A DNA stretch of 64,000 nt, from positions 158,022-222,021 of the forward strand of contig JBFWNW010000003.1 in the NCBI GenBank assembly GCA_050250855.1, written 5' to 3'. Shown here piece after piece: positions 1 to 64,000 of this stretch (position 1 is its first letter; the number at the start of each line of letters is the position of its first letter). Position numbers and translations under genes: made by a program. The notes below the pieces were generated by a model that saw nothing but the letters and a program-made list of their open reading frames with translations, was not told the DNA's origin and ran no database searches. The DNA comes from Candidatus Babeliales bacterium (GTDB lineage: Bacteria; Babelota; Babeliae; Babelales; JACPOV01).

Positions 1-445
1 ATTTCCAAATTTTATAAAGAAAGTAACCAGGAATATATTTTTCTGCAGAAGATTTTACTGGATACTGTTTTTTAATTATCTTTGGATCTCCAGTACCAGC
101 ATAGGATGACAGAATAATATTTTTAGTATCTTCATCCATACTATTATTCTGCATCAAACCAAGCTTATGCAAATTATCTACTTTTTCTTTACCAAGAATT
201 TCTGTTGTTATAGATTTTCGCTCTTCTTGTGCATTAGACCACAAAGAGCCCTGAAAATTATAATTTTTTTTATCTGCTGCACTATAGCGCCATGTCCAAT
301 AATAATCTGAGGCTTCAACTTTTTCTAAGCTAGACCAAACTTTATCTATTTTTTCTTGCGGCACATCAACGCCATTGCGCAATACTGTTGCTTGTACCGA
401 TAAAACCATAAAACCAGTCAATAAACTCATCATTATTTTTTTCAT
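1..445 (-). CDS. Hypothetical secreted protein, partial (3' end runs off the window)
   Basis: Hand-translated: AAGGA RBS, then MKKIMMSLLTGFMVLSVQA (signal peptide); frame stays open to position 1. Not in the ORF track because it has no stop in the window. Confidence 0.8.
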   Translation of the reverse strand, partial: MKKIMMSLLTGFMVLSVQATVLRNGVDVPQEKIDKVWSSLEKVEASDYYWTWRYSAADKKNYNFQGSLWSNAQEERKSITTEILGKEKVDNLHKLGLMQNNSMDEDTKNIILSSYAGTGDPKIIKKQYPVKSSAEKYIPGYFLYKIWK

Positions 446-461
446 AAAATCCTTTATATAT

Positions 462-491
462 AAAAAAAAGGCAGACTTTCATCTGCCTTTT
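462..491 (-). terminator. Intrinsic terminator after rpsT
   Basis: AAAAGGCAGA-cttc-a-TCTGCCTTTT hairpin followed by a T-tract on the minus strand. Confidence 0.75.
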
Positions 492-519
492 AAATTCTTT
501 ATAAAACTTTCAACTACGT

Positions 520-789
520 TTAACGAGTAGCTGCAGCAACTTTTTTTGCAAGGTTGCTAATTTTGCGCTCTACGGTATTAGCGTGTAAAACGCCTTTACT
601 TTTTGCGCGTGATAATTTTGCTTCTGCATCACGAAGTAACGTTTGCATTTCTTGTGCAGAAAGACCAGTTTCTAAAGCTGCCACAACTTTTTTTATTGCA
701 GTCTTTATTGCTGTTTTACGCGTCAAGTTTTTTTGACGACGTCCAATATTTTGTTTTGCTCTTTTTTTGGATGACTTAAGTCTTGCCAT
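520..789 (-). CDS. rpsT: 30S ribosomal protein S20
   Basis: MARLKSSKKRAKQ...KGVLHANT..RK.S.L pattern, 89 aa. Confidence 0.97.
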   Translation of the reverse strand: MARLKSSKKRAKQNIGRRQKNLTRKTAIKTAIKKVVAALETGLSAQEMQTLLRDAEAKLSRAKSKGVLHANTVERKISNLAKKVAAATR

Positions 790-804
790 TAAAATACCTC
801 TATC

Positions 805-1005
805 TTAAACAACTTTTTCAACTTTACCTGCTTTTACACATTTTGTGCAAACAGCACCACGTTTTACCTTGCCTGGCTCTGTATGTAACTTGAAGCGCAT
901 GGTGTGCACATTCGGGTAAAGCCAACGTTTTACACGATTATTAGCATGGCTCACTAAATTGCCAACGGAAGGTTTTTTATTACAAACAGTACAAATTCGT
1001 GCCAT
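805..1005 (-). CDS. rpmB: 50S ribosomal protein L28 (Zn-ribbon form)
   Basis: MARICTVCNK..GN.VSHANN...R...PN; second CxxC (CTKC). Confidence 0.96.
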   Translation of the reverse strand: MARICTVCNKKPSVGNLVSHANNRVKRWLYPNVHTMRFKLHTEPGKVKRGAVCTKCVKAGKVEKVV

Positions 1006-1071
1006 GATATATTAAATCCTTACTATAATTATGTCTTTAATACTATTACTTTACTAAAACTGATATATTTT

Positions 1072-1872
1072 TCAATCTATTTTTACGTTCTGATCATGAA
1101 AAAAGCTTAAAAGCTTCCTATGCATGAGATCAGCCCCCGCTACATATGATCGATAACCAGGTATAACCGGCTTGCCTGTATAGGTGGAAACTATACCGCC
1201 AGCCTCCTGAATTAGTATTAAACCAGCTGCCACATCCCACCACGATAAATCCTCAAAAAAGATACCATCTGCGCGGCCACAGGCAACGTATGCCTGATCA
1301 AGCGCTATTGCTCCCAGGTGCCTAAATGCATAGGTGCGCGGCGAAATATCCTCAAGATGATGCAGCACACTCAAAAAAGCTTTACCTTTAGCATACGGAA
1401 ACCCTACTAAAAAGAGAGAACGGTCCAATGAACGCTCTTTGGATACCGTAATTTTTTGGTCATTCAAAAATGCTCCTGCTCCCTTTTGAGCGTAAAAAAG
1501 CTCATCAAAAAGCGGTACATAGATCATGCCAAAAACCGGCTGCTGTTTGTAAGTCAATGCTACCGATATGCAAAAATAAGGAATACCAAACGCAAAGTTG
1601 GTGGTACCATCAAGGGGATCTATAACCCAACAATAATCCGCATCTTGATTGCCTCGCTTGCCCGATTCTTCAGCAAAAAATGATGCTTCCGGCATCACAT
1701 TGGCAAGCTCTTGCATTAAAAATGTCTCGCTTGCCAGATCAGCTTCGGTCACAAATCCCTGATCTTTTTTATCACGCCAGGTCATCTGCTTGTGATAATA
1801 GAAAAGAAGAATCTCTCCCGCTTTACGTATAATCGGCTCAACCTGTAGCTTAAGCTCTTTATGCATCAGCAA
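1072..1872 (-). CDS. suhB: Inositol monophosphatase family protein
   Basis: [19 protein letters not shown] and WD.AAG motifs. Confidence 0.93.
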
Positions 1873-4537
1873 GTGCCTTATCTGTTAAACGAAAACTTTC
1901 ACGCGGTTCAATACCCAAAAGCTTATAAATTTCATCAGCATACAATGTTTCTTTTTCAAGAAGTGTTTTTGCCAAGAGATCAAGCTTGTCGCGATTATCT
2001 TTTAATAATTTCTCAGTTCTTTGTTGTGCATCTTTGAGTAAGTTATGAACTACTTCATCAATCTTTTCAGCAGTTTTTTGTGAATACTCAAATTGGCCGT
2101 TACCTTGATTATAAACAACGGTGCCAAGCTCATCGGTCATACCATAACGGCACACCATATTACGCGCAGCATGTGATGCTTTGTTAAAATCATCAGCAGC
2201 ACCAGAACTCAATACATTAAAAATAATCGTTTCAGCAACACGGCCACCTAAGGCAACCATGATATCAGCAAAAATCTCTTCTTTAGTTGCAAGATATTTT
2301 TCACGGTCAGGTAATGAATAGGAAACTCCTAATGCTTTACCTCGTGGCAAAATAGTAACCTTGTGTAAAGGATCTGCATGATCTGGCAATAAAAGACGAA
2401 TCAACGTATGGCCAGATTCATGGAATGCAACCATTTCACGCTCTTTTGGTGATAACACCACTGAACGCAACTCTTTACCTAATAAAATTTTATCACGCGC
2501 TTGCTCAAAATCTGTCATGCTTACCGTTTGTTTTTCTTGATGCTTTGTTGCAAGCAATGCCGCTTCATTGACCAAGTTTGCCAAATCAGCACCAGAAAAG
2601 CCTGGCGTTCCTCGTGCAATACGCATCAAATCAACATCAGTATCTAATTTTATTTTTTTTGCATGAACAGCAAGAATTTGCTCACGACTTTTAATATCTG
2701 GATACGGCACATCAACTCTACGGTCAAATCTGCCTGGACGCAATAACGCGTTATCAAGCATATCAGGACGGTTTGTTGCCGCCATAACAATAACAGTAGA
2801 ACCTTCTGAATTAAAACCATCCATTTCTGTTAACAATTGGTTTAATGTTTGCGCTCGCTCATCGCTGCCGCCATCAAAACCTGCAACACGCTTGCCACCA
2901 ACTGCATCAATTTCATCAATAAATACTATAGATGGCGAGTGTTTACGCACTTGTGCAAAAAGCTCACGTACGCGAGAAGCACCAACGCCAACATACATTT
3001 CTACAAAATCTGAAGCACTTACGCTAAAGAATGGACAGTTTGCTTCGCCAGCAACTGCTTTGGCCAATAATGTTTTACCATTACCAGGTTCCCCAACAAG
3101 CAATACACCACTTGGCAATGTTGCTCCTAGGCGACGATATTTTTCAGGATTTTTAAGAAAATCTACCACTTCCTGCAGCTCTTCTTTTGCTTCAGGAATA
3201 CCAGCAACATCATCAAATTTCGTTTTTACTTGGGTAGGCATAAACATTTTTGGCTTACTGCTACTTTTACCAAGCATAGCACCACTGCCCATAGAAGCTT
3301 TTTTACGCGATTCTAAAATAGCGGTACGTGCATCAAGTAAATCTTGCATGCCAACTTTTTTCTGATTTTTCTTTGAGCAACTAATAGCTGCTTCATTAAC
3401 AAGATTTTCTAAATCAGCACCAGAAAAACCTGCTGTTTCTTGCGCTAATTGCTCAAAATCAATAGCGTCTTCAACGCGCACTTTACGTGTATGAATTTCT
3501 AAAATTTCTTTACGTGTTTGTGTATCGGGATATTCAACCGTCACCCAACGGTCAAAGCGACCAGGGCGCAAGAGCGCTTTATCAAGCACTTCAGGAATAT
3601 TGGTTGCTGCAATAACAATAACATTAGAATTTAATGCATCAAAACCATCCATTTCAGTAAGCAACTGGTTTAATGTTTGTTCACGTTCGTCATGACCACC
3701 ACCAAAACCACTACCGCGAGAACGGCCAATAGCATCAATCTCATCAATAAAAATAATAGCTGGTGCATGTTTGCGAGCCTGTGCAAAAAGATCACGTACA
3801 CGGGCAGCGCCAACACCAACAAATACTTCTATAAAATCTGAACCGGTAATACTAAAGAAAGGACAGTTTGCCTCACCTGCAACTGCTTTAGCTAATAATG
3901 TTTTACCATTACCAGGTTCACCAACTAATAAAACACCACGAGGAATTTTTGCGCCCAAACGGCGATATTTTTCAGGATTTTTCAAAAAATCAACGATATC
4001 GGCAAGCGCTTCTTTTGCCTGCTTTGAACCAGCAACAGAATTAAAGCCTACATTAATCATAGAAGGCATTACCATACGCGCTCGGCTTTTGCCCATATTA
4101 AAGATGCTGCTCCCACTTCCGCCAGAACCTTGTCCGCGACGGAAAAAGTACCAAACAGCTAAAGGTAAAAGTAATAACAATGATAAAAAGACCATGTACC
4201 ACATGCCATAAGAGCTTGATACCGGGATAACGTGAATATCAACGCCATGCTCTTTTAAAAGATCCCAATTTCTTGGGGTATCAACAATCGTTGCTTCAAA
4301 GCGAGTTCCATCTTTATCATTCAAAACACCGTATACATCTTGTCCTGCTATTTGAACAGATTTTACTTTACCCTGCTCTACCGCAGCAATAAAGCTTGAA
4401 TAATGCATAGTTTTTACCTGACGAGAATAGTCAGTCAAATAGGTAAGCATAATGATACCAAACAGAAATGCCCCTACCATAATAAGGATATTTTTTGGTC
4501 CTTTTGGTACATGATTCATGGTAAATTTGTTTTTCAT
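1859..4537 (-). CDS. ftsH: ATP-dependent zinc metalloprotease FtsH with two tandem AAA+ domains
   Basis: Two N-terminal TM helices; two copies each of [15 protein letters not shown] and [10 protein letters not shown]; one M41 domain (HESGH, ILPRG.ALG). Confidence 0.95.
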
Positions 4538-4707
4538 ACTGTCCTTAGATTAAGTTAAATAAAAAATTATGATCTATCAGTAAGAATTAGGTCTAAAAGA
4601 CCGGTTGTCTTTATATTCTAATTGTACTATAAAAATTACAGAAATAAAAAGGTTTAACGCATATTACTCGTTATTATAGTAAAATAGCTTCATTTTGTCG
4701 ATCTCTA

Positions 4708-6042
4708 TCAACTAACTACTAAAGGAACCTTATAGGCAGGCGACCAGGCAGGATGGTTACAACGATCCTGTGCTGAGGTCAAAAAGGTTCGCTCTTGCGT
4801 AACAAGATTCAGTACCGCTATACGGCTAGCTGAACCTGTCTGCACTGTAAAAGCAAGATAGTTGCCACAAGGGGACCAGGTACATTCTTCTTTATGGTTT
4901 TTATCAAAGGTTACCTGTTCACTTTTTTTGGTTTTCATATCATAGACAAAAATTTGCATAGCCCCATCAACAAACGCACTATACGCTATTTTGCCACTTT
5001 TAGCACAATAGGCTGGGCTCACACAATGGTCGCCATCGGTCAATACTTCTGTTTGCTCGGTAAATGCATGGTAGTAGCACACCTGTGGCCCTTTTTTGTA
5101 AGCATCAGAACAAAAAATAATATCCCCATTTTCACACAACGTTGGACAAACATTATTACCATTATTAGCAGTAATTGGCCGCACTAAAGATTCATCATCT
5201 TTTTGTTCACATACATATAACTGACTTTTTCCATTCAATGAACGACAATAAATAACGCGCTTACTATCTGCAGAAAATGAAGGCAACATATTAAACCCGT
5301 CAAAATTAGAAACGAGTTTTCGTTGTTTGTGCAAATCAACCGACATTAAACGAATGTTAGAACGCGTTGCCTCCGAATATAATAATAATGGTGAAATGCT
5401 GTCTTTGTTCCAGCGCAGGGCAAATGCTCTACCCTTTTCTACTAAGGGCGTGCAAAATTCATTATAGAGTGATTGTGCAGGATCTGCATATGGCGGTGCC
5501 AGGCAAATAGTGCGTGCTCGTTTTTTTTCACCCTGCACTTCTTTACAAAATGCAATACGAGAGGTAAAAAAGCCCTCCTGTCCTGTCAAAAGCGGCCACA
5601 ATTGCCCTGCTAATAATTCTGCTCTGCAGCGCACCGGCATATCTTGTTTTGCAAAACGCTTACCGCGCACCATTGAAGCTACTTTGGTATCATACATGCG
5701 CCACTCTAAAAAATTATCCGCTGATTCAGTTATAAATACCGAAAGAGGAAAACCATCTACGGCCATCTGTTTTACTTGTTTTGTAGTAGGAACTTTTTCA
5801 AACGATTTTACCGTAACTTTAAAACCACTGGTGCGTTGGTTCGTGCGATCAAGCATAATTTTTATATACCGCGCAAACTCATCAAGTTCTGCGGTATGTT
5901 TACCAACGACACCAAGCAATAGAGGCATTTTTTGTTGCTGTTCTTGCTTGCTTTGAATGGTCATGGTTGAGGCTTGCGGCTTTGCATACAATGCTTGCTG
6001 CATTACAAAAATCATTACTAATGACAAAAGCTTTTTTTTCAT
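4708..6042 (-). CDS. tolB: TolB-like periplasmic beta-propeller protein
   Basis: Signal peptide; LTG..G.F.SRIAF junction; PD40-like repeats (PSFSAD, WSPCG, PAWSP); downstream of tolQRA-like genes. Confidence 0.85.
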   Translation of the reverse strand: MKKKLLSLVMIFVMQQALYAKPQASTMTIQSKQEQQQKMPLLLGVVGKHTAELDEFARYIKIMLDRTNQRTSGFKVTVKSFEKVPTTKQVKQMAVDGFPLSVFITESADNFLEWRMYDTKVASMVRGKRFAKQDMPVRCRAELLAGQLWPLLTGQEGFFTSRIAFCKEVQGEKKRARTICLAPPYADPAQSLYNEFCTPLVEKGRAFALRWNKDSISPLLLYSEATRSNIRLMSVDLHKQRKLVSNFDGFNMLPSFSADSKRVIYCRSLNGKSQLYVCEQKDDESLVRPITANNGNNVCPTLCENGDIIFCSDAYKKGPQVCYYHAFTEQTEVLTDGDHCVSPAYCAKSGKIAYSAFVDGAMQIFVYDMKTKKSEQVTFDKNHKEECTWSPCGNYLAFTVQTGSASRIAVLNLVTQERTFLTSAQDRCNHPAWSPAYKVPLVVS

Positions 6043-6073
6043 AATACTCCTAATTTTGTCTAACTACTTTTAA

Positions 6074-6135
6074 GTTCATATGGTTCGAAACGTCCAGACT
6101 TCGTCAAACTACGCTGGACTCCTCACCATGAACGG
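6074..6135 (-). repeat. Palindromic intergenic element (TGAG/CGAA family) with nested GTAG-type hairpin
   Basis: Minus strand CCGTTCATGGTGAGG-ag[TCCAGCGTAGTTTGACGAAGTCTGGA]c-GTTTCGAACCATATGAAC. Confidence 0.85.
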
Positions 6136-6203
6136 GAGAGGGTAAGCAGTTATCAATTTAATTCAAGTTATTAAGCCTTAGACAAAACTAAAATATTTTT
6201 TAT

Positions 6204-6253
6204 CCGTTCATGGTGAGGGTTTTTCAAAGAAAAATGTCTCGAACCATACGAAC
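6204..6253 (+). repeat. Palindromic intergenic element (TGAG/CGAA family), inverted partner of 6074-6135
   Basis: CCGTTCATGGTGAGG-GTTTTTCAAAGAAAAAT-GTCTCGAACCATACGAAC. Confidence 0.85.
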
Positions 6254-6262
6254 TCTATCAGC

Positions 6263-6979
6263 TTACTGCTTAAAGGTAATAACAACTTCCTTGCCCCATA
6301 ACTGTTTTGGAAATTTCATATTCATTAATGCTGCACGCGCTGCAATATCATACGTAATAACAGACGAAGATTCTTCAATACCACAGGTACGCACAGCACC
6401 TTTATGATCAATAACTACCTTCAATGCACAATGCACCGTACTTGCAATGCCAACGGGAGGATGCCATACTTTTTGGATTTCTTGCTCAAGCTGATCTTGT
6501 AAATCGAGCATAATTTTATCATCACGGCCAACGTAAATAATCTGTTCTTCCTGTTTTACCGGTGCGGCTTTTGGTGGCATAGTTTTTTGTACCAGTTTTG
6601 GTGCGGGTTTTTGTGCTATTTTTTTTTGTTCTATTTTTTGCTCAGGTTTTTTTGCTGGCTCAACTTTTTTTTCTGCTACAACCGTTGTCTGTTTTTTTTG
6701 TTCAACTTTTTTTGGCACTGGTTGTTGTGCAGCCTTTTGTTGTGCTACTACTACCGGTTGTTGCGCAATAGTTTTTAATGTTGGCACCAATACTATTTTT
6801 GCAGCATGAGCACGCGGTTGCACCACAAGATGCAGTTTGCTCGGGTGCTGCATTTCATACAACCATAAAATCATACAACAAGCGATACCGTGTAATGTGC
6901 TTGAAAGTACAAAAAGCTTACTCAGATACCGATAGCGTTCAGGCACGCGTTGCAATAGCTTTTTGCATTGCAATATTGA
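6263..6979 (-). CDS. TolA/TonB-like energy transducer
   Basis: TM with S..LH motif, K/Q/P-rich stalk, TonB_C-like end (W.PP...G.V.....SS....D.AA..A). Start codon uncertain. Confidence 0.8.
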   Translation of the reverse strand, partial: SILQCKKLLQRVPERYRYLSKLFVLSSTLHGIACCMILWLYEMQHPSKLHLVVQPRAHAAKIVLVPTLKTIAQQPVVVAQQKAAQQPVPKKVEQKKQTTVVAEKKVEPAKKPEQKIEQKKIAQKPAPKLVQKTMPPKAAPVKQEEQIIYVGRDDKIMLDLQDQLEQEIQKVWHPPVGIASTVHCALKVVIDHKGAVRTCGIEESSSVITYDIAARAALMNMKFPKQLWGKEVVITFKQ

Positions 6980-7379
6980 CATCTTTAATTCCCCCAATAG
7001 TTTTTATGCGGTCAATAACGCCAACCAAAAGATCACAAGAACTTTTTGCGTGTGCATGAACCCAAATACTTTGCTCAGAATTATATTTTTGTGCTACATG
7101 TTTTTTTACCGCTTCTCCTACGGTATCCAAAGAAACTTCATTATTATTAAAAAAGATTTTACCAGCAGTATCAATGGAAATAATAAGCTGCTGCGGCTCT
7201 TTACCTGCTTCTTGCGAAGAACCTTTTGGCAAATCAATTTTTAATGCATTATGCAACATCGGCGTTGCAACCATAAAAATAATAAGCAACGTTAACGCTG
7301 TATCAATAAGTGGAGTTAAACTTACTTCTGGAATTACATTGCGTTGACGTTTGCGTTGGTGGTAACGACGCATCATCAT
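6939..7379 (-). CDS. tolR: TolR/ExbD biopolymer transport protein
   Basis: LTPLID..L.LLIIFMVATP...IDLP. Confidence 0.9.
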   Translation of the reverse strand: MMMRRYHQRKRQRNVIPEVSLTPLIDTALTLLIIFMVATPMLHNALKIDLPKGSSQEAGKEPQQLIISIDTAGKIFFNNNEVSLDTVGEAVKKHVAQKYNSEQSIWVHAHAKSSCDLLVGVIDRIKTIGGIKDVNIAMQKAIATRA

Positions 7380-7383
7380 AACA

Positions 7384-8070
7384 CTACCTTTTTATAAATA
7401 ACATTTGTACAAGCCATGACAGTTTGTCTGCCAAATTAAACAGCTTGTGTTCAAAACTACGCACTTGTGTATTTAAGTAATGGAACATTAAGAGTGCAGG
7501 AATTGCCACTAATAATCCTACCAAGGTAGTAATTAATGCTTCTGCTATACCGGGTGCAATAGTAGCAATATCTGCTTGTTGCGTTTCACTAATACGAATG
7601 AAAGAATGCACCAAGCCCCACACCGTACCAAAAAGACCAAGTAATGGCGCAGCTGCTGCAGATCCTGACAAAATAGGCAAATATGATTCTTCTTGATACA
7701 GCACTTCTTCAATAGTTTGTTCTACATGCTGCATTAAAAGTTCTAATTCATGCTCACTCAATGGCATTAAACTTTCTTTAACTTCTAACAATGATTTTAA
7801 AAATGATAAATTTTTAGCAACAACGTACCCTGGCAGCGTGTGAGAAAATGCTGCAGCCATAGTACGTAGATCATCAAGATTGTGAACCTTTTTTAAATAG
7901 TTTAGCGCTTCTTTTAATTGCCGCTTTTTAATTCTAAACATTACTATTTTGTAAAAAAAGACCGTCCAACAAAGAATAGACATGAATAGCAAAATAAGAA
8001 GCACAAATTTGGTCATGCTATCTGATTGTGCTATTAAATTAAAAAATGCATTACCCTCTAAAAATCCCAT
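7384..8070 (-). CDS. tolQ: TolQ/ExbB proton channel protein
   Basis: APLLGLFGTVWG...F...IAPGIAEALITT..GL.VAIPA. Confidence 0.93.
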   Translation of the reverse strand: MGFLEGNAFFNLIAQSDSMTKFVLLILLFMSILCWTVFFYKIVMFRIKKRQLKEALNYLKKVHNLDDLRTMAAAFSHTLPGYVVAKNLSFLKSLLEVKESLMPLSEHELELLMQHVEQTIEEVLYQEESYLPILSGSAAAAPLLGLFGTVWGLVHSFIRISETQQADIATIAPGIAEALITTLVGLLVAIPALLMFHYLNTQVRSFEHKLFNLADKLSWLVQMLFIKR

Positions 8071-8179
8071 CGCTCTTCCTTTATATAGTGGACAAAAAAA
8101 TTTTTAAGTACTTTTTACACTTTATAGTAGTGTAGCGTAGAGTACAAAACTATGACAAGTATTTTAATACTGAATATGA

Positions 8180-8221
8180 CCCTTCGATACAATTTACTAC
8201 GTAAATCACTCAGGGCGAGCG
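8180..8221 (-). repeat. Palindromic intergenic element (TGAG/CGAA family) with internal hairpin
   Basis: Minus strand CGCTCGCCCTGAG-TG[ATTTACGTAGTAAAT]TGTA-TCGAAGGG. Confidence 0.75.
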
Positions 8222-8235
8222 AAATATAATTTTGT

Positions 8236-8400
8236 ACATTCACTCCGGTAGCGAATCATCAATCTGAAATCGAGGGTTGAAAACCCGAAGAGTGAGTGTT
8301 TGATGCTGAGCGAGAGTGCAATCCAACAGCATGTTGGTGTATTTTTGTCCAGCCCTTTTGTACAAGCAAAAGGGGTTGGTTCTGCCCCGAATAGGGGTCG
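8236..8400 (+). other. GC-richer multi-hairpin intergenic element (MITE-like or ncRNA)
   Basis: Stems ACATTCACTC/GAGTGAGTGT, CCAACA/TGTTGG, CCAGCCCTTTTG/CAAAAGGGGTTGG and GCCCC/GGGGT; G-T pairs favour the + strand. Confidence 0.5.
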
Positions 8401-8456
8401 TGAGATAATGAATACTTAAAAATAAAATATAGTTAGAAAAATAATTATTAAAAAAA

Positions 8457-9860
8457 CTATTCTTCTAGCACCCGTTTTTTAAGCTCAGCTTTATCACTAA
8501 TTCCTTCTTGTACTTGAATGTCGTACGCCTTTTTGAGCAATGCGCCCATACGCGGTCCTGGTTCTGCTACATCCATTAAATCGCGCCCTTGGAGTAATGG
8601 CTTTTCATCCTGCGTAAGAATTTTTAAATTTTTTGCCTTCTTTAAAAATGCTTGAACATCTTTAAAATTTTTACGCAAAGGACGTGAACTTTTAGAGTTT
8701 CTTCCTCGTTTATCAGCTATTGCTAACTTTGCAAGTTGCTCCATAGTAATATCTGGTGCGAGTGCATGCGCTAATCGCCGATAAGCGGGTGGCCGTGCGC
8801 CATTTTCAATAAATTGCATCGGTTGCATATGATGACGCACTAATTTACTCACCGCAGCAATAAGATCTTTATTATGCGTAATACGTTTGAGCATTTTTGG
8901 TGCTATAATTGCACTTTCACCTTCATGCCCCAAACTTTTAATAACGCCCTTAATTTTTTTAGTCGTCGTAACTTTCCCAAGATCATGACACAATGCTGCA
9001 TAGAGCATCATCAGTTTTTCTTTATCATTTTCATACGTAAGCTGCGCGGCCGCATCTAGCGCTTGCATAGAATGCTCAAAAACATCACCCTCTGGATGCC
9101 AACTTTTTTCTTGCTTAACTCCCCGTGTTGCGGCAAGTTCTGGCAATATTTCATCAAGGCGTCCGATTTTTGCAAGCCAACGAATACCATCTGATGGATA
9201 TTTTGATTTAAGCAGTAGCTTTTCAAACTCTGTTTCAATGCGCTCGCGCGAAACATCTTTGATCGACATTTTTTTGCATAATGCGGTCAATGTTTTTGCT
9301 GGTTTAAAACCAAACCTGCCAATAAATTGCATGACGCGGAAAAAGCGTAAGGGATCTTCTAAAAATAAGGTTGCATCTGGTGCGCGTAAAATTCCTTTTT
9401 TTAAATCTTTCAAACCGTGCCAGGGGTCAACTAATTTTTTTGAGCTCAGATCAATTGCCATAGCGTTGATCGTCAAATCACGTCGTGCGCATGCTTTTTT
9501 TATGCCCATAAAAGGATCGATTTCCACTTTTGGTTTTCTGCCAGAAGCATCAGTACGCGGCACGGACCAATCAACATCAAGCTTATGCACGCGCAGAACG
9601 CCGTACACTTTGCCTACAGTGCTCACTTTACCAAATTTTTTTAATAATTTTTCTACCTCATTGAGTGCGAGGCCATGCAGTTCAATATCTAAATCTTTTA
9701 CCGGCAAACCAAGCAGCAAATCACGCACGGCGCCGCCAACAAGTAATGCTTGGCCACCATGAGCATCAATCTCATGTACAATTTTTTTTACTAACGGATA
9801 TTTTCTGAGTATACTGTCAAGGTTTCTTTGTTGTTCGGCCGTAAGGTTTATAGAATTCAT
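8457..9860 (-). CDS. cca: tRNA nucleotidyltransferase (CCA-adding) with HD domain
   Basis: VGGAVRD.LLG...DLD, RRDLTINAMA, EDPLR; HPEGDVFEH and HDLGK. Confidence 0.9.
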   Translation of the reverse strand: MNSINLTAEQQRNLDSILRKYPLVKKIVHEIDAHGGQALLVGGAVRDLLLGLPVKDLDIELHGLALNEVEKLLKKFGKVSTVGKVYGVLRVHKLDVDWSVPRTDASGRKPKVEIDPFMGIKKACARRDLTINAMAIDLSSKKLVDPWHGLKDLKKGILRAPDATLFLEDPLRFFRVMQFIGRFGFKPAKTLTALCKKMSIKDVSRERIETEFEKLLLKSKYPSDGIRWLAKIGRLDEILPELAATRGVKQEKSWHPEGDVFEHSMQALDAAAQLTYENDKEKLMMLYAALCHDLGKVTTTKKIKGVIKSLGHEGESAIIAPKMLKRITHNKDLIAAVSKLVRHHMQPMQFIENGARPPAYRRLAHALAPDITMEQLAKLAIADKRGRNSKSSRPLRKNFKDVQAFLKKAKNLKILTQDEKPLLQGRDLMDVAEPGPRMGALLKKAYDIQVQEGISDKAELKKRVLEE

Positions 9861-9883
9861 GACATTCCTATCTTTTTACAAGG

Positions 9884-10693
9884 ATGTTTATGATACGCAT
9901 TCTCATGTATCATGCTTTTCTTTTACTATTTTTATCTATTCCCTATCAAGCATGCGCACTTTTTTCTTTTAAAGATATGGCCAATTGGATGGCGGGCAAT
10001 AAACAAGAAACATTGCATAAAGAGTTTTCTTGTCCCCATGAATGCACCTTAAGTGTAGAAAATCATTATGGATCAATATACATTAAAAGTTGGGCACTTT
10101 CAAAAATTATGCTCCAAGCAACCAAAACGGCAAAAGATAAAGATCTTGATTGCGTGCCCTTTGAGACTGAAGTAACCAAAGATACGATTAGCATCACCAC
10201 ACAGCTTGATGCCAAAAAAACAAAACAAGCTCTTGATTATTATATTATGGTACCGGAACATGTTTGCTTAAAATTAGCAACTAAACAGGGAACTATTAAA
10301 GTAAAAAATGTACCGACAAGCATTCATGCAAAAGTACACAGCGGCTCAATAGAAATTCATGATGCACGCGGCAATCTGTTTTTAAAAAATGAAAATGGCA
10401 CCATTGTGGTAAGCATGCGCGAACTGCCAGCAACAACCCATCTAATGCTGGAAGCACATGGTGCACTGACGCTCTCGCTGCCCCTTGGCGCCAATGCGGA
10501 CATTAGCGCAAAAGCAACCAATGGCACTATAACGTCTGACCATTATGTGACGTTCAAACCGTTCACCACGAAATTAAATCAGCAAGCATGGTCTGCCTTT
10601 AAACGGGATATTAATGCGTATATAGGAAAAGATGGTGGCGCAGAGATAAAACTACTGGCCACCAATGGACATATTAAGATACTTGAATATTGA
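9884..10693 (+). CDS. Exported DUF4097/putative adhesin-like beta-repeat protein
   Basis: Signal-like N-terminus; repeated T/N-x-x-G-x-I-x-V strands; ends ATNGHIKI. Confidence 0.65.
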   Translation: MFMIRILMYHAFLLLFLSIPYQACALFSFKDMANWMAGNKQETLHKEFSCPHECTLSVENHYGSIYIKSWALSKIMLQATKTAKDKDLDCVPFETEVTKDTISITTQLDAKKTKQALDYYIMVPEHVCLKLATKQGTIKVKNVPTSIHAKVHSGSIEIHDARGNLFLKNENGTIVVSMRELPATTHLMLEAHGALTLSLPLGANADISAKATNGTITSDHYVTFKPFTTKLNQQAWSAFKRDINAYIGKDGGAEIKLLATNGHIKILEY

Positions 10694-10702
10694 GGTAGTC
10701 TA

Positions 10703-11419
10703 TCAATGAAACAACAGTGGAACAATAGTATTATGAGCCATATGAGAAATAACCGGTACTAAAGAAAGATTTGTGGTGCTTCTCAATGTACGGTGACGCA
10801 GGAAATTACGCACCCCGCTACCAATAGATAAAGGTAATGGATAACATGAATGGACACTAGCAAAAAGAATTGGCATTAAATAGTTACTCAATCTAGGCAT
10901 TATCGTAGATGGAGAATAGGTATACAAAAGTTCTTCAAATATTGGAGCAACTAGTATCGCACCTACCCAAGGTACTTTTTCTTGTGGAAAGCTTTTAGGG
11001 GTAAAAAGCAAATAATAAACTTTTGAAATTATCACGTTTTGAATAATTCCATAAAGAGTTACTCTTAATCCAGCATAGAGATTTTTTTTAAATGAAAATT
11101 GATCAACATTATCATGAAAATGGAAAACTCCTTTTTCATCTTTATAAAAACATGGGCTACCATTATTAAACTCACTAAGACCTAAATCTGATTTAATAGT
11201 TTGAATAATAGTACGAAAAAAGCCATCCTTCTTTGGTGCTTCATGTTTTTCAGGGCTGCAAGAAGGATTCTGCTTTTCAGCATGCTCTAAGCCTTGCTTG
11301 GCAAGAGCAGAGAGATTATTTTTATAGTTCTGCCATGAAAGATCTTGCTCTGAACTGGCCGGCTGCCAACCCAAAAACAAAACTATACATACTGCTATTT
11401 TTATTACATTCTTATTCAT
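10703..11419 (-). CDS. CPBP/Abi (type II CAAX protease-like) intramembrane metalloprotease with signal peptide
   Basis: APIFEELLY, FASVH and SHMAHN motifs in a hydrophobic C-terminal half. Confidence 0.7.
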   Translation of the reverse strand: MNKNVIKIAVCIVLFLGWQPASSEQDLSWQNYKNNLSALAKQGLEHAEKQNPSCSPEKHEAPKKDGFFRTIIQTIKSDLGLSEFNNGSPCFYKDEKGVFHFHDNVDQFSFKKNLYAGLRVTLYGIIQNVIISKVYYLLFTPKSFPQEKVPWVGAILVAPIFEELLYTYSPSTIMPRLSNYLMPILFASVHSCYPLPLSIGSGVRNFLRHRTLRSTTNLSLVPVISHMAHNTIVPLLFH

Positions 11420-11613
11420 AAAAACCTATAATATTTTAAAAGCTTTAATAATAACGACCCAGAGCACCAATTAGTCTTAACTAATATGCCAGAAAACCAT
11501 CTTTATGTACAGATACAAAACAGCCAAAATACCCATATCTCTATTGACTTTTTATGGATTTATGGCAAATTGGAAATATATAGCATCATGAACCCAAAAT
11601 AGAGAAAACACTT

Positions 11614-12531
11614 ATGACCCTTAAAAAGATAACTTTAGCCGCATTACTTGCCGCATACACCTGCCTGCCTCTACAGGCAATGGAAATCGATCCGTTTAAA
11701 AAGACTGGGATCCCTACTATGGATCAGCACAGCACCCTTGTTAAATTATATGCTGCTGGGATACAAAAATTTGTTAATAGTTCAGTTGGAAAAACAGTTA
11801 TGCCGTGGTATAGACAAAAATCTATTGATCTCTTAAAAAATAATCTTTTTTATGACCCCTCATCATATTTCGACGCAAGCCCAGAAATTCAACAGTTGGG
11901 TAAAGAAGCTCAAGAAAAATTAGAAATACCACAAGAACAGCAAGTTCCTATAAAACTTATGGCTATGAAAGTAAATATAGCAGCAGGATATACTCTCCCT
12001 ACAGGGATATTTATCGGGCCTCCTAGCAAGAGAGCTCGGGATAAATTAATCTTACTACATGAATCAGCGCATAAAAAATATTATGATTGCGAAATACATT
12101 CTATAGAAGAATTATTAAACCTTATTACAAGCTCTTCTCTAGCTTATTTTTGCACAAAGACTCTAAAAAATTTTAAATTGACAAATAATTCTCTTTCTAA
12201 AAAATTTTTAGGCATAACTTCATTTCTAGGATCCTTGAAACTATTAGGAATTGGTATAGATAATAGTAGTAAATTTCGAGAATCTCGTGCCGACTTTACA
12301 GCGTTCCATGCCCTTGGTTGCCATAAGTGTGTAAGTGAATATTCTGAATTTAGGCCCACTCAAGATTCTGATAGGGGTAAAGAACTGAGAAGAGAAGGTT
12401 ACTTTCCAAAAAACGATCTGGAAATCATTTCGGAAAAATTTCGTAAAGAAAATAGAGTTTGTGATTATCATGTTCAGCAGCAACAAAATATTTTCCAAAA
12501 AGCATGGCGAAATTTAAGGAACATCTTATGA
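11614..12531 (+). CDS. Secreted HExxH membrane metallopeptidase-like paralog A1
   Basis: Signal peptide ending LQA|ME; HESAH, two hydrophobic helices, ESRAD, CHKC, GYF, CDYH. Confidence 0.75.
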   Translation: MTLKKITLAALLAAYTCLPLQAMEIDPFKKTGIPTMDQHSTLVKLYAAGIQKFVNSSVGKTVMPWYRQKSIDLLKNNLFYDPSSYFDASPEIQQLGKEAQEKLEIPQEQQVPIKLMAMKVNIAAGYTLPTGIFIGPPSKRARDKLILLHESAHKKYYDCEIHSIEELLNLITSSSLAYFCTKTLKNFKLTNNSLSKKFLGITSFLGSLKLLGIGIDNSSKFRESRADFTAFHALGCHKCVSEYSEFRPTQDSDRGKELRREGYFPKNDLEIISEKFRKENRVCDYHVQQQQNIFQKAWRNLRNIL

Positions 12532-13469
12532 CCCTTAAAAAGATAACTTTAGCTGCATTACTTGCCGCATACAGTTGCGGCCTGCCTTTACAGGCGATGG
12601 AAATCAATCCGTTTAAAAAGACGGGCATTCCTACCATGGACCAGCACGGCACCCTTGTTAAAGTATGGGAAACAGGAATTCAAAAAGTTATTCAGCATAA
12701 TAGCTTTATACGCGAAACTTTTTTGCCCGGAATACGTAAAAAGCATAATGGGAACTGGGACCCTGCATGGCTCTCGGATGCAAATCCTGAAATACAACAA
12801 CTAGGCAAAGAGGCGCAAGAAAAATTAGAAATACCTCTGGAACAGCAAGTTCCCATAAAGCTTATGTATGGCAATCGTGCAGCTGGATACACTACCTCTA
12901 TGGGAATATTTGTCCAAGATTTTAATAACAGGTCTATAAATAGATTTGTCTTATTTCATGAGGCTGCGCATAGAAAATATTGGGATGACAAACATGAGCT
13001 GCATTTTGCATCAACAGATACAGATAGTTTATTAGGAGCAACAGGAAATTTTTTCTTAGCAAGTTCATTAACCTACCTATTAATCTCAAACGAGTTTAAA
13101 AGTATTGCAAAATATTTTGCACTTCCTCAAACGAAATTTTCAGCTATTGCAAAAATAAGCTCTTCAGTAGGATACTTACTAGCATTTAAAGCTTGGAGAG
13201 ATTATATAAATAATGAATATCCTAGTAAAAGAGATGCCTTTGTAGAATCTCGTGCCGATTATACAGCATTCCATGCTCTTGATTGTCATAAATGTATCAG
13301 TGAGAGTTCTGAATTAAGTGCTAGCCAAGATTCTGATAGAGGTAAAAAACATCGCGAACGAGGTTATTTTCTAAAAGAGGATATGGAAATCATTGCGGAA
13401 AAATTCCGTAAGGAAAATAAAATTTGTGATTATCATGCTCAGCAAAAAAATATTACACAGAATTTGTAA
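12528..13469 (+). CDS. Secreted HExxH membrane metallopeptidase-like paralog B1
   Basis: Start moved to the ATG at 12528 (AAGGA RBS, ATGA overlap with A1, matches paralogs); HEAAH, ESRAD, CHKC, CDYH. Confidence 0.75.
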   Translation: MTLKKITLAALLAAYSCGLPLQAMEINPFKKTGIPTMDQHGTLVKVWETGIQKVIQHNSFIRETFLPGIRKKHNGNWDPAWLSDANPEIQQLGKEAQEKLEIPLEQQVPIKLMYGNRAAGYTTSMGIFVQDFNNRSINRFVLFHEAAHRKYWDDKHELHFASTDTDSLLGATGNFFLASSLTYLLISNEFKSIAKYFALPQTKFSAIAKISSSVGYLLAFKAWRDYINNEYPSKRDAFVESRADYTAFHALDCHKCISESSELSASQDSDRGKKHRERGYFLKEDMEIIAEKFRKENKICDYHAQQKNITQNL

Positions 13470-13489
13470 ATAAAATAGAGAAAACACTT

Positions 13490-14368
13490 ATGAACCTTAA
13501 AAAAATAACCCTAACCGCATTACTTGCAGCATACAGTTGCGGCCTGCCTTTACAGGCAATGGAAATTGATCCCTTTAAAAAGACTGGCATCCCGACCATG
13601 GATCAGCACAGCACCCTTGTTAAATTATATGCAACTGGCATACAAAAATTTATTAATAGTTCAATTGGAAAAACAGTTATGCCGTGGTATAGAAACATAA
13701 ATGCTGCTCTATACAATATCTTTGATAATTCAGCGTCATATAAGGATGCAAGTCCAGAGGTTCAACAACTGGGAAAAGAAGCACAAGAGAAACTTGGCAT
13801 ACCCCCAGAACAACAAGTCCCTATAAAACTTAGTGGCAGCTTTTTATCAAATTATAATTCTTCTGCAGGAATATTTATCGGAGATAACTCCAATAACCCA
13901 ACAAATAGATGGATTCTATTTCATGAAGCGGCACACAGAAAATATTGGGATCCAGATATAGGATTACCAGAAGTTATTCTCAGCTTTCCTTTAACTTATT
14001 TCATTGGTACTAGCATTCCAAAAATCTTACAGGGATTAGGGCTTATAAATGAATGTAGTGAAGGAATTATCGCCTATTCAATTCTTGCATCATTTGGAAT
14101 GTTTTCCTATTTTTTAACAAAACATCAAGCCTTTCGTGAATCTCGTGCTGAGTATACAACTTTACATGCTCTTGATTGCTATGTATGCCCGACAGAAAGC
14201 TCTATATTACAATCTAGCCAAGATTCTGAGAGAGGCAAAGAAGAAAGAAAACTAGGTTATTTTTGTACGGAAGATGTACAAAAAGTAACAGATGAGTTGC
14301 GCAAAAAAAATAGATTATGTGCTTATCATGCTCAACAGCAACAAAATATTATCCAAAAAGCATGGTAA
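13490..14368 (+). CDS. Secreted HExxH membrane metallopeptidase-like paralog A2
   Basis: Same upstream AAAATAGAGAAAACACTT and N-terminus as A1; HEAAH, ESRAE, CYVC, CAYH. Confidence 0.75.
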   Translation: MNLKKITLTALLAAYSCGLPLQAMEIDPFKKTGIPTMDQHSTLVKLYATGIQKFINSSIGKTVMPWYRNINAALYNIFDNSASYKDASPEVQQLGKEAQEKLGIPPEQQVPIKLSGSFLSNYNSSAGIFIGDNSNNPTNRWILFHEAAHRKYWDPDIGLPEVILSFPLTYFIGTSIPKILQGLGLINECSEGIIAYSILASFGMFSYFLTKHQAFRESRAEYTTLHALDCYVCPTESSILQSSQDSERGKEERKLGYFCTEDVQKVTDELRKKNRLCAYHAQQQQNIIQKAW

Positions 14369-14385
14369 AACTTGAGGAACCTCTT

Positions 14386-15357
14386 ATGAACCTTAAAAAG
14401 ATAACTTTAGCAGCATTACTTGCCGCATACAGCTGCGGCCTACCTCTACAGGCGATGGAAATCAATCCCTTTAAAAAGACGGGCATTCCTACCATGGACC
14501 AGCACGGCACCCTTGTTAAAGTATGGGAAACAGGGATTCAAAAAGTTATTCAACATAATAGTTTTGTACGCGAAACGCTTCTGCCCAGAATACGTAAAGA
14601 AAATATCAATCACTTAAAGGGTAATGAATTTGAAGACCCTGCATTGCACTTTGATGCAAGTCCTGAAATGCAACAACTAGGCAAAGAGGCGCAAGAAAAA
14701 CTAGGCATAACACTAGAACAACAAGTTCCTATAAAAATTATGAAAAATGATGACCCTTTTGATGTTCTGGCCAAGCATAACTCGGCAGGAATATTTATAA
14801 AAAATTATAGTACAAAAGATGATTTGAATCAGGAGCTTAAAAAATCTTTAGATAAGCATGTATTATTTCATGAGTCAGCACACAGAAAATATTGGGATTC
14901 AGAGCTAGGAACGGAATTTTCACTGTTTCTAGCAGGATACCTTCCCATAGCTCTTTCTTCTTTTTATTTAGGATATTCAAAACGAGTTAAAAATACCATT
15001 GAACAATACATACCTGATCAAAATCCAGGAGATATACAATTTTTGGGAACATGTTCTTATCTTATTTCAATAGGATTGGCGTGGGCTTACTATGCATTTA
15101 TTAAATATCCTCAACAAAAAAGTGCTTTCATTGAATCTCGTGCCGATTATACCGCTTTACATGCCCTTGATTGCCACATTTGCGTAATAAATTGTTCTCA
15201 ATTGTGGATGAGCCAAGATTCTGATGGGGGCAAAGAAAGAAAAAAATTAGGTTATTTTCCAAAAGAAGATATCGAAATCATTGCAGAAAAACTCTATAAG
15301 AAAAATAGAATCTGTGATTATCATGCTCAGCAAAAAAATATTACACAAAATTTATAA
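14386..15357 (+). CDS. Secreted HExxH membrane metallopeptidase-like paralog B2
   Basis: Start moved to the ATG at 14386 (GAGGA RBS); N- and C-termini match B1; HESAH, ESRAD, CHIC, CDYH. Confidence 0.75.
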   Translation: MNLKKITLAALLAAYSCGLPLQAMEINPFKKTGIPTMDQHGTLVKVWETGIQKVIQHNSFVRETLLPRIRKENINHLKGNEFEDPALHFDASPEMQQLGKEAQEKLGITLEQQVPIKIMKNDDPFDVLAKHNSAGIFIKNYSTKDDLNQELKKSLDKHVLFHESAHRKYWDSELGTEFSLFLAGYLPIALSSFYLGYSKRVKNTIEQYIPDQNPGDIQFLGTCSYLISIGLAWAYYAFIKYPQQKSAFIESRADYTALHALDCHICVINCSQLWMSQDSDGGKERKKLGYFPKEDIEIIAEKLYKKNRICDYHAQQKNITQNL

Positions 15358-15457
15358 GATACCTAAAACTTTTTGCTTATTGTTTTATTTTTCATCTTTT
15401 GCATATTTTTGCTAGACTAAAATTTATATACACTAAAAATTTTATAGGTAAAAAAGT

Positions 15458-17215
15458 ATGAAGAAATCTCTTATATCCCTTAGTATCCTCTTTTTCTCTC
15501 TTACTTGTCTGCATGCAGCAACCGTTGATCTTAAACTTAATAAAATCGATGAAAAAACTTATAAAGCGGAAGTCAGCTTTGCACTCCAAGATGGCGAGCT
15601 CCTGTATCAACACGTTACTGATTTTTCTGTAGATAGTCCTTATGTCGCTCTAGGACCGGTCAACGCACACAAAAGCCCGCTTAATAAATATGACCCTATC
15701 AGTAAAGAAACGCGTTTGATTTTTGAGCATGACGTTACTTATAGCATGGATCTTGCCAATAAAAAAGAAGGCTCCAATCCTGCACGGTTTTACGTTACGT
15801 ATCAAACAAACCAACAAACAGTTCCTGATTATAAAATTTTTGAACTCCCATTTTCTGTAAAAGCAGCAGAAGAAACAACTTTAACTAAACCTGAAAAAGC
15901 TGCTGAACAAAAAACTGTTCATACGGCAAAGCAACAATCATGGCTTAATATTCATGCATGGTCTTCATTACTTTCTTCCGTTATTGAACAAAGTAAATCA
16001 TTGCCAATTCGTTTAGCATTAGTATTCTTGCTTGGCTTATTGCTCAGCTTAACGCCCTGCATTTATCCTATGATTCCGATCACCGTTGGCATTTTACAAA
16101 CACAACAAAAAAAATCAGTATTTCATAATTTTTTAAATGCTTTTGCTTACACTATAGGAATTTCTACTACGTTTGCTTGCCTTGGTCTCTTGGCAAGTTT
16201 TAGTGGCCCCATTTACGGCAAACTGCTCATGAGCCCTATTTCTGTAGGGATATTAGTTATAATGCTTGGGTATTTAGGATTATCTATGTTTGGACTTTAT
16301 GATATTCAAGTGCCACAATTTTTGCGTACTCAAAAAACAATGCCGACGGGTGCTTCTTATATTTCATCATTTTTATTTGGTGCTGCAAGCGGTACCATTG
16401 CTTCACCGTGCGTATCACCAGGACTTATTTTATTGCTCAGTATTGTTGCTGGCCTTGGCAGTGTTTTTCTTGGGTTTCTCTTGCTCTTTGCTTTTGGCGT
16501 AGGATTAAGTATGCCGTTATTGCTTATTGGCACTTTTTCAACATCACTGAATATACTACCCCGCGCAGGACTGTGGATGGTGGAAGTAAAAAAGATTTTT
16601 GGCATCATGCTCTTTGCCGTCTGCTTTTATTATTTGCATAATATTATGGCATTAACAACGCTCATGTATTTGATAAGTATATTTTTAATGGCCCTTGGTA
16701 CTTATTTTCTGGTAACAAGTCATAAAACAACTTCTTACGGCATTAAGCGCTATCATACGCTTATGGGATTTGTTTTGATATGCGCGTCACTTCTTTGCCT
16801 TGGTTATACCCTGCAGCATGCTTATTTAGTAGTGCCAGAAGAAAAACATGCTACTAATTTTTGGAACACCAATTATCAAGAAGCACGTCAAAAAGCAATC
16901 AATGAACACAAGTTATTATTCTTAGATTTTTGGGCAGAATATTGCAGCTTATGCAAAGCAATTAATAAAAAATTAATCTCTCAAGAAGGTATTAAAAAAG
17001 CTCTTCAAAAAACAGTACCAGTCAATATTAATGGTACTGATGAACAGCAAGAACCCTACAAAACGTTGCATACAAAGTTTTCTATTAAAGGCTTTCCGAC
17101 CTATTTACTCGTTGATCCAACTAATGAGCTTGTGCTCAAAGAATGGCACAGTGAGTTGTATCACATGGATGAAGAAACTTTTGTTCAGGAATTAGAGCTG
17201 TATACTAAACGATAA
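15458..17215 (+). CDS. dsbD: DsbD-like thiol:disulfide interchange protein
   Basis: LTPCIYPMIP and SPCVSP transmembrane cysteines; C-terminal thioredoxin WAEYCSLCK. Confidence 0.88.
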   Translation: MKKSLISLSILFFSLTCLHAATVDLKLNKIDEKTYKAEVSFALQDGELLYQHVTDFSVDSPYVALGPVNAHKSPLNKYDPISKETRLIFEHDVTYSMDLANKKEGSNPARFYVTYQTNQQTVPDYKIFELPFSVKAAEETTLTKPEKAAEQKTVHTAKQQSWLNIHAWSSLLSSVIEQSKSLPIRLALVFLLGLLLSLTPCIYPMIPITVGILQTQQKKSVFHNFLNAFAYTIGISTTFACLGLLASFSGPIYGKLLMSPISVGILVIMLGYLGLSMFGLYDIQVPQFLRTQKTMPTGASYISSFLFGAASGTIASPCVSPGLILLLSIVAGLGSVFLGFLLLFAFGVGLSMPLLLIGTFSTSLNILPRAGLWMVEVKKIFGIMLFAVCFYYLHNIMALTTLMYLISIFLMALGTYFLVTSHKTTSYGIKRYHTLMGFVLICASLLCLGYTLQHAYLVVPEEKHATNFWNTNYQEARQKAINEHKLLFLDFWAEYCSLCKAINKKLISQEGIKKALQKTVPVNINGTDEQQEPYKTLHTKFSIKGFPTYLLVDPTNELVLKEWHSELYHMDEETFVQELELYTKR

Positions 17216-17280
17216 AATTTAAAATTATACTATTTACTTTTAGTAAATTTGCACATTTAAAATACAGAACTTAGTTTATC

Positions 17281-17350
17281 CCGTTCGTGGTGAGGAGCAA
17301 ACTTGTTTAGTTTGCGTTCCTGTCCTGAGCTCGACGAAGGGTCGAACCAT
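17281..17350 (+). repeat. Palindromic intergenic element with a nested 23-bp mini-element
   Basis: CCGTTCGTGGTGAGG-AGCAAACTTGTTTAGTTTGC-GTT[CCTGTCCTGAGCTCGACGAAGGG]TCGAACCAT. Confidence 0.85.
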
Positions 17351-17402
17351 AACGACAAATTTCCTAAAAAAGATAAAACCATAAATCTTACTTTAATTTT
17401 GA

Positions 17403-17452
17403 GTTCGAATGGTTCGAGACGTTTTTCTTCGAAAAACCCTCACCACGAACGG
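17403..17452 (-). repeat. Palindromic intergenic element, inverted partner of 17281-17350
   Basis: Minus strand CCGTTCGTGGTGAGG-GTTTTTCGAAGAAAAAC-GTCTCGAACCATTCGAAC; nearly identical to 6204-6253. Confidence 0.85.
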
Positions 17453-17538
17453 AATATAGGATTTTAAGTATATACCTCTTAAGCCAATTTTGACTTAAAA
17501 ATTAGCCTTTTGCAACGCAAATTGTATCGAAGGGTAGT

Positions 17539-17877
17539 TTACGCACCGTGATACGAGGTATCTTTTCTCTCTTTCTCTTCTAGTTCTTTGCGTTTGGTAA
17601 TAATTTGACGGTACATAGTATCAATAACGCGGTCAAGTACGTCATAAAAATCTGGCCCCTCGTAATCTGAGTTTAAATAATAACGAGGTGTTTTAACTAA
17701 AATATGCACTTTGTGATGCGCATGAATTTTTGAAGGGTCAAGAAAAATTTCAAGATAAATAGGTTCACGTTCATGCTCAAGAATTTTTTCAATTTTTTTA
17801 ATCTGTTGGTTAATATAATCTTCCATTACTTGCGAGTGATCCATACCACGAAAGGTAATTTTTTTTTCCATAATCAT
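17539..17877 (-). CDS. hpf: Ribosome hibernation factor (HPF/RaiA family, short form)
   Basis: ITFRGMDHS....Y......K...D.Y...D...D....Q pattern, about 110 aa. Confidence 0.85.
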   Translation of the reverse strand: MIMEKKITFRGMDHSQVMEDYINQQIKKIEKILEHEREPIYLEIFLDPSKIHAHHKVHILVKTPRYYLNSDYEGPDFYDVLDRVIDTMYRQIITKRKELEEKERKDTSYHGA

Positions 17878-18012
17878 AGTTCCTTTTTTTATATTTTTAA
17901 CACCATAACTTTAGCAAAATCTCTGCTCCCCTGCAATAAACATTAAAGCCATTTGCATAATAACCAATCTTTTATGTATGCTTGGCATAAATAATTAAAA
18001 AAAGGAGCTCGT

Positions 18013-18591
18013 ATGAAAAAAATAATATCTTCCTTACTACTTCTAGCTACAGCAAATATATATGCTATCATGTTTGATGCTGAAACTGAAAAAAAAATGA
18101 AAAAAGGCAACGAACTTTTTTATTTTGAGTGCGTTGCATGCGAACAGCTCCTTGATGAAACATTTCCTCTCACGACTATTGCTAAAGCAACAAAAGATAA
18201 ATTTGATGCATTAAGACCAGGAACTATTCTCTATGCAGCGAGTTTTGAACAATCTCGTACCATAGCAACAGAACTTCTTGATATCATAGAAAATCAAACA
18301 GATTATCAAGAAGCCTTGCAGCAAGCACAAGCATTTGATACCAGTGAAGCATGGAGCATTGTGCACGCTATTGTCTATAAAAAAGCACGAGAACTCATTC
18401 AAGAAAAAAGCGACCTTGTTTTTCCATCACTCTTAAAAGATTACACTGATATGAAGTTAAAGCTTCGTGAATTTGCACAAGCAAATAAAACCATTGATCC
18501 TAAAAAGAATGGGCCTTATTTGGAAGCGCTTTCCTTTGTTATCTATCATATTGAATATATAAAAAAGGAATCACAAACGGTTGAAGATTAA
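18013..18591 (+). CDS. Hypothetical secreted protein
   Basis: AGGAG RBS; MKKIISSLLLLATANIYA signal peptide; helical; no recognised family. Confidence 0.75.
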   Translation: MKKIISSLLLLATANIYAIMFDAETEKKMKKGNELFYFECVACEQLLDETFPLTTIAKATKDKFDALRPGTILYAASFEQSRTIATELLDIIENQTDYQEALQQAQAFDTSEAWSIVHAIVYKKARELIQEKSDLVFPSLLKDYTDMKLKLREFAQANKTIDPKKNGPYLEALSFVIYHIEYIKKESQTVED

Positions 18592-19913
18592 CGTTTAACC
18601 ATCTTGCGTAGCACAAATACAACAGGCACACCAAGCAGATCAAATTGATCACGCATAACGTTTTCAAAAAATGCAAGCTGGCTTGGTCCAAACCACGTTG
18701 GATGATTTACTTTGACCAGCAACGTCAACGGTGCTGCCGAGATTTGTTTAACGCTTCGCACATGTAATAATTCACCAGAATGATAAAGAGGCGTTCTATG
18801 CAATGCATCTTTAAAAAGCATCGTCAGTGTATGATCAGAAATTTTTTGGTTATAACGCTCCCAGACCTGTTTAATTAAAGGTAAAATTTTGCCAACATTT
18901 TTACCACTTTTGCATGAAATAAAAAGATGAGGAATCTTTTTGAACAATTGACGATAAAACTCAAATTGCTCTTCAAATTTTTCACGTATTTCTTCATCAA
19001 CTAAATCTGTTTTATTAATCAGAAGAATAAGCGCTTTACCTTGTTCAAATGCATAAAAAGCTAATTTTAATTCTTGGTCACTTAATTGTCCTTCAGAGCC
19101 ATCAACCAACAATAAAACAATATCTGCATTATCAATAGCGGTGAATGATGTTTTGACCATCAATTTTTCTAGAGGCTCTTCCACTTTGCGCTTACGTCTA
19201 ATTCCTGGCGTATCAGTCAAGGTAAATGTTTCTTGATAAAATTTTATCGGTTCAGTAATTGCTTCGCGCGTGGTACCTGGAATTTCGCTCACTAAAACAC
19301 GTTCTTGCTCTAGCATAATATTCATGAGTGAAGATTTTCCAACGTTTGGCTTACCAATAAATGTTACACGCAAGGTTGGTTCTTCTTGTTTGCTTTGAGA
19401 CTTTTCAGGAAGTACCGCAAGCAATGCATCAAGTACCTCTGCTATACCGGTACCATGCTGCGCAGAAATACCAAGAACATCAGAAAAACCTAATTGAAAA
19501 AAATCATACGTATTTGCTTGTGCCTGTTGATTATCAATTTTATTAACGGCAATAATGACCGGTTTTCCTGTTTTGTGCAGCACTTTTGCAAGTTCACGAT
19601 CTTCTACCGTAAGACCAGCGCTTCCATCAACAACAAAAAGTAATACATCCCCCTGATCTAATAAATTCAAACCAAGTAGACGCACCTGCTCTGCCAAAGG
19701 ATCTTGTGATTTTCTTAATGAAATACCACCACTATCAAGCAAGGTAAAGCAACGATCTTGCCAACAGATCACATCTTTTACAAAATCTCGCGTTACCCCT
19801 TCATAATTAAGGGCAAGGCTTTTTACATTTTCTGACAAACGATTAAAAAAAGTAGATTTGCCAACGTTGGTACGACCAACAATAATAACTTGGGGCAATT
19901 TATGCATGCTCAT
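18588..19913 (-). CDS. der: Ribosome biogenesis GTPase Der (EngA)
   Basis: Two G domains: GRTNVGKS/DSGG/NKID and GKPNVGKS/DTPG/NKTD. Confidence 0.96.
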   Translation of the reverse strand: MSMHKLPQVIIVGRTNVGKSTFFNRLSENVKSLALNYEGVTRDFVKDVICWQDRCFTLLDSGGISLRKSQDPLAEQVRLLGLNLLDQGDVLLFVVDGSAGLTVEDRELAKVLHKTGKPVIIAVNKIDNQQAQANTYDFFQLGFSDVLGISAQHGTGIAEVLDALLAVLPEKSQSKQEEPTLRVTFIGKPNVGKSSLMNIMLEQERVLVSEIPGTTREAITEPIKFYQETFTLTDTPGIRRKRKVEEPLEKLMVKTSFTAIDNADIVLLLVDGSEGQLSDQELKLAFYAFEQGKALILLINKTDLVDEEIREKFEEQFEFYRQLFKKIPHLFISCKSGKNVGKILPLIKQVWERYNQKISDHTLTMLFKDALHRTPLYHSGELLHVRSVKQISAAPLTLLVKVNHPTWFGPSQLAFFENVMRDQFDLLGVPVVFVLRKMVKR

Positions 19914-21591
19914 CCTTTGGAACTTCCGTCACGGTGCCGGGAAAAATTTTTAATACTAAATTTGTTTTTTTCCATCTATCAGTATCTGATACATCAATTG
20001 CTTTTTCTACTACCTTTTTTTGTGGAGATGCGTATAGAGGGCGCTTTTGAGAGCTGAACTTTTCTGGCTGTTGCGCTTGCTGCTTTGGTCTTGGTGCAAC
20101 AGGTGGCCTTACTGTAGATAGTTCACGCGGTACAGGTGTTGTCTGCTTTGCTGGATCTGCAAATAGAGATTTGACGGTTGTTGTTGCGCCAAAAAGCTGC
20201 GCAATAATAGGCTGCCAATCTTTTGCCGTATCTTTAAGAAGATCTTCAAAAAATGAAAAGTTTTCAGGAAATATGAGGGTAATAATAGTATCTTCATGCG
20301 CAGCAAATCGCCCTTGCTTGAATACCGAAAAAACAAGTGGATCATTCAACAAGGAAACTTTTTCTAAAAAAGAATGCCACAGCGGATTCCCTGCTGTTTG
20401 ATTTTCTATCGGTGCTGCTTTTTGCGGTAACACCGTTGGCTTGACTGCATCTGAAGTATGTACCGAAGCTTTTTCACGTGATTGCGAACCATGATTACCA
20501 CCTTTAACTTTTTGCGCTATGCATACTAAAACATATTCAAGCACAGCATGTTGGGCTCGCGTTTTTGCAAACAACAACTCATGATCGTAAAAAAGCTGTA
20601 AACATTCGGTGAAAAACTGAGTAGAATGGCGCTCTATCAATAGTGCTAATTCTTCAGAAAAAGAAACGGTGATACCATATCCTGACCATAACGCCTTACG
20701 CATTAATTCTACACTTGCATCCCATGCAATTGATGCAGAAAAAGAATGGAATGAAATTTCCTGCATATAAGAAAGTGCTTGTGCAATGTTTCCTTGTAAA
20801 ATAAAGGAAAACAGATGCATTAAACGCTCTTGATCCAAATGACCAAGTACACCCAATACAGCTTGCGCGCTCACCGTACGTGCCGTAAAACGCACTTGCT
20901 CTAACAAGTTAAGGGCATCACGCACAGAGCCTTCTGTTTGTTTGACAATCAGCTCAAGCGCTTCTTTCTCATAGGAAATTTCTTCTTTTGTGCAAACAAA
21001 TTCTAAATGCTTTACTAATGCGGCAGAAGGTAATGCTTTGAAAAAAACTTGAAAGCAACGCGATGTTACGGTTTCTATAATTTTTTGAGGATCGGTTGTT
21101 GCTAAAATAAAAAATACTGAAGCTGGTGGTTCTTCTAAAATCTTTAAAAAGGCATTAAAAGCTGCCTTACTGAGCATATGGGCTTCATCAATCAGATAAA
21201 TTTTTTTGCGCCCAAGCAGTGGCATAAGAGAAGCGGCATCAATAATGCTGCGTACATTATCAACGCCCGTATGAGAAGCGGCATCAATTTCTATAAAATC
21301 TGGATGGTTACCGCCTTTCATGGCACTACAAGAAGCACACGAAAGGCAAGGGATTGCTTCTTTAGGGTTTTTCTGAAATACCGGCAAATTTTGGCAATTA
21401 ACCGCAGCAGCAAATATACGTGCTGCCGTTGTTTTTCCACAGCCTCGCTGGCCAGAAAAAAGATACACGGGGAAGTAATGGTCCAGATATAAACTGTTTT
21501 TTAGCATACGTACTGGCAGCTCTTGCCCAACGATTTCATTAAAGGTACGGGAGCGCCATTTACGTGCTAAGTTTAACTTTATTTCACTCAT
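19900..21591 (-). CDS. dnaX: DNA polymerase III subunit gamma/tau
   Basis: LARKWR...F..IVGQ, GQRGCGKT, Zn cysteines, EIDAASH.GVD, IDEAHML, SRC. Confidence 0.96.
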   Translation of the reverse strand: MSEIKLNLARKWRSRTFNEIVGQELPVRMLKNSLYLDHYFPVYLFSGQRGCGKTTAARIFAAAVNCQNLPVFQKNPKEAIPCLSCASCSAMKGGNHPDFIEIDAASHTGVDNVRSIIDAASLMPLLGRKKIYLIDEAHMLSKAAFNAFLKILEEPPASVFFILATTDPQKIIETVTSRCFQVFFKALPSAALVKHLEFVCTKEEISYEKEALELIVKQTEGSVRDALNLLEQVRFTARTVSAQAVLGVLGHLDQERLMHLFSFILQGNIAQALSYMQEISFHSFSASIAWDASVELMRKALWSGYGITVSFSEELALLIERHSTQFFTECLQLFYDHELLFAKTRAQHAVLEYVLVCIAQKVKGGNHGSQSREKASVHTSDAVKPTVLPQKAAPIENQTAGNPLWHSFLEKVSLLNDPLVFSVFKQGRFAAHEDTIITLIFPENFSFFEDLLKDTAKDWQPIIAQLFGATTTVKSLFADPAKQTTPVPRELSTVRPPVAPRPKQQAQQPEKFSSQKRPLYASPQKKVVEKAIDVSDTDRWKKTNLVLKIFPGTVTEVPKDEHA

Positions 21592-21648
21592 AGTAGTTTA
21601 AGAATAGAGCAAAAAGAGAAATTTGCCAAAGTATACTTAAAAATCCTG

Positions 21649-21861
21649 CTAATCTTGCTTTTCTTTTTGACTTAGATCAGTAGAACTCACGTGACCGTAC
21701 TGTTGATTTTGTACGTCATTGACCGGTGGGGTTATTAATCCTTTTTCTTGGAAATAGTGCCACAAAAATTCCAGGCAATTTGAACAACCCTCTGCTTCAT
21801 CCATACCTTGTACTGCAAAAACCATGCTACATGCTACTACTAATAAGAACTTCTTCATCAA
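21649..21861 (-). CDS. Small hypothetical secreted protein
   Basis: GAGG RBS; MKKFLLVVACSMVFAVQG|M signal peptide like other orphans in this window; CxxC. Confidence 0.6.
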   Translation of the reverse strand: MMKKFLLVVACSMVFAVQGMDEAEGCSNCLEFLWHYFQEKGLITPPVNDVQNQQYGHVSSTDLSQKEKQD

Positions 21862-21878
21862 AAAACCTCAAAAAAAAT

Positions 21879-21962
21879 GGGAAGCGATACAAGATATTTT
21901 ACACTTCTGCTGCTTCGTTTCCGACCTGACAGGGTGAGCATAAAAAACCTTTATTGCTTCCC
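21879..21962 (-). ncRNA. ffs: Signal recognition particle RNA (4.5S, small bacterial form)
   Basis: Minus strand GGGAAGC...TCAGGTCG-GAAA-CGAAGCAGC...GCTTCCC followed by a T-tract; helix-8 consensus; lies between tRNA-Ser and dnaX. Confidence 0.93.
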
Positions 21963-22054
21963 AAACTTATAATTTCATTAACAAGATATTGTTATGGTAT
22001 CTTATTTTATAAAAAAAACAACCGAAAAATAAAAGGCCCGCTACGCGCGACGGC

Positions 22055-22228
22055 GGATGGCCGTGCCATACGTAGCTTTAGCGAAGTTAGACTTCTGTAT
22101 TAAGTTCGGCCCTACTACGCCAAGGCTTCGAAGGGCATACTTCGCTTTCGTTTTCTTTAGTTAATCGTTCTTATTATATCAACCTTTAAAAAGGATGGCC
22201 TGCCATACGTAGCTTTAGCGAAGTATGG
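22055..22228. repeat. Cluster of GTAG/CGAA-type palindromic elements at the tRNA-Ser 3' end
   Basis: Direct repeat GGATGGCC(G)TGCCATACGTAGCTTTAGCGAAGT at 22055-22087 and 22193-22224, with a related hairpin GCCCT-ACTACGCCAAGGCTTCGA-AGGGC between them. Confidence 0.8.
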
Positions 22229-22317
22229 CGGAGAGAGAGGGATTCGAACCCTCGATGCCTTTTTAGAGACATACACGATTTCCAATCGTGCTCCTTCGAC
22301 CGCTCGGACATCTCTCC
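22226..22317 (-). tRNA. tRNA-Ser(GGA)
   Basis: GGAGAGA acceptor stem, anticodon arm CACGA-TTGGAAA-TCGTG, long variable arm, GGTTCGAATCC T-loop, encoded CCA. Confidence 0.97.
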
Positions 22318-22328
22318 AACCTTTTAGT

Positions 22329-23180
22329 CTATTTTTTTGCAGTTTTTACCGGCTCTTTAGTTTTCATTTTCTTAAGAACAGGTTTTTCTGCTTTTTCTTT
22401 TTTAGATGTTGTTTCTTCTTCTTCATCTAATACTGCTACATCAGTCTCTGCAGCTTTAATTTCTTCAACCGTTGGCTTTTTCTGCTCTTTAGGTTTACTT
22501 ACAGATGCCTGCTGACCTTTTTGAACTGCTTGCGCAAGATAGTCTAAAATAATGCTAATTGATTTTGGCGCATCATCATTGCATGGGATAACATAATCAA
22601 CCGCGCTTGGATCGCTATTTGTATCTACTAATGCAACAACAGGAATTCCCATGCTCATTGCCTCACGCAATGCTGTTGACTCTTTTTTGACATCAACAAG
22701 AACAATAGCCGCCACAGGCCAGCTCATATTAATAATTGAGCCGATGTTTTTGTTAAGGCGGTCAATGCTCTTTTGCATAACGCCAAGCTCTTTTTTAGTA
22801 TAATGTGCATGCTCAGTTTTTTTGACAACATCCTCAAGATGCAACAGCTTAGTGAATGATTTTTTCACTTGGGGATTATTAGTAAGCGTACCACCAATCC
22901 AACGATGTGTTACAAAAGGATTGTTAAGCTTTTCGCCTACTTGCTTGATAATCCCTTGAGCAGCTTTCTTGGTACCAATCCACATAATGGTTTTACCTTC
23001 TGCTGCAACATTTTCTAGAAATTTAGCAGCACGATCTAACTGACGAGCTGTTTTTGAAACATCAATAAGATGTATGCCATCACGGTAGCCCCAAATATAA
23101 GGTTCCATTTTAGGGTTCCAGCGAGACATTTTGTGTCCAAAGTGGACACCTGCTTCTACAAGCTTTTTATAATCGATCAT
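22329..23180 (-). CDS. rpsB: 30S ribosomal protein S2
   Basis: LVEAGVHFGH...WNPKM, RWIGGTLTN, DTNSDP...IPCNDDA. Confidence 0.98.
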   Translation of the reverse strand: MIDYKKLVEAGVHFGHKMSRWNPKMEPYIWGYRDGIHLIDVSKTARQLDRAAKFLENVAAEGKTIMWIGTKKAAQGIIKQVGEKLNNPFVTHRWIGGTLTNNPQVKKSFTKLLHLEDVVKKTEHAHYTKKELGVMQKSIDRLNKNIGSIINMSWPVAAIVLVDVKKESTALREAMSMGIPVVALVDTNSDPSAVDYVIPCNDDAPKSISIILDYLAQAVQKGQQASVSKPKEQKKPTVEEIKAAETDVAVLDEEEETTSKKEKAEKPVLKKMKTKEPVKTAKK

Positions 23181-23205
23181 AATATCCTTTCAGGTTATAT
23201 CGATC

Positions 23206-23279
23206 GCCTTCTGGGTTTGGCCTACACAGGCCAATAACCACCCGATTTACAAAGAAGGCAAGAGTTAATAAGTGTAGCA
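23206..23279 (-). promoter_or_regulatory. rpsB promoter (extended -10 TGcTACACT) and structured 5' leader
   Basis: Nested stems GCCTTCT/AGAAGGC, GGGT/ACCC and TTGGCCT/AGGCCAA between the -10 box (23271-23276) and the RBS. Confidence 0.6.
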
Positions 23280-23310
23280 AATAGTTTAAAAATCACAATC
23301 AAAAGCTGCT

Positions 23311-24711
23311 TTAGCTCCCAATAACCTCATTATTCTTGACAGCACGAGCATAGCGTTTACCCAATAAATAGGCAGTTGCCAACCAACCAATAATAACAAG
23401 TATGAAGGTCGAGCCGTGAACTACAAACTGCATAACCGGCCCAACAAAGTCTGAAATAATATTGAATACAGACCCGCAACCTCGTGCCATTTTTGATCCA
23501 AAAGCATCAATCCATGCCTTGGATTTAAATTTAATATCTTTAACAGTAGGAATATACAAGCTTTCTCTAACCGGCATTGCAAACGCATAATTCACTGATT
23601 TCATCATAACAAAAACCAAGGTTAACGTTAGAGGGGAAGGCCACACCCAAAAAAACAAAAGAAGCAAGCCATTTACTGCAGGAATAAACAATAAGCAAAA
23701 ACGTTCACCTAAAAAGCGCATCATATTTCTCGTTCCTATCAAAGAAATAAAAAATCCTGCAAGATGCATAGAAAACATTTGTTGGTACAAACGATAGCTA
23801 ATATCAGAAACAGAGCTAGCATCTAATTGCACAACCACAAGGCGCTGATAACTTAAAATTGCATTCAACACTTCGTAAAAAAAGAGCATACCAAAAATCC
23901 CTAATATATAAGGACGACTGAACAACATGGTCAATCCGGACCAAAGACCAAGACTCTCTTCTTTTTCTACTTTCTTTTCTTTTTCTTTCTCTTTTTCTAG
24001 TTGATAAACCGCTTCATAGCCATGTAAAAAACTACCAGGAACAGATTTCATAAGATATTTAACAACGAAAGGAATTACTAATGCAAAACATGAAAAGACT
24101 ATCAATAAAATTTGATGATTGACAACATCAGAAAAAAATGGCTTTCCACTAACATCTCGCATTGTCAAAAAAAACCATGCAAAGCCTGCACTTAAAATAC
24201 CACCTAGCTTTGAGCCTGATACTAAAACGCCATAATTCTTTTTGGCCATCTGAGGATCACTCACTGAATTCGAGAATGCCCAGAATACACTCACCACAAA
24301 AGGAGAATATCCTTCTACAAAAAAATAAAACACCCAGCCAAACAAACGCCATGGACTTGCATCAGTATTTAACAACCCAATAGTCGGATGCCCAATAACA
24401 TACGCACATATAAAGCCAAAAATTGCATAGGCAATGCTATAAAAATAAAGAAGCTGATAACGGCGAAGTTTATCAACAAGTAATGAATAAAAAAGAATGG
24501 CTGGTATAAGAACAACCATTGCCAAACCTTTGGCATAGGGAACATATTCTCTGCCAACAACGGTCATAAAAATTGAACTTTTTAGATCATAGATCATGGT
24601 ATATGCAGCAATCACAAATAAATAAGTAAGTGATAGTAACATAATTTTTGTTCGTTCATGTTTTTCTTTGCCAAACAGAGAAACCGATATCTGTGAAAGC
24701 ACCTGATTCAT
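23311..24711 (-). CDS. TLC/NTT family nucleotide (ATP/ADP) translocase 2
   Basis: About 12 TMs; K.SIF, SVFWAF.N, K.VNYAF..P.RE.LYIP...DIKFKSKAWID.FG; start moved to the ATG at 24711 (AGGGG RBS). Confidence 0.85.
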   Translation of the reverse strand: MNQVLSQISVSLFGKEKHERTKIMLLSLTYLFVIAAYTMIYDLKSSIFMTVVGREYVPYAKGLAMVVLIPAILFYSLLVDKLRRYQLLYFYSIAYAIFGFICAYVIGHPTIGLLNTDASPWRLFGWVFYFFVEGYSPFVVSVFWAFSNSVSDPQMAKKNYGVLVSGSKLGGILSAGFAWFFLTMRDVSGKPFFSDVVNHQILLIVFSCFALVIPFVVKYLMKSVPGSFLHGYEAVYQLEKEKEKEKKVEKEESLGLWSGLTMLFSRPYILGIFGMLFFYEVLNAILSYQRLVVVQLDASSVSDISYRLYQQMFSMHLAGFFISLIGTRNMMRFLGERFCLLFIPAVNGLLLLFFWVWPSPLTLTLVFVMMKSVNYAFAMPVRESLYIPTVKDIKFKSKAWIDAFGSKMARGCGSVFNIISDFVGPVMQFVVHGSTFILVIIGWLATAYLLGKRYARAVKNNEVIGS

Positions 24712-24755
24712 CAAAAAATCCCCTAGACTTAATTCATTCAAAAACAGTTTAGCTA

Positions 24756-24791
24756 CAAAAATAGCCTTCCAAAGCAAATCTGGAAGGCTAT
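24756..24791 (-). terminator. Intrinsic terminator between the two NTT genes
   Basis: ATAGCCTTCCA...TGGAAGGCTAT hairpin followed by TTTTT on the minus strand. Confidence 0.7.
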
Positions 24792-24816
24792 AATTTATTA
24801 GTTCATCATAACAAAC

Positions 24817-26199
24817 TTAACAAATAACTTCTTTGCGTTTGATTGCAGTATTATACGTACGAGCAACGTACACCGCAATAAAGAACCAAACACCAATAAG
24901 CCCTAGAGAAATTACAGAACTTACTACAATAAACCATGCGGCACCATCAAGATATCCTTGGTTCTTGATGAAGAGGCCACGATAGTCATTGATATATGAA
25001 CCTGCAGCTTTTGAACCGCGAGAACCAAACATCTCAATCCATGCTTGAGATTTATATTTAGTATCCGTTGAAGTTGGAATATAAAGCTGCTTTAAAGTTG
25101 GTTGATTTAATGCATAGTTAACCGCTTTTGCAATTACCATGATCCAGAACACTATTGATAAACTTGGATCCGCATAAAGAACAAATACTGCTGTACCCAC
25201 CAAAAGAGGCATCAATACTAATGAAGCAGTCATACCCATTTTACGTTGAATATTGTTAATACCAAAAATAACACACAAGGTAGCTACTACGCCAGTCATC
25301 ACTGCATAATTATTTAAATATTCAGCATGATCAATTTCAATCGGGAATGCAGCTTTTGACATAGCTTTAAGCAAGAAGTCAAAAATGGTAACAATTACTT
25401 CGTAAATAGAAACAACTAAGAAAATACCAAGCAAATATGGCTGTGTTAAAAGAAGCTTTAAGCCCTCCCAGAAGCCAGGCTCTTCACCTTCGCGTTTTGC
25501 AGCTGTGTCTTTTGATTCAAAACCTTTTAGCTGTCTTTTTGGTGTTGTCTTTAAGAATAGCCACATTAAGAATGCCATACCAAAACAAAAAACACCTACA
25601 ATAGCAATAATAGGGCTACTGTTTGCAAAACCTAAACGCTTTGCACGCAAGAAGTATGGCCCAAAAATATTACCCATTTGACCTAGCAATGCAATAATAG
25701 GAAAACCACGTCTTGCAGAATCTTCCGGCGTAATATCAACAGTAATCGCCCAAAAGAGCGCTACAATTAATGAACCAAAGCTTTCTACAAATACATACCA
25801 CAACCAACCAATGATTCGTGTTGAATCAGTTGTAGTATTTGGCAAGCCGTATACAGGATGGCTTAGATAGTATGCAAAGACTAAGCTTGCGATACCATAA
25901 AAAACGGTCAATACATAGAAAAGCTTTTGACGTGGAAACATGTCAATCAATTTGCTATAGATAATTACCAAAGGAACGATGATAAGCAAAGAAAGCCACT
26001 TTGCGCGAGGTTGCCAGTCAACACCCACAATAGCTGCAAAGATACTATCTTTTATCGGACGGAACGCCCAGTAAGAACCAATAATAAGACCAAAAATAGC
26101 ACCTAAGAAAAGAAATTTTTGCAACTCTTCTCTACTCTCAAACTCACCCCACATTGAAGTGGCAAAACTTTTTAAACGAGAAACAACACCGTTTAACAT
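24817..26199 (-). CDS. TLC/NTT family nucleotide (ATP/ADP) translocase 1
   Basis: YW.FRPIKDSIF, ES.GSL.VALFW, KAVNYALNQP....LYIP...D.KYKS..WI..FG.R.SKA.GS. Confidence 0.87.
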   Translation of the reverse strand: MLNGVVSRLKSFATSMWGEFESREELQKFLFLGAIFGLIIGSYWAFRPIKDSIFAAIVGVDWQPRAKWLSLLIIVPLVIIYSKLIDMFPRQKLFYVLTVFYGIASLVFAYYLSHPVYGLPNTTTDSTRIIGWLWYVFVESFGSLIVALFWAITVDITPEDSARRGFPIIALLGQMGNIFGPYFLRAKRLGFANSSPIIAIVGVFCFGMAFLMWLFLKTTPKRQLKGFESKDTAAKREGEEPGFWEGLKLLLTQPYLLGIFLVVSIYEVIVTIFDFLLKAMSKAAFPIEIDHAEYLNNYAVMTGVVATLCVIFGINNIQRKMGMTASLVLMPLLVGTAVFVLYADPSLSIVFWIMVIAKAVNYALNQPTLKQLYIPTSTDTKYKSQAWIEMFGSRGSKAAGSYINDYRGLFIKNQGYLDGAAWFIVVSSVISLGLIGVWFFIAVYVARTYNTAIKRKEVIC

Positions 26200-26267
26200 A
26201 AAAATGGAACCTTTCCTTTAAACAAAGGGAAATAAATGTAACACGTCCGAACACGATTTCACCAAGG

Positions 26268-26296
26268 ATTGTAGCAAAAGATTAAGCATTTGTAAA
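26268..26296 (-). promoter_or_regulatory. Sigma70-like promoter for NTT1
   Basis: TTTACA-17 nt-TACAAT with an extended TG, about 70 nt upstream of the ATG. Confidence 0.55.
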
Positions 26297-26634
26297 AATA
26301 TTTACTCTTTTAAGGCCATAAAAAGCACTTTTTAACGCAAAAATCACAACAACCCTGCCTACAAAACCCTCTTTCCTATTTTTTCATAAAAACACCTCCT
26401 TAAAGATACAAAACAGCCTAATTACTTGGAATTTTCACGTTATTATTAAGTTTACTATTCTCTTAATATTTGGTAAAATTTTAGTAGCATAAAAATGGAG
26501 GATTTTACCTACTTTTAGAGAAAAAACAGGTTCAAAGAGCCCTTATAGACAAGCCCATTTGACCAAAATAGAAATTTTTAATAAAATTATACCAAGAGCT
26601 AGTTTCAAATAGAAAATTAAGTGAGGAATGCCCT

Positions 26635-29067
26635 ATGAATTCAGAAATTATTAACCAACAGCCCCTGCACCAACCCCCTCTGCACAATATGCTACCTCTT
26701 TTACCGCTTAAAAATGTAGTCATATTGCCTAAGACTATCGTGCCTATAATTGTTGGACGAGAGATTTCTGTAAAGGCTGTGGAAGAGGCATTAAGAGGTG
26801 ATGGCTCTATTTTTATCTCCACTCAAAAGGATGGCGAGGTAGAAAACCCTACCCAAAAAGATGTTTTTGAGTATGGTATACGTGCCACTATCCTTCAGGT
26901 TCCCAAAGAAGAACAACGCCGTTATAATGGTATGTTTAAAATCTTGGTAGAAGGCCTTTCTCGAGCAAAAATAGTAAGCTCTCATGTTGAAAATGGCTTT
27001 ATTATGGTTACCTGCCAAGACCTTCCTACAACAAATCTAGAGCTTTCTACCCATATGCAGGCATTATGGCGCTATGCAAAAGGACTCTATGAAAGCTATG
27101 CTCGTCTTAATGAAAAAATCCCCGCCGATTTAATGAGCTTGGCAAAAACAGCAGAAGATATGGATACTATTGCAGATACTATTGCTGTTCATTTAAATCT
27201 TTCTTTTTTTGATCGCCAAGAACTTGTTGAAACAGTTGATCTTAAAGAACGTTTAACAAAACTTAGCAAATTCTTAGCACAAGAAATCGAAATTCTTGAA
27301 ACAGAAAAACGTATTAAAGGCCGCGTTCAAAATCAGGTTGAAAAAAATCAACGTGAATATTATTTAACAGAACAAATTAAAGCTATCCAAAAAGAGCTTG
27401 GCCGTGATGATCATCAACATGATATTAATGAAATTCGTGCAAAAATAAAAACGCTTGGCTTGCCAGAAGAAGTCTATGAAAAGACAGAAAAAGAGTTAAA
27501 GCGCTTAGATCAGATGCCACCTCTTTCTGCTGAAGCAGTTGTTTCTCGTAACTATGTTGACTGGGTAATTTCATTACCATGGAATAAACAAAGTAAAGAT
27601 CGCATTAGCTTGGCCCAAGCCGAAAAAATTTTAAATCAAAAACATGCAGGCTTAAGCAAAGCAAAAGAACGTATTATCGAGTTCTTGGCTGCAAAAAAAT
27701 ATTCTAAATCGTTAGAACGCTCCCCTATTATTTGCCTTGTAGGAGCTCCAGGTGTTGGTAAAACATCACTTGCTTCTTCTATTGCAGAAAGTTTGGGGCG
27801 TGAATTTGTACGTATCTCTTTAGGTGGTATTCGCGATGAAGCTGAAATTCGTGGTCATCGCAGAACCTATATTGGTGCATTACCAGGAAAAATTTTACAA
27901 GCCATGCGTAAAGCAAAAACAGTAAACCCAGTTATTTTGCTTGATGAGATTGATAAAATGACCCGTGATATTCATGGTGATCCTGCTGCCGCATTACTTG
28001 AGGTACTTGACCCAGAACAAAACAAAAATTTTGTAGATCATTTTCTTGAAGTTGAATATGACCTTTCAAAGGTTATGTTTATTGCTACTGCCAATATGAT
28101 TGATACTATTCCGTTACCGCTTTTTGACCGTATGGAAATTATCACGTTACCTGGTTATATCGACGAAGAAAAAGTTACCATCGCTCGAAAATTCTTGATC
28201 CCTAAAGGACTTAAAGAACACAGTTTGGATGCTCATGCTTTTAAAATAAGCGATGAGCTTTTAGAGCATCTTGTTTCTTATTACACGCGAGAAGCTGGGG
28301 TCCGTCAGCTAGAACGAGTTTTAAATAAACTTATGCGCAAAGTTATTCAAGAACTACTCAACAAACCAGAAAAAAAATCGGTCGCTATAACTAAAGAGTT
28401 GATTGTTGAGTGGCTTGGCTATCAAAAATACAAAAAAACATCACTTGACCATTCAAAAGATCGCTGTGGACTTGCTACAGGACTTGCTTGGACAGAAGTT
28501 GGTGGTGATATTTTAGAGATTGAATCTACCGTGCTTCCTGGCAAAGGTAATGTAACCCTAACAGGACAGCTTGGTGAAGTAATGCAAGAATCTGCTCAGG
28601 CAGCATTAAGCTATATTCGCTCTCGCTCAGCTGCACTTGGAATTAATGCTTCGTTCCACTCAAATAAGGACATTCACGTTCATTTACCAGAAGGTGCAAC
28701 CCCTAAAGATGGCCCATCTGCTGGTATTACCATGTGTGCGGCTTTAGTTTCTATGCTTACTAAAAACCCTACCAAAGCGGCTGTTGCCATGACAGGTGAA
28801 ATAACCTTGCGTGGCCGCGTATTGGCAGTTGGTGGCCTTAAAGAGAAACTTTTAGCTGCTCAACAACATGGGATGAAAACCGTTCTTGTTCCTAAAGAAA
28901 ATGAAGATGACATTAATGAAATGTCTAAAGAAGTGAAAACTAGCCTTTCTATCATCTTTGTTGAAAATATGGATGAAGTACTTAAGCATGCATTGGTTAA
29001 TGACCCTTTCATTCTTAAGCCAAAAAGAAAAAGAAAAAAAAGAACTAAAAAGAAAAGTAAGAAGTAA
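26635..29067 (+). CDS. lon: Lon protease
   Basis: Lon N domain, [40 protein letters not shown]. Confidence 0.97.
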
Positions 29068-29155
29068 AAAAAACTAAAAATTTTTATTTACTTCTTTTTC
29101 TCAAGAGTATTATATTCATTTCCAGTACAAGAATTTATTTTGTATAAAAAAGGAT

Positions 29156-30388
29156 ATGAATATGAAAAAAAAGATAGTACTATTTTCTTTTTGGTTACTG
29201 TTAGCGCATAATGCTTTAGGTTCAAAAAATATATTTTTTGATGCAATCAGCGCATTCTTTTCTCCAAAAAAACCACTCACCGTTATTGTCTATATGGCTG
29301 CGCGAAATGATTTACATTCTTTTATATTTGATGATCTTTCAGAAATGGAGAAAGTTGGCTCAACCAGTTACCTTAATATCTTAGTATATTTAAATGCATT
29401 ATCACCAGAGCAAGAAAAAATAACACGTAAACTGGTAATTCATAAAGGACATACTACGCAATATGGTCCTGATAAAAGCAAAGATAGTGGCGATGCACAA
29501 ACTGTTATTGATGCCTGCAAGTGGGCTATTAAACATTATCCTTCAGATCAATTTGTTCTTATTTTCTGGAACCATGGTTCTGGCTCACTTAATAGAAACC
29601 CTCGTAGCGTATGTTACGATGATGCTACAGGAAATTACTTAACCGATTATGACATTAAATTTGCCCTTAAAGAAGTAACTAGACTCTTAGGTAAAAAAAT
29701 TGACATCGTTGCTTTTGATGCATGCTTAATGGCAGATCTTGAAATCGCATACATGTTAAGAGAATACGCTCAGTACATCGTAGCATCTCAAGAATTAGTT
29801 CCTGGAAAAGGATTTGGCTATGATCTTATATTCGAATATCCAGCTTCTCATCGCGTTAATTCTTATGAATTAGCAAAAATTATGGTGCATGCTTTTGAAA
29901 AAGAATATATCAATGAAACACAAGAATACACACTCTCTGCTCTTAATCTATCAAAAATTGATGGCATCACTATGAATAATAATAGGATAGCAGAACTACT
30001 GACTCGAGCGCTAGAAACAAAAGATTCAAATGTCGCCCTCATTGCTGCTGCTCTTGCTGAGTGTACCTGCTTTGATAAAAAATATATGGACTTGTATCAT
30101 TTTTACCAAAACATACAAAAACTTCTAACGCAGTTTAACCTCAGCGCTCCTGATAAAAAAAATCTTAATGAACTTCTTGAGGAAGGATTTGACCTTATCA
30201 AACGAGCTACGGTTGATTATGTTCATGGCAACTTATATCCAAATTCCCATGGACTTTCTCTCTATTTTGATCCTATTGCTATGGATAGCACCTATCCAAC
30301 AACATTATGGGCTCAAGATACGCATTGGATAAAATTTCTCACAACCTACTATGCCATGAAAACTAATCCTGCTGTTCAACCTGCTTGA
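29156..30388 (+). CDS. Secreted clostripain-family (C11) cysteine peptidase
   Basis: Signal peptide; VYMAARNDL, FWNHGSG (His), FDACLM (Cys), VASQE..PG.G. Confidence 0.88.
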   Translation: MNMKKKIVLFSFWLLLAHNALGSKNIFFDAISAFFSPKKPLTVIVYMAARNDLHSFIFDDLSEMEKVGSTSYLNILVYLNALSPEQEKITRKLVIHKGHTTQYGPDKSKDSGDAQTVIDACKWAIKHYPSDQFVLIFWNHGSGSLNRNPRSVCYDDATGNYLTDYDIKFALKEVTRLLGKKIDIVAFDACLMADLEIAYMLREYAQYIVASQELVPGKGFGYDLIFEYPASHRVNSYELAKIMVHAFEKEYINETQEYTLSALNLSKIDGITMNNNRIAELLTRALETKDSNVALIAAALAECTCFDKKYMDLYHFYQNIQKLLTQFNLSAPDKKNLNELLEEGFDLIKRATVDYVHGNLYPNSHGLSLYFDPIAMDSTYPTTLWAQDTHWIKFLTTYYAMKTNPAVQPA

Positions 30389-31052
30389 CATGATTAAGCA
30401 TAGTTGAAACTGTTTGGTCTAAGGTAAGGTTAGAATTATCAACAACATATGCATTTTTAGGAATGGTCAAGGGCGCAATATCGCGCTCTTGATCTCGCGT
30501 ATCTCGCTCTTCAATCTGAGCTTCAGCATCTTTCAGCGTTATAGCATTGCCATAGGATTTTTGTAATTCTTGTAATCTGCGAGCTCGTTCAGCAAGAGCT
30601 GCCGTTAAATAAAACTTGATCTCCGCAGCATCAAAAACTACAGAACCGCTATCACGTCCTTCAACTACAACGTCACGTTGTTTAATGCATTCACGTTGCA
30701 TGAGATTTAAAGCATCTCTAACATCTTTATTGGCAGCAATAATAGATGCACCCTGAGAAACTAAATCACTTTTTAAAAATGGCGTGATATCTTGATTACC
30801 ATAAATAACTTTTCCACAATTAGTTTGATCTAGGCAATATTGAAATTTTTGTGGATCAAGAGCATCACGTATATCATCGGCATTCAAATGTTCTAATGTT
30901 TCTTTTGAATACCCATAAAAATTCAACAATATATAAGCAAGTGCGCGATATAAATAACCGCTACTCAAACAATAGAAATTAAGATCTTTTGCTAATTTTT
31001 GTGCAACAGATGATTTACCACTTGCAGTGGGACCATCAATAGTAATAATCAC
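30363..31052 (-). CDS. cmk: Cytidylate kinase
   Basis: ITIDGPTASGKSS, G.LYRA, VVEGRD.G.VVF, RD..D..R..APL. Confidence 0.95.
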   Translation of the reverse strand: MIITIDGPTASGKSSVAQKLAKDLNFYCLSSGYLYRALAYILLNFYGYSKETLEHLNADDIRDALDPQKFQYCLDQTNCGKVIYGNQDITPFLKSDLVSQGASIIAANKDVRDALNLMQRECIKQRDVVVEGRDSGSVVFDAAEIKFYLTAALAERARRLQELQKSYGNAITLKDAEAQIEERDTRDQERDIAPLTIPKNAYVVDNSNLTLDQTVSTMLNHVKQVEQQD

Positions 31053-32788
31053 GGTAAATCCTTATTTGTTGTAAGCGCACAATCGACACCTAGTAATTCT
31101 ACGCTTGTTTTTCCTTGCCAATGATTTTCTGTTACATGAACAGCTATATCAAAGCTTTCTTGTTGTTGTTGTTTGAAGAATTCAAATAATTCTGGACGAT
31201 TAAAAAAAACAAGTGGTTTTATAATACCATCAGCAAACACTGAACATTTGACATGTACATCTTTAAGAAGCACTGGCTCTTGCACTATGCTTACCTCTTT
31301 TACATGAAAAACTGGTTGAGGATTCTCATTACCAAATGGTTCTAAATGTCGTAAATCTTGTACCAATTTTTGCGTAACATCAGAGAGCGGCAAATCAGCA
31401 TCAATAACAATTTTTTGCTGTAAATCAAAAGGATCAAGTTTTTCCTGCACCATGTCTTCTAAATGTTTCTTTAAAAGCGGCACATTATCCAAAGAAAGCG
31501 CTAAGCCTGCTGCCAGTGAGTGGCCGCCAAATGAATCAAGCAATGATGATGCACTCTGTAAAGCATCAAACATATTAAACTCTGGAATAGATCTACAAGA
31601 ACCTTTTGCTTTTCCATCGCTGGTAATGTGAAATAGTATGGTAGGCTTACCATATGCACTTACCAAACGCGAAGCTACAAGACCTATAACACCGGGAGGC
31701 CATTGCTTACTTGCTGCAATAATAACATTTTCATGCTCAAGATTAATTTTCTTTGATTCAATCTGTGTTACAACGTCTGCAAAAATACCACGCTCAATCT
31801 CTTTACGCGCCTGATTCAATTCTAAAAGAACGGTACCAACCTGATCAATTTCTTTATAATCAGAGCCTATAAGAAATTTTACTCCCTGCCGAGGATCTTC
31901 TAATCTACCAAGAGCATTAAGCTGCGGCGCTATAGAAAAGCCAATATCAGTTGCTGATAAAATCGATCGCGTTACATTTCCATTCTTTTTTAAGACTTTA
32001 AAAGCATAACTTTCCATTTGATTAATATACTGCAAGCCATAACGAACCCAGTAACGATTTTCCCCTTTTAAAGGAACAACATCCGCTATAGTTCCTAGAA
32101 GTAATAACTCTATTGCCTTTGGTGGAATAGGTTTTTGCAACGTTTCATATAACAAAGCAATAAGTTTAAAGGTAACGCCTACACCGGCCAAACTTTTGAA
32201 AGGATAAGGGCAATCGGCTTGATTAGGATTAACAACAGCAAATGCTGTTGGAATATGATCATGAGGGCGATGGTGATCGGTAATAATAAGATCCATTCCT
32301 AAATCTAATGCTCGCTTGGCAGGTTCAAAAGCAGTAATGCCATTGTCTACGGTAATAATAACTTTATACCCATTTTGTGCAGCACGTTCAACAACTTTGG
32401 TAGAAAGTCCATAACCATCTTTCACGCGATGTGGTAAATAAAAATTAATTAAAGCACCTAATGGCTGCAATGCCAACATCATTAAGGATGAAGATGTAAT
32501 GCCATCAACATCATAATCCCCAAAAACTAGTATTTTTTCATTATGTTTTATGGCATGCAAAATACGCTCAACAGCCTTTTGAGCATCTTTTAATAAGGAA
32601 GGATGCGCAACGTCTCTTTCTAATGAAGTAAAAAGAAAAGAGTCGATGGCTTGCGTTGTTTCATAACCACGGGTAAATAATGTTTGTGCTACTGCTGATG
32701 AAATATTGTATGAGCTTGCACAATCAATAATCTTTTTTGGGTCACCTTGAGCTAGGCGCCATGCATATTTTTTACCTTGAAGATACAT
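31049..32788 (-). CDS. recJ: ssDNA exonuclease RecJ
   Basis: GDYDVDG, TVDNG, TDHH, GTIADVVPL, GVIGLVASRL, GGH..AAG. Confidence 0.96.
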   Translation of the reverse strand: MYLQGKKYAWRLAQGDPKKIIDCASSYNISSAVAQTLFTRGYETTQAIDSFLFTSLERDVAHPSLLKDAQKAVERILHAIKHNEKILVFGDYDVDGITSSSLMMLALQPLGALINFYLPHRVKDGYGLSTKVVERAAQNGYKVIITVDNGITAFEPAKRALDLGMDLIITDHHRPHDHIPTAFAVVNPNQADCPYPFKSLAGVGVTFKLIALLYETLQKPIPPKAIELLLLGTIADVVPLKGENRYWVRYGLQYINQMESYAFKVLKKNGNVTRSILSATDIGFSIAPQLNALGRLEDPRQGVKFLIGSDYKEIDQVGTVLLELNQARKEIERGIFADVVTQIESKKINLEHENVIIAASKQWPPGVIGLVASRLVSAYGKPTILFHITSDGKAKGSCRSIPEFNMFDALQSASSLLDSFGGHSLAAGLALSLDNVPLLKKHLEDMVQEKLDPFDLQQKIVIDADLPLSDVTQKLVQDLRHLEPFGNENPQPVFHVKEVSIVQEPVLLKDVHVKCSVFADGIIKPLVFFNRPELFEFFKQQQQESFDIAVHVTENHWQGKTSVELLGVDCALTTNKDLP

Positions 32789-32846
32789 AAAAACCTTCTA
32801 CATAATAGTATTTTGCTATTAAGTATGCTCTTTTTATTAAAAAATT

Positions 32847-32874
32847 AAAGCCCCCTGATTTTCAGAGGGCTTTT
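32847..32874 (-). terminator. Intrinsic terminator after the phospholipase gene
   Basis: AAAGCCC-CCTGA..TCAG-AGGGCTTT hairpin with flanking A/T tracts. Confidence 0.6.
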
Positions 32875-32895
32875 AACACACAAAAAATATAGTCG

Positions 32896-34788
32896 TTATG
32901 CTGCTGGATTAAGACGTCGCTTCATCCACGTTTTAAGAGCTTCTTTATTTGCTATAAGATTATTACCCGCCAACGCAGAAAGTTCATTAAATGTTTTCTT
33001 GCCATACCCAAAGTTAAAAGTATTGCATTCACTTTCTTTTACGCAAGCCTGCGGATCAAAAGTAGCCACTGTATCAAATAATCCCGCAGTTTTTAATACT
33101 GCATCATCTTTCATATAGTTAACATATATAATTAAAGGAGGCTTGACTGAAGGATAATCTTTATAATTATTTTGCGGCTCAAATACCTTAAATGTTTTAT
33201 TATCAACTACTTTATTATAGGTAATACCATAAAAACTTTGAACGTCTTTAAGGCCAAGAACAAGCTCACTGTCATCACCATTTGGTTTATCAACAACATT
33301 GGCAGAAGCATCACCAACGATAATAATATCTATTTTGCGCTCTGGTCTAAAGAGTGGACGTATTGGAATATTATAAGAAAGACCTGCGTCAACTAAGGTT
33401 AAATAATCATATTGTTGCAAGGCAGAAGAGGCTTGCGCAAAACCTTTAAAAGGATTAAATACTTGTGCTGGTGAAATACGCTGAGGAACTTCTAATCGTT
33501 TTTTTCTTATATCCAGTTTATACTCACCTGTTGCAGCCCATGCTCTGACTAATCGTGAGCCAGCATAATCTTTGGCATCGTTAAATACTTTTTCAATATC
33601 GCCTTTTGCTAAATTCTTAGCCCCTTTTTTAATAAGGTTTGCAAAATCTTGCACTTCTTTTTTTGCCTTATCAAGCACACTTTTATTCTTTGCGTCCTCA
33701 GCCTCCATACTTGGAAACATAAGATTAGCAATTGATTGAGCATTAATCGTATATGCAGAACCAAAAATTCCCATTAAAAACCCAAAACTTTGACCTGCAG
33801 AGAATTTACCTGTCCCTTTAGAAAATTTAGTACCAAATGCCCATGATGGGAAGAAAAGACTTTCTTCCAAATTTCTTACCTCTTCTGGATTAAATTCATA
33901 CCAATGATAGGTAAAATCACGCGGCACTGCACCATCACGTATACCAGCAGCAGTATAAATTGGCCATGGCGTATTACCGGTACTAACAAGAGGCAACTGA
34001 GAAAAAATTCTTTGTTGATGACGAGCCTCTCCTTTTTGAGCTAACAAATAATGAGAAAGAACACCGCCATAAAGATCTACCGATGTTATGGTTTGTCCAA
34101 ATATAATTTTTGGCCAAAGAATGTTTGCATTAAAATTTGAAAAATTAAAATCAGTAAGTGCATCTTTCTTTGTTGCTATATCAAAATGGTTTGTATCTAT
34201 CTTTCTTACCAAAAGAGCATTAAACTCCGATGGGGTCAAAGGCATTAATTGTGCTGGTTGTATCACCCCACGAATACGCGGTCTAAAACCACCTGTTTTG
34301 CTTTCTAATAACCAAGGCCCCAAATACCATGTTGAACCAGATAACGCAGAAACATATAAAATAGAGTTTAAAATACCTAATTTTTCTAATGCTTCCATCC
34401 ACCCTGCTGTTGCAATCATAGCACGATAGCCGCCACCACTAAATGCACATGCCACATTTAAATCTTGCTTAACGGTTTCCCCTAAAAACGCAGAAAGAGC
34501 TTGTTGGGCTTTAGCTCGTCTTTTTGTTAAAAATGATCTCTCAGCTGCGCTCATTTGATTATTTTTTGCAACATACGCTGTTTGATTTCTGTAAGGATAA
34601 TCAGGATCGGTAGACTTCATATTATCAGTATAAAATTTGGTAAAACTGGGCAAACTAAATAGTTGCCAAAATTCTGCCATACGCGTTTGTATGCTTTTGG
34701 TGAATTCTGTTATAGAGCTAAAATCTTTTGCTCCATACAATGCATTGCTCACGAGCAACATAGCTAATAATATCTTTTTCTTCTGCAT
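32896..34788 (-). CDS. Secreted cPLA2/phospholipase B (lysophospholipase)-like protein
   Basis: Signal peptide; SGGGYRAM (oxyanion/Arg), LSGSTW (Ser nucleophile), PWPIYTA, WYEF.P.E, LVDAGL..NIP...L.RPERK.D.II..D. Confidence 0.9.
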   Translation of the reverse strand: MQKKKILLAMLLVSNALYGAKDFSSITEFTKSIQTRMAEFWQLFSLPSFTKFYTDNMKSTDPDYPYRNQTAYVAKNNQMSAAERSFLTKRRAKAQQALSAFLGETVKQDLNVACAFSGGGYRAMIATAGWMEALEKLGILNSILYVSALSGSTWYLGPWLLESKTGGFRPRIRGVIQPAQLMPLTPSEFNALLVRKIDTNHFDIATKKDALTDFNFSNFNANILWPKIIFGQTITSVDLYGGVLSHYLLAQKGEARHQQRIFSQLPLVSTGNTPWPIYTAAGIRDGAVPRDFTYHWYEFNPEEVRNLEESLFFPSWAFGTKFSKGTGKFSAGQSFGFLMGIFGSAYTINAQSIANLMFPSMEAEDAKNKSVLDKAKKEVQDFANLIKKGAKNLAKGDIEKVFNDAKDYAGSRLVRAWAATGEYKLDIRKKRLEVPQRISPAQVFNPFKGFAQASSALQQYDYLTLVDAGLSYNIPIRPLFRPERKIDIIIVGDASANVVDKPNGDDSELVLGLKDVQSFYGITYNKVVDNKTFKVFEPQNNYKDYPSVKPPLIIYVNYMKDDAVLKTAGLFDTVATFDPQACVKESECNTFNFGYGKKTFNELSALAGNNLIANKEALKTWMKRRLNPAA

Positions 34789-34956
34789 ATAATCTCCTCT
34801 TTTTTATACAGAAAACTTTGTTCTAACAACACCTTGGAGTATAAAAGGTAGCGTGCAAAAAAAGCAACATTTTAAAAATAACAAATCAACTATTGCTCTT
34901 TATAAAATTAACACGCTATACTGCGTACAAAAATGAAATAGTAAGGAGATTAAGGA

Positions 34957-37206
34957 ATGAAAACATTCAGATTTTTTAGTATAATTATAGCTGCATGCAT
35001 ACTGCATACTATCCATGCACAAGAATCACTTCAACAAGAACTTTCAAAAAAAGTAAATGCAAGAGCTCCTTTTTCTGGTTCCATTTTTAATAATATTTTA
35101 GCACAACTTCAAATACCCCAAGCCTCAATTAATATTGTTAAAGGCCTTTTTATAAAAACTCCTGTTCCCATTAAGCTTCCTGGCGAACTGACAAGTGGGA
35201 CAGCTTTTGAAGGAGATGTTTTTTTCAAAGGAAAAGACACTAAAATTAAAGTTGTAGTTGGCCAAACGTTAACAAATCCTGAAGCTTTTAGTTTATCACT
35301 TGCTTTACCAGCGGGATGGAAGCTTTCTGATATTAGCTCACAACTTAGTTATTTAGATGAACTTTCTCTTACTAATGGTCAACTTATTTATTCAAATTTT
35401 ATGTACAAAGATCTAGAACTTGCCACTGAAGTACAAGCTGGTCTTAACTTTGTTGCAGATATCGCGCTAAAACCACCGCTCACTGTTTTGAATAAACTGA
35501 TGGCAAATCAAAAAAAATTAAATGGGCTCGTAGTCGAAGGCGGCGCTGCAAAATTTAAAGGAACAGTAGCGCCAGATATAACCCAATCCTCATTTCTTAT
35601 AGATTTACCGTTACGTTTTGGTGTTAATTTTGAAGCATTAGCAAAAAACCCAACCATACAAAACAATAAAGATGCAGAAAAAGTCGCACAAGCAGTAGCA
35701 AAAGTAATAAAAGAAATAACATCCGATACGTTTACCGTAGAAGTAACACCACCGCCAAGTGTTGGCTTTTCAGTTGGCAGTGGCGTACGACTCCTGCTTG
35801 CAACACAAAAAGAACCAATAAGTTTTGATATGAGCGGACAACTTGTTGCTGGAGCACAAGAAGCACTTAATATGGTAGGGCAAATGAAAGGACCCCTGCA
35901 CCTTGCCCAATGGCTTACTTTTTCTGATGCAGGATTAGAGATTGATTGGGATTTTGCCCTTATTTCAGAGCTTGCCGCTGTTGGTATTCCTCTTCCTTTC
36001 ACCGGCCTTGGCATGAGTGGCTGGGTTTATCTTGGCAAGGAAGGTGATAAACAAGCAGCTATAAATCTTACCGGTGGCCTTCGCTTCAAACAAGGAGATA
36101 AATTTCCTTCAGAATTTGCATTCCAAGGCATTGGTAAAAATTTAGATTTTAAATATGTAGTACAATTTTTAGCAGAAAAAATTGCAAAAAAAAGAATTAA
36201 TGCAAGTATCCCTACTATGATGCTAAAAGACTTTATCGTAAAAGCATCCCCCGTACCTACTAAATTTATCGGAGAAAAATATGAAGCAGGAATGCTTTTT
36301 GATGGTAATGCACAACTTTTTGATGTTGATGCTTCTCTTCATTTTAGTTTAAATCCAGACCCAACAGTTTTGGCTATGACAGGAAATGGAAAAGCTTCTG
36401 TCATAAATATCACTTCCCAAGGCAAAAAGCTTTTCACGCTTTCTGGATCAAAACCTAATGAAGGACCTTCTTTGAGCTTCTTGGTATCAGCAAAAAATCC
36501 TGAAGCAACTAACTTTATGTTTGACGGCACACTCGATATTCCTGTATTAGGAATACGAGAACAAGTAAAAAATTTACGCGTAGAGCTTGATAGAATATCA
36601 GGAACTTTTGAATCAAAACTTGGTAATCTTCTTGATGTTGATGCTACCGTTAACATTCAACCATCACAACCACTCAAATCTGAAGTTGATCTTGCCTTCA
36701 AACAAAATATTGTAGACGTGCTTTCAAAATCTGTTTCTGCAAAGCTCCGCGCAGCAAAGGTGCAATTTGAAAAAACTAAAGCAGAAAAAGAGCTTGAAGA
36801 AAAAAAACAAGAGTTTCATGACAAGTGCAAAGGAACTAATTATTTTAAACATATAAAAACATGCTCAAAGTTATCCGCAGAAATAACGGCGCTAGGAACA
36901 AAAGTTGCCGCAGAAAAAACTAAACAAGCTTTTGATCCAAAAAGAATTAAAGATATCTTAGAAGAAATTGCACAAAAAGCATTAGTTCCTGCGCTCAAAG
37001 CTTTTGAAATCAAAGAAATGAGTGCTTCATGGAAAGCTTCACAGGGATTACCTGTTATTAACAAGATGGTAATACACATTAACGTCGCAAGCTTTAAAAA
37101 GGTAATTGAGCTCACTAATATCTCCTTTGACCCTAAGAATATAGCTAAAGACCTTGATACCTGGGCAAACCTGATTGTAAAAGAGATCATTAACCAGATA
37201 AAATAG
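34957..37206 (+). CDS. Large secreted hypothetical protein, beta-strand rich with C-terminal coiled-coil/Cys pair
   Basis: Signal peptide; about 550 aa of alternating hydrophobic/Gly strands, then a helical segment containing KCK...KTC. Confidence 0.8.
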   Translation: MKTFRFFSIIIAACILHTIHAQESLQQELSKKVNARAPFSGSIFNNILAQLQIPQASINIVKGLFIKTPVPIKLPGELTSGTAFEGDVFFKGKDTKIKVVVGQTLTNPEAFSLSLALPAGWKLSDISSQLSYLDELSLTNGQLIYSNFMYKDLELATEVQAGLNFVADIALKPPLTVLNKLMANQKKLNGLVVEGGAAKFKGTVAPDITQSSFLIDLPLRFGVNFEALAKNPTIQNNKDAEKVAQAVAKVIKEITSDTFTVEVTPPPSVGFSVGSGVRLLLATQKEPISFDMSGQLVAGAQEALNMVGQMKGPLHLAQWLTFSDAGLEIDWDFALISELAAVGIPLPFTGLGMSGWVYLGKEGDKQAAINLTGGLRFKQGDKFPSEFAFQGIGKNLDFKYVVQFLAEKIAKKRINASIPTMMLKDFIVKASPVPTKFIGEKYEAGMLFDGNAQLFDVDASLHFSLNPDPTVLAMTGNGKASVINITSQGKKLFTLSGSKPNEGPSLSFLVSAKNPEATNFMFDGTLDIPVLGIREQVKNLRVELDRISGTFESKLGNLLDVDATVNIQPSQPLKSEVDLAFKQNIVDVLSKSVSAKLRAAKVQFEKTKAEKELEEKKQEFHDKCKGTNYFKHIKTCSKLSAEITALGTKVAAEKTKQAFDPKRIKDILEEIAQKALVPALKAFEIKEMSASWKASQGLPVINKMVIHINVASFKKVIELTNISFDPKNIAKDLDTWANLIVKEIINQIK

Positions 37207-37304
37207 GTTTTATCGCTAAAAAAGGCTAAATTATTGATTTTAAGCTAAAAAAAGCAGTATCCTGAAAGAAATAGTAAAACTGACCTTAAAAAGGAATTTG
37301 AGTT

Positions 37305-38594
37305 ATGAAGAAACGTATAATAATAGTTGCAGGTTTTCTTGTGTTATCTGCAGGAATCTTGCAAGCGTTTAGCTTTAAAGATATTGGCAAAGGTATAGAA
37401 AAGGGTGCTCATGAGGTTGAAAAAGGCGTAAAAAAAGGTGCCCATGAAGTTGAAAAGGGTGGCAAAACTGCCGTGGGAGCCATTACCAACATAAATCCAG
37501 CAGCCGAAGCAAATAAACTTACCAATAAAGCGTTAGGTACTCTAGGTATAAACCTTCCTGGTATTGAAAAAGATATTGTCATTATTGAGCAAAATATAGA
37601 TAGACTTATTAATGATGTAGGAGCACTAAAAAAGACCGTAAATCCTACTATAGATCAGGCAAAAAATATTGTTAGAGATTTGGGTAATTTTCAAAAAGAA
37701 GCTAAAAAAGTTGTAGGCGAAGTAAAAGCAGACGTGAAAAAAATAGCCGGTGCAATAACCGATCCTTCAAAAATTCCTGGCTTAGCACTTGAAGCTGGCA
37801 AAGAAGGACTTACGGGTATAAAAGCACTTGCTGACATACACGCAACTTTATTAAAAGATATTGACGGCCTTGAACTTAAAGCTACGCTTGATCTAGCCTC
37901 ACGTTTAACGCAAGAAGTTTCTTCTCTTTTAAATGCTATTGAAGGATTAGAAAAAAACACTGGTCGTCTCGGTTCTCTGGTAATACCAAACAACTTAAAA
38001 ACAGCATTATCACAAGCAAAACAACATATTAATAATCTTGCCTTACATACCGGTAAAATTTATCAACCAATAGGCCTCTCTGCTCAAGAAATGGAACTTC
38101 AAGTTGCTATGGGACTTCTTTCCAACTTATCGGGAATAGTAAGCTTAAAAGATGATATTACAAAAACGGTTTCCGTAACGAAAGAACAGATTGGTATTAT
38201 TACCAAAACACTTCCATTGCTAAAGCAGCAAATAGGCGCTTTGAAAAAATATGCTAAAGATTTACCAAAAACAGTTGCTAATGGTTTATTGGATAGATTC
38301 AAAAGCAACCCGCCAGCAATCATTGTAGCGGGTCCTAGTTATGCAGTTACATCAGTGCAAGCGGCAATAAAAACATTTAATACCTACATAAATAATATTA
38401 TGCGTGATGGTAATAAATTATTACTTGCTCTGAGCACGATCATTAGCACTGGTGCTGCAGCAGCAGATACGTTTAATAAAACATTAAAAGATCATGCTAT
38501 TCTGCCTCAACAATCTCTTGATGCGCTCAAAGATGTTGGTGTAGATACTAAAGACTTATCACAAGATGTGGTAAATCTTGGACGAGCATTGTAA
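37305..38594 (+). CDS. Secreted all-helical amphipathic hypothetical protein
   Basis: Signal peptide; KGAHEVEKG repeated at 11-residue spacing; long L/I/K/D heptad-like helices. Confidence 0.8.
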   Translation: MKKRIIIVAGFLVLSAGILQAFSFKDIGKGIEKGAHEVEKGVKKGAHEVEKGGKTAVGAITNINPAAEANKLTNKALGTLGINLPGIEKDIVIIEQNIDRLINDVGALKKTVNPTIDQAKNIVRDLGNFQKEAKKVVGEVKADVKKIAGAITDPSKIPGLALEAGKEGLTGIKALADIHATLLKDIDGLELKATLDLASRLTQEVSSLLNAIEGLEKNTGRLGSLVIPNNLKTALSQAKQHINNLALHTGKIYQPIGLSAQEMELQVAMGLLSNLSGIVSLKDDITKTVSVTKEQIGIITKTLPLLKQQIGALKKYAKDLPKTVANGLLDRFKSNPPAIIVAGPSYAVTSVQAAIKTFNTYINNIMRDGNKLLLALSTIISTGAAAADTFNKTLKDHAILPQQSLDALKDVGVDTKDLSQDVVNLGRAL

Positions 38595-38634
38595 AAATAG
38601 AAGTTATTATAATACCTAAAAAAAGGAGATCGTA

Positions 38635-39792
38635 ATGAAAAAGCTAATGTTAGCAGTTTTAGCGGCTGCAACAATAACCAATATCTATGCAGAACGCTTA
38701 TCCCCAAGGATAGGCATTACAAGAAAACCAAAAAATGAAGTAAATTTCAGTATTTTAACTATTAATATGGGACTTCTTGCGCTGACTACTGATATTTTGC
38801 AAGATCTTGGCGGCGATGAATTAAAGAAAATTGGTGCAGAAGACATTGTTAAAAATATATTGAATATTTTTGGACTTGGTGGCTCAACAAAGCTTATGGA
38901 AGTTGGAAAGCTAAAACACAACAAAGAACGTGCTTTACTCTTGAGCGAAACTCTTAAAAGATTACAGCGTGAAGGTAAGTTGCCGGGAATTGTTTTAATG
39001 CAGGAAGGCTTTGACGTACCTGTTGTAAAAAATGATTTTTATAAAGCTATGAGCTCGGTATATCCTTACCACTATCAAGATGAACGCGCTGGCCGTGTAA
39101 CGGTTGATGCAAGAGGTAAAAAAATAAAATTACCAATTGGTACCAACTCTGGGTTATCTTTATTTAGTATGTATCCTCTTAAAAAAGTACAAGTTTGGGA
39201 CTATGAATGTTTTGTTGGTGAAGGAGCATTCGCACGTAAAGGTCTTTTAGGTGCTGAAGTTAACATTAATGGTCAAACCGTATACGTCTTTACAACGCAC
39301 TTGCAAGCAGGAGTTGGTGCTGAACCATTCAAATTCCTTAATAAAGAAAACCTTCTTCCTACACAATGTAAACTTGATGGTAAACTTATAGATCCAAAAA
39401 CGCAAAAACTAACAACTGATGATGTTCGTAAAGCAGAATTACAACAAGCAGCTCAACTTATCAATCAATTTGCTACTGATAAAAAGGCTCCCGTAATCCT
39501 TGCCGGTGACTTTAATATGAATGCTAATGATCCTAAAAAAATAGAAACTATTAAATCAGTATTCCCTCAGGCAGAGTTGCTTTATAATGCAGGAAAATCA
39601 GCTCCTCATACAGGAACTGTATGGAATGTAACCAATAAAAAGCTTGATGAAGGAAATAGAATTGACCACATGATCATTATCCGTAATCCAGGTAATAGAC
39701 TTACGGGTGATGCATGGATTGATGCTATAAACTTCACGTGGCAAATATCTGACCATGCTGCTATGATTGGTGAATTCTCATTACAAAAATAA
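38635..39792 (+). CDS. Secreted EEP-superfamily phosphodiesterase, neutral sphingomyelinase-like
   Basis: Signal peptide; T.N, QE, NSGL..FS.YP, FARKG, THLQA, AGDFN, RIDH, SDH. Confidence 0.85.
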   Translation: MKKLMLAVLAAATITNIYAERLSPRIGITRKPKNEVNFSILTINMGLLALTTDILQDLGGDELKKIGAEDIVKNILNIFGLGGSTKLMEVGKLKHNKERALLLSETLKRLQREGKLPGIVLMQEGFDVPVVKNDFYKAMSSVYPYHYQDERAGRVTVDARGKKIKLPIGTNSGLSLFSMYPLKKVQVWDYECFVGEGAFARKGLLGAEVNINGQTVYVFTTHLQAGVGAEPFKFLNKENLLPTQCKLDGKLIDPKTQKLTTDDVRKAELQQAAQLINQFATDKKAPVILAGDFNMNANDPKKIETIKSVFPQAELLYNAGKSAPHTGTVWNVTNKKLDEGNRIDHMIIIRNPGNRLTGDAWIDAINFTWQISDHAAMIGEFSLQK

Positions 39793-39811
39793 ATGCCCAT
39801 ACTAAAAATGT

Positions 39812-39847
39812 AAAAAGAGCTTGGTGTCAAGACACCAAGCTCTTTTT
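39812..39847. terminator. Bidirectional intrinsic terminator
   Basis: Perfect inverted repeat AAAAAGAGCTTGGTGTC-AA-GACACCAAGCTCTTTTT between convergent genes. Confidence 0.9.
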
Positions 39848-39864
39848 ATTTCCTCAAATTCCTA

Positions 39865-40665
39865 TTACAAGGTAACTTGCACAAAAAATGAAGTATGCAA
39901 ATCAAATTTTCTTTGTATACCAAAAAGATGTTGCCCTATAGGACCTTGCACAAGAAGCTCTACTACCAAATTTTTACGTGTCCAAATAAAAAGAGGCCCA
40001 AAAAAAATGACATTCGCCCCACTATTTAAATCAGTAATCCCTTTTATTTTATCTCGTTCAAAAATAAAGGCATCAAACTCTGCTACCAAAAAAAAATCAG
40101 ATTTTGAACTCTTAAACCGCCTACCAAAACCCATATCCAAAAAATAACTATTACCTATTTTCGTACCATTTTTATGAGTACGCGTTAAAAAAGCTCCTGG
40201 TCCAAAATCAAAAAACCAATAATCAGACGAATGAAGAAACTGGCCTTCAATAGTAAATCCTAGTTTTCCCGATCCTAAAAACGGCATTTTATCACTTCTA
40301 CCAGTAGGTAACGTAATCCCTCCCATAATTATGGCAAGATTGCTCGGAGCCTGAAAAAACCGCCATTGAAATTCTGCGACTAAATCTGCTATGCCAGAAT
40401 GCTGGCCATCAAACGTCTTTCGCTTAAAAAAGAAAGGCGCAAAAATATCAATTTGTGTTCGCTCAGTAGTACCATATGACATATTAAACGTATAAATAAG
40501 ATCATAATTCTTTTCAGCTTTAAAATATTCTATTTCATGACTCAACTGCAGCTGCCCTTTTCCTGTCGTAATACGCTGTGCAACAGAAGGTAAATCTCGA
40601 ATTAAAGCTTCTTGAGCATCAACAAATTTTATTGTTATTAAAATTATAAATACTATCTTTCGCAT
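39865..40665 (-). CDS. Outer-membrane beta-barrel transporter-like protein (MetA-pathway/SphA-like)
   Basis: Signal peptide; YG.T....I....P, G.AD......WRF, LPTG...P.LGSG; aromatic-rich alternating strands. Confidence 0.6.
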   Translation of the reverse strand: MRKIVFIILITIKFVDAQEALIRDLPSVAQRITTGKGQLQLSHEIEYFKAEKNYDLIYTFNMSYGTTERTQIDIFAPFFFKRKTFDGQHSGIADLVAEFQWRFFQAPSNLAIIMGGITLPTGRSDKMPFLGSGKLGFTIEGQFLHSSDYWFFDFGPGAFLTRTHKNGTKIGNSYFLDMGFGRRFKSSKSDFFLVAEFDAFIFERDKIKGITDLNSGANVIFFGPLFIWTRKNLVVELLVQGPIGQHLFGIQRKFDLHTSFFVQVTL

Positions 40666-40814
40666 ACTACTCTTCTTTATTGTTAAACTATATTGTATCT
40701 AGAAATCTTATTATGTATTTATGCTATATTAATGGTAGCAAAAAAGAAAATTCTACAAATTAATTGCCTTTTTACCTCAAATGGTGCTACATAAAAAATA
40801 ATCAAAGGAGACTA

Positions 40815-41372
40815 ATGATGTTTTCGTGTGACCTTAACTTTTATCAAATATTTCTTGGTGATCATACTATTAATTTGTGCCCCATCTTAGAAATAATTTT
40901 TCGTACAAGCTTTATGTATTTTTATACCATTCTCAATATTCGTTTGATGGACAAACGAAGCATGGGCCAACTTTCCCCTTTTGAAATTATTATCATCATT
41001 GCATTGGGTACCTCAGTTGGTGACCCTATGTTCTATACGCATGTTCCTCTTTTGCAGGCAATGATTGTTATTTCAACGATTGTGTTAGTTGAACGTTTTA
41101 TCTCAAAACTCATTGATAAAAGTTCATGGGCCGAAACATTTATGGTTGGTAACCCTGTCTTATTAATTGAACATGGAGAACCGAACCATAAAGCTCTTGA
41201 TAAACAAAGTATTTCCATGAATGAACTGTGCTCTTTTTTACGCATAAAAGGAGTATCTGATATCGGCCAAGTTGAATATGCATTTCTTGAACCGTCTGGT
41301 AATATTAGCGTTCTGCTTGCACAAAATCCCAAAAAAAGTTTATCAACCGCTATGCATGCTCTCAAAAAATAA
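40815..41372 (+). CDS. DUF421/YetF family membrane protein
   Basis: R.M.KR.MGQLSPFE.II.IALG..VGDP, G.P..LI..G, LR.KG..D..QV..A.LE.SG.ISV; start at the ATG after AGGAG. Confidence 0.85.
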   Translation: MMFSCDLNFYQIFLGDHTINLCPILEIIFRTSFMYFYTILNIRLMDKRSMGQLSPFEIIIIIALGTSVGDPMFYTHVPLLQAMIVISTIVLVERFISKLIDKSSWAETFMVGNPVLLIEHGEPNHKALDKQSISMNELCSFLRIKGVSDIGQVEYAFLEPSGNISVLLAQNPKKSLSTAMHALKK

Positions 41373-41375
41373 CTA

Positions 41376-41990
41376 TTATTTAAGAGCAATCTGTAGATTA
41401 TCCTCTGCTTGTTGCCAATTGATAACATGCCACCATGCATCAATATAGTCTGGTCTTCGATTTTGATATTTTAAATAATACGCATGCTCCCAAACATCAA
41501 GACCTATTATAGGTTTATAACCTTTAGAGATAGGATTATCCTGATTATGCGTTGTTGTTACCAGTAAATGACCATTGCTATCTAAACACAACCAAGCCCA
41601 TCCACTGCCAAATACCGTCTTTGCAGCTTCATTAAATTCTTGTTTAAAAAGAGAAAAATCTTGAAAATCTTTTTTAATATGTTGCGCTAAAAAACCAACG
41701 GGATCTCCACCGCCATTTTTTTTCATTAAAGACCAGAACATTGTATGATTAAAATCACCACCACCTTGATTACGAATTGCGGTACGAACAGGATCTGGTA
41801 ATGCTGTTAAATCTTTTAACAAAGATCCTAAATTCCTATTTTGAAGTTCAGGATAATTCTCAACGGCTTTATTCAAATTATTTACATATCCTTGATGATG
41901 CTTGGTATAATGAATTTCCATAGTTTTTGCATCAATATAGGGTTCTAATGCATCAAATGCGTAAGGCAATGGTGCTAATTTATAACTCAT
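41376..41990 (-). CDS. sodA: Superoxide dismutase (Mn/Fe family, Mn-type signature)
   Basis: LPYAFDALEP.ID..TM..H..KHH, GGG..NH, FGSGWAW, NQDNP, DVWEHAYY; start moved to MSYKL. Confidence 0.95.
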   Translation of the reverse strand: MSYKLAPLPYAFDALEPYIDAKTMEIHYTKHHQGYVNNLNKAVENYPELQNRNLGSLLKDLTALPDPVRTAIRNQGGGDFNHTMFWSLMKKNGGGDPVGFLAQHIKKDFQDFSLFKQEFNEAAKTVFGSGWAWLCLDSNGHLLVTTTHNQDNPISKGYKPIIGLDVWEHAYYLKYQNRRPDYIDAWWHVINWQQAEDNLQIALK

Positions 41991-42291
41991 GTTCTCGTCC
42001 TTCATTATGAGTAGTAAGATAAAAAATTTGTTCTTGTTCATGCGCTAGTTGCAACTGCTCACGCGCAATTTTTTCTTTATAAAAAGCATAACGGTGCCAT
42101 TCATGCAACGATGTTTCTAGGACAGCCACTTCTTGTGCTAATACATCTATTTGAGCTTCAAGCATAAAATTTTCTTTACGCAAGCGCAATAATAATGGTA
42201 ATCCCTGGCTACCAAATAAATATAAAAAAATAATAGCTAAAACTTCTATACCAAAAAATATTTTAATCCATGCTTTGTGCAGTATATTCAT
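41980..42291 (-). CDS. ftsB: Septum formation initiator (FtsB/DivIC-like)
   Basis: Single TM, G..G, coiled coil, EKIAREQL.L....E. Confidence 0.8.
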   Translation of the reverse strand: MNILHKAWIKIFFGIEVLAIIFLYLFGSQGLPLLLRLRKENFMLEAQIDVLAQEVAVLETSLHEWHRYAFYKEKIAREQLQLAHEQEQIFYLTTHNEGREHEL

Positions 42292-43178
42292 AATGATACT
42301 TGAACCTCCTTTACATAAGAATCTGCTTGAATGTCTCTATGTTTTGTTACAAAAACAAATCGTTCTTGCTGTAACAAAGAAAGCTTATGAACAAAAGCTA
42401 CAGAACGGTGTCTTCCACCGGTACAGCCAAGTGCTACCGTTATAAAGAAACGCCCCTCTTTGTACGAACGTTCTAACGTAAAAGAAAAAAAATCAAAAAA
42501 GCGCTGCCAATATTCTTGTACATCTGGCAAATTAAATAAATAGTTTTGTATGGCATCACTCGTACCATCTAGTACACGCAACTGCGGATCAATATAAGGA
42601 TTTGGTAACGACCTAAGATCATAAACATAATTGCAATCAGAAGGCGCTCCATACTTAAAACCAAAAGAAACAAGATTAACAAGTAATGCATTCTTTTTTT
42701 CAATCAATGAGCTACATACAAAATGACGAAGTTGCTGAGCAGAAAGCTGATCTGTTGGCACTATAACATCTGCCAATACCTTAAGTGGTTCTAACATCTT
42801 TTTTTCAAGCTCAATAGCCGCTTGCATATCTCGATCATGAGCAAGAGGATGGCTACGACGTGTTTCTTGAAAACGCTTTTGGAGTAACGAACTATTGGCA
42901 ATAAAAAAAATTATTGTCACTTTTATATGTGGCGCATTTTTTGCTTCTTTAACAGCCTTAACGAAATATTCGAGGGTATCACCACTGCGAATATCAAGCC
43001 CTAAAGCAAACCGATTTTTTGCTCCTTGTGCAAGAAGCTGAAAAAAGGGTCCTATCAAAGCGCTGGGCAAGTTATCAACACAAAAAAAACCTGCATCTTC
43101 AAAGGCTCGCAAGGCAGTTGTTTTGCCAGCACCAGAATAACCAGTAATAATAAAAAGTTCACAGGAAGCATCATTCAT
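42288..43178 (-). CDS. rapZ: RNase adapter RapZ (YvcJ/YhbJ family)
   Basis: ITG.SGAGK..A...ED.G.FCVDNLP, D.R, ETRR.HP, SFGFKYG, LPNP, GCTGG.HRSV. Confidence 0.95.
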   Translation of the reverse strand: MNDASCELFIITGYSGAGKTTALRAFEDAGFFCVDNLPSALIGPFFQLLAQGAKNRFALGLDIRSGDTLEYFVKAVKEAKNAPHIKVTIIFFIANSSLLQKRFQETRRSHPLAHDRDMQAAIELEKKMLEPLKVLADVIVPTDQLSAQQLRHFVCSSLIEKKNALLVNLVSFGFKYGAPSDCNYVYDLRSLPNPYIDPQLRVLDGTSDAIQNYLFNLPDVQEYWQRFFDFFSFTLERSYKEGRFFITVALGCTGGRHRSVAFVHKLSLLQQERFVFVTKHRDIQADSYVKEVQVSL

Positions 43179-43317
43179 ACTAAACCTCTTATATTTTCAT
43201 ACATCTTGAGTATTATCATGGTAACACAATTATGGTCAATATATTATGTTTTGGTTGTATTTTAATACATAAACATATTAGACTACTGCTAGAACTATTT
43301 TTTTAAGGAGTAGAGCA

Positions 43318-44808
43318 ATGAACCAGTACAAAAAAATTTTTAGTGTACTACTATTTTTTTCTGCCAATCTCTATGCCCCTACACCCCAAGAACCAAAAAA
43401 GCCCGTAGAGTTTGATAAAACTATTTATAAATGGTCAAAGCCACTTTCTGAAGCTTTTTCACTTATGCATAAAGAACATGTCAACGAATCAGATCCTGAA
43501 AAACCAATGGTTGAAATGATCAAAACATTCGTAAAAAGTTTTGACCCTCATTCATATTTTCTTGATCAAAAAGGCTATGACGATATTTTGCAAAGCACTA
43601 AAGGTGAACTAAGCGGTGGCATAGGAATTTTAATTGATAACACCAAAGAACCGGATGATGATTTTTTAAAAATTATAGATACTATTCCAACGGGCCCTGC
43701 TGATAAAGCTGGCCTTAAAGCAGATGATAAAATTATTGAAATCGATGGCGAAGCGGTAAAAGGAATGGCTGTTGATGAAGCCGTTTCTAAACTTAAAGGA
43801 AAACGTGGCACTCAAGTACATATTAAAGTACTGCGCAGTGATACGGTACGCATGCTCCCGTTCACCCTTACTAGAGATATTGTCAAAGAGCCAAATGCTC
43901 TGTGCTATCATATTAAAGATCACAATGTAATTTATTTATGCTTGACAATGTTTACAGAAAACTCTGTCAAGCAGCTTGAACAGGTATTTAAAAAAATTAA
44001 AGATTATAAATCAAAAGCTTTAATTATTGATCTACGTAATAACTCGGGCGGATTACTTGATGCTGCTATTGATATTGCCAGTCTCTTTTTACCGCGCAAC
44101 AGCCTTGTAGTTATTACCAAAGGAAGAAATGATAAAGAGCTTGATCGCTATCACACCAAAAAAGACCCTATCGCTCCGCTTAATGTACCTATATTTTTTA
44201 TTGTAAATAATTTTACTGCCTCTGCTGCAGAAATTTTACCAGGCTGCCTGCAAAAACATGCTGATCAAAAACAAGGCGATAAAAACGTTGGGCAACATGT
44301 TTTTATAGTCGGCACCAAAACATACGGCAAAGGAAATTGGCAAGAAGTAAAACCGATCAGCAATGATTGTGCTATTGCTATTACTAAAGGGGTATACTGT
44401 TTACCTGATGGCTCATGCATTCAAGGCGAAGGCATTATGCCAGATTTCTGCATAGAAGCAAAGCTTCCACCATCACAAGAGGTATTATGGTACAATAAAA
44501 TGCATGGCAGAGAAAGTAATCACAAAAATGCTCTTAAAAATAATCATGAAAACAGCACACAAAAAACTAACGGCAAAAAAGAAGAACAAAAAAAAGAAGC
44601 TGAAAAAAGTTGGCATGAAAAAAAACAGGAGCTTATAGGTTCTGATTATATGATTTTGAGCACCCTGCGCTTGATTGAACTGTTTGATATGGCTCAAAAA
44701 AGCTATGCTGACAAGATGAAAACCCGCAAAGGAACTATGGAACTTCTGCAAAAACTCTATACACCAGATGACAAGGCTGCCCTAGAAGAAATTAAAATTG
44801 AGGGCTAA
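43318..44808 (+). CDS. S41 family C-terminal processing protease with PDZ domain
   Basis: DPHS, GIG, PA.KAGL, DLRNNSGG, TASAAEI (Ser), TYGKG (Lys). Confidence 0.92.
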   Translation: MNQYKKIFSVLLFFSANLYAPTPQEPKKPVEFDKTIYKWSKPLSEAFSLMHKEHVNESDPEKPMVEMIKTFVKSFDPHSYFLDQKGYDDILQSTKGELSGGIGILIDNTKEPDDDFLKIIDTIPTGPADKAGLKADDKIIEIDGEAVKGMAVDEAVSKLKGKRGTQVHIKVLRSDTVRMLPFTLTRDIVKEPNALCYHIKDHNVIYLCLTMFTENSVKQLEQVFKKIKDYKSKALIIDLRNNSGGLLDAAIDIASLFLPRNSLVVITKGRNDKELDRYHTKKDPIAPLNVPIFFIVNNFTASAAEILPGCLQKHADQKQGDKNVGQHVFIVGTKTYGKGNWQEVKPISNDCAIAITKGVYCLPDGSCIQGEGIMPDFCIEAKLPPSQEVLWYNKMHGRESNHKNALKNNHENSTQKTNGKKEEQKKEAEKSWHEKKQELIGSDYMILSTLRLIELFDMAQKSYADKMKTRKGTMELLQKLYTPDDKAALEEIKIEG

Positions 44809-44922
44809 AGATATTTTCCGATAAGAATTAAGCATTAATACTAGTACGGAGCCATTCACTTCTATTTTATTAATATTTTGTTAAAATAATACTAGTTAGA
44901 TAGCTCAACAAAGGAAATCTTC

Positions 44923-45675
44923 ATGAGCCAGCCATTTATAAAAATTAAAAACGTTTCAAAAATATACCAAACAAAAGATACATCGGTTCGTGCCCTTAAT
45001 GCTATTAATCTTGATATTTACAAGGGTGAAGTATTATCTTTACTTGGTGTTAATGGAGCTGGAAAAACTACATTATCCTCAATTTTGGCGACTCTTCATC
45101 CCCCTACAAGTGGTGATGTTCTGTACCAGGACCACTCTATCTATAATAATCTTATAGCATATCGCACTGCTATGGGATTTTGTCCTCAACGTCCCAATTT
45201 GGATCCTTTTTTAAATGTTGAAGAAAACCTTATTTTTGCCGGTCACTATTTTTTGCTAGACAAAAAAACTATTGAACAAAGAAAAAATCATCTCATAAAG
45301 CTCCTTGGCTTACAAAAATACATTCATTTTAAGGTCGATAGACTTTCTGGTGGTTACAAACAGCGCTTACTTATTGCTCGTGCCCTCATGCATAATCCTG
45401 ATTTAATTATTCTAGATGAACCAACTGTTGGCCTTGACCCAGATATTCGTCATCAACTATGGGATATTATTATCGCGTTAAAAAATGAAGGTAAAACTGT
45501 TATCTTAACAACACATTATTTGCAAGAGGCAGAAAAATTATCTGATCGCGTTTGCATTTTAAGCAAAGGTAAAATCATTATGATAGCAACATTACATGAC
45601 CTCAAGGAAAAGCATAAAAAAGAAACTCTTGAAGAAATCTTTTTAGATCTCGTACACAAAGAAGAAGATGAATAA
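44923..45675 (+). CDS. ABC transporter ATP-binding protein (ABC-2/DrrA type)
   Basis: GVNGAGKT, LSGG, ILDEPT.GLD, TTHY..EAE. Confidence 0.93.
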   Translation: MSQPFIKIKNVSKIYQTKDTSVRALNAINLDIYKGEVLSLLGVNGAGKTTLSSILATLHPPTSGDVLYQDHSIYNNLIAYRTAMGFCPQRPNLDPFLNVEENLIFAGHYFLLDKKTIEQRKNHLIKLLGLQKYIHFKVDRLSGGYKQRLLIARALMHNPDLIILDEPTVGLDPDIRHQLWDIIIALKNEGKTVILTTHYLQEAEKLSDRVCILSKGKIIMIATLHDLKEKHKKETLEEIFLDLVHKEEDE

Positions 45676-46468
45676 AAGTACGTTCAATATTTTAGTTGCC
45701 CTACAGCTCATAAGACGAGACCTTCTAGTTATAATTAAAAATCGCTTGTTTGATGATCTTATTGATACAACTCTTGTTACATTTTTATTCAATTTTATAT
45801 TTGGCTATTTAAGCCCTCTTATGGGAATAGATAAAAATCTTATTGCAGCTACTTTTTTGGGATCATTTACCGGCAGTATTGTTTTTATTTGTTTTTCACG
45901 AGCACTTAATGATTTAGCTGATCTTGAGATGAATAAATTTATCGATTACCGCAGAACGCTCCCTTTTTCTTCGCGTTGGTTTTTAACGACACAAGTAATA
46001 AGCTATGCTCTACATTGCCTGATTACAACGCTTCCCGTTTTGATAATTGGAATACTATTATTAAAAAATCGTTTAGATTTTTCACATGCAAATTGGGCTT
46101 TATTTAGCATACTCTATATAAATGTCATTATGCTTATTGCTTCATTCTTTTCATGTTTGGTTTTTACTAGTTCCTTTGCCTGGTTTAAATTCAATGTATG
46201 GCAGCGCATTTTAAGCCCTTTGCTTCTTTTAGGGTGTTCATTTTTTTCTTGGAAAAAAGCATACCTCTTTTCTCCTATTTTTGCTCAGTCTCTTTTGATT
46301 AATCCCATGACCTACTGCATTGAAGGACTAAGATCAGGACTATTTGGCAGCATACTTTTCTTGCCAGTTTCCTTGTGCTTTCCTGTTGTTGCTCTAGTAT
46401 GCGGTATTTTATTCGGTACATTACTAACATTGATATTAAAAAATCTTGATTGGGTAAAAGAATCATGA
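45668..46468 (+). CDS. ABC-2 type permease
   Basis: Six TMs, NPMTYCIEGLR motif; overlaps the ATPase stop. Confidence 0.85.
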   Translation: MNKSTFNILVALQLIRRDLLVIIKNRLFDDLIDTTLVTFLFNFIFGYLSPLMGIDKNLIAATFLGSFTGSIVFICFSRALNDLADLEMNKFIDYRRTLPFSSRWFLTTQVISYALHCLITTLPVLIIGILLLKNRLDFSHANWALFSILYINVIMLIASFFSCLVFTSSFAWFKFNVWQRILSPLLLLGCSFFSWKKAYLFSPIFAQSLLINPMTYCIEGLRSGLFGSILFLPVSLCFPVVALVCGILFGTLLTLILKNLDWVKES

Positions 46469-47262
46469 GTTTAACACTACGCTTCGTACGTATTTTTGGT
46501 TATTTCTTACTACGTGATATATATGCTTTTAAAAACCATTGGCGGCGTGTTTTTTTTAATTTTTCAACCATTCTTCCTTTGGTTTCTTCTCTTGTATTCG
46601 GCTACTTTTTACCAAATAGTACCATGATTAATGCAACACCAGTAGAAAGCACTATTTTTTTTGTCGGTTGCATTCTATGGAGCATATTTCCTTTAGCATT
46701 CCTCATGAATCTTGACTTAATATTTGATTTGGAACATCAGCGATTTATTGATTATCAAATTATAATGTTTAATCCTATTCTCATTTTATTAGAAAAAATT
46801 ATTTTTTCAGGTCTTATAACGTTTTTTAATATTGTATTATTCTTTCCTATTTCAAAAATAATTTTAGGTAGCTATTTTTATACTACTAATACTTCGTGGC
46901 CCTCCCTCTTTCTTATTCTCATGCTTGGATCATTGTTTTGTGCAACCTTCAACATATTCATGCTTTGTTATATCAAAAGCAGCCAATCAATTGGAAGATT
47001 CTGGATGCGCGTAAACAATCCTCTTATCACATTAGGAGGCCTCTTTATGCCCTGGTATATCATGGCAAAATATTCCTATTTTTTGGGTAATTTGGCATTA
47101 GCAAATCCTTTAATATATCTTACAGAGGGCGTTCGAGCTTCAATTATAGGGGGACCCCATTTTTTCTCTGTTTTCACAGCAAGTCTTGCTCTTATCATAT
47201 TCTCGACCTTCTTTTTTATTCTGAGCTGTATTTTTTTTAAAAAAAAGGTTGATTATGTATAA
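46465..47262 (+). CDS. ABC-2 type permease
   Basis: Six TMs, NPLIYLTEGVR; ATGA overlap with the previous gene. Confidence 0.85.
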   Translation: MSLTLRFVRIFGYFLLRDIYAFKNHWRRVFFNFSTILPLVSSLVFGYFLPNSTMINATPVESTIFFVGCILWSIFPLAFLMNLDLIFDLEHQRFIDYQIIMFNPILILLEKIIFSGLITFFNIVLFFPISKIILGSYFYTTNTSWPSLFLILMLGSLFCATFNIFMLCYIKSSQSIGRFWMRVNNPLITLGGLFMPWYIMAKYSYFLGNLALANPLIYLTEGVRASIIGGPHFFSVFTASLALIIFSTFFFILSCIFFKKKVDYV

Positions 47263-47278
47263 CTTTTTTAAGAATATC

Positions 47279-47307
47279 TTGACTACAATGGGAAAAAGGC
47301 GTATCAT
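47279..47307 (+). promoter_or_regulatory. Sigma70-like promoter
   Basis: TTGACT-17 nt-TATCAT, one mismatch per box from consensus. Confidence 0.6.
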
Positions 47308-47355
47308 CTCCTTTATCCAGATTGAAAGATCTTAACCCTCTTTATATAGGTCTTT

Positions 47356-47490
47356 ATGTGTAGGAAAAATAGATATCGACTTACTGTATCGCTGCTTTCA
47401 GGATGTGCATTTCTTTTCGTTTTTGCTCTAACCTCTCACTATCCACCTAAGAAAAATTCCCTTAAACATAAGATTATATACTCTGCCTAA
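47356..47490 (+). CDS. Candidate 44-aa small membrane/secreted peptide
   Basis: Hand-translated MCRKNRYRLTVSLLSGCAFLFVFALTSHYPPKKNSLKHKIIYSA; AGGT upstream; follows the promoter; stop overlaps the stop of the convergent gene. Confidence 0.4.
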   Translation: MCRKNRYRLTVSLLSGCAFLFVFALTSHYPPKKNSLKHKIIYSA

Positions 47491-48764
47491 AGCACAGGCT
47501 CAAACCTAAAATCTAAGAGCTTTTTACAAATGTCATATCTATTCATCAGATCAAGCTGATCGTAAGCCCCTAGGTTAATCAGGGCGTAGCGAAAGCTATG
47601 ACCATCCTTTTTATGATCTTCAGAAAGCTTTTGGCCAACGTCACCAAAAATCTCTACATGCATATCAGGAAAAATAGTTTGCAACTGCTTGATAGATCCT
47701 TCACTTGGCAGTTTTGTAATAATATGATCTTCAAATAACCGCAATACAAAACTTGCTGCTATTTTAAACGCACCTGCTCGTTTTTTAATAATAGGCCTCT
47801 GCCCTAAAGATAACTCAATCATTATTTCATAGGTATTAAATCCATCTACCCGCTCAAAAAGATCAGCAAATTGAGAGCTAATGCGAGGATTAATTTCTAT
47901 AATCTTTATAGCCCCTGTTACTGGACTATACATGCATTCCACGTTAAAAAGAGTATTATTTAAACCCATATGCTTTATAACCCTTGCAACATCTTCTCCC
48001 ATACGTTGCTGCACATCAGGCTGCAATGATGAAGGATATTCAAAACGCATAAAACTGATAGTCTGAGGATAAAAATGAGAATCAACAATACCAAGAATTG
48101 TGACTTCATTATTATAAATAAAACCTTCTACGGTCGTTTGATAACCTTGCAAAAATTCTTCTGCTATACTATTGCACGCATCATACTCAAACAGTTCATA
48201 CTGTTTTAGAAAATAGTTAAATACTCCTAAAAAATGCACCTTGGAAGCCTGAGATATTTTTTCTGCAATCTCATGAGTAGCTCTAATGATGTGAGTACCA
48301 GCGCTAAAGGTTGATTTAACTGGTTTAATAATAAAAGGAAGAGGTATTGTATTATCAATAACAGTATTATTTTTGACTAATGAATAATAAGGAACAATAT
48401 CCTTGAGCACCTGCATTTGGTAGATACGCGCATAATATTTATGCTCACACAAAAGTATAGAAAGAAGAGATGTTCCATATATTTTGAGTTTTTCCCTCAA
48501 CACTGCACTCATAACATTTGCAGGATAATCATCGGTACTTACCAAACCATCAATGGCACCATTGGCATATTTAGCAACAATAACATCAAGTGCTTCCTGA
48601 GTTTTTTGCGCAATTACTTCTTGGCTTTGCGTAACATTGCATAAGGTAGATAACCAAGAAAGGCTCGTTTCTTCAAATATAATATCATATTGCTTAAACT
48701 GCGGCCTTGAAAGCTCTCGCCTATCTCGCTGAATGCCATTCAAAACCAAAATCTTTTTCTTCAT
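47487..48764 (-). CDS. ATP-grasp domain protein (amino-acid/peptide ligase-like)
   Basis: HKY..R, P.IIKP.....S.G, EEFL.G, FNVE......G..IIEINPR. Confidence 0.85.
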   Translation of the reverse strand: MKKKILVLNGIQRDRRELSRPQFKQYDIIFEETSLSWLSTLCNVTQSQEVIAQKTQEALDVIVAKYANGAIDGLVSTDDYPANVMSAVLREKLKIYGTSLLSILLCEHKYYARIYQMQVLKDIVPYYSLVKNNTVIDNTIPLPFIIKPVKSTFSAGTHIIRATHEIAEKISQASKVHFLGVFNYFLKQYELFEYDACNSIAEEFLQGYQTTVEGFIYNNEVTILGIVDSHFYPQTISFMRFEYPSSLQPDVQQRMGEDVARVIKHMGLNNTLFNVECMYSPVTGAIKIIEINPRISSQFADLFERVDGFNTYEIMIELSLGQRPIIKKRAGAFKIAASFVLRLFEDHIITKLPSEGSIKQLQTIFPDMHVEIFGDVGQKLSEDHKKDGHSFRYALINLGAYDQLDLMNRYDICKKLLDFRFEPVL

Positions 48765-48810
48765 ACCAACAAAGCCCCTTGTAGAAGGTTATACTCTTTG
48801 GCATTAAGCT

Positions 48811-50655
48811 TTATTCAACGGTAACAGATTTTGCAAGATTTCGTGGTTTATCAATAGGACATCCAAGTACATGTGCAATTTCATAGACAAAAAATTGCAT
48901 AAGTCCGGTCATGGCAAGAGGTGCTAGTAATGGATTTACTTTAGGAATAATAAAACTACAATCAGCAAGCTCTTGTAGTTGATCTTGGCCTTCAAAAACA
49001 AATGCTACCAAATGTGCCTTGCGAGCTTTAACTTCTTGTGCATTGGAAAGCACTTTCTGATAAATATACGGATCAAGATGAGAAAATAAAATAACAGGTG
49101 TCTCTGCATCTAAAAGCGCTATAGGACCATGCTTTAACTCTCCTGCAGGATAACACTGAGAGAAAATATAAGAGATTTCTTTTAACTTAAGTGCCGCCTC
49201 TAAAGCAAAAGGATAACTTATGTGGCGACCTAAAAAAATAAATCGTTTGAACTGTGCATAAAATGGTGCATACTCTTTAACTATTTTTTGTCGATACTTC
49301 TCAAGTGAATTTTCAAGCACTTCAGTCGCAATGGCAGCATCATCATACATCTTTTCCATGCCTGCTTGATCAATCAATGCTTTTTCTAAAGCTATATAAT
49401 GAGCAAACCAATACAGCGCTATCAACTGTGTTGAAAAAGCTTTTGTTGAAGCCACTGCAATCTCACGGCCAGCTTTTGTCAAAATATAACCAGACGCTTC
49501 ACGCACCATAGTACTTGAAGCTACATTCGTTATAGCTAGAACAAAATTGCCCTGCTCTTTTACCAAGCGTAAACATTCAAGCGTATCTAACGTTTCTCCT
49601 GATTGCGATATGCAAATCGTAAGATTTTTTTCCTCTTTAAAATAAGGCATATACCGAAACTCAGAAGCAAGCATAACGCGAGCAGGAATTTTGCATAATG
49701 ATTCAAAGAAAAATTGTGCTATGCGGCCAGCATGCCATGAAGTACCAGCAGCAACAATAGTAATAGATCTTAATTCTTGCAGCGACAGTTTACTTACGCC
49801 AAGCTGTCTAAAAATAGCATCAGCATCTAATGATCGCAACAAAGAAAGTGTTGATTGAATGCCATTCTTCTGTTCGTAAATTTCTTTAAGCATAAAATGT
49901 TTGTACCCATTTTTTCCATCATCAGACCACTGCATATCAAAGGGAACAATTTCTGGATTGAGTAAGGTACCATTAAAATCGTAGAGCTCTATATTATTTT
50001 TACCAACCAAAGCAAAACTTTGATCGGGCAAAAAAATAACATGTTGCGCAAACCCTGCAAATGCTAAGGGATCTGAGGCAACAAAGGTCTGATCATGAGC
50101 TATACCAATACAAAGCGGCGAACCTTTTCTGACTGCTATAAGCTGATCTGGCTTATCTTTAAACAAAGCAACAAAAGCATACGCGCCTTCTAAGTTTTTA
50201 ACGACACTTTTGATAGCGCTCAAAGCATCATTATCCTTAAATGCTTCCTCACAACTGTGAGCGAGAACTTCTGTATCTGTTAAAGAATGGAATACATGAC
50301 CTTTTTTGATCAAGGAAGCTCTTAATTCATGATGGTTTTCAATAATGCCGTTATGAACTAATGCTAACGTTTTTTTGCAATCAAAATGGGGATGAGCATT
50401 TTGCTCAGAAATTTCACCATGAGTAGCCCATCGAGTATGCCCGATACCTATAGAACCATCAATGGGAAAACTATTGAGTTTGTCGATAAGATTTTTTAGC
50501 TGGCCTTCAGCTTTTTGATAGGTTAGGGAGTGAGTTTTGTTATCGATACAGGCAAATCCTGCAGAATCGTAACCTCGATACTCTAAGCGCCCTAACCCCT
50601 CAATAATATACTGCCTACAATACTTGTTACCTATATAGCCAACAACTCCACACAT
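48811..50655 (-). CDS. glmS: Glutamine--fructose-6-phosphate aminotransferase
   Basis: MCG.VG, RLEYRGYDSAG, GHTRWATHG, SQSGET, VASTKAF, PRNLAKSVTVE. Confidence 0.98.
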   Translation of the reverse strand: MCGVVGYIGNKYCRQYIIEGLGRLEYRGYDSAGFACIDNKTHSLTYQKAEGQLKNLIDKLNSFPIDGSIGIGHTRWATHGEISEQNAHPHFDCKKTLALVHNGIIENHHELRASLIKKGHVFHSLTDTEVLAHSCEEAFKDNDALSAIKSVVKNLEGAYAFVALFKDKPDQLIAVRKGSPLCIGIAHDQTFVASDPLAFAGFAQHVIFLPDQSFALVGKNNIELYDFNGTLLNPEIVPFDMQWSDDGKNGYKHFMLKEIYEQKNGIQSTLSLLRSLDADAIFRQLGVSKLSLQELRSITIVAAGTSWHAGRIAQFFFESLCKIPARVMLASEFRYMPYFKEEKNLTICISQSGETLDTLECLRLVKEQGNFVLAITNVASSTMVREASGYILTKAGREIAVASTKAFSTQLIALYWFAHYIALEKALIDQAGMEKMYDDAAIATEVLENSLEKYRQKIVKEYAPFYAQFKRFIFLGRHISYPFALEAALKLKEISYIFSQCYPAGELKHGPIALLDAETPVILFSHLDPYIYQKVLSNAQEVKARKAHLVAFVFEGQDQLQELADCSFIIPKVNPLLAPLAMTGLMQFFVYEIAHVLGCPIDKPRNLAKSVTVE

Positions 50656-50701
50656 AGGACAAACATCCTTTTTTTTTGCTTCACGGTATGTAGGAACACT
50701 A

Positions 50702-51139
50702 TTAACGTTTTACAAACTGGAACTTACGGCGAGCTGCTTTTTGTCCATATTTTTTACGTTCTTTTTGACGAGAATCAATAGTCAAAAGACCATGTTCACG
50801 CAAAGTGGGACGCAAATCTTCATCTACAGCAAGAAGTGCGCGAGCAATGCCAACTTTAAGAGCTCCTGATTGACCTTTAAGACCGCCACCCTGAATGATG
50901 GCTTCTACATCAAAGTTCATGGCTGCAGGAATAACCTGAAAAGGCTTCGCGGCCTCTAGGCGTGCTGTTTCTGTGTCAAAATATGTTTGGTAGTCACGAT
51001 TGTTAATCTTTATTGAACCAGTTCCCTTACGGAGCCAGACGCGTGCCACAGACTTTTTGCGGCGACCAACACCTTCAGCCAACGGAGAACCCTTTTTTAC
51101 AGGAGTAGCTTTGGTTTTTGCTGCTTTTTGCTTTACCAT
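50702..51139 (-). CDS. rpsI: 30S ribosomal protein S9
   Basis: GRRK.SVARV, GGG..GQ..A, ERKKYG...AR..FQF.KR. Confidence 0.97.
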   Translation of the reverse strand: MVKQKAAKTKATPVKKGSPLAEGVGRRKKSVARVWLRKGTGSIKINNRDYQTYFDTETARLEAAKPFQVIPAAMNFDVEAIIQGGGLKGQSGALKVGIARALLAVDEDLRPTLREHGLLTIDSRQKERKKYGQKAARRKFQFVKR

Positions 51140-51276
51140 AACAGTTATGAATCCTTCATCAAAATACGCTTTGAAAATTTAATAAATACCCTATGATAGT
51201 AACAAATTTCAAGAAAAAGTCAAAACTGGAGCCAATGATCAATAGAGAGATTGACCCCCAGGTTATTTACCTTTTT

Positions 51277-51642
51277 TTAAAATTCTTGTTTTTGGTCCTC
51301 AAAGAGCTCCTGGCACACCAAACATCTGGTAGCATTGGGATACGATTTGAGTCTTTTTTCAGAAATAGGCTGCTCACAATCTATGCACAGACCGTAAGAA
51401 CCTTCCTCAAGCATTTTAAGCGCCTGCCTAATCATGCTGTATTCTTCCAGTTCTGTATCCTGTAAGGATATATCCAGTGTTTCTTGAGAAAGCAATTGCG
51501 CTAAATCACCCGGATCTTGTACTTGCCCTGGATTCTCTTTATTCTTATACAAATCAACAAGGAGCCTTTCTAGCTCACTTTTACGTTCAAGCAACTTTTT
51601 TTTAATAGCTTCCAACTCACTATTTTTTCTTGCCTCAGTCAC
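51277..51642 (-). CDS. dksA: DksA/TraR family C4 zinc-finger protein
   Basis: Coiled coil with DPGD tip; YGLCIDC..I...RL...P.A.RC..CQ. Confidence 0.85.
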   Translation of the reverse strand: MTEARKNSELEAIKKKLLERKSELERLLVDLYKNKENPGQVQDPGDLAQLLSQETLDISLQDTELEEYSMIRQALKMLEEGSYGLCIDCEQPISEKRLKSYPNATRCLVCQELFEDQKQEF

Positions 51643-52105
51643 GATTCTTCCTTTTTTGTTTAAAAAAATTTTTCAATAAGTAAGCAGATTGTTCTGCCAA
51701 TAATCCTTCTTGAACATCAATATCTTTTTTATATAGCGAAGATTGCCCCTCTTTGTCAAGCTGGTACCCAAAAAGCTTTGACCGCGCTCCATATACGACA
51801 CGACTTATCCTGCTTAGTTGGATCAGCCCCATGCACATCTTGCATGGTTCAAGTGTCACATACAAGGTGCAACCATTCAAACGCCAATCGCCAAGTTTTT
51901 TACCTGCTTGATTAAGAGCAATCACCTCAGCATGATAGCTTTGTTGATGATATTTTTCAACTTTATTGTAGCCTCGACCAATAATGGTGCCGTCTGGTCC
52001 AACCACAAGAGCTCCTACAGGAACCTCTTTCCGTTCAAAAGCTTTTTGAGCAAGCTTAAGGGCTCGTCGCATATGCTGTTCATCATAAGTACTGAATATA
52101 ATCAT
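51635..52105 (-). CDS. tadA: tRNA adenosine deaminase
   Basis: EVPVGA, HAE, WRL...LYVTLEPC.MC. Confidence 0.93.
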   Translation of the reverse strand: MIIFSTYDEQHMRRALKLAQKAFERKEVPVGALVVGPDGTIIGRGYNKVEKYHQQSYHAEVIALNQAGKKLGDWRLNGCTLYVTLEPCKMCMGLIQLSRISRVVYGARSKLFGYQLDKEGQSSLYKKDIDVQEGLLAEQSAYLLKNFFKQKRKNRD

Positions 52106-53171
52106 AACCTTTTTTAGTCACCGCTATGTGTTCATCTTTTAATTCTAAGAAACCTTCTTTCAAAGCTCCTTCTATCGTAGCTTTAACGTCACATTTTTTC
52201 CAGTTAAATGTTGCTGCTACGGCATGCATATATTCTTGATAGGTTAAAAACTCATTATCTTTAGCGTATAAACAAACAAGCTTTGTGCTTCCCTGTATTT
52301 TTTCTTTGTGCGTTAACCTACATCCTGCAAAAATTTTACGTTTGGCACCAAGAACTGTACCAAAAAAAATAATACCTGTCACGGTCGCAATAGTACCAGC
52401 TATTGAAACATCATAATAATATGCAATACTACAACCCAAAAAGGATGATATGACACTTACTAAAAGACTTATTTGTACCATTTCATTAATACTCTTGGCA
52501 ATCATATATGCTGTTGCTGCGGGCGTAACCATCAGTGCTACCACTACCAATGAGCCGACACAATCGAAAGCAACTACGGCGGTAATACTTGTCATCGTCA
52601 TAAGACCATAATACACCAACAAAGGTGAAAATCCTGCAACAGCAGCAAATTCTTGATCAAATGAAATACAAACAAGTTCTTTATACACAAGCCATATAAA
52701 AAATGAGTTCAAGCACACCAAAATTCCTAAGCTCCACAAGGCAAAAGGGCCACAATCATAACCTGCAACAACCAATCTATTAAACGGCGCAAACGCGATT
52801 TCTCCTAATAAAATCATATCCATATCCAAATGCACATTGCGCGCATAACGACTAATTAAAATAACACCCAATGAAAAAAAAAGAGGAAACACTATGCCAA
52901 TAGCGGCATCTTTTTTTAATGATCGCCACGATATTATGGTTTCTGTACACGCTACCGTCAATAATCCTGCAAGCGTAGCCCCCACCATAAGCAATGGTGA
53001 ATCAAGGCGCTGTACCACTAAAAACATAATCGCTATTCCTAAAAGAATTGCATGACTTATTGCATCACTCATTAAGGCAATGCCTCTTAAAACCAAAAAA
53101 ATACCAGGCAACGCGCATGCCACAGACGTCAAACAAGCAATAAAAAAAATAGTAGTCATTACACTATCCAT
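52083..53171 (-). CDS. Metal (Mn/Zn/Fe) ABC permease TroD/MntD-like, with C-terminal soluble extension
   Basis: DAISHA.L.G, LLGEIAFAPF, VG..VVA.M..P.ATA; start probably at 53171, just after the upstream stop. Confidence 0.88.
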   Translation of the reverse strand: MDSVMTTIFFIACLTSVACALPGIFLVLRGIALMSDAISHAILLGIAIMFLVVQRLDSPLLMVGATLAGLLTVACTETIISWRSLKKDAAIGIVFPLFFSLGVILISRYARNVHLDMDMILLGEIAFAPFNRLVVAGYDCGPFALWSLGILVCLNSFFIWLVYKELVCISFDQEFAAVAGFSPLLVYYGLMTMTSITAVVAFDCVGSLVVVALMVTPAATAYMIAKSINEMVQISLLVSVISSFLGCSIAYYYDVSIAGTIATVTGIIFFGTVLGAKRKIFAGCRLTHKEKIQGSTKLVCLYAKDNEFLTYQEYMHAVAATFNWKKCDVKATIEGALKEGFLELKDEHIAVTKKGYDYIQYL

Positions 53172-53172
53172 A

Positions 53173-54045
53173 TTACCTACGCTTTGCATAGTAGCACCAT
53201 ACAATACCTCTTTGTGGCGCTATTATTAAGGAAATAAAAACAATAATACTCATAACAACAACAATACTCGGCCCGGTTGGCACATGATCGAAGGCGCTGC
53301 TTATATACGCGCCACACAATGCAGAGCATGCACCAAAAAAAGCAGCTAAAAAAATCATACTGCTGAGCCGTGATGTCCATTGCCGTGCGGCAGCTGCTGG
53401 TGCTACAAAAAGCGTGCTCATTAAAACAACACCAACTGTTTGCAAGCCTATTACCATAGAAAGAACCAAAAGCAAAGTAAGCAATACGTCAAGCTTATGC
53501 ACAGAATAACCAAGAGAAACAGCATAATCTGGATCAAATGATAAAAGTTTAAACTCTTTCCAAAACAGTACTACACTCACCAATACAATTACACTCACCA
53601 GCGCCATGCATATAATATCATCAGGCAAAAGCGTTGAAGCATTGCCAAATAAAAACTTGTTAAGCACCGACTGATGCGCAAGATGATTTTTTTGAATCAA
53701 AGTCAGCAACACTAAGCCAAACCCAAAAAAGACTGACAAAATTATTCCTAATGCCGCATCTTTTTTAACAATAGTCATAGACGTAATTGCCGAAACACAC
53801 AAAGCACCCAGTATAGCTGCTAATGAGCCACCAAACAGTAAAACATAAGGGCTTTTATGCTGCGTTATTAAAAACATGATCATTATACCTGGCAAGCATG
53901 CATGAGAAATTGCATCAGCCAAAAGACTTTGTTTGCGTAAAAAAGCAAAACATCCTAAAATTCCTGCTGTTATACCAACAATCAAAGATCCCATAAGAAC
54001 TATTTGGACCGTATAATCTTGGCACATGTTCATAAAAAAATTCAC
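53173..54045 (-). CDS. Metal ABC permease TroC/MntC-like
   Basis: LRKQSLL.DAISHA.LPG, FLFG, GLQTVGVVLM...PAAAARQW. Confidence 0.9.
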   Translation of the reverse strand: MNFFMNMCQDYTVQIVLMGSLIVGITAGILGCFAFLRKQSLLADAISHACLPGIMIMFLITQHKSPYVLLFGGSLAAILGALCVSAITSMTIVKKDAALGIILSVFFGFGLVLLTLIQKNHLAHQSVLNKFLFGNASTLLPDDIICMALVSVIVLVSVVLFWKEFKLLSFDPDYAVSLGYSVHKLDVLLTLLLVLSMVIGLQTVGVVLMSTLFVAPAAAARQWTSRLSSMIFLAAFFGACSALCGAYISSAFDHVPTGPSIVVVMSIIVFISLIIAPQRGIVWCYYAKRR

Positions 54046-54047
54046 AG

Positions 54048-54806
54048 TTACACGTTATAGGTAAAGAGGGTACGATTTCCATATGCTGCACACATATACT
54101 CTGGCACTAAAACTTCATGAACAGGTCCATACGCCACACACTTTTTATTTAACAACAATAACCAATCAAAATATTCTGCTAATGTTTGTAAATCGTGATG
54201 AACCACAACAATCGTTTTTCCTTGATCACGTAACTCCTTGAGCAGCGTAATAATAATTTTTTCAGTTGCCATATCAACACCACTAAACGGCTCATCAAGA
54301 ATATACAGAGTAGCATCTTGCGCTAAGGCGCGCGCTAAAAAAACACGTTGCTGCTGTCCGCCAGAAAGTTTTCCAATTGGTCGATTGATATAATCAAGCA
54401 TATGAACTTTTTCAAGAGCTTGATGTGCTTTTTGAATATCTTCTTTTCCTGGCCGCTTAAACCACCCAATATGTCTATAACGCCCCATCAAAACAACATC
54501 TAAAACTGTTATAGGAAAATCCCAATCAACCGTTGTACGCTGCGGTACGTAGGCAATAAGATGCTGCATTGCATGGTATGACTTCTCAAATAAAAAAATA
54601 GAACCTGCCATTGGCTTTACCAAATGCAATATTGTTTTTAAAAATGTTGTTTTACCTGCACCATTAGGCCCTATTATGCCCAAAAAAATTCCTTGCTGTA
54701 TGGTTAATGAAATATCCCACAACACCGGTTCTTCTTGGTACATAACCGTTACATGATTCACGCTAATAGCAGGCACGCTATGTGCACTCGTTAAAACAGC
54801 CATCAT
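54048..54806 (-). CDS. Metal ABC transporter ATPase TroB/MntB-like
   Basis: GPNGAGKT, YVPQR..VDWDFP, LSGGQQQR, LDEPF, VHHDL. Confidence 0.93.
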   Translation of the reverse strand: MMAVLTSAHSVPAISVNHVTVMYQEEPVLWDISLTIQQGIFLGIIGPNGAGKTTFLKTILHLVKPMAGSIFLFEKSYHAMQHLIAYVPQRTTVDWDFPITVLDVVLMGRYRHIGWFKRPGKEDIQKAHQALEKVHMLDYINRPIGKLSGGQQQRVFLARALAQDATLYILDEPFSGVDMATEKIIITLLKELRDQGKTIVVVHHDLQTLAEYFDWLLLLNKKCVAYGPVHEVLVPEYMCAAYGNRTLFTYNV

Positions 54807-55759
54807 CCTCTTCCTGATAAAGCAGCAACTATTGTCTCGACATTATGTCGCATCATAGTATCATACGTAGCCGCATCAGAGCCTTCTGCTCCTAAGGCAT
54901 CTGAATACAACTCTTGGCCCAACTGCACAGAACTTCCGCGCGCTTGCACTGCTTTTTGCACTGCTTGAATATTGCGCTCTGGCAAAGAAGATTCAATAAA
55001 AATAGCACGCACTGAATGTGTCGCAATAAAATCTGCAAGGTCACGAATATCTTTTATGCTAATTTCTGAGTCAGTGCTAATACCTTGCAAACCCACCACC
55101 TGCAATCCATATGCTTTGCCAAAATAATGAAATGCATCATGTGCAGTAACCAAAATTCGGTGGCCAGGTGGCAATCGATCTATAGTTTTTTTTATATGTA
55201 CATCAAGCTCTTGCAAGAGGTGTTTGTATCCTGCTGCATGCCGTTCATAATAGGCAGCATTCCGTAGATCTTCTTGCGCAAGAACCTGTGCAATATACTC
55301 AACAATAGCAACCCATAAAGAAACATCATGCCAAATATGCGGATCATAAACTCCTTCGATGCCAACTTCAAGCAACTTATTTTTAGGAATAGCATCGGCA
55401 ACAGCCTCTGTCCTTTTACTGCTCTTTAACGATGCAAAAAGATCGCCCATTTTTCCTTCAAGATGAAGACCATTGTAAAAAATAATATCTGCTTTTTGCA
55501 ACTTTTGAACGTCACCAGCCCTCGCTTTGTATAGATGAGGATCAACGCCCGGGCCCATAAGTGCATGGACTTCAACAAGATCACCCGCTACATTATGCAC
55601 GGCATCAGCTATCATACTTGTTGTACAAACAATATATAATTTTTTTGTTTGAGCATCCTGAACAACATGATTACTCGTGCTATACCGAACAAGAATGTAA
55701 AAAAGAATGCCAGTCGCTAGCACCAATAACCCTTTAAAAGCCTTCATATTCCTCCACAA
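54803..55759 (-). CDS. Metal ABC substrate-binding protein TroA/MntA-like
   Basis: GPGVDPHLY, NGLHLEG, DPHIW, TAHDAF.YFG, SDALG. Confidence 0.93.
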   Translation of the reverse strand: MWRNMKAFKGLLVLATGILFYILVRYSTSNHVVQDAQTKKLYIVCTTSMIADAVHNVAGDLVEVHALMGPGVDPHLYKARAGDVQKLQKADIIFYNGLHLEGKMGDLFASLKSSKRTEAVADAIPKNKLLEVGIEGVYDPHIWHDVSLWVAIVEYIAQVLAQEDLRNAAYYERHAAGYKHLLQELDVHIKKTIDRLPPGHRILVTAHDAFHYFGKAYGLQVVGLQGISTDSEISIKDIRDLADFIATHSVRAIFIESSLPERNIQAVQKAVQARGSSVQLGQELYSDALGAEGSDAATYDTMMRHNVETIVAALSGRG

Positions 55760-55919
55760 TCACTAACCAATATGGTGTTATCATGAATTAATCGCCACAA
55801 TCGATATTCAGTTTGTAAAAATATTTCTTTTGTTTTATACTTTGTAGTAAATATTAGTATAGTTTTGCAAAAAGATTTATCCATCTAAAAATATAACGTT
55901 TTTCTCCCAATTAGGAGAT

Positions 55920-58367
55920 ATGAGTATTATGACAAAGGATTCAAAAAACACCACGTATGGTGCCAAAGCGATTCAAGTTATCGAAGGCCTTGAGGCAGTG
56001 CGCAAACGCCCTGCCATGTATATCGGTTCAGTAGGACCTGGCGGCTTGCACCATCTTGTTTATGAAATTGTAGACAACTCAGTTGACGAGGCACTTGCTG
56101 GTCATTGTACAAAAATAGATGTTGCGCTCAATACAGACGGTTCATGCTCTGTGGAGGATAATGGTCGCGGTATTCCTACCGACATTCATCCAACTGAAGG
56201 GGTTTCTGCTGCTGAAGTTGTATTAACCAAACTACATGCTGGTGGCAAATTTGATAAAGAATCATATAAATTTTCCGGCGGTCTTCATGGCGTCGGTGTT
56301 TCTGTGGTAAACGCTTTATCTCGTCGTTTGGAGCTAGAAATTTATCGTGATGGCAATATTTATAGCCAGGTTTTCGAGCGTGGCAAACCACTTGCACCAC
56401 TTTCTATTGTTGGCACTACAAAAAAACAGGGCACCTTTATTCGCTTCTTTCCTGATTCTGAAATTTTTACAGAAACAGTACAGTTCAATTTTGAAACGCT
56501 CTCTGCACGTTTACGCGAACTCGCCTTTTTAAACAAAAAACTCACCATTAACATTACTGATGAAATCACCGATAAAAAACATGAGTTCTATTTTGAAGGT
56601 GGTATTGTATCATTTGTAGAACATATTAATGCAAAAAAGAAAGCTTTATTTCCTGATGTTATTCACATTGAGCATGAAACAGAAAGCTACATTCTTGAAA
56701 TTGCTATGCAGTACAACGATGGATACAATGAACAGTTGTATTCATTTGTCAATAATATCAACACTATAGAAGGTGGCACGCATGTTTCTGGCTTTAAAAC
56801 AGCTTTAACAAAAATTTGCAATAAAAAAGCCATCCAATTTAATATTATTAAAAGTGGCGAAGCATTCTCGAGTGATGATGTTCGTGAGGGACTTGTTTGT
56901 GTTATCAGCATAAAAGTTCCAGAACCTCAATTTGAAGGACAAACAAAAACAAAATTAGGTAATAGCGATGTAAAAGGCCTTGTTGATTCATGGACCTTTG
57001 CAGCACTTGATACCTATTTTGAAGAAAATCCTGCTATTGCAAAATTAATTTTACAAAAAGCCGAATTAGCAAAACGTGCACGCGATGCTGCAAAAAAAGC
57101 TCGCGACTTAACACGCCGCAAAACCGCTCTTGAAGGCATGGTGCTTCCTGGAAAACTTGCAGATTGCTCTGAAGAAAACCCAGAAAAAACTGAAATGTTT
57201 ATCGTTGAGGGTGATTCCGCTGGTGGTTCAGCAAAACAAGGCCGTGATAGATTTATCCAAGCAATTCTTCCTTTACGCGGTAAAATTTTAAACGTTGAAA
57301 AAGCACGCCTTGACCGTATGCTCAGCAATGAAGAAATTAAAGCACTTATTTCTGCTATTGGCTGCGGCATCGGAGAAGAAGAGTTTGATGTTTCAAAAGC
57401 TCGTTATCATAAAATAATTTTAATGACCGATGCTGATGTTGACGGCTCTCATATCAGAACACTTTTATTAACATTCTTCTTTAGATATATGAAACCTGTT
57501 ATTGAAAAAGGATATTTATATATTGCGCAACCACCTTTATATAAAATAAAGATTGGTAAAAAAGAACAATATTTAAAAGATGAAACATCATTTACTGATT
57601 TTCTGTATGATTGGGCACAAGAACAAACGCTCTTAACTATTAAAAGCAAAGAAATCCCTGGAAACGATTGGGTTGAACTTTTAAACAATCTTAAGATTTT
57701 TGAAAATCGTCTCAAAGCTATTGCGCAATCATACCGTGTTGCCTATGAAAATCTTTATAAAGCAGTACTCTTTGCACGTTCACATCCATGGAAAAAAGAA
57801 AATGGCACAGAGTCTCTTCTTAAAAACTTAAAGAGCTACTTTAAGGAATACAACATTCGCATAGAAGAAGGCAAACCGTTTGAAACCGCTATCAGTGACA
57901 GCACTGAAAAAGATGAATTAACAACGGTACAACCTCCGTATGTTGTTTTCCAGCAAATCACGCGCGCATGGAAAATAGAAGTTGACTTCTTTGACTCTAA
58001 AGATCTTGCCGTTCTTCTTCAATTAGTAGAAGATATCAATTCGCTTGAAGATAATGCATGGACGTTACATATAGTGGGCAAAGAACGTGCTATTACCGAT
58101 CAAGGCATTATGCGCCTTATAAAAGCAATTGGTGATATCAGCAAACCATTCATGACCATCCAACGCTATAAAGGTCTTGGTGAAATGAATCCTGAACAAC
58201 TATGGGAAACATCTATGGATCCTAACACCAGAAATCTTTTAAAAGTAACTATTGAAGATGCGCTTGAAGCTGATTCATGGTTTAGCACGCTGATGGGTGA
58301 TGACGTTGAAGGCCGCAGAAAATATATAGAGCAAAACGGCCAATTTGTTAAAAATCTTGATATTTAA
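55920..58367 (+). CDS. gyrB: DNA gyrase subunit B (long form with TOPRIM insertion)
   Basis: EAVRKRPAMYIG, DNGRGIP, SGGLHGVG, EGDSAGG, PLRGK, DADVDG, QRYKGLGEMN. Confidence 0.98.
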   Translation: MSIMTKDSKNTTYGAKAIQVIEGLEAVRKRPAMYIGSVGPGGLHHLVYEIVDNSVDEALAGHCTKIDVALNTDGSCSVEDNGRGIPTDIHPTEGVSAAEVVLTKLHAGGKFDKESYKFSGGLHGVGVSVVNALSRRLELEIYRDGNIYSQVFERGKPLAPLSIVGTTKKQGTFIRFFPDSEIFTETVQFNFETLSARLRELAFLNKKLTINITDEITDKKHEFYFEGGIVSFVEHINAKKKALFPDVIHIEHETESYILEIAMQYNDGYNEQLYSFVNNINTIEGGTHVSGFKTALTKICNKKAIQFNIIKSGEAFSSDDVREGLVCVISIKVPEPQFEGQTKTKLGNSDVKGLVDSWTFAALDTYFEENPAIAKLILQKAELAKRARDAAKKARDLTRRKTALEGMVLPGKLADCSEENPEKTEMFIVEGDSAGGSAKQGRDRFIQAILPLRGKILNVEKARLDRMLSNEEIKALISAIGCGIGEEEFDVSKARYHKIILMTDADVDGSHIRTLLLTFFFRYMKPVIEKGYLYIAQPPLYKIKIGKKEQYLKDETSFTDFLYDWAQEQTLLTIKSKEIPGNDWVELLNNLKIFENRLKAIAQSYRVAYENLYKAVLFARSHPWKKENGTESLLKNLKSYFKEYNIRIEEGKPFETAISDSTEKDELTTVQPPYVVFQQITRAWKIEVDFFDSKDLAVLLQLVEDINSLEDNAWTLHIVGKERAITDQGIMRLIKAIGDISKPFMTIQRYKGLGEMNPEQLWETSMDPNTRNLLKVTIEDALEADSWFSTLMGDDVEGRRKYIEQNGQFVKNLDI

Positions 58368-58378
58368 AGGTTAATACT

Positions 58379-58855
58379 ATGTATTTTACCATACAAAAAA
58401 AAGATCCTTTTAATGTTATTGGTATCGAACTCCAAGTCAACAACCCTGATGAAGCTTTATATAAGATTGACAATTTTTGGCGCAAATTTCGCGATCAAAA
58501 AATTAAGGATCAAATTTCCAATAAAATCAATCCTGACGAAACAATTGCTGTTTATACCAACTATAATGTTGAAGGACAAGGTTATTCATTAATTCTTGGC
58601 GCACGCGTTAAAGATTTAATTAATGATATTCCTGAAGGTATGGTTGGTATAGAAATTCCAGAACAAACGTATGCTATTTTTTCTAAAAAAGGATCTATTC
58701 CTGAAATCATTCAAGATGGCTGGAAGCAAGTGTGGGAAGAACCACTTGCTCGCGCTTATACGTATGATTTTGAATTGTATAAAGATGAATCTTTAGATAA
58801 TGGCAGCGTTGAATTTTACGTTGCGGTAGTTCCTGATTATTCGCAAGCAGCATGA
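58379..58855 (+). CDS. GyrI-like/Cass2 small-molecule-binding domain protein
   Basis: F..IG......N...I..FW, PEGM....IP...YA.F..KG, W..VW......R.Y..DFELY. Confidence 0.8.
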   Translation: MYFTIQKKDPFNVIGIELQVNNPDEALYKIDNFWRKFRDQKIKDQISNKINPDETIAVYTNYNVEGQGYSLILGARVKDLINDIPEGMVGIEIPEQTYAIFSKKGSIPEIIQDGWKQVWEEPLARAYTYDFELYKDESLDNGSVEFYVAVVPDYSQAA

Positions 58856-58883
58856 GTATGCATAAAATACACGGAAATTAATT

Positions 58884-59858
58884 ATGCATAATCTCATTAA
58901 TACAGTTTTGCATTTCATACAAGATCACCAGCTTGTAAAGGCTGGTGATACGATTATTATCGGCCTTTCTGGTGGGCCAGATTCTGTTTTTTTACTGCAT
59001 GTTTTGCATGAATACCGCAAAAAAATGCCGCTCAAACTTATTGCTGCACATCTTGACCATCAATGGCGTACTGAATCTGGCAACGATGTTCTGTTTTGCA
59101 AAAAATTGTGTGAATCATTAGAAATTCCTTTTGTACATAGCTCAGCAGATCAACTCCCGGCTGCATTGCAAAAAAAAGGTTCAAAAGAAGAAATTGGCAG
59201 ACGCATGCGCCGGTACTTTTTGCAAATGATAAAACAAGATTATAATGCACACTCTATTGCACTCGGACATCACCTGAATGATCAAGAAGAAACATTTTTC
59301 ATTCGCCTTATTCGTGGCAGTACTCTTGCCGGCCTGACCTGCATGAAGCCACGCGAAAATGCTTATATTCGTCCTTTATTGGCACTTACCAAAAAAGATA
59401 TTCTTGAGTATTTGCATGCCAATACTATTTCTTATCTTACTGACCCGAGCAATGAATCAGAATCTTTTTTGCGCAACCGCATTCGGCTCAATGTTATTCC
59501 TGCGATCAAAGAATGTGATGCACGATTTGATACTAATTTTGTCCGCACCCTTAGTGCGCTCCAAGAAACAGAACAGTACCTGCAAACATTAACAGCGGCA
59601 ACATTTCAAACATTAGCAGAATTTCAAGATTCATCTTGGCACCTTTCTCTTGAGCAGTTCAAAGCTCTGGATCCTTTTATGCAAAAAAGAGTCCTTCTTT
59701 ACTGGCTTATCAAAGAACAGGTCCCTTTTACCCCTACAGCCTCTTTTCTTGATGAGATCTTACGGTTTCTCTATACCAAGCAAGGCGGCAGCCATACCTT
59801 GGCCCCAACCTGGGCTTTAGAGAAAAAACAGGGAAAAATATTAATTATTAAGATCTAG
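58884..59858 (+). CDS. tilS: tRNA(Ile)-lysidine synthetase
   Basis: SGGPDS, HLDH..R, GHH.NDQ.ET...RL.RG, IRPLL, D.SN....F.RNRIR. Confidence 0.95.
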   Translation: MHNLINTVLHFIQDHQLVKAGDTIIIGLSGGPDSVFLLHVLHEYRKKMPLKLIAAHLDHQWRTESGNDVLFCKKLCESLEIPFVHSSADQLPAALQKKGSKEEIGRRMRRYFLQMIKQDYNAHSIALGHHLNDQEETFFIRLIRGSTLAGLTCMKPRENAYIRPLLALTKKDILEYLHANTISYLTDPSNESESFLRNRIRLNVIPAIKECDARFDTNFVRTLSALQETEQYLQTLTAATFQTLAEFQDSSWHLSLEQFKALDPFMQKRVLLYWLIKEQVPFTPTASFLDEILRFLYTKQGGSHTLAPTWALEKKQGKILIIKI

Positions 59859-59933
59859 AGGGCGCTACCATTTGAAAACCTTAAGAATTTGACTACAATA
59901 AGAGATATTGGTTTTAACTTAAGGATATAATTC

Positions 59934-61172
59934 ATGAAAAAACTACTCCTTTTTCTTTTCACTCTCCTAGCCCTCAATCAGGTATGTTTTCCAGAAGAAA
60001 TAGCAAATATAGAAAAAATTGAGCTCGTACTACTTGATCCTAACAACACTGAAAATCTAAAAGAACTAAACATCCTTTTAGAAAATATTACTCAGTTAGG
60101 TTATAATGATATAAAATTGTTGGAGCCAAGCCTTACCAACGTTTTAATAATGGCTTGCGTTAAGGGAAATCTTGAAATTGTTAGATCACTTTTACAATTC
60201 AATAGCAGTGTAATTGAAAAATTTAATTTGAAAAATTATATCAATCTAAATGATATCTGTGACTATCCCTACTTTTCTAATTTCTCATATAAAAAAGGCC
60301 AAACTCCTTTAATGCTTGCGATCATAATGGGCCATACCAATATAGCTGAACTCCTTATTCATTGTGGCGCTGACGTTAATGCAAAAGACCATTCCCTCAA
60401 AACCCCTTTAATCTGGGCTTCCTATTATGGCTATACTGACGTAGTTCAACTTCTTATCCAATATGGTGCTGACATTAATGCAGGCGATCAGTACGGCAAA
60501 ACTCCTTTAAAAACTGCTAGTTCAAATGGATATACAGAGATAGTGCGCCTTTTGCTTCAACAGGGGGCTAATATTAATTCAAGCCCCAATACTCTTATGA
60601 CCGCTTTAACACTGGCTTCTTCTAGTGGTCACACAGACATAGTAAAACTTCTTATTGAACATGGTGCTGATATTAATGCACAAGACAAGTGTGGAAAAAC
60701 CCCCCTAATGTGGACTTCTATGTACAACTGGCCAGAAACAGCTCTATTACTTATTGAACATGGTGCTGATATCAATGCAAAAGATCGTTATGACAAAACT
60801 CCCCTAATGTGGACTTCTTATTATGGCTATACTGACGTAGCTCAAATTCTCCTTCAATATGGTGCTGACGTTAATGCACAAGATTATAATGGCAACACTG
60901 CTTTAATGTTGGCTATTGATGTCATTAATCACAACATTGACCTCGCACAACTTATTATTGAACATGGTGCTGATGTTAATGCACAAAATTATAATGGCAA
61001 CACTGCTCTCATTCACGCTGTTTGCGAATGCCATGTCACAGCAGTAGAACTTCTTATTAAAAACAAGGCAAATATTAATATACAAAATGCTAATGGAACT
61101 CCTTTAATGATAGCTTCTTATTATGGCTATACCGATATCGTACAAATGCTTTCTTCAGAAACATGTTCCTGA
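59934..61172 (+). CDS. Secreted ankyrin-repeat protein
   Basis: Signal peptide; about nine 33-aa repeats (G.TPLM.A...G.TD...LLI..GAD.NA.D). Confidence 0.92.
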   Translation: MKKLLLFLFTLLALNQVCFPEEIANIEKIELVLLDPNNTENLKELNILLENITQLGYNDIKLLEPSLTNVLIMACVKGNLEIVRSLLQFNSSVIEKFNLKNYINLNDICDYPYFSNFSYKKGQTPLMLAIIMGHTNIAELLIHCGADVNAKDHSLKTPLIWASYYGYTDVVQLLIQYGADINAGDQYGKTPLKTASSNGYTEIVRLLLQQGANINSSPNTLMTALTLASSSGHTDIVKLLIEHGADINAQDKCGKTPLMWTSMYNWPETALLLIEHGADINAKDRYDKTPLMWTSYYGYTDVAQILLQYGADVNAQDYNGNTALMLAIDVINHNIDLAQLIIEHGADVNAQNYNGNTALIHAVCECHVTAVELLIKNKANINIQNANGTPLMIASYYGYTDIVQMLSSETCS

Positions 61173-61249
61173 AGAAATTAGAAAAGTTATTGATTCACTT
61201 GATCCAGAAAAGGCCGAAATATCTTTTCTTGATGGTAGAAAAAATACAT

Positions 61250-62011
61250 CTATAACTCTTGCTCCAAGCCAATCCAAAGGCCAGTTTTTTGAGCATGAAC
61301 ATCAAGCTTTTCATGAAGATGATTCAACATATCTGAAGCATATTGCTGCTTTATCCAGAGGCGTAACATAATATCAACATGATATTGTCCATAACGGCGC
61401 ACAATAACTTTTGGTTTTGGATTTTGTTCAATGTGATTATCATGCTCAACAAGATTCGTCAAAAAAGAAACGACATCGCCAACATTTTGCCCCGTCGGAA
61501 TTTCTGCTTTAAAAATAAGGCAACGTTGTGGATAAAATGAATTATTGGTAATGACGGTTGAAGCTATAGTTTCATTGGGAATGCGTACCGATTGCCCTTG
61601 TATAGTGCGCAAGGTAACGGCCATTAATCCTATAGATTGTACTATACCCGTTGCACCAGCACAGATAATACGATCACCAACAACAAAAGGCCGCTCGAGC
61701 AGTAAAAAAATGCCACTCAAAATATTGGCCATAATAGTTTTTGCAGCAAAACCTATGGCAATACCAACAATTCCTGCTGCACCTAATAATGCTGATATAT
61801 TAAAACCACATTCTTGCACTAAGGAAAAGAGGATAAAGCCCATAAAGCCGTAGAAAAAAATATTACTCAGAAGCATTGCTACATGCTTTGATGTTTTTTT
61901 CTCTACTGAATTTTTTAGCCACCTACTTGCTATCCATACGGCAGGCATACCAATAATGACCATAATTGCACTACGAGCAACACTCAGCCAAAAACCTTCT
62001 AAGCCAAACAT
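61250..62011 (-). CDS. mscS: Small-conductance mechanosensitive channel (MscS family)
   Basis: LLGAAGI.G.AIGFA.....N..SG......RPF.VGD.I, G.V..IG, IPN. Confidence 0.9.
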   Translation of the reverse strand: MFGLEGFWLSVARSAIMVIIGMPAVWIASRWLKNSVEKKTSKHVAMLLSNIFFYGFMGFILFSLVQECGFNISALLGAAGIVGIAIGFAAKTIMANILSGIFLLLERPFVVGDRIICAGATGIVQSIGLMAVTLRTIQGQSVRIPNETIASTVITNNSFYPQRCLIFKAEIPTGQNVGDVVSFLTNLVEHDNHIEQNPKPKVIVRRYGQYHVDIMLRLWIKQQYASDMLNHLHEKLDVHAQKTGLWIGLEQEL

Positions 62012-62041
62012 TTTATCCTTTCATTTAAGAATTTTATTTGA

Positions 62042-62125
62042 GTTCACACCCTTCGCCCATTCGACAGGCTCCCAGACTTCGCATAAAAGCTACGTCGGGC
62101 ACGGCAAGGCAGGCAAGCTAAACGG
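62042..62125 (-). repeat. Multiply nested palindromic element
   Basis: + strand GTTCACACCCTTCG[CCCATTCGACAGGCT[CCCAGACTTCGCATAAAAGCTACGTCGGG]...GGCAGGC]AAGCT-AAACGG. Confidence 0.7.
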
Positions 62126-62194
62126 AATAAAAATTACATAGTATTTACTTCTGAAAACTTAATCGAACCCTGGACAAACGTAATAATACAAAAG

Positions 62195-62229
62195 CCGTTC
62201 GTACTGAGCTTGTCGAAGTATTCGAACGG
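62195..62229 (+). repeat. Palindromic intergenic element (minimal TGAG/CGAA form)
   Basis: CCGTTCG-TAC-TGAG-CTTGT-CGAA-GTA-TT-CGAACGG. Confidence 0.85.
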
Positions 62230-62317
62230 TAATTCTGCATCTTTATTTACTCTCCTGGTTACAATCAAGTATCTTAATGATATGATACCAATAAATTGGG
62301 ATTGTTAAAGGAAAGTA

Positions 62318-63331
62318 ATGACAGATTATCGCCAAGAACGCAGTAAATATTATATGCTTCTGCTTTCACTGCTTATTCACCTTGGTGCTCTCATTATTAT
62401 TTTAAAGCTTACCAAAACTGATCGTTTTCTTTTACCGAACCTTACGTTTCAACATACCCCGGAAGAACAAAAAAACACACCCATACCTTCTTTTCTCCTT
62501 GCACAGCTTAAATCTCGTGCATCACATTTTGGCGCTCCTATTATTTTTCATAAAGAACCTGAGCTCGCACCGCAAGAAGCAGATGATCAGGCACAGCAAG
62601 AACATCAAACTTCAAACCAAGAAACTGAACATCAAACGCAAGCACACGAAGAACCAATAAAAGAACAGGAGCAAAAGCAACCAGAAACACAAGAACAACG
62701 GGTACTACCAGAAAAAGCAAAAGCCTTACCAAAAAACACTGTTAGCGTTGCAGAATCTCAAAATATAGTTAAGCCTCCGGTAAAAAAACCAGCTCAGCCT
62801 CCTGCAGTGCGCAAAAAATTAACGCCGCAAGCACCGAGCACTCAAACACGCACAGCCGCTCCCATAAAAAAACAGATCACGCTTGCTGATTTGGCTGAAG
62901 GATTTATTAATACTCTAAATCGTGGCGGAAAAGATTGGCTTGATCGTGATGGTGATCCCAATAAACGTCCTGATTTAGAAGAAATGAAATATTTAAGCTA
63001 TACTCGCAAAGTAATTTGGTATATGCAAAATGAATGGCGCGCAACACAAAGTAAATTAAAAATAGATCTCTTACAAAATTATATCTTAAGCGTTGTTATT
63101 ACGTTCTTGAAAGATGGCTCTGTTGGCAACATTAAAGTTGTTAATGCAAGCGGCAATCAAGCACTTGATGACTTTTTAATACGCGGCATTCGTAAAGCTA
63201 GCCCTTATCCTAAACTTCCTGCTCATTTTAATAGTGATACATTTGACCTGCCGCTCAACATTCACAGTTCACATCAGCCAATTAATCCATGGCAAATGTC
63301 ACTTTCTGGACCACTGGGATCAAAACGGTAA
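62318..63331 (+). CDS. TonB/TolA-like energy transducer
   Basis: TM with SLLIH, long Q/E/P/K-rich linker, TonB_C-like domain (DG.V......SG...LD.....I..ASP.P.LP). Confidence 0.8.
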   Translation: MTDYRQERSKYYMLLLSLLIHLGALIIILKLTKTDRFLLPNLTFQHTPEEQKNTPIPSFLLAQLKSRASHFGAPIIFHKEPELAPQEADDQAQQEHQTSNQETEHQTQAHEEPIKEQEQKQPETQEQRVLPEKAKALPKNTVSVAESQNIVKPPVKKPAQPPAVRKKLTPQAPSTQTRTAAPIKKQITLADLAEGFINTLNRGGKDWLDRDGDPNKRPDLEEMKYLSYTRKVIWYMQNEWRATQSKLKIDLLQNYILSVVITFLKDGSVGNIKVVNASGNQALDDFLIRGIRKASPYPKLPAHFNSDTFDLPLNIHSSHQPINPWQMSLSGPLGSKR

Positions 63332-63376
63332 AAGACCTGGACATTTTTTGCGCAACCATTTATAACTGAGAACGAT

Positions 63377-63408
63377 GTTCGCACCCTTCGACAAGCTCAG
63401 GGCGAACG
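63377..63408 (-). repeat. Palindromic intergenic element (minimal form)
   Basis: Minus strand CGTTCG-CCC-TGAG-CTTGT-CGAA-GGG-TG-CGAAC. Confidence 0.85.
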
Positions 63409-63505
63409 AAAAAATTAATCATACCAATCCTAGATATATAGAACTTAAATTTAAAAATATATCTGGCCACGAATGGAAGTTATAAAAAATAAAAAAAGCC
63501 TAATA

Positions 63506-63539
63506 CCGTTCGTGCTGAGCCTGTCGAAGCATACGAACG
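63506..63539 (+). repeat. Palindromic intergenic element, inverted partner of 63377-63408
   Basis: CCGTTCG-TGC-TGAG-CCTGT-CGAA-GCA-TA-CGAACG. Confidence 0.85.
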
Positions 63540-63553
63540 AAAAAAGGAATAGC

Positions 63554-64000
63554 ATGGCGCATATTGTAATTATTGGTGCAGGATTAACAGGACTTTCTGC
63601 AGCATATCATCTAGAAAAACGTGGTTACACCGATTATACCTTATTTGAACGAGAAGAAACCATTGGTGGCCTTTGTAGATCTGTCGTTCAAGATGGTTTT
63701 ACTTTTGATTACACTGGACATTTATTACATATTAATGATTCTTACTTTAGATCACTCATTAATAACTTAGTAGGACTTGACCAGTTTAATACTATTAATC
63801 GCAAATCTTTTATTTACTCCCATGAACGCTACACGCGCTATCCTTATCAAGTAAATCTTTTTGGTTTGCCTAAAGATGTTATTGCCGAATGTATAGAAGG
63901 TTTTGTTGCCCGTTCCACCTCTTTAAAAAAAACACGCACTTACCCTGAATGGGTTGATAAAAATTTTGGTACAGGCTTTGCGCGCCACTTTTTTCTACCA
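63554..64000 (+). CDS. FAD-dependent oxidoreductase (protoporphyrinogen oxidase/UDP-galactopyranose mutase-like), partial
   Basis: Hand-translated MAHIVIIGAGLTGLSAAYHL...FE....IGGLCRS...GFTFDYTGH; runs off the window. Confidence 0.85.
   Translation, partial: MAHIVIIGAGLTGLSAAYHLEKRGYTDYTLFEREETIGGLCRSVVQDGFTFDYTGHLLHINDSYFRSLINNLVGLDQFNTINRKSFIYSHERYTRYPYQVNLFGLPKDVIAECIEGFVARSTSLKKTRTYPEWVDKNFGTGFARHFFLP

Follow-up and report, generated by a model that had tools for sequence, protein, structure and literature searches.

Our question was whether the ftsH gene near the start of this window, the whole 64,000-nucleotide stretch that was analysed, truly encodes a membrane protease with two AAA+ modules in one chain, and what such a protein would do with the second module. 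The gene (1859..4537, on the reverse strand like every feature given below) is a single uninterrupted open reading frame of 892 residues. It begins with a membrane anchor, in which hydrophobic segments found by a hydropathy scan from about aa 13 (TM1) and about aa 106 (TM2) flank the periplasmic FtsH_ext domain (Pfam PF06480, aa 17-103, 4229..4489). Two repeat units follow. Unit 1 (aa 141-416, 3290..4117) consists of a Gly/Ser linker with the GKSxA motif, the large domain of the first AAA module (D1) and its lid, and unit 2 (aa 417-692, 2462..3289) of a linker, the large domain of the second module (D2) and its lid. The HMM envelopes of the modules are aa 161-420 and aa 437-697, and the D1-D2 linker between them (aa 421-436, about 16 residues, 3230..3277) is rich in S, G, A and K, conserved in length and poorly so in sequence. 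The chain is completed by one Peptidase_M41 domain (PF01434, aa 694-872, 1922..2458), found once, which holds the zinc motif HESGH (aa 706-710, 2408-2422).

The sequence-only reading had seen two complete modules in a genuine FtsH, and a Pfam scan agrees, giving AAA in two stretches (E 2.4e-91) and AAA_lid_3 in two stretches before the single Peptidase_M41. The Walker A motifs, both GEPGNGKT, lie where that reading had put them, at 3899..3922 in D1 (aa 206-213) and 3071..3094 in D2 (aa 482-489), exactly 828 nt apart. The other motifs it had listed for both modules are also there: Walker B DEID at aa 265 and aa 541 (FIDEID in D1), a pore loop of FVG in D1 and YVG in D2, and sensor-1 AATN with the arginine finger segment RPGRFDR in each. 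The shared signatures that it had called unusual are not peculiar to the two modules: of 24 single-module FtsH proteins from related genomes, 19 have GxPGNGKT as well.

The protein belongs to FtsH by its score against the NCBIfam model TIGR01241 (1189.6 bits against a cut-off of 600), by the two transmembrane helices around FtsH_ext at its N-terminus, and by an M41 domain with HExxH whose H, E and H are shared by all of the 120 homologous clusters. The parts of a classical AAA module (Walker A and B, the second region of homology with its sensor-1 and Arg fingers, and a pore-1 loop with an aromatic residue) are present twice, where a canonical FtsH has one AAA module per protomer. With two AAA and two AAA_lid_3 stretches the protein is therefore a variant architecture within the FtsH family. 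It does not reach the narrower model for E. coli-type FtsH (NF008004, 916.6 bits against 1008). In having two AAA modules and a short linker in one polypeptide it fits the description of a type II AAA+ protein, and it falls below the cut-off of the Cdc48/p97 subfamily (TIGR01243, 469.5 bits against 802.65).

A tandem gene of this kind could arise when an assembly joins two ftsH paralogs into a chimera, or through a fusion made in gene calling, and the window does belong to a metagenome-assembled genome of 11 contigs. The search of relatives that had been proposed gave at least 120 homologous protein clusters of 830-943 aa, and all 120 listed have two GK[TS] P-loops and one HExxH, with the same architecture and spacing and from many sources. 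Some of these homologues sit on contigs of 1.2-1.9 Mb, and single-contig genomes of relatives are included. Among 41 related genomes we found 15 full-length tandem copies and one interrupted by a contig end, or 16 of 41. The junction had been named as the place to look for a chimera. Logan contigs from two runs, possibly the source samples, span 1700-4700 with 0 differences, and a 586-nt contig from a third sample, which matches 3167-3752 with 0 differences, runs across the junction at 3289 (mapping threshold 85%; joints from conserved FtsH segments of other organisms were disregarded). This mapping rests on contigs and not on raw reads, a point in favour of an artefact. However, D1 and D2 each fall in deep clades that track species, and a second canonical ftsH that could have served as the other parent is missing: we found no other intact FtsH in the 95%-complete genome of the window, where the only further match has HQAGH in place of HExxH. 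The tandem gene is not an assembly artefact, and that explanation is effectively refuted already. No cultured isolate is named among the 10 tandem clusters that we looked up.

The surroundings of the gene are those of an ordinary ftsH. Its conserved downstream neighbour is a suhB-like gene of the inositol monophosphatase family (1072..1872), whose start overlaps the end of ftsH by 14 nt. Upstream lies a tol-like stretch (4708..8070) with a PD40 beta-propeller gene (tolB-like, 4708-6042), an unnamed open reading frame of 244 aa (6263-6997), ExbD/TolR (6939-7379) and MotA/TolQ/ExbB (7384-8070), and S20 and a CCA/poly(A) polymerase-HD protein make up the seven flanking reading frames. The 170-nt spacer between the tolB-like gene and ftsH contains a sigma-70-like promoter match (TCGACA-17-TATAAT, 11/12, 4673..4701), which is a consensus match only; the region has 18 such sites where 21.6 are expected, so their number is not significant. 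A tolB-like gene adjoins ftsH in 9 of 15 tandem loci and in 18 of 24 single-module loci, and by its position the tandem gene is orthologous to ordinary ftsH. It encodes the housekeeping FtsH protease, anchored in the membrane, of a bacterium of the Babeliales (Dependentiae/TM6). As for other proteases, ClpP was not found above the cut-off in any of the 41 related genomes, neither ClpX nor HslU turned up in the window's own genome, and two Lon genes are kept in all 41. The idea that the tandem form compensates for a missing ClpP was considered and dropped, since ClpP is absent and Lon doubled in single-module relatives as well, and neither discriminates between the forms.

An old internal duplication, rather than an assembly repeat, had been suggested for the two modules, and this is what we see. 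The repeat units of 276 aa align without a gap at 57% amino acid and 65% DNA identity, third codon positions are 50% identical and the longest exact run is 26 nt; the same architecture recurs in many relatives. A single ancient in-frame duplication copied the whole cytoplasmic ATPase unit, that is the linker after TM2, the AAA large domain and the lid. All 15 of 15 D1 modules fall in one clade (99), and the single-module relatives are as close to D1 as to D2 (65.5% identity in both cases). Gene conversion or concerted evolution between the modules can be ruled out, because D1 is as similar to its own D2 (60.7%) as to the D2 of other species (60.0 +/- 2.4%). The two copies made by this old duplication evolve separately. 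Within D1 the lid, its last third, stands out by strong divergence, being identical to D2 at 41% of positions and to single-module relatives at 43%, and its contacts are changed. Beyond what the sequence-only reading had covered, the tandem form is limited to about one fifth of the Dependentiae genomes sampled (about 30 of 151). On an rpoB tree the tandem and the single form alternate from one sister species to the other; the sister pairs G010/G030 and G013/G033 carry either form. A recent reversion of single-module genes (G010, G013, G018) from the tandem form was also considered and rejected, as these genes are not consistently closer, segment by segment, to the D1 or the D2 of their sisters. 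Given that about 30 of 151 genomes have two modules and that sister species differ, the second ring appears to be dispensable or easily lost.

Where the tandem form is kept, both of its modules are under strong purifying selection. Counted on modules excised at their P-loops (P0028, whose first P-loop reads GEAGNGKT, was left out), all 119 D1 and all 119 D2 modules have the K/T of Walker A, the D/E of Walker B, the DGF motif for signalling, the N of sensor-1, both Arg fingers and the V-G of the pore loop. At the aromatic position of the pore, 118 of 119 D1 modules have F; of the 119 D2 modules, 100 have Y and 19 have F. Single-module relatives have F in 96%, so D1 keeps the ancestral residue. 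The dN/dS ratio is at most 0.15 in both modules, and in L009/L011, the only pair with unsaturated dS, it is 0.035 for D1, 0.058 for D2 and 0.031 for M41. Both modules retain all the residues that ATP binding and hydrolysis, inter-subunit signalling and substrate grip require. The invariant key residues together with the low dN/dS make D1 and D2 both look catalytically competent. A truly degenerate D1 is found in a Babeliales paralog, L050, where Walker B reads DD and the Arg fingers are absent.

With a probability of roughly 60%, our best reading of these sequences is a hexamer in which two stacked active rings would sit over one protease ring. Six protomers would be joined through their M41 ring, just as they are in canonical FtsH, with D2 seated on the protease exactly like a single module and D1 making a second ring between D2 and the membrane. 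A substrate coming from the membrane side would then be threaded first past the D1 pore loops (F239) and next past those of D2 (Y515) before it enters the protease chamber. By analogy with the double-ring unfoldases ClpA and ClpB, this should improve grip or processivity, in a lineage with no detected ClpP; the sequence-only reading had proposed two stacked active rings with stronger unfolding or extraction power. The distance between the Walker A motifs is 270-279 aa (275-277 aa in 99 of 119), and that from the D2 Walker A to HExxH is 219-224 aa, compared with 223-224 aa in 24 of 24 single-module relatives. Residues 159-667 align with residues 197-702 of p97/Cdc48 in one colinear stretch (E about 1e-110). 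This colinearity with D1-D2 of p97 and the canonical spacing from D2 to HExxH indirectly support stacking. The ESM Atlas neighbours of the protein are single-module FtsH clusters only, and its monomer model there is of modest confidence (pTM 0.48, pLDDT 0.71). In ClpA, D2 is described as the stronger motor with D1 needed for processivity (PMC7568338), and it is disputed whether canonical FtsH is limited by power at all (PMC9601784). That close relatives manage with one module and that the lid of D1 has diverged speaks against stacked motors.

We consider it unlikely that the D1 ring is mainly a regulatory or assembly tier, like D1 of p97 or D2 of NSF, in which ATP binding would stabilise or gate the hexamer with little translocation while D2 alone drives degradation. 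Among the known classical AAA proteins of type II, most of the work is often left to one of the two rings, and both the divergence of the lid third of D1 and the related species that lose or lack the extra module with no obvious compensation fit with such a role. However, rings that serve only assembly usually lose their catalytic residues, and across 119 D1 modules there is little or no variation in the Walker B Glu, sensor-1, the two Arg fingers or the aromatic residue of the pore. The ancestral Phe retained in the pore of D1 also argues against a purely regulatory ring, and the degenerate D1 of L050 shows what relaxation looks like.

Less probable still, and in our view rather remote, is an arrangement of D1 and D2 side by side in one six-membered ring, where three chains would form a pseudo-hexamer with no second tier, as in concatenated AAA rings or the alternating m-AAA heterohexamers. 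Alternating FtsH heterohexamers are known and provide a precedent, a flexible linker of about 16-25 residues could reach the neighbouring position, and the Arg fingers would be conserved under this arrangement too. Against this, each chain has one M41 domain and a canonical D2-M41 spacing. In canonical FtsH the protease domains make up a six-fold ring, which three of them could not close. Relatives elsewhere with three and four intact modules cannot all tile a ring of six, and the protein is colinear with D1-D2 of p97, which is a stacked enzyme.

Among known systems the closest is canonical FtsH (TIGR01241; MEROPS M41), with which the tandem protein shares the two transmembrane helices and FtsH_ext, the Gly-rich linker with GKSxA, a classical AAA module with an aromatic pore loop, the M41 HExxH, an equal spacing from AAA to HExxH, and the tolB-ftsH-suhB position of the single-module genes of related genomes. 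It differs in the second complete AAA and lid module, 276 aa inserted in frame, and FtsH chains in the PDB (7tdo, 7vhp, 2ce7, 2dhr, 4ww0) match it in two separate stretches. Like the type II proteins p97/VCP/Cdc48/VAT it has two AAA modules of the classical clade and a short linker, but it is membrane-anchored, has no N domain and is covalently fused to a protease, and its modules are FtsH-type paralogs of each other and not Cdc48 orthologs. ClpA/ClpC with ClpP is similar in outline, with two stacked ATPase tiers (predicted for tandem FtsH) on one proteolytic chamber and, in ClpA, both rings active (PMC7568338); it is soluble, belongs to another AAA+ clade and has its peptidase as a separate protein.

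The sequence-only reading had allowed that tandem-AAA FtsH might be a family already described. We found no description of it in the published literature, where the nearest precedents are two. One is the FtsH-type component of the MoxR-vWA 'FtsH ternary' conflict systems, which likewise has two FtsH-type AAA+ copies in one protein and is treated in the available text as a chaperone beside MoxR and vWA genes (Kaur, Burroughs, Iyer and Aravind 2020, PMC7159879). The N-terminal AAA copy of that component is described as inactive, with P-loop and Walker B lost, whereas tandem FtsH is a housekeeping membrane protease with both copies intact: D1 carries GEPGNGKT and FIDEID, invariant across the family, and the seven flanking reading frames include neither MoxR nor vWA, the neighbours being tol genes and suhB. 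The other is Ycf2/Orf2971 of plastids, an FtsH-related ATPase reported to have two AAA+ ATPase domains of unequal activity (PMC9421593). It is a huge import or quality-control protein and not an ortholog of bacterial FtsH, and the available text of that paper does not describe an M41 module.

FtsH proteins with two to four modules arose independently in other lineages, for which public records name Thermoleophilaceae and Melainabacteria MAGs. A related-locus search with a triple-AAA FtsH (P0123) gave only ordinary-length FtsH of about 1.4-1.9 kb in 80 of the 80 matches listed. We tentatively propose, as a plausible view that could well prove wrong, that membrane AAA proteases include a recurrent class, multi-tier FtsH, which has gone unrecognised. 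FtsH lineages of several phyla would independently have come to carry two, three or even four catalytically intact motor rings stacked on a single protease ring, with Dependentiae switching between one and two tiers from one sister species to the next. Such a class would be invisible in databases because public annotation labels all of these proteins plain 'FtsH'. The independent forms with two to four modules suggest a general route of motor evolution through module stacking. If this is true, the number of motor tiers would be an evolvable 'gear' for extraction and unfolding force, and the force that FtsH can generate is still debated (PMC9601784). Sister species with either form would also provide a natural, built-in comparison of the same protease and anchor with one or two motors. 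This would make the cooperation of rings, the unfolding power per tier and the effect of the distance from membrane to protease testable in a covalently fused protease.

The tandem FtsH is encoded at 1859..4537 on the reverse strand as a single open frame of 892 residues, and it scores 1189.6 bits against the NCBIfam FtsH equivalog TIGR01241, where the cut-off is 600. Pfam places FtsH_ext at aa 17-103 and two stretches each of AAA and AAA_lid_3 ahead of a single Peptidase_M41 (aa 694-872), which is the order the sequence-only reading had expected of a domain scan. A motif script puts the P-loops of the first and second AAA modules (D1 and D2) at aa 206 (3899-3922, reverse strand) and aa 482 (3071-3094, reverse strand), reproducing the spacing of 828 nt seen earlier, with Walker B at aa 265 and aa 541 and HESGH at aa 706. 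Each repeat unit spans 276 residues (aa 141-416 and 417-692), and the two align without a gap. Since the unit starts directly after TM2, takes in a Gly/Ser linker carrying a GKSxA...MP motif and runs to the last lid helix, the duplication copied the cytoplasmic ATPase unit in full. The two units share 57% of their amino acids, 65% of their DNA and 50% of their third codon positions, and their longest common exact DNA run is at most 26 nt.

The evidence against an assembly artefact comes from relatives and from independent contigs. A search of 5.8 billion clusters returned at least 120 proteins of 830-943 aa with 55-77% identity to the tandem FtsH; two P-loops and one HExxH are present in 120 of 120, and several come from contigs 1.2-1.9 Mb long. 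We compared 41 genomes of the order, our own included: the tandem gene is full length in 15, truncated by a contig end in one (G009) and riddled with stop codons in one (G003), while 24 carry a single-module ftsH of 600-650 aa. In public records these relatives go by the names Candidatus Babeliales, Dependentiae or TM6. In G003, a genome of the same family that is 86% complete, the FtsH, Lon and rpoB matches are all rich in stops (23 in the FtsH match), which looks like poor assembly rather than biology. In two runs, perhaps the source samples themselves, Logan contigs (as opposed to raw reads) cover 1700-4700 with zero differences. A third sample from the same study yields a 586-nt contig that is identical over 3167-3752 and so spans the module junction at 3289, and a separate study yields one of 242 nt with a single difference over 3490-3730; these too are contigs and not raw reads. 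The relatives and the bridged junction thus bear out the view that this is not an assembly repeat.

The genome holding the gene is 1.22 Mb in 11 contigs and 95% complete. Its only other FtsH-like gene, L002 (G000:C1, 1474..3876, reverse strand, outside the window), encodes 800 aa, in which an extended N-terminal region is followed by a single AAA module and by an M41-like end where HQAGH replaces HExxH, and is probably a protease-dead paralog; the tandem FtsH is therefore the only intact FtsH found. Relatives of L002, of 800-930 aa and about 26-35% identity, occur in most related genomes. On one side of the tandem gene is a row of tolQ, tolR, an unnamed gene and a tolB-like gene; on the other is a gene for an inositol monophosphatase, with a 14-nt overlap at the end of the tandem gene. 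The tolB-like neighbour is found at 9 of 15 tandem and 18 of 24 single-module ftsH genes of related genomes, and the downstream phosphatase recurs beside both sets, so that the tandem gene is a positional ortholog of the ordinary, housekeeping ftsH. As consensus matches only, the tolB-ftsH spacer holds an 11-of-12 sigma-70-like match (4673-4701, reverse strand) and a strong terminator-like hairpin follows the S20 gene (466-491).

Both modules look active judging by their residues. When the modules of these proteins were excised at their P-loops, 119 of 120 could be used (P0028, whose first P-loop reads GEAGNGKT, was excluded by the strict pattern). The Walker A K and T, the Walker B D and E, the DGF inter-subunit motif, the sensor-1 N, both Arg fingers and the pore V-G are kept in 119/119 D1 and 119/119 D2, so the earlier claim of two complete AAA modules with intact motifs extends to all 119 proteins. 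The pore aromatic is F in 118/119 D1, and Y in 100 and F in 19 of the 119 D2. Mean identity is 68% among D1 and 66% among D2. Purifying selection acts on the gene: dN/dS is 0.035 for D1, 0.058 for D2 and 0.031 for M41 in L009/L011, the only pair whose synonymous sites are not saturated, and in the five remaining, saturated pairs it is at most 0.15 where computable, a rough figure. Only two sites differ between D1 and D2 at a conservation of at least 80%, namely the pore aromatic, at which D1 retains the F found in 96% of single-module relatives, and position 369/645, at which the ancestral P survives in D2. Over the first two thirds of the module the single-module relatives are nearer to D1 (76-77%) than to D2 (70-71%), and over the lid third nearer to D2 (56%) than to D1 (43%), a pattern which also holds for the clearly ancestral group A. 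This indicates that the ancestral state survives in D1 for the ATPase core and in D2 for the protease-proximal lid.

The duplication is old, as had been proposed from the differences between the modules. D1 is 60.7% identical to its own D2 and 60.0 +/- 2.4% to the D2 of other species, which shows that concerted evolution has not occurred and places the duplication before these lineages diverged. In the module trees the Babeliales FtsH modules form one clade, as do 15/15 D1 (99, starred, in FastTree and in IQ-TREE quick) and 14/15 D2 (88). The D2 of G025 stands apart on a long branch together with L045 (G025:C1:299300-302300), an extra 531-aa gene of that genome with about 83 residues ahead of its AAA module. 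The AAA and M41 of L045 are sisters of the D2 and M41 of the tandem gene of G025 (100), and L045 derives from that part of it. AU tests, weakened by the groups having been named after a first tree, did not reject D2+L045 (p 0.47) or D1+D2+L045 (p 0.32) as one clade. Together the trees and tests fit a single internal duplication.

The rpoB tree (40 genomes, G003 excluded, G040 and G026 partial) splits the order into group A, with 12 genomes that are single-module throughout, and group B, whose 28 genomes include all 16 tandem and 12 single-module ones. Within B the families f1, f15 and f17 are tandem throughout (12 genomes; support 94). Tandem G030 and single-module G010 are sisters (99, starred), as are tandem G033 and single-module G013 (97, starred), and starred branches force at least three state changes; the tree of the unduplicated flanks (N-terminus and M41) likewise pairs G030 with G010 (88). 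The module trees show no single-module gene nested in the D1 clade, and no segment-wise trace of recent reversion was found in the single-module genes. The alternation may stem from repeated losses in which D1 recombined with D2, which would regenerate an ancestral-looking module, from long coexistence with differential loss, or from transfer. In an even sample of the phylum (151 genomes) we found 28 full-length tandem genes and two broken by contig ends, about 30/151, making the tandem form a clade feature and not a phylum-wide one.

Other tandem-AAA proteins occur in the order. L050 (G022:C24:100300-104100) is a distinct AAA-AAA-M41 paralog of about 790 aa with a degenerate first module (Walker B DD, Arg fingers lost) and an intact second; the main FtsH of that genome has a single module. 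A comparable frame of 796 aa is present in G122. The loci L048, L054, L055 and L056 cover FtsH-like tandem-AAA proteins of 606-622 aa without a protease domain, two of them adjacent genes in G013, and a 1194-aa protein with four AAA segments.

An exhaustive HMMER search of 1.84 billion representatives, followed by Pfam and motif scans, recovered metagenome proteins with three AAA modules and M41 (P0121 with FtsH_ext, P0123, P0124, P0128, P0206) and one with four and a single M41 (P0126, 1367 aa), their motifs mostly intact, as well as about fifteen further two-module FtsH, most with every module's motifs intact. Some clusters have members from separate contigs (P0129 n=12, P0121 n=6, P0123 n=4, P0255 n=4); public records label the three-module P0123 cluster as Thermoleophilaceae and the P0255 cluster, with two modules, as Melainabacteria/Cyanobacteria MAGs. 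In a FastTree of 145 modules, to be read with caution given its long branches, the modules of each non-Babeliales protein or group cluster together and apart from those of Babeliales (starred for P0256, P0162, P0193, P0123+P0145, P0126+P0206+P0240 and P0177), which points to independent duplications. P0122 (1428 aa) reads AAA-M41-AAA-M41 with FtsH_ext, two complete FtsH units in one frame, and probably represents a pair of neighbouring ftsH genes that were fused or are read through.

The protease set was considered as a reason for the duplication and rejected, because its pattern is identical in tandem and single-module genomes. ClpP over the cut-off was found in 0/41 genomes, and ClpX and HslU were not found in our own, which has a ClpB-like gene at G000:C2:112170-114698. 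Two Lon genes are present in 41/41 genomes, in ours both full (window ~26695-28995, forward strand; G000:C2:172404-174683). Long Babeliales frames (953, 1122, 1261 and 1924 aa; G018:C5:4590-7298, G026:C6:12092-14701, G024:C3:62442-71854) hold at least two Lon AAA(+protease) segments in a row, and module stacking may thus also occur in Lon of Babeliales.

Full-text searches over the main text of openly available papers brought up no membrane FtsH described as having two AAA modules, and the Dependentiae genome papers among the matches contain 'FtsH' zero times. There are two partial precedents: Kaur et al. 2020 describe a MoxR-vWA conflict-system component with two FtsH-type AAA+ domains, the N-terminal copy inactive (PMC7159879), and Orf2971/Ycf2 has two AAA+ domains (PMC9421593). 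As far as found, then, the tandem FtsH is undescribed.

The protein is likely a hexamer with two stacked rings. The D2 P-loop lies 219-224 aa from HExxH, compared with 223-224 aa in 24/24 single-module relatives, making D2 and M41 a canonical FtsH core, and in the best-matching solved FtsH structures the protease domains form a six-fold ring. The P-loops are 275-277 aa apart in 99/119 although the linker sequence is not kept, and residues 197-702 of the stacked double-ring enzyme p97/Cdc48 are colinear with residues 159-667 in one stretch; these spacings and this colinearity support the stacked arrangement. The linker between TM2 and D1 resembles the TM2-AAA linker of ordinary FtsH, suggesting that D1 would occupy the usual motor position below the membrane and that D2 and M41 would lie deeper in the cytoplasm by about one ring. 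It is unsettled whether unfolding power is what limits ordinary FtsH (PMC9601784). In ClpA the stronger motor is D2, with D1 providing processivity (PMC7568338), and by analogy with this division of labour the added ring may improve the grip on hard substrates. In all, this is a real gene, old and under selection, and it gives a well-known family a new tandem-motor architecture.
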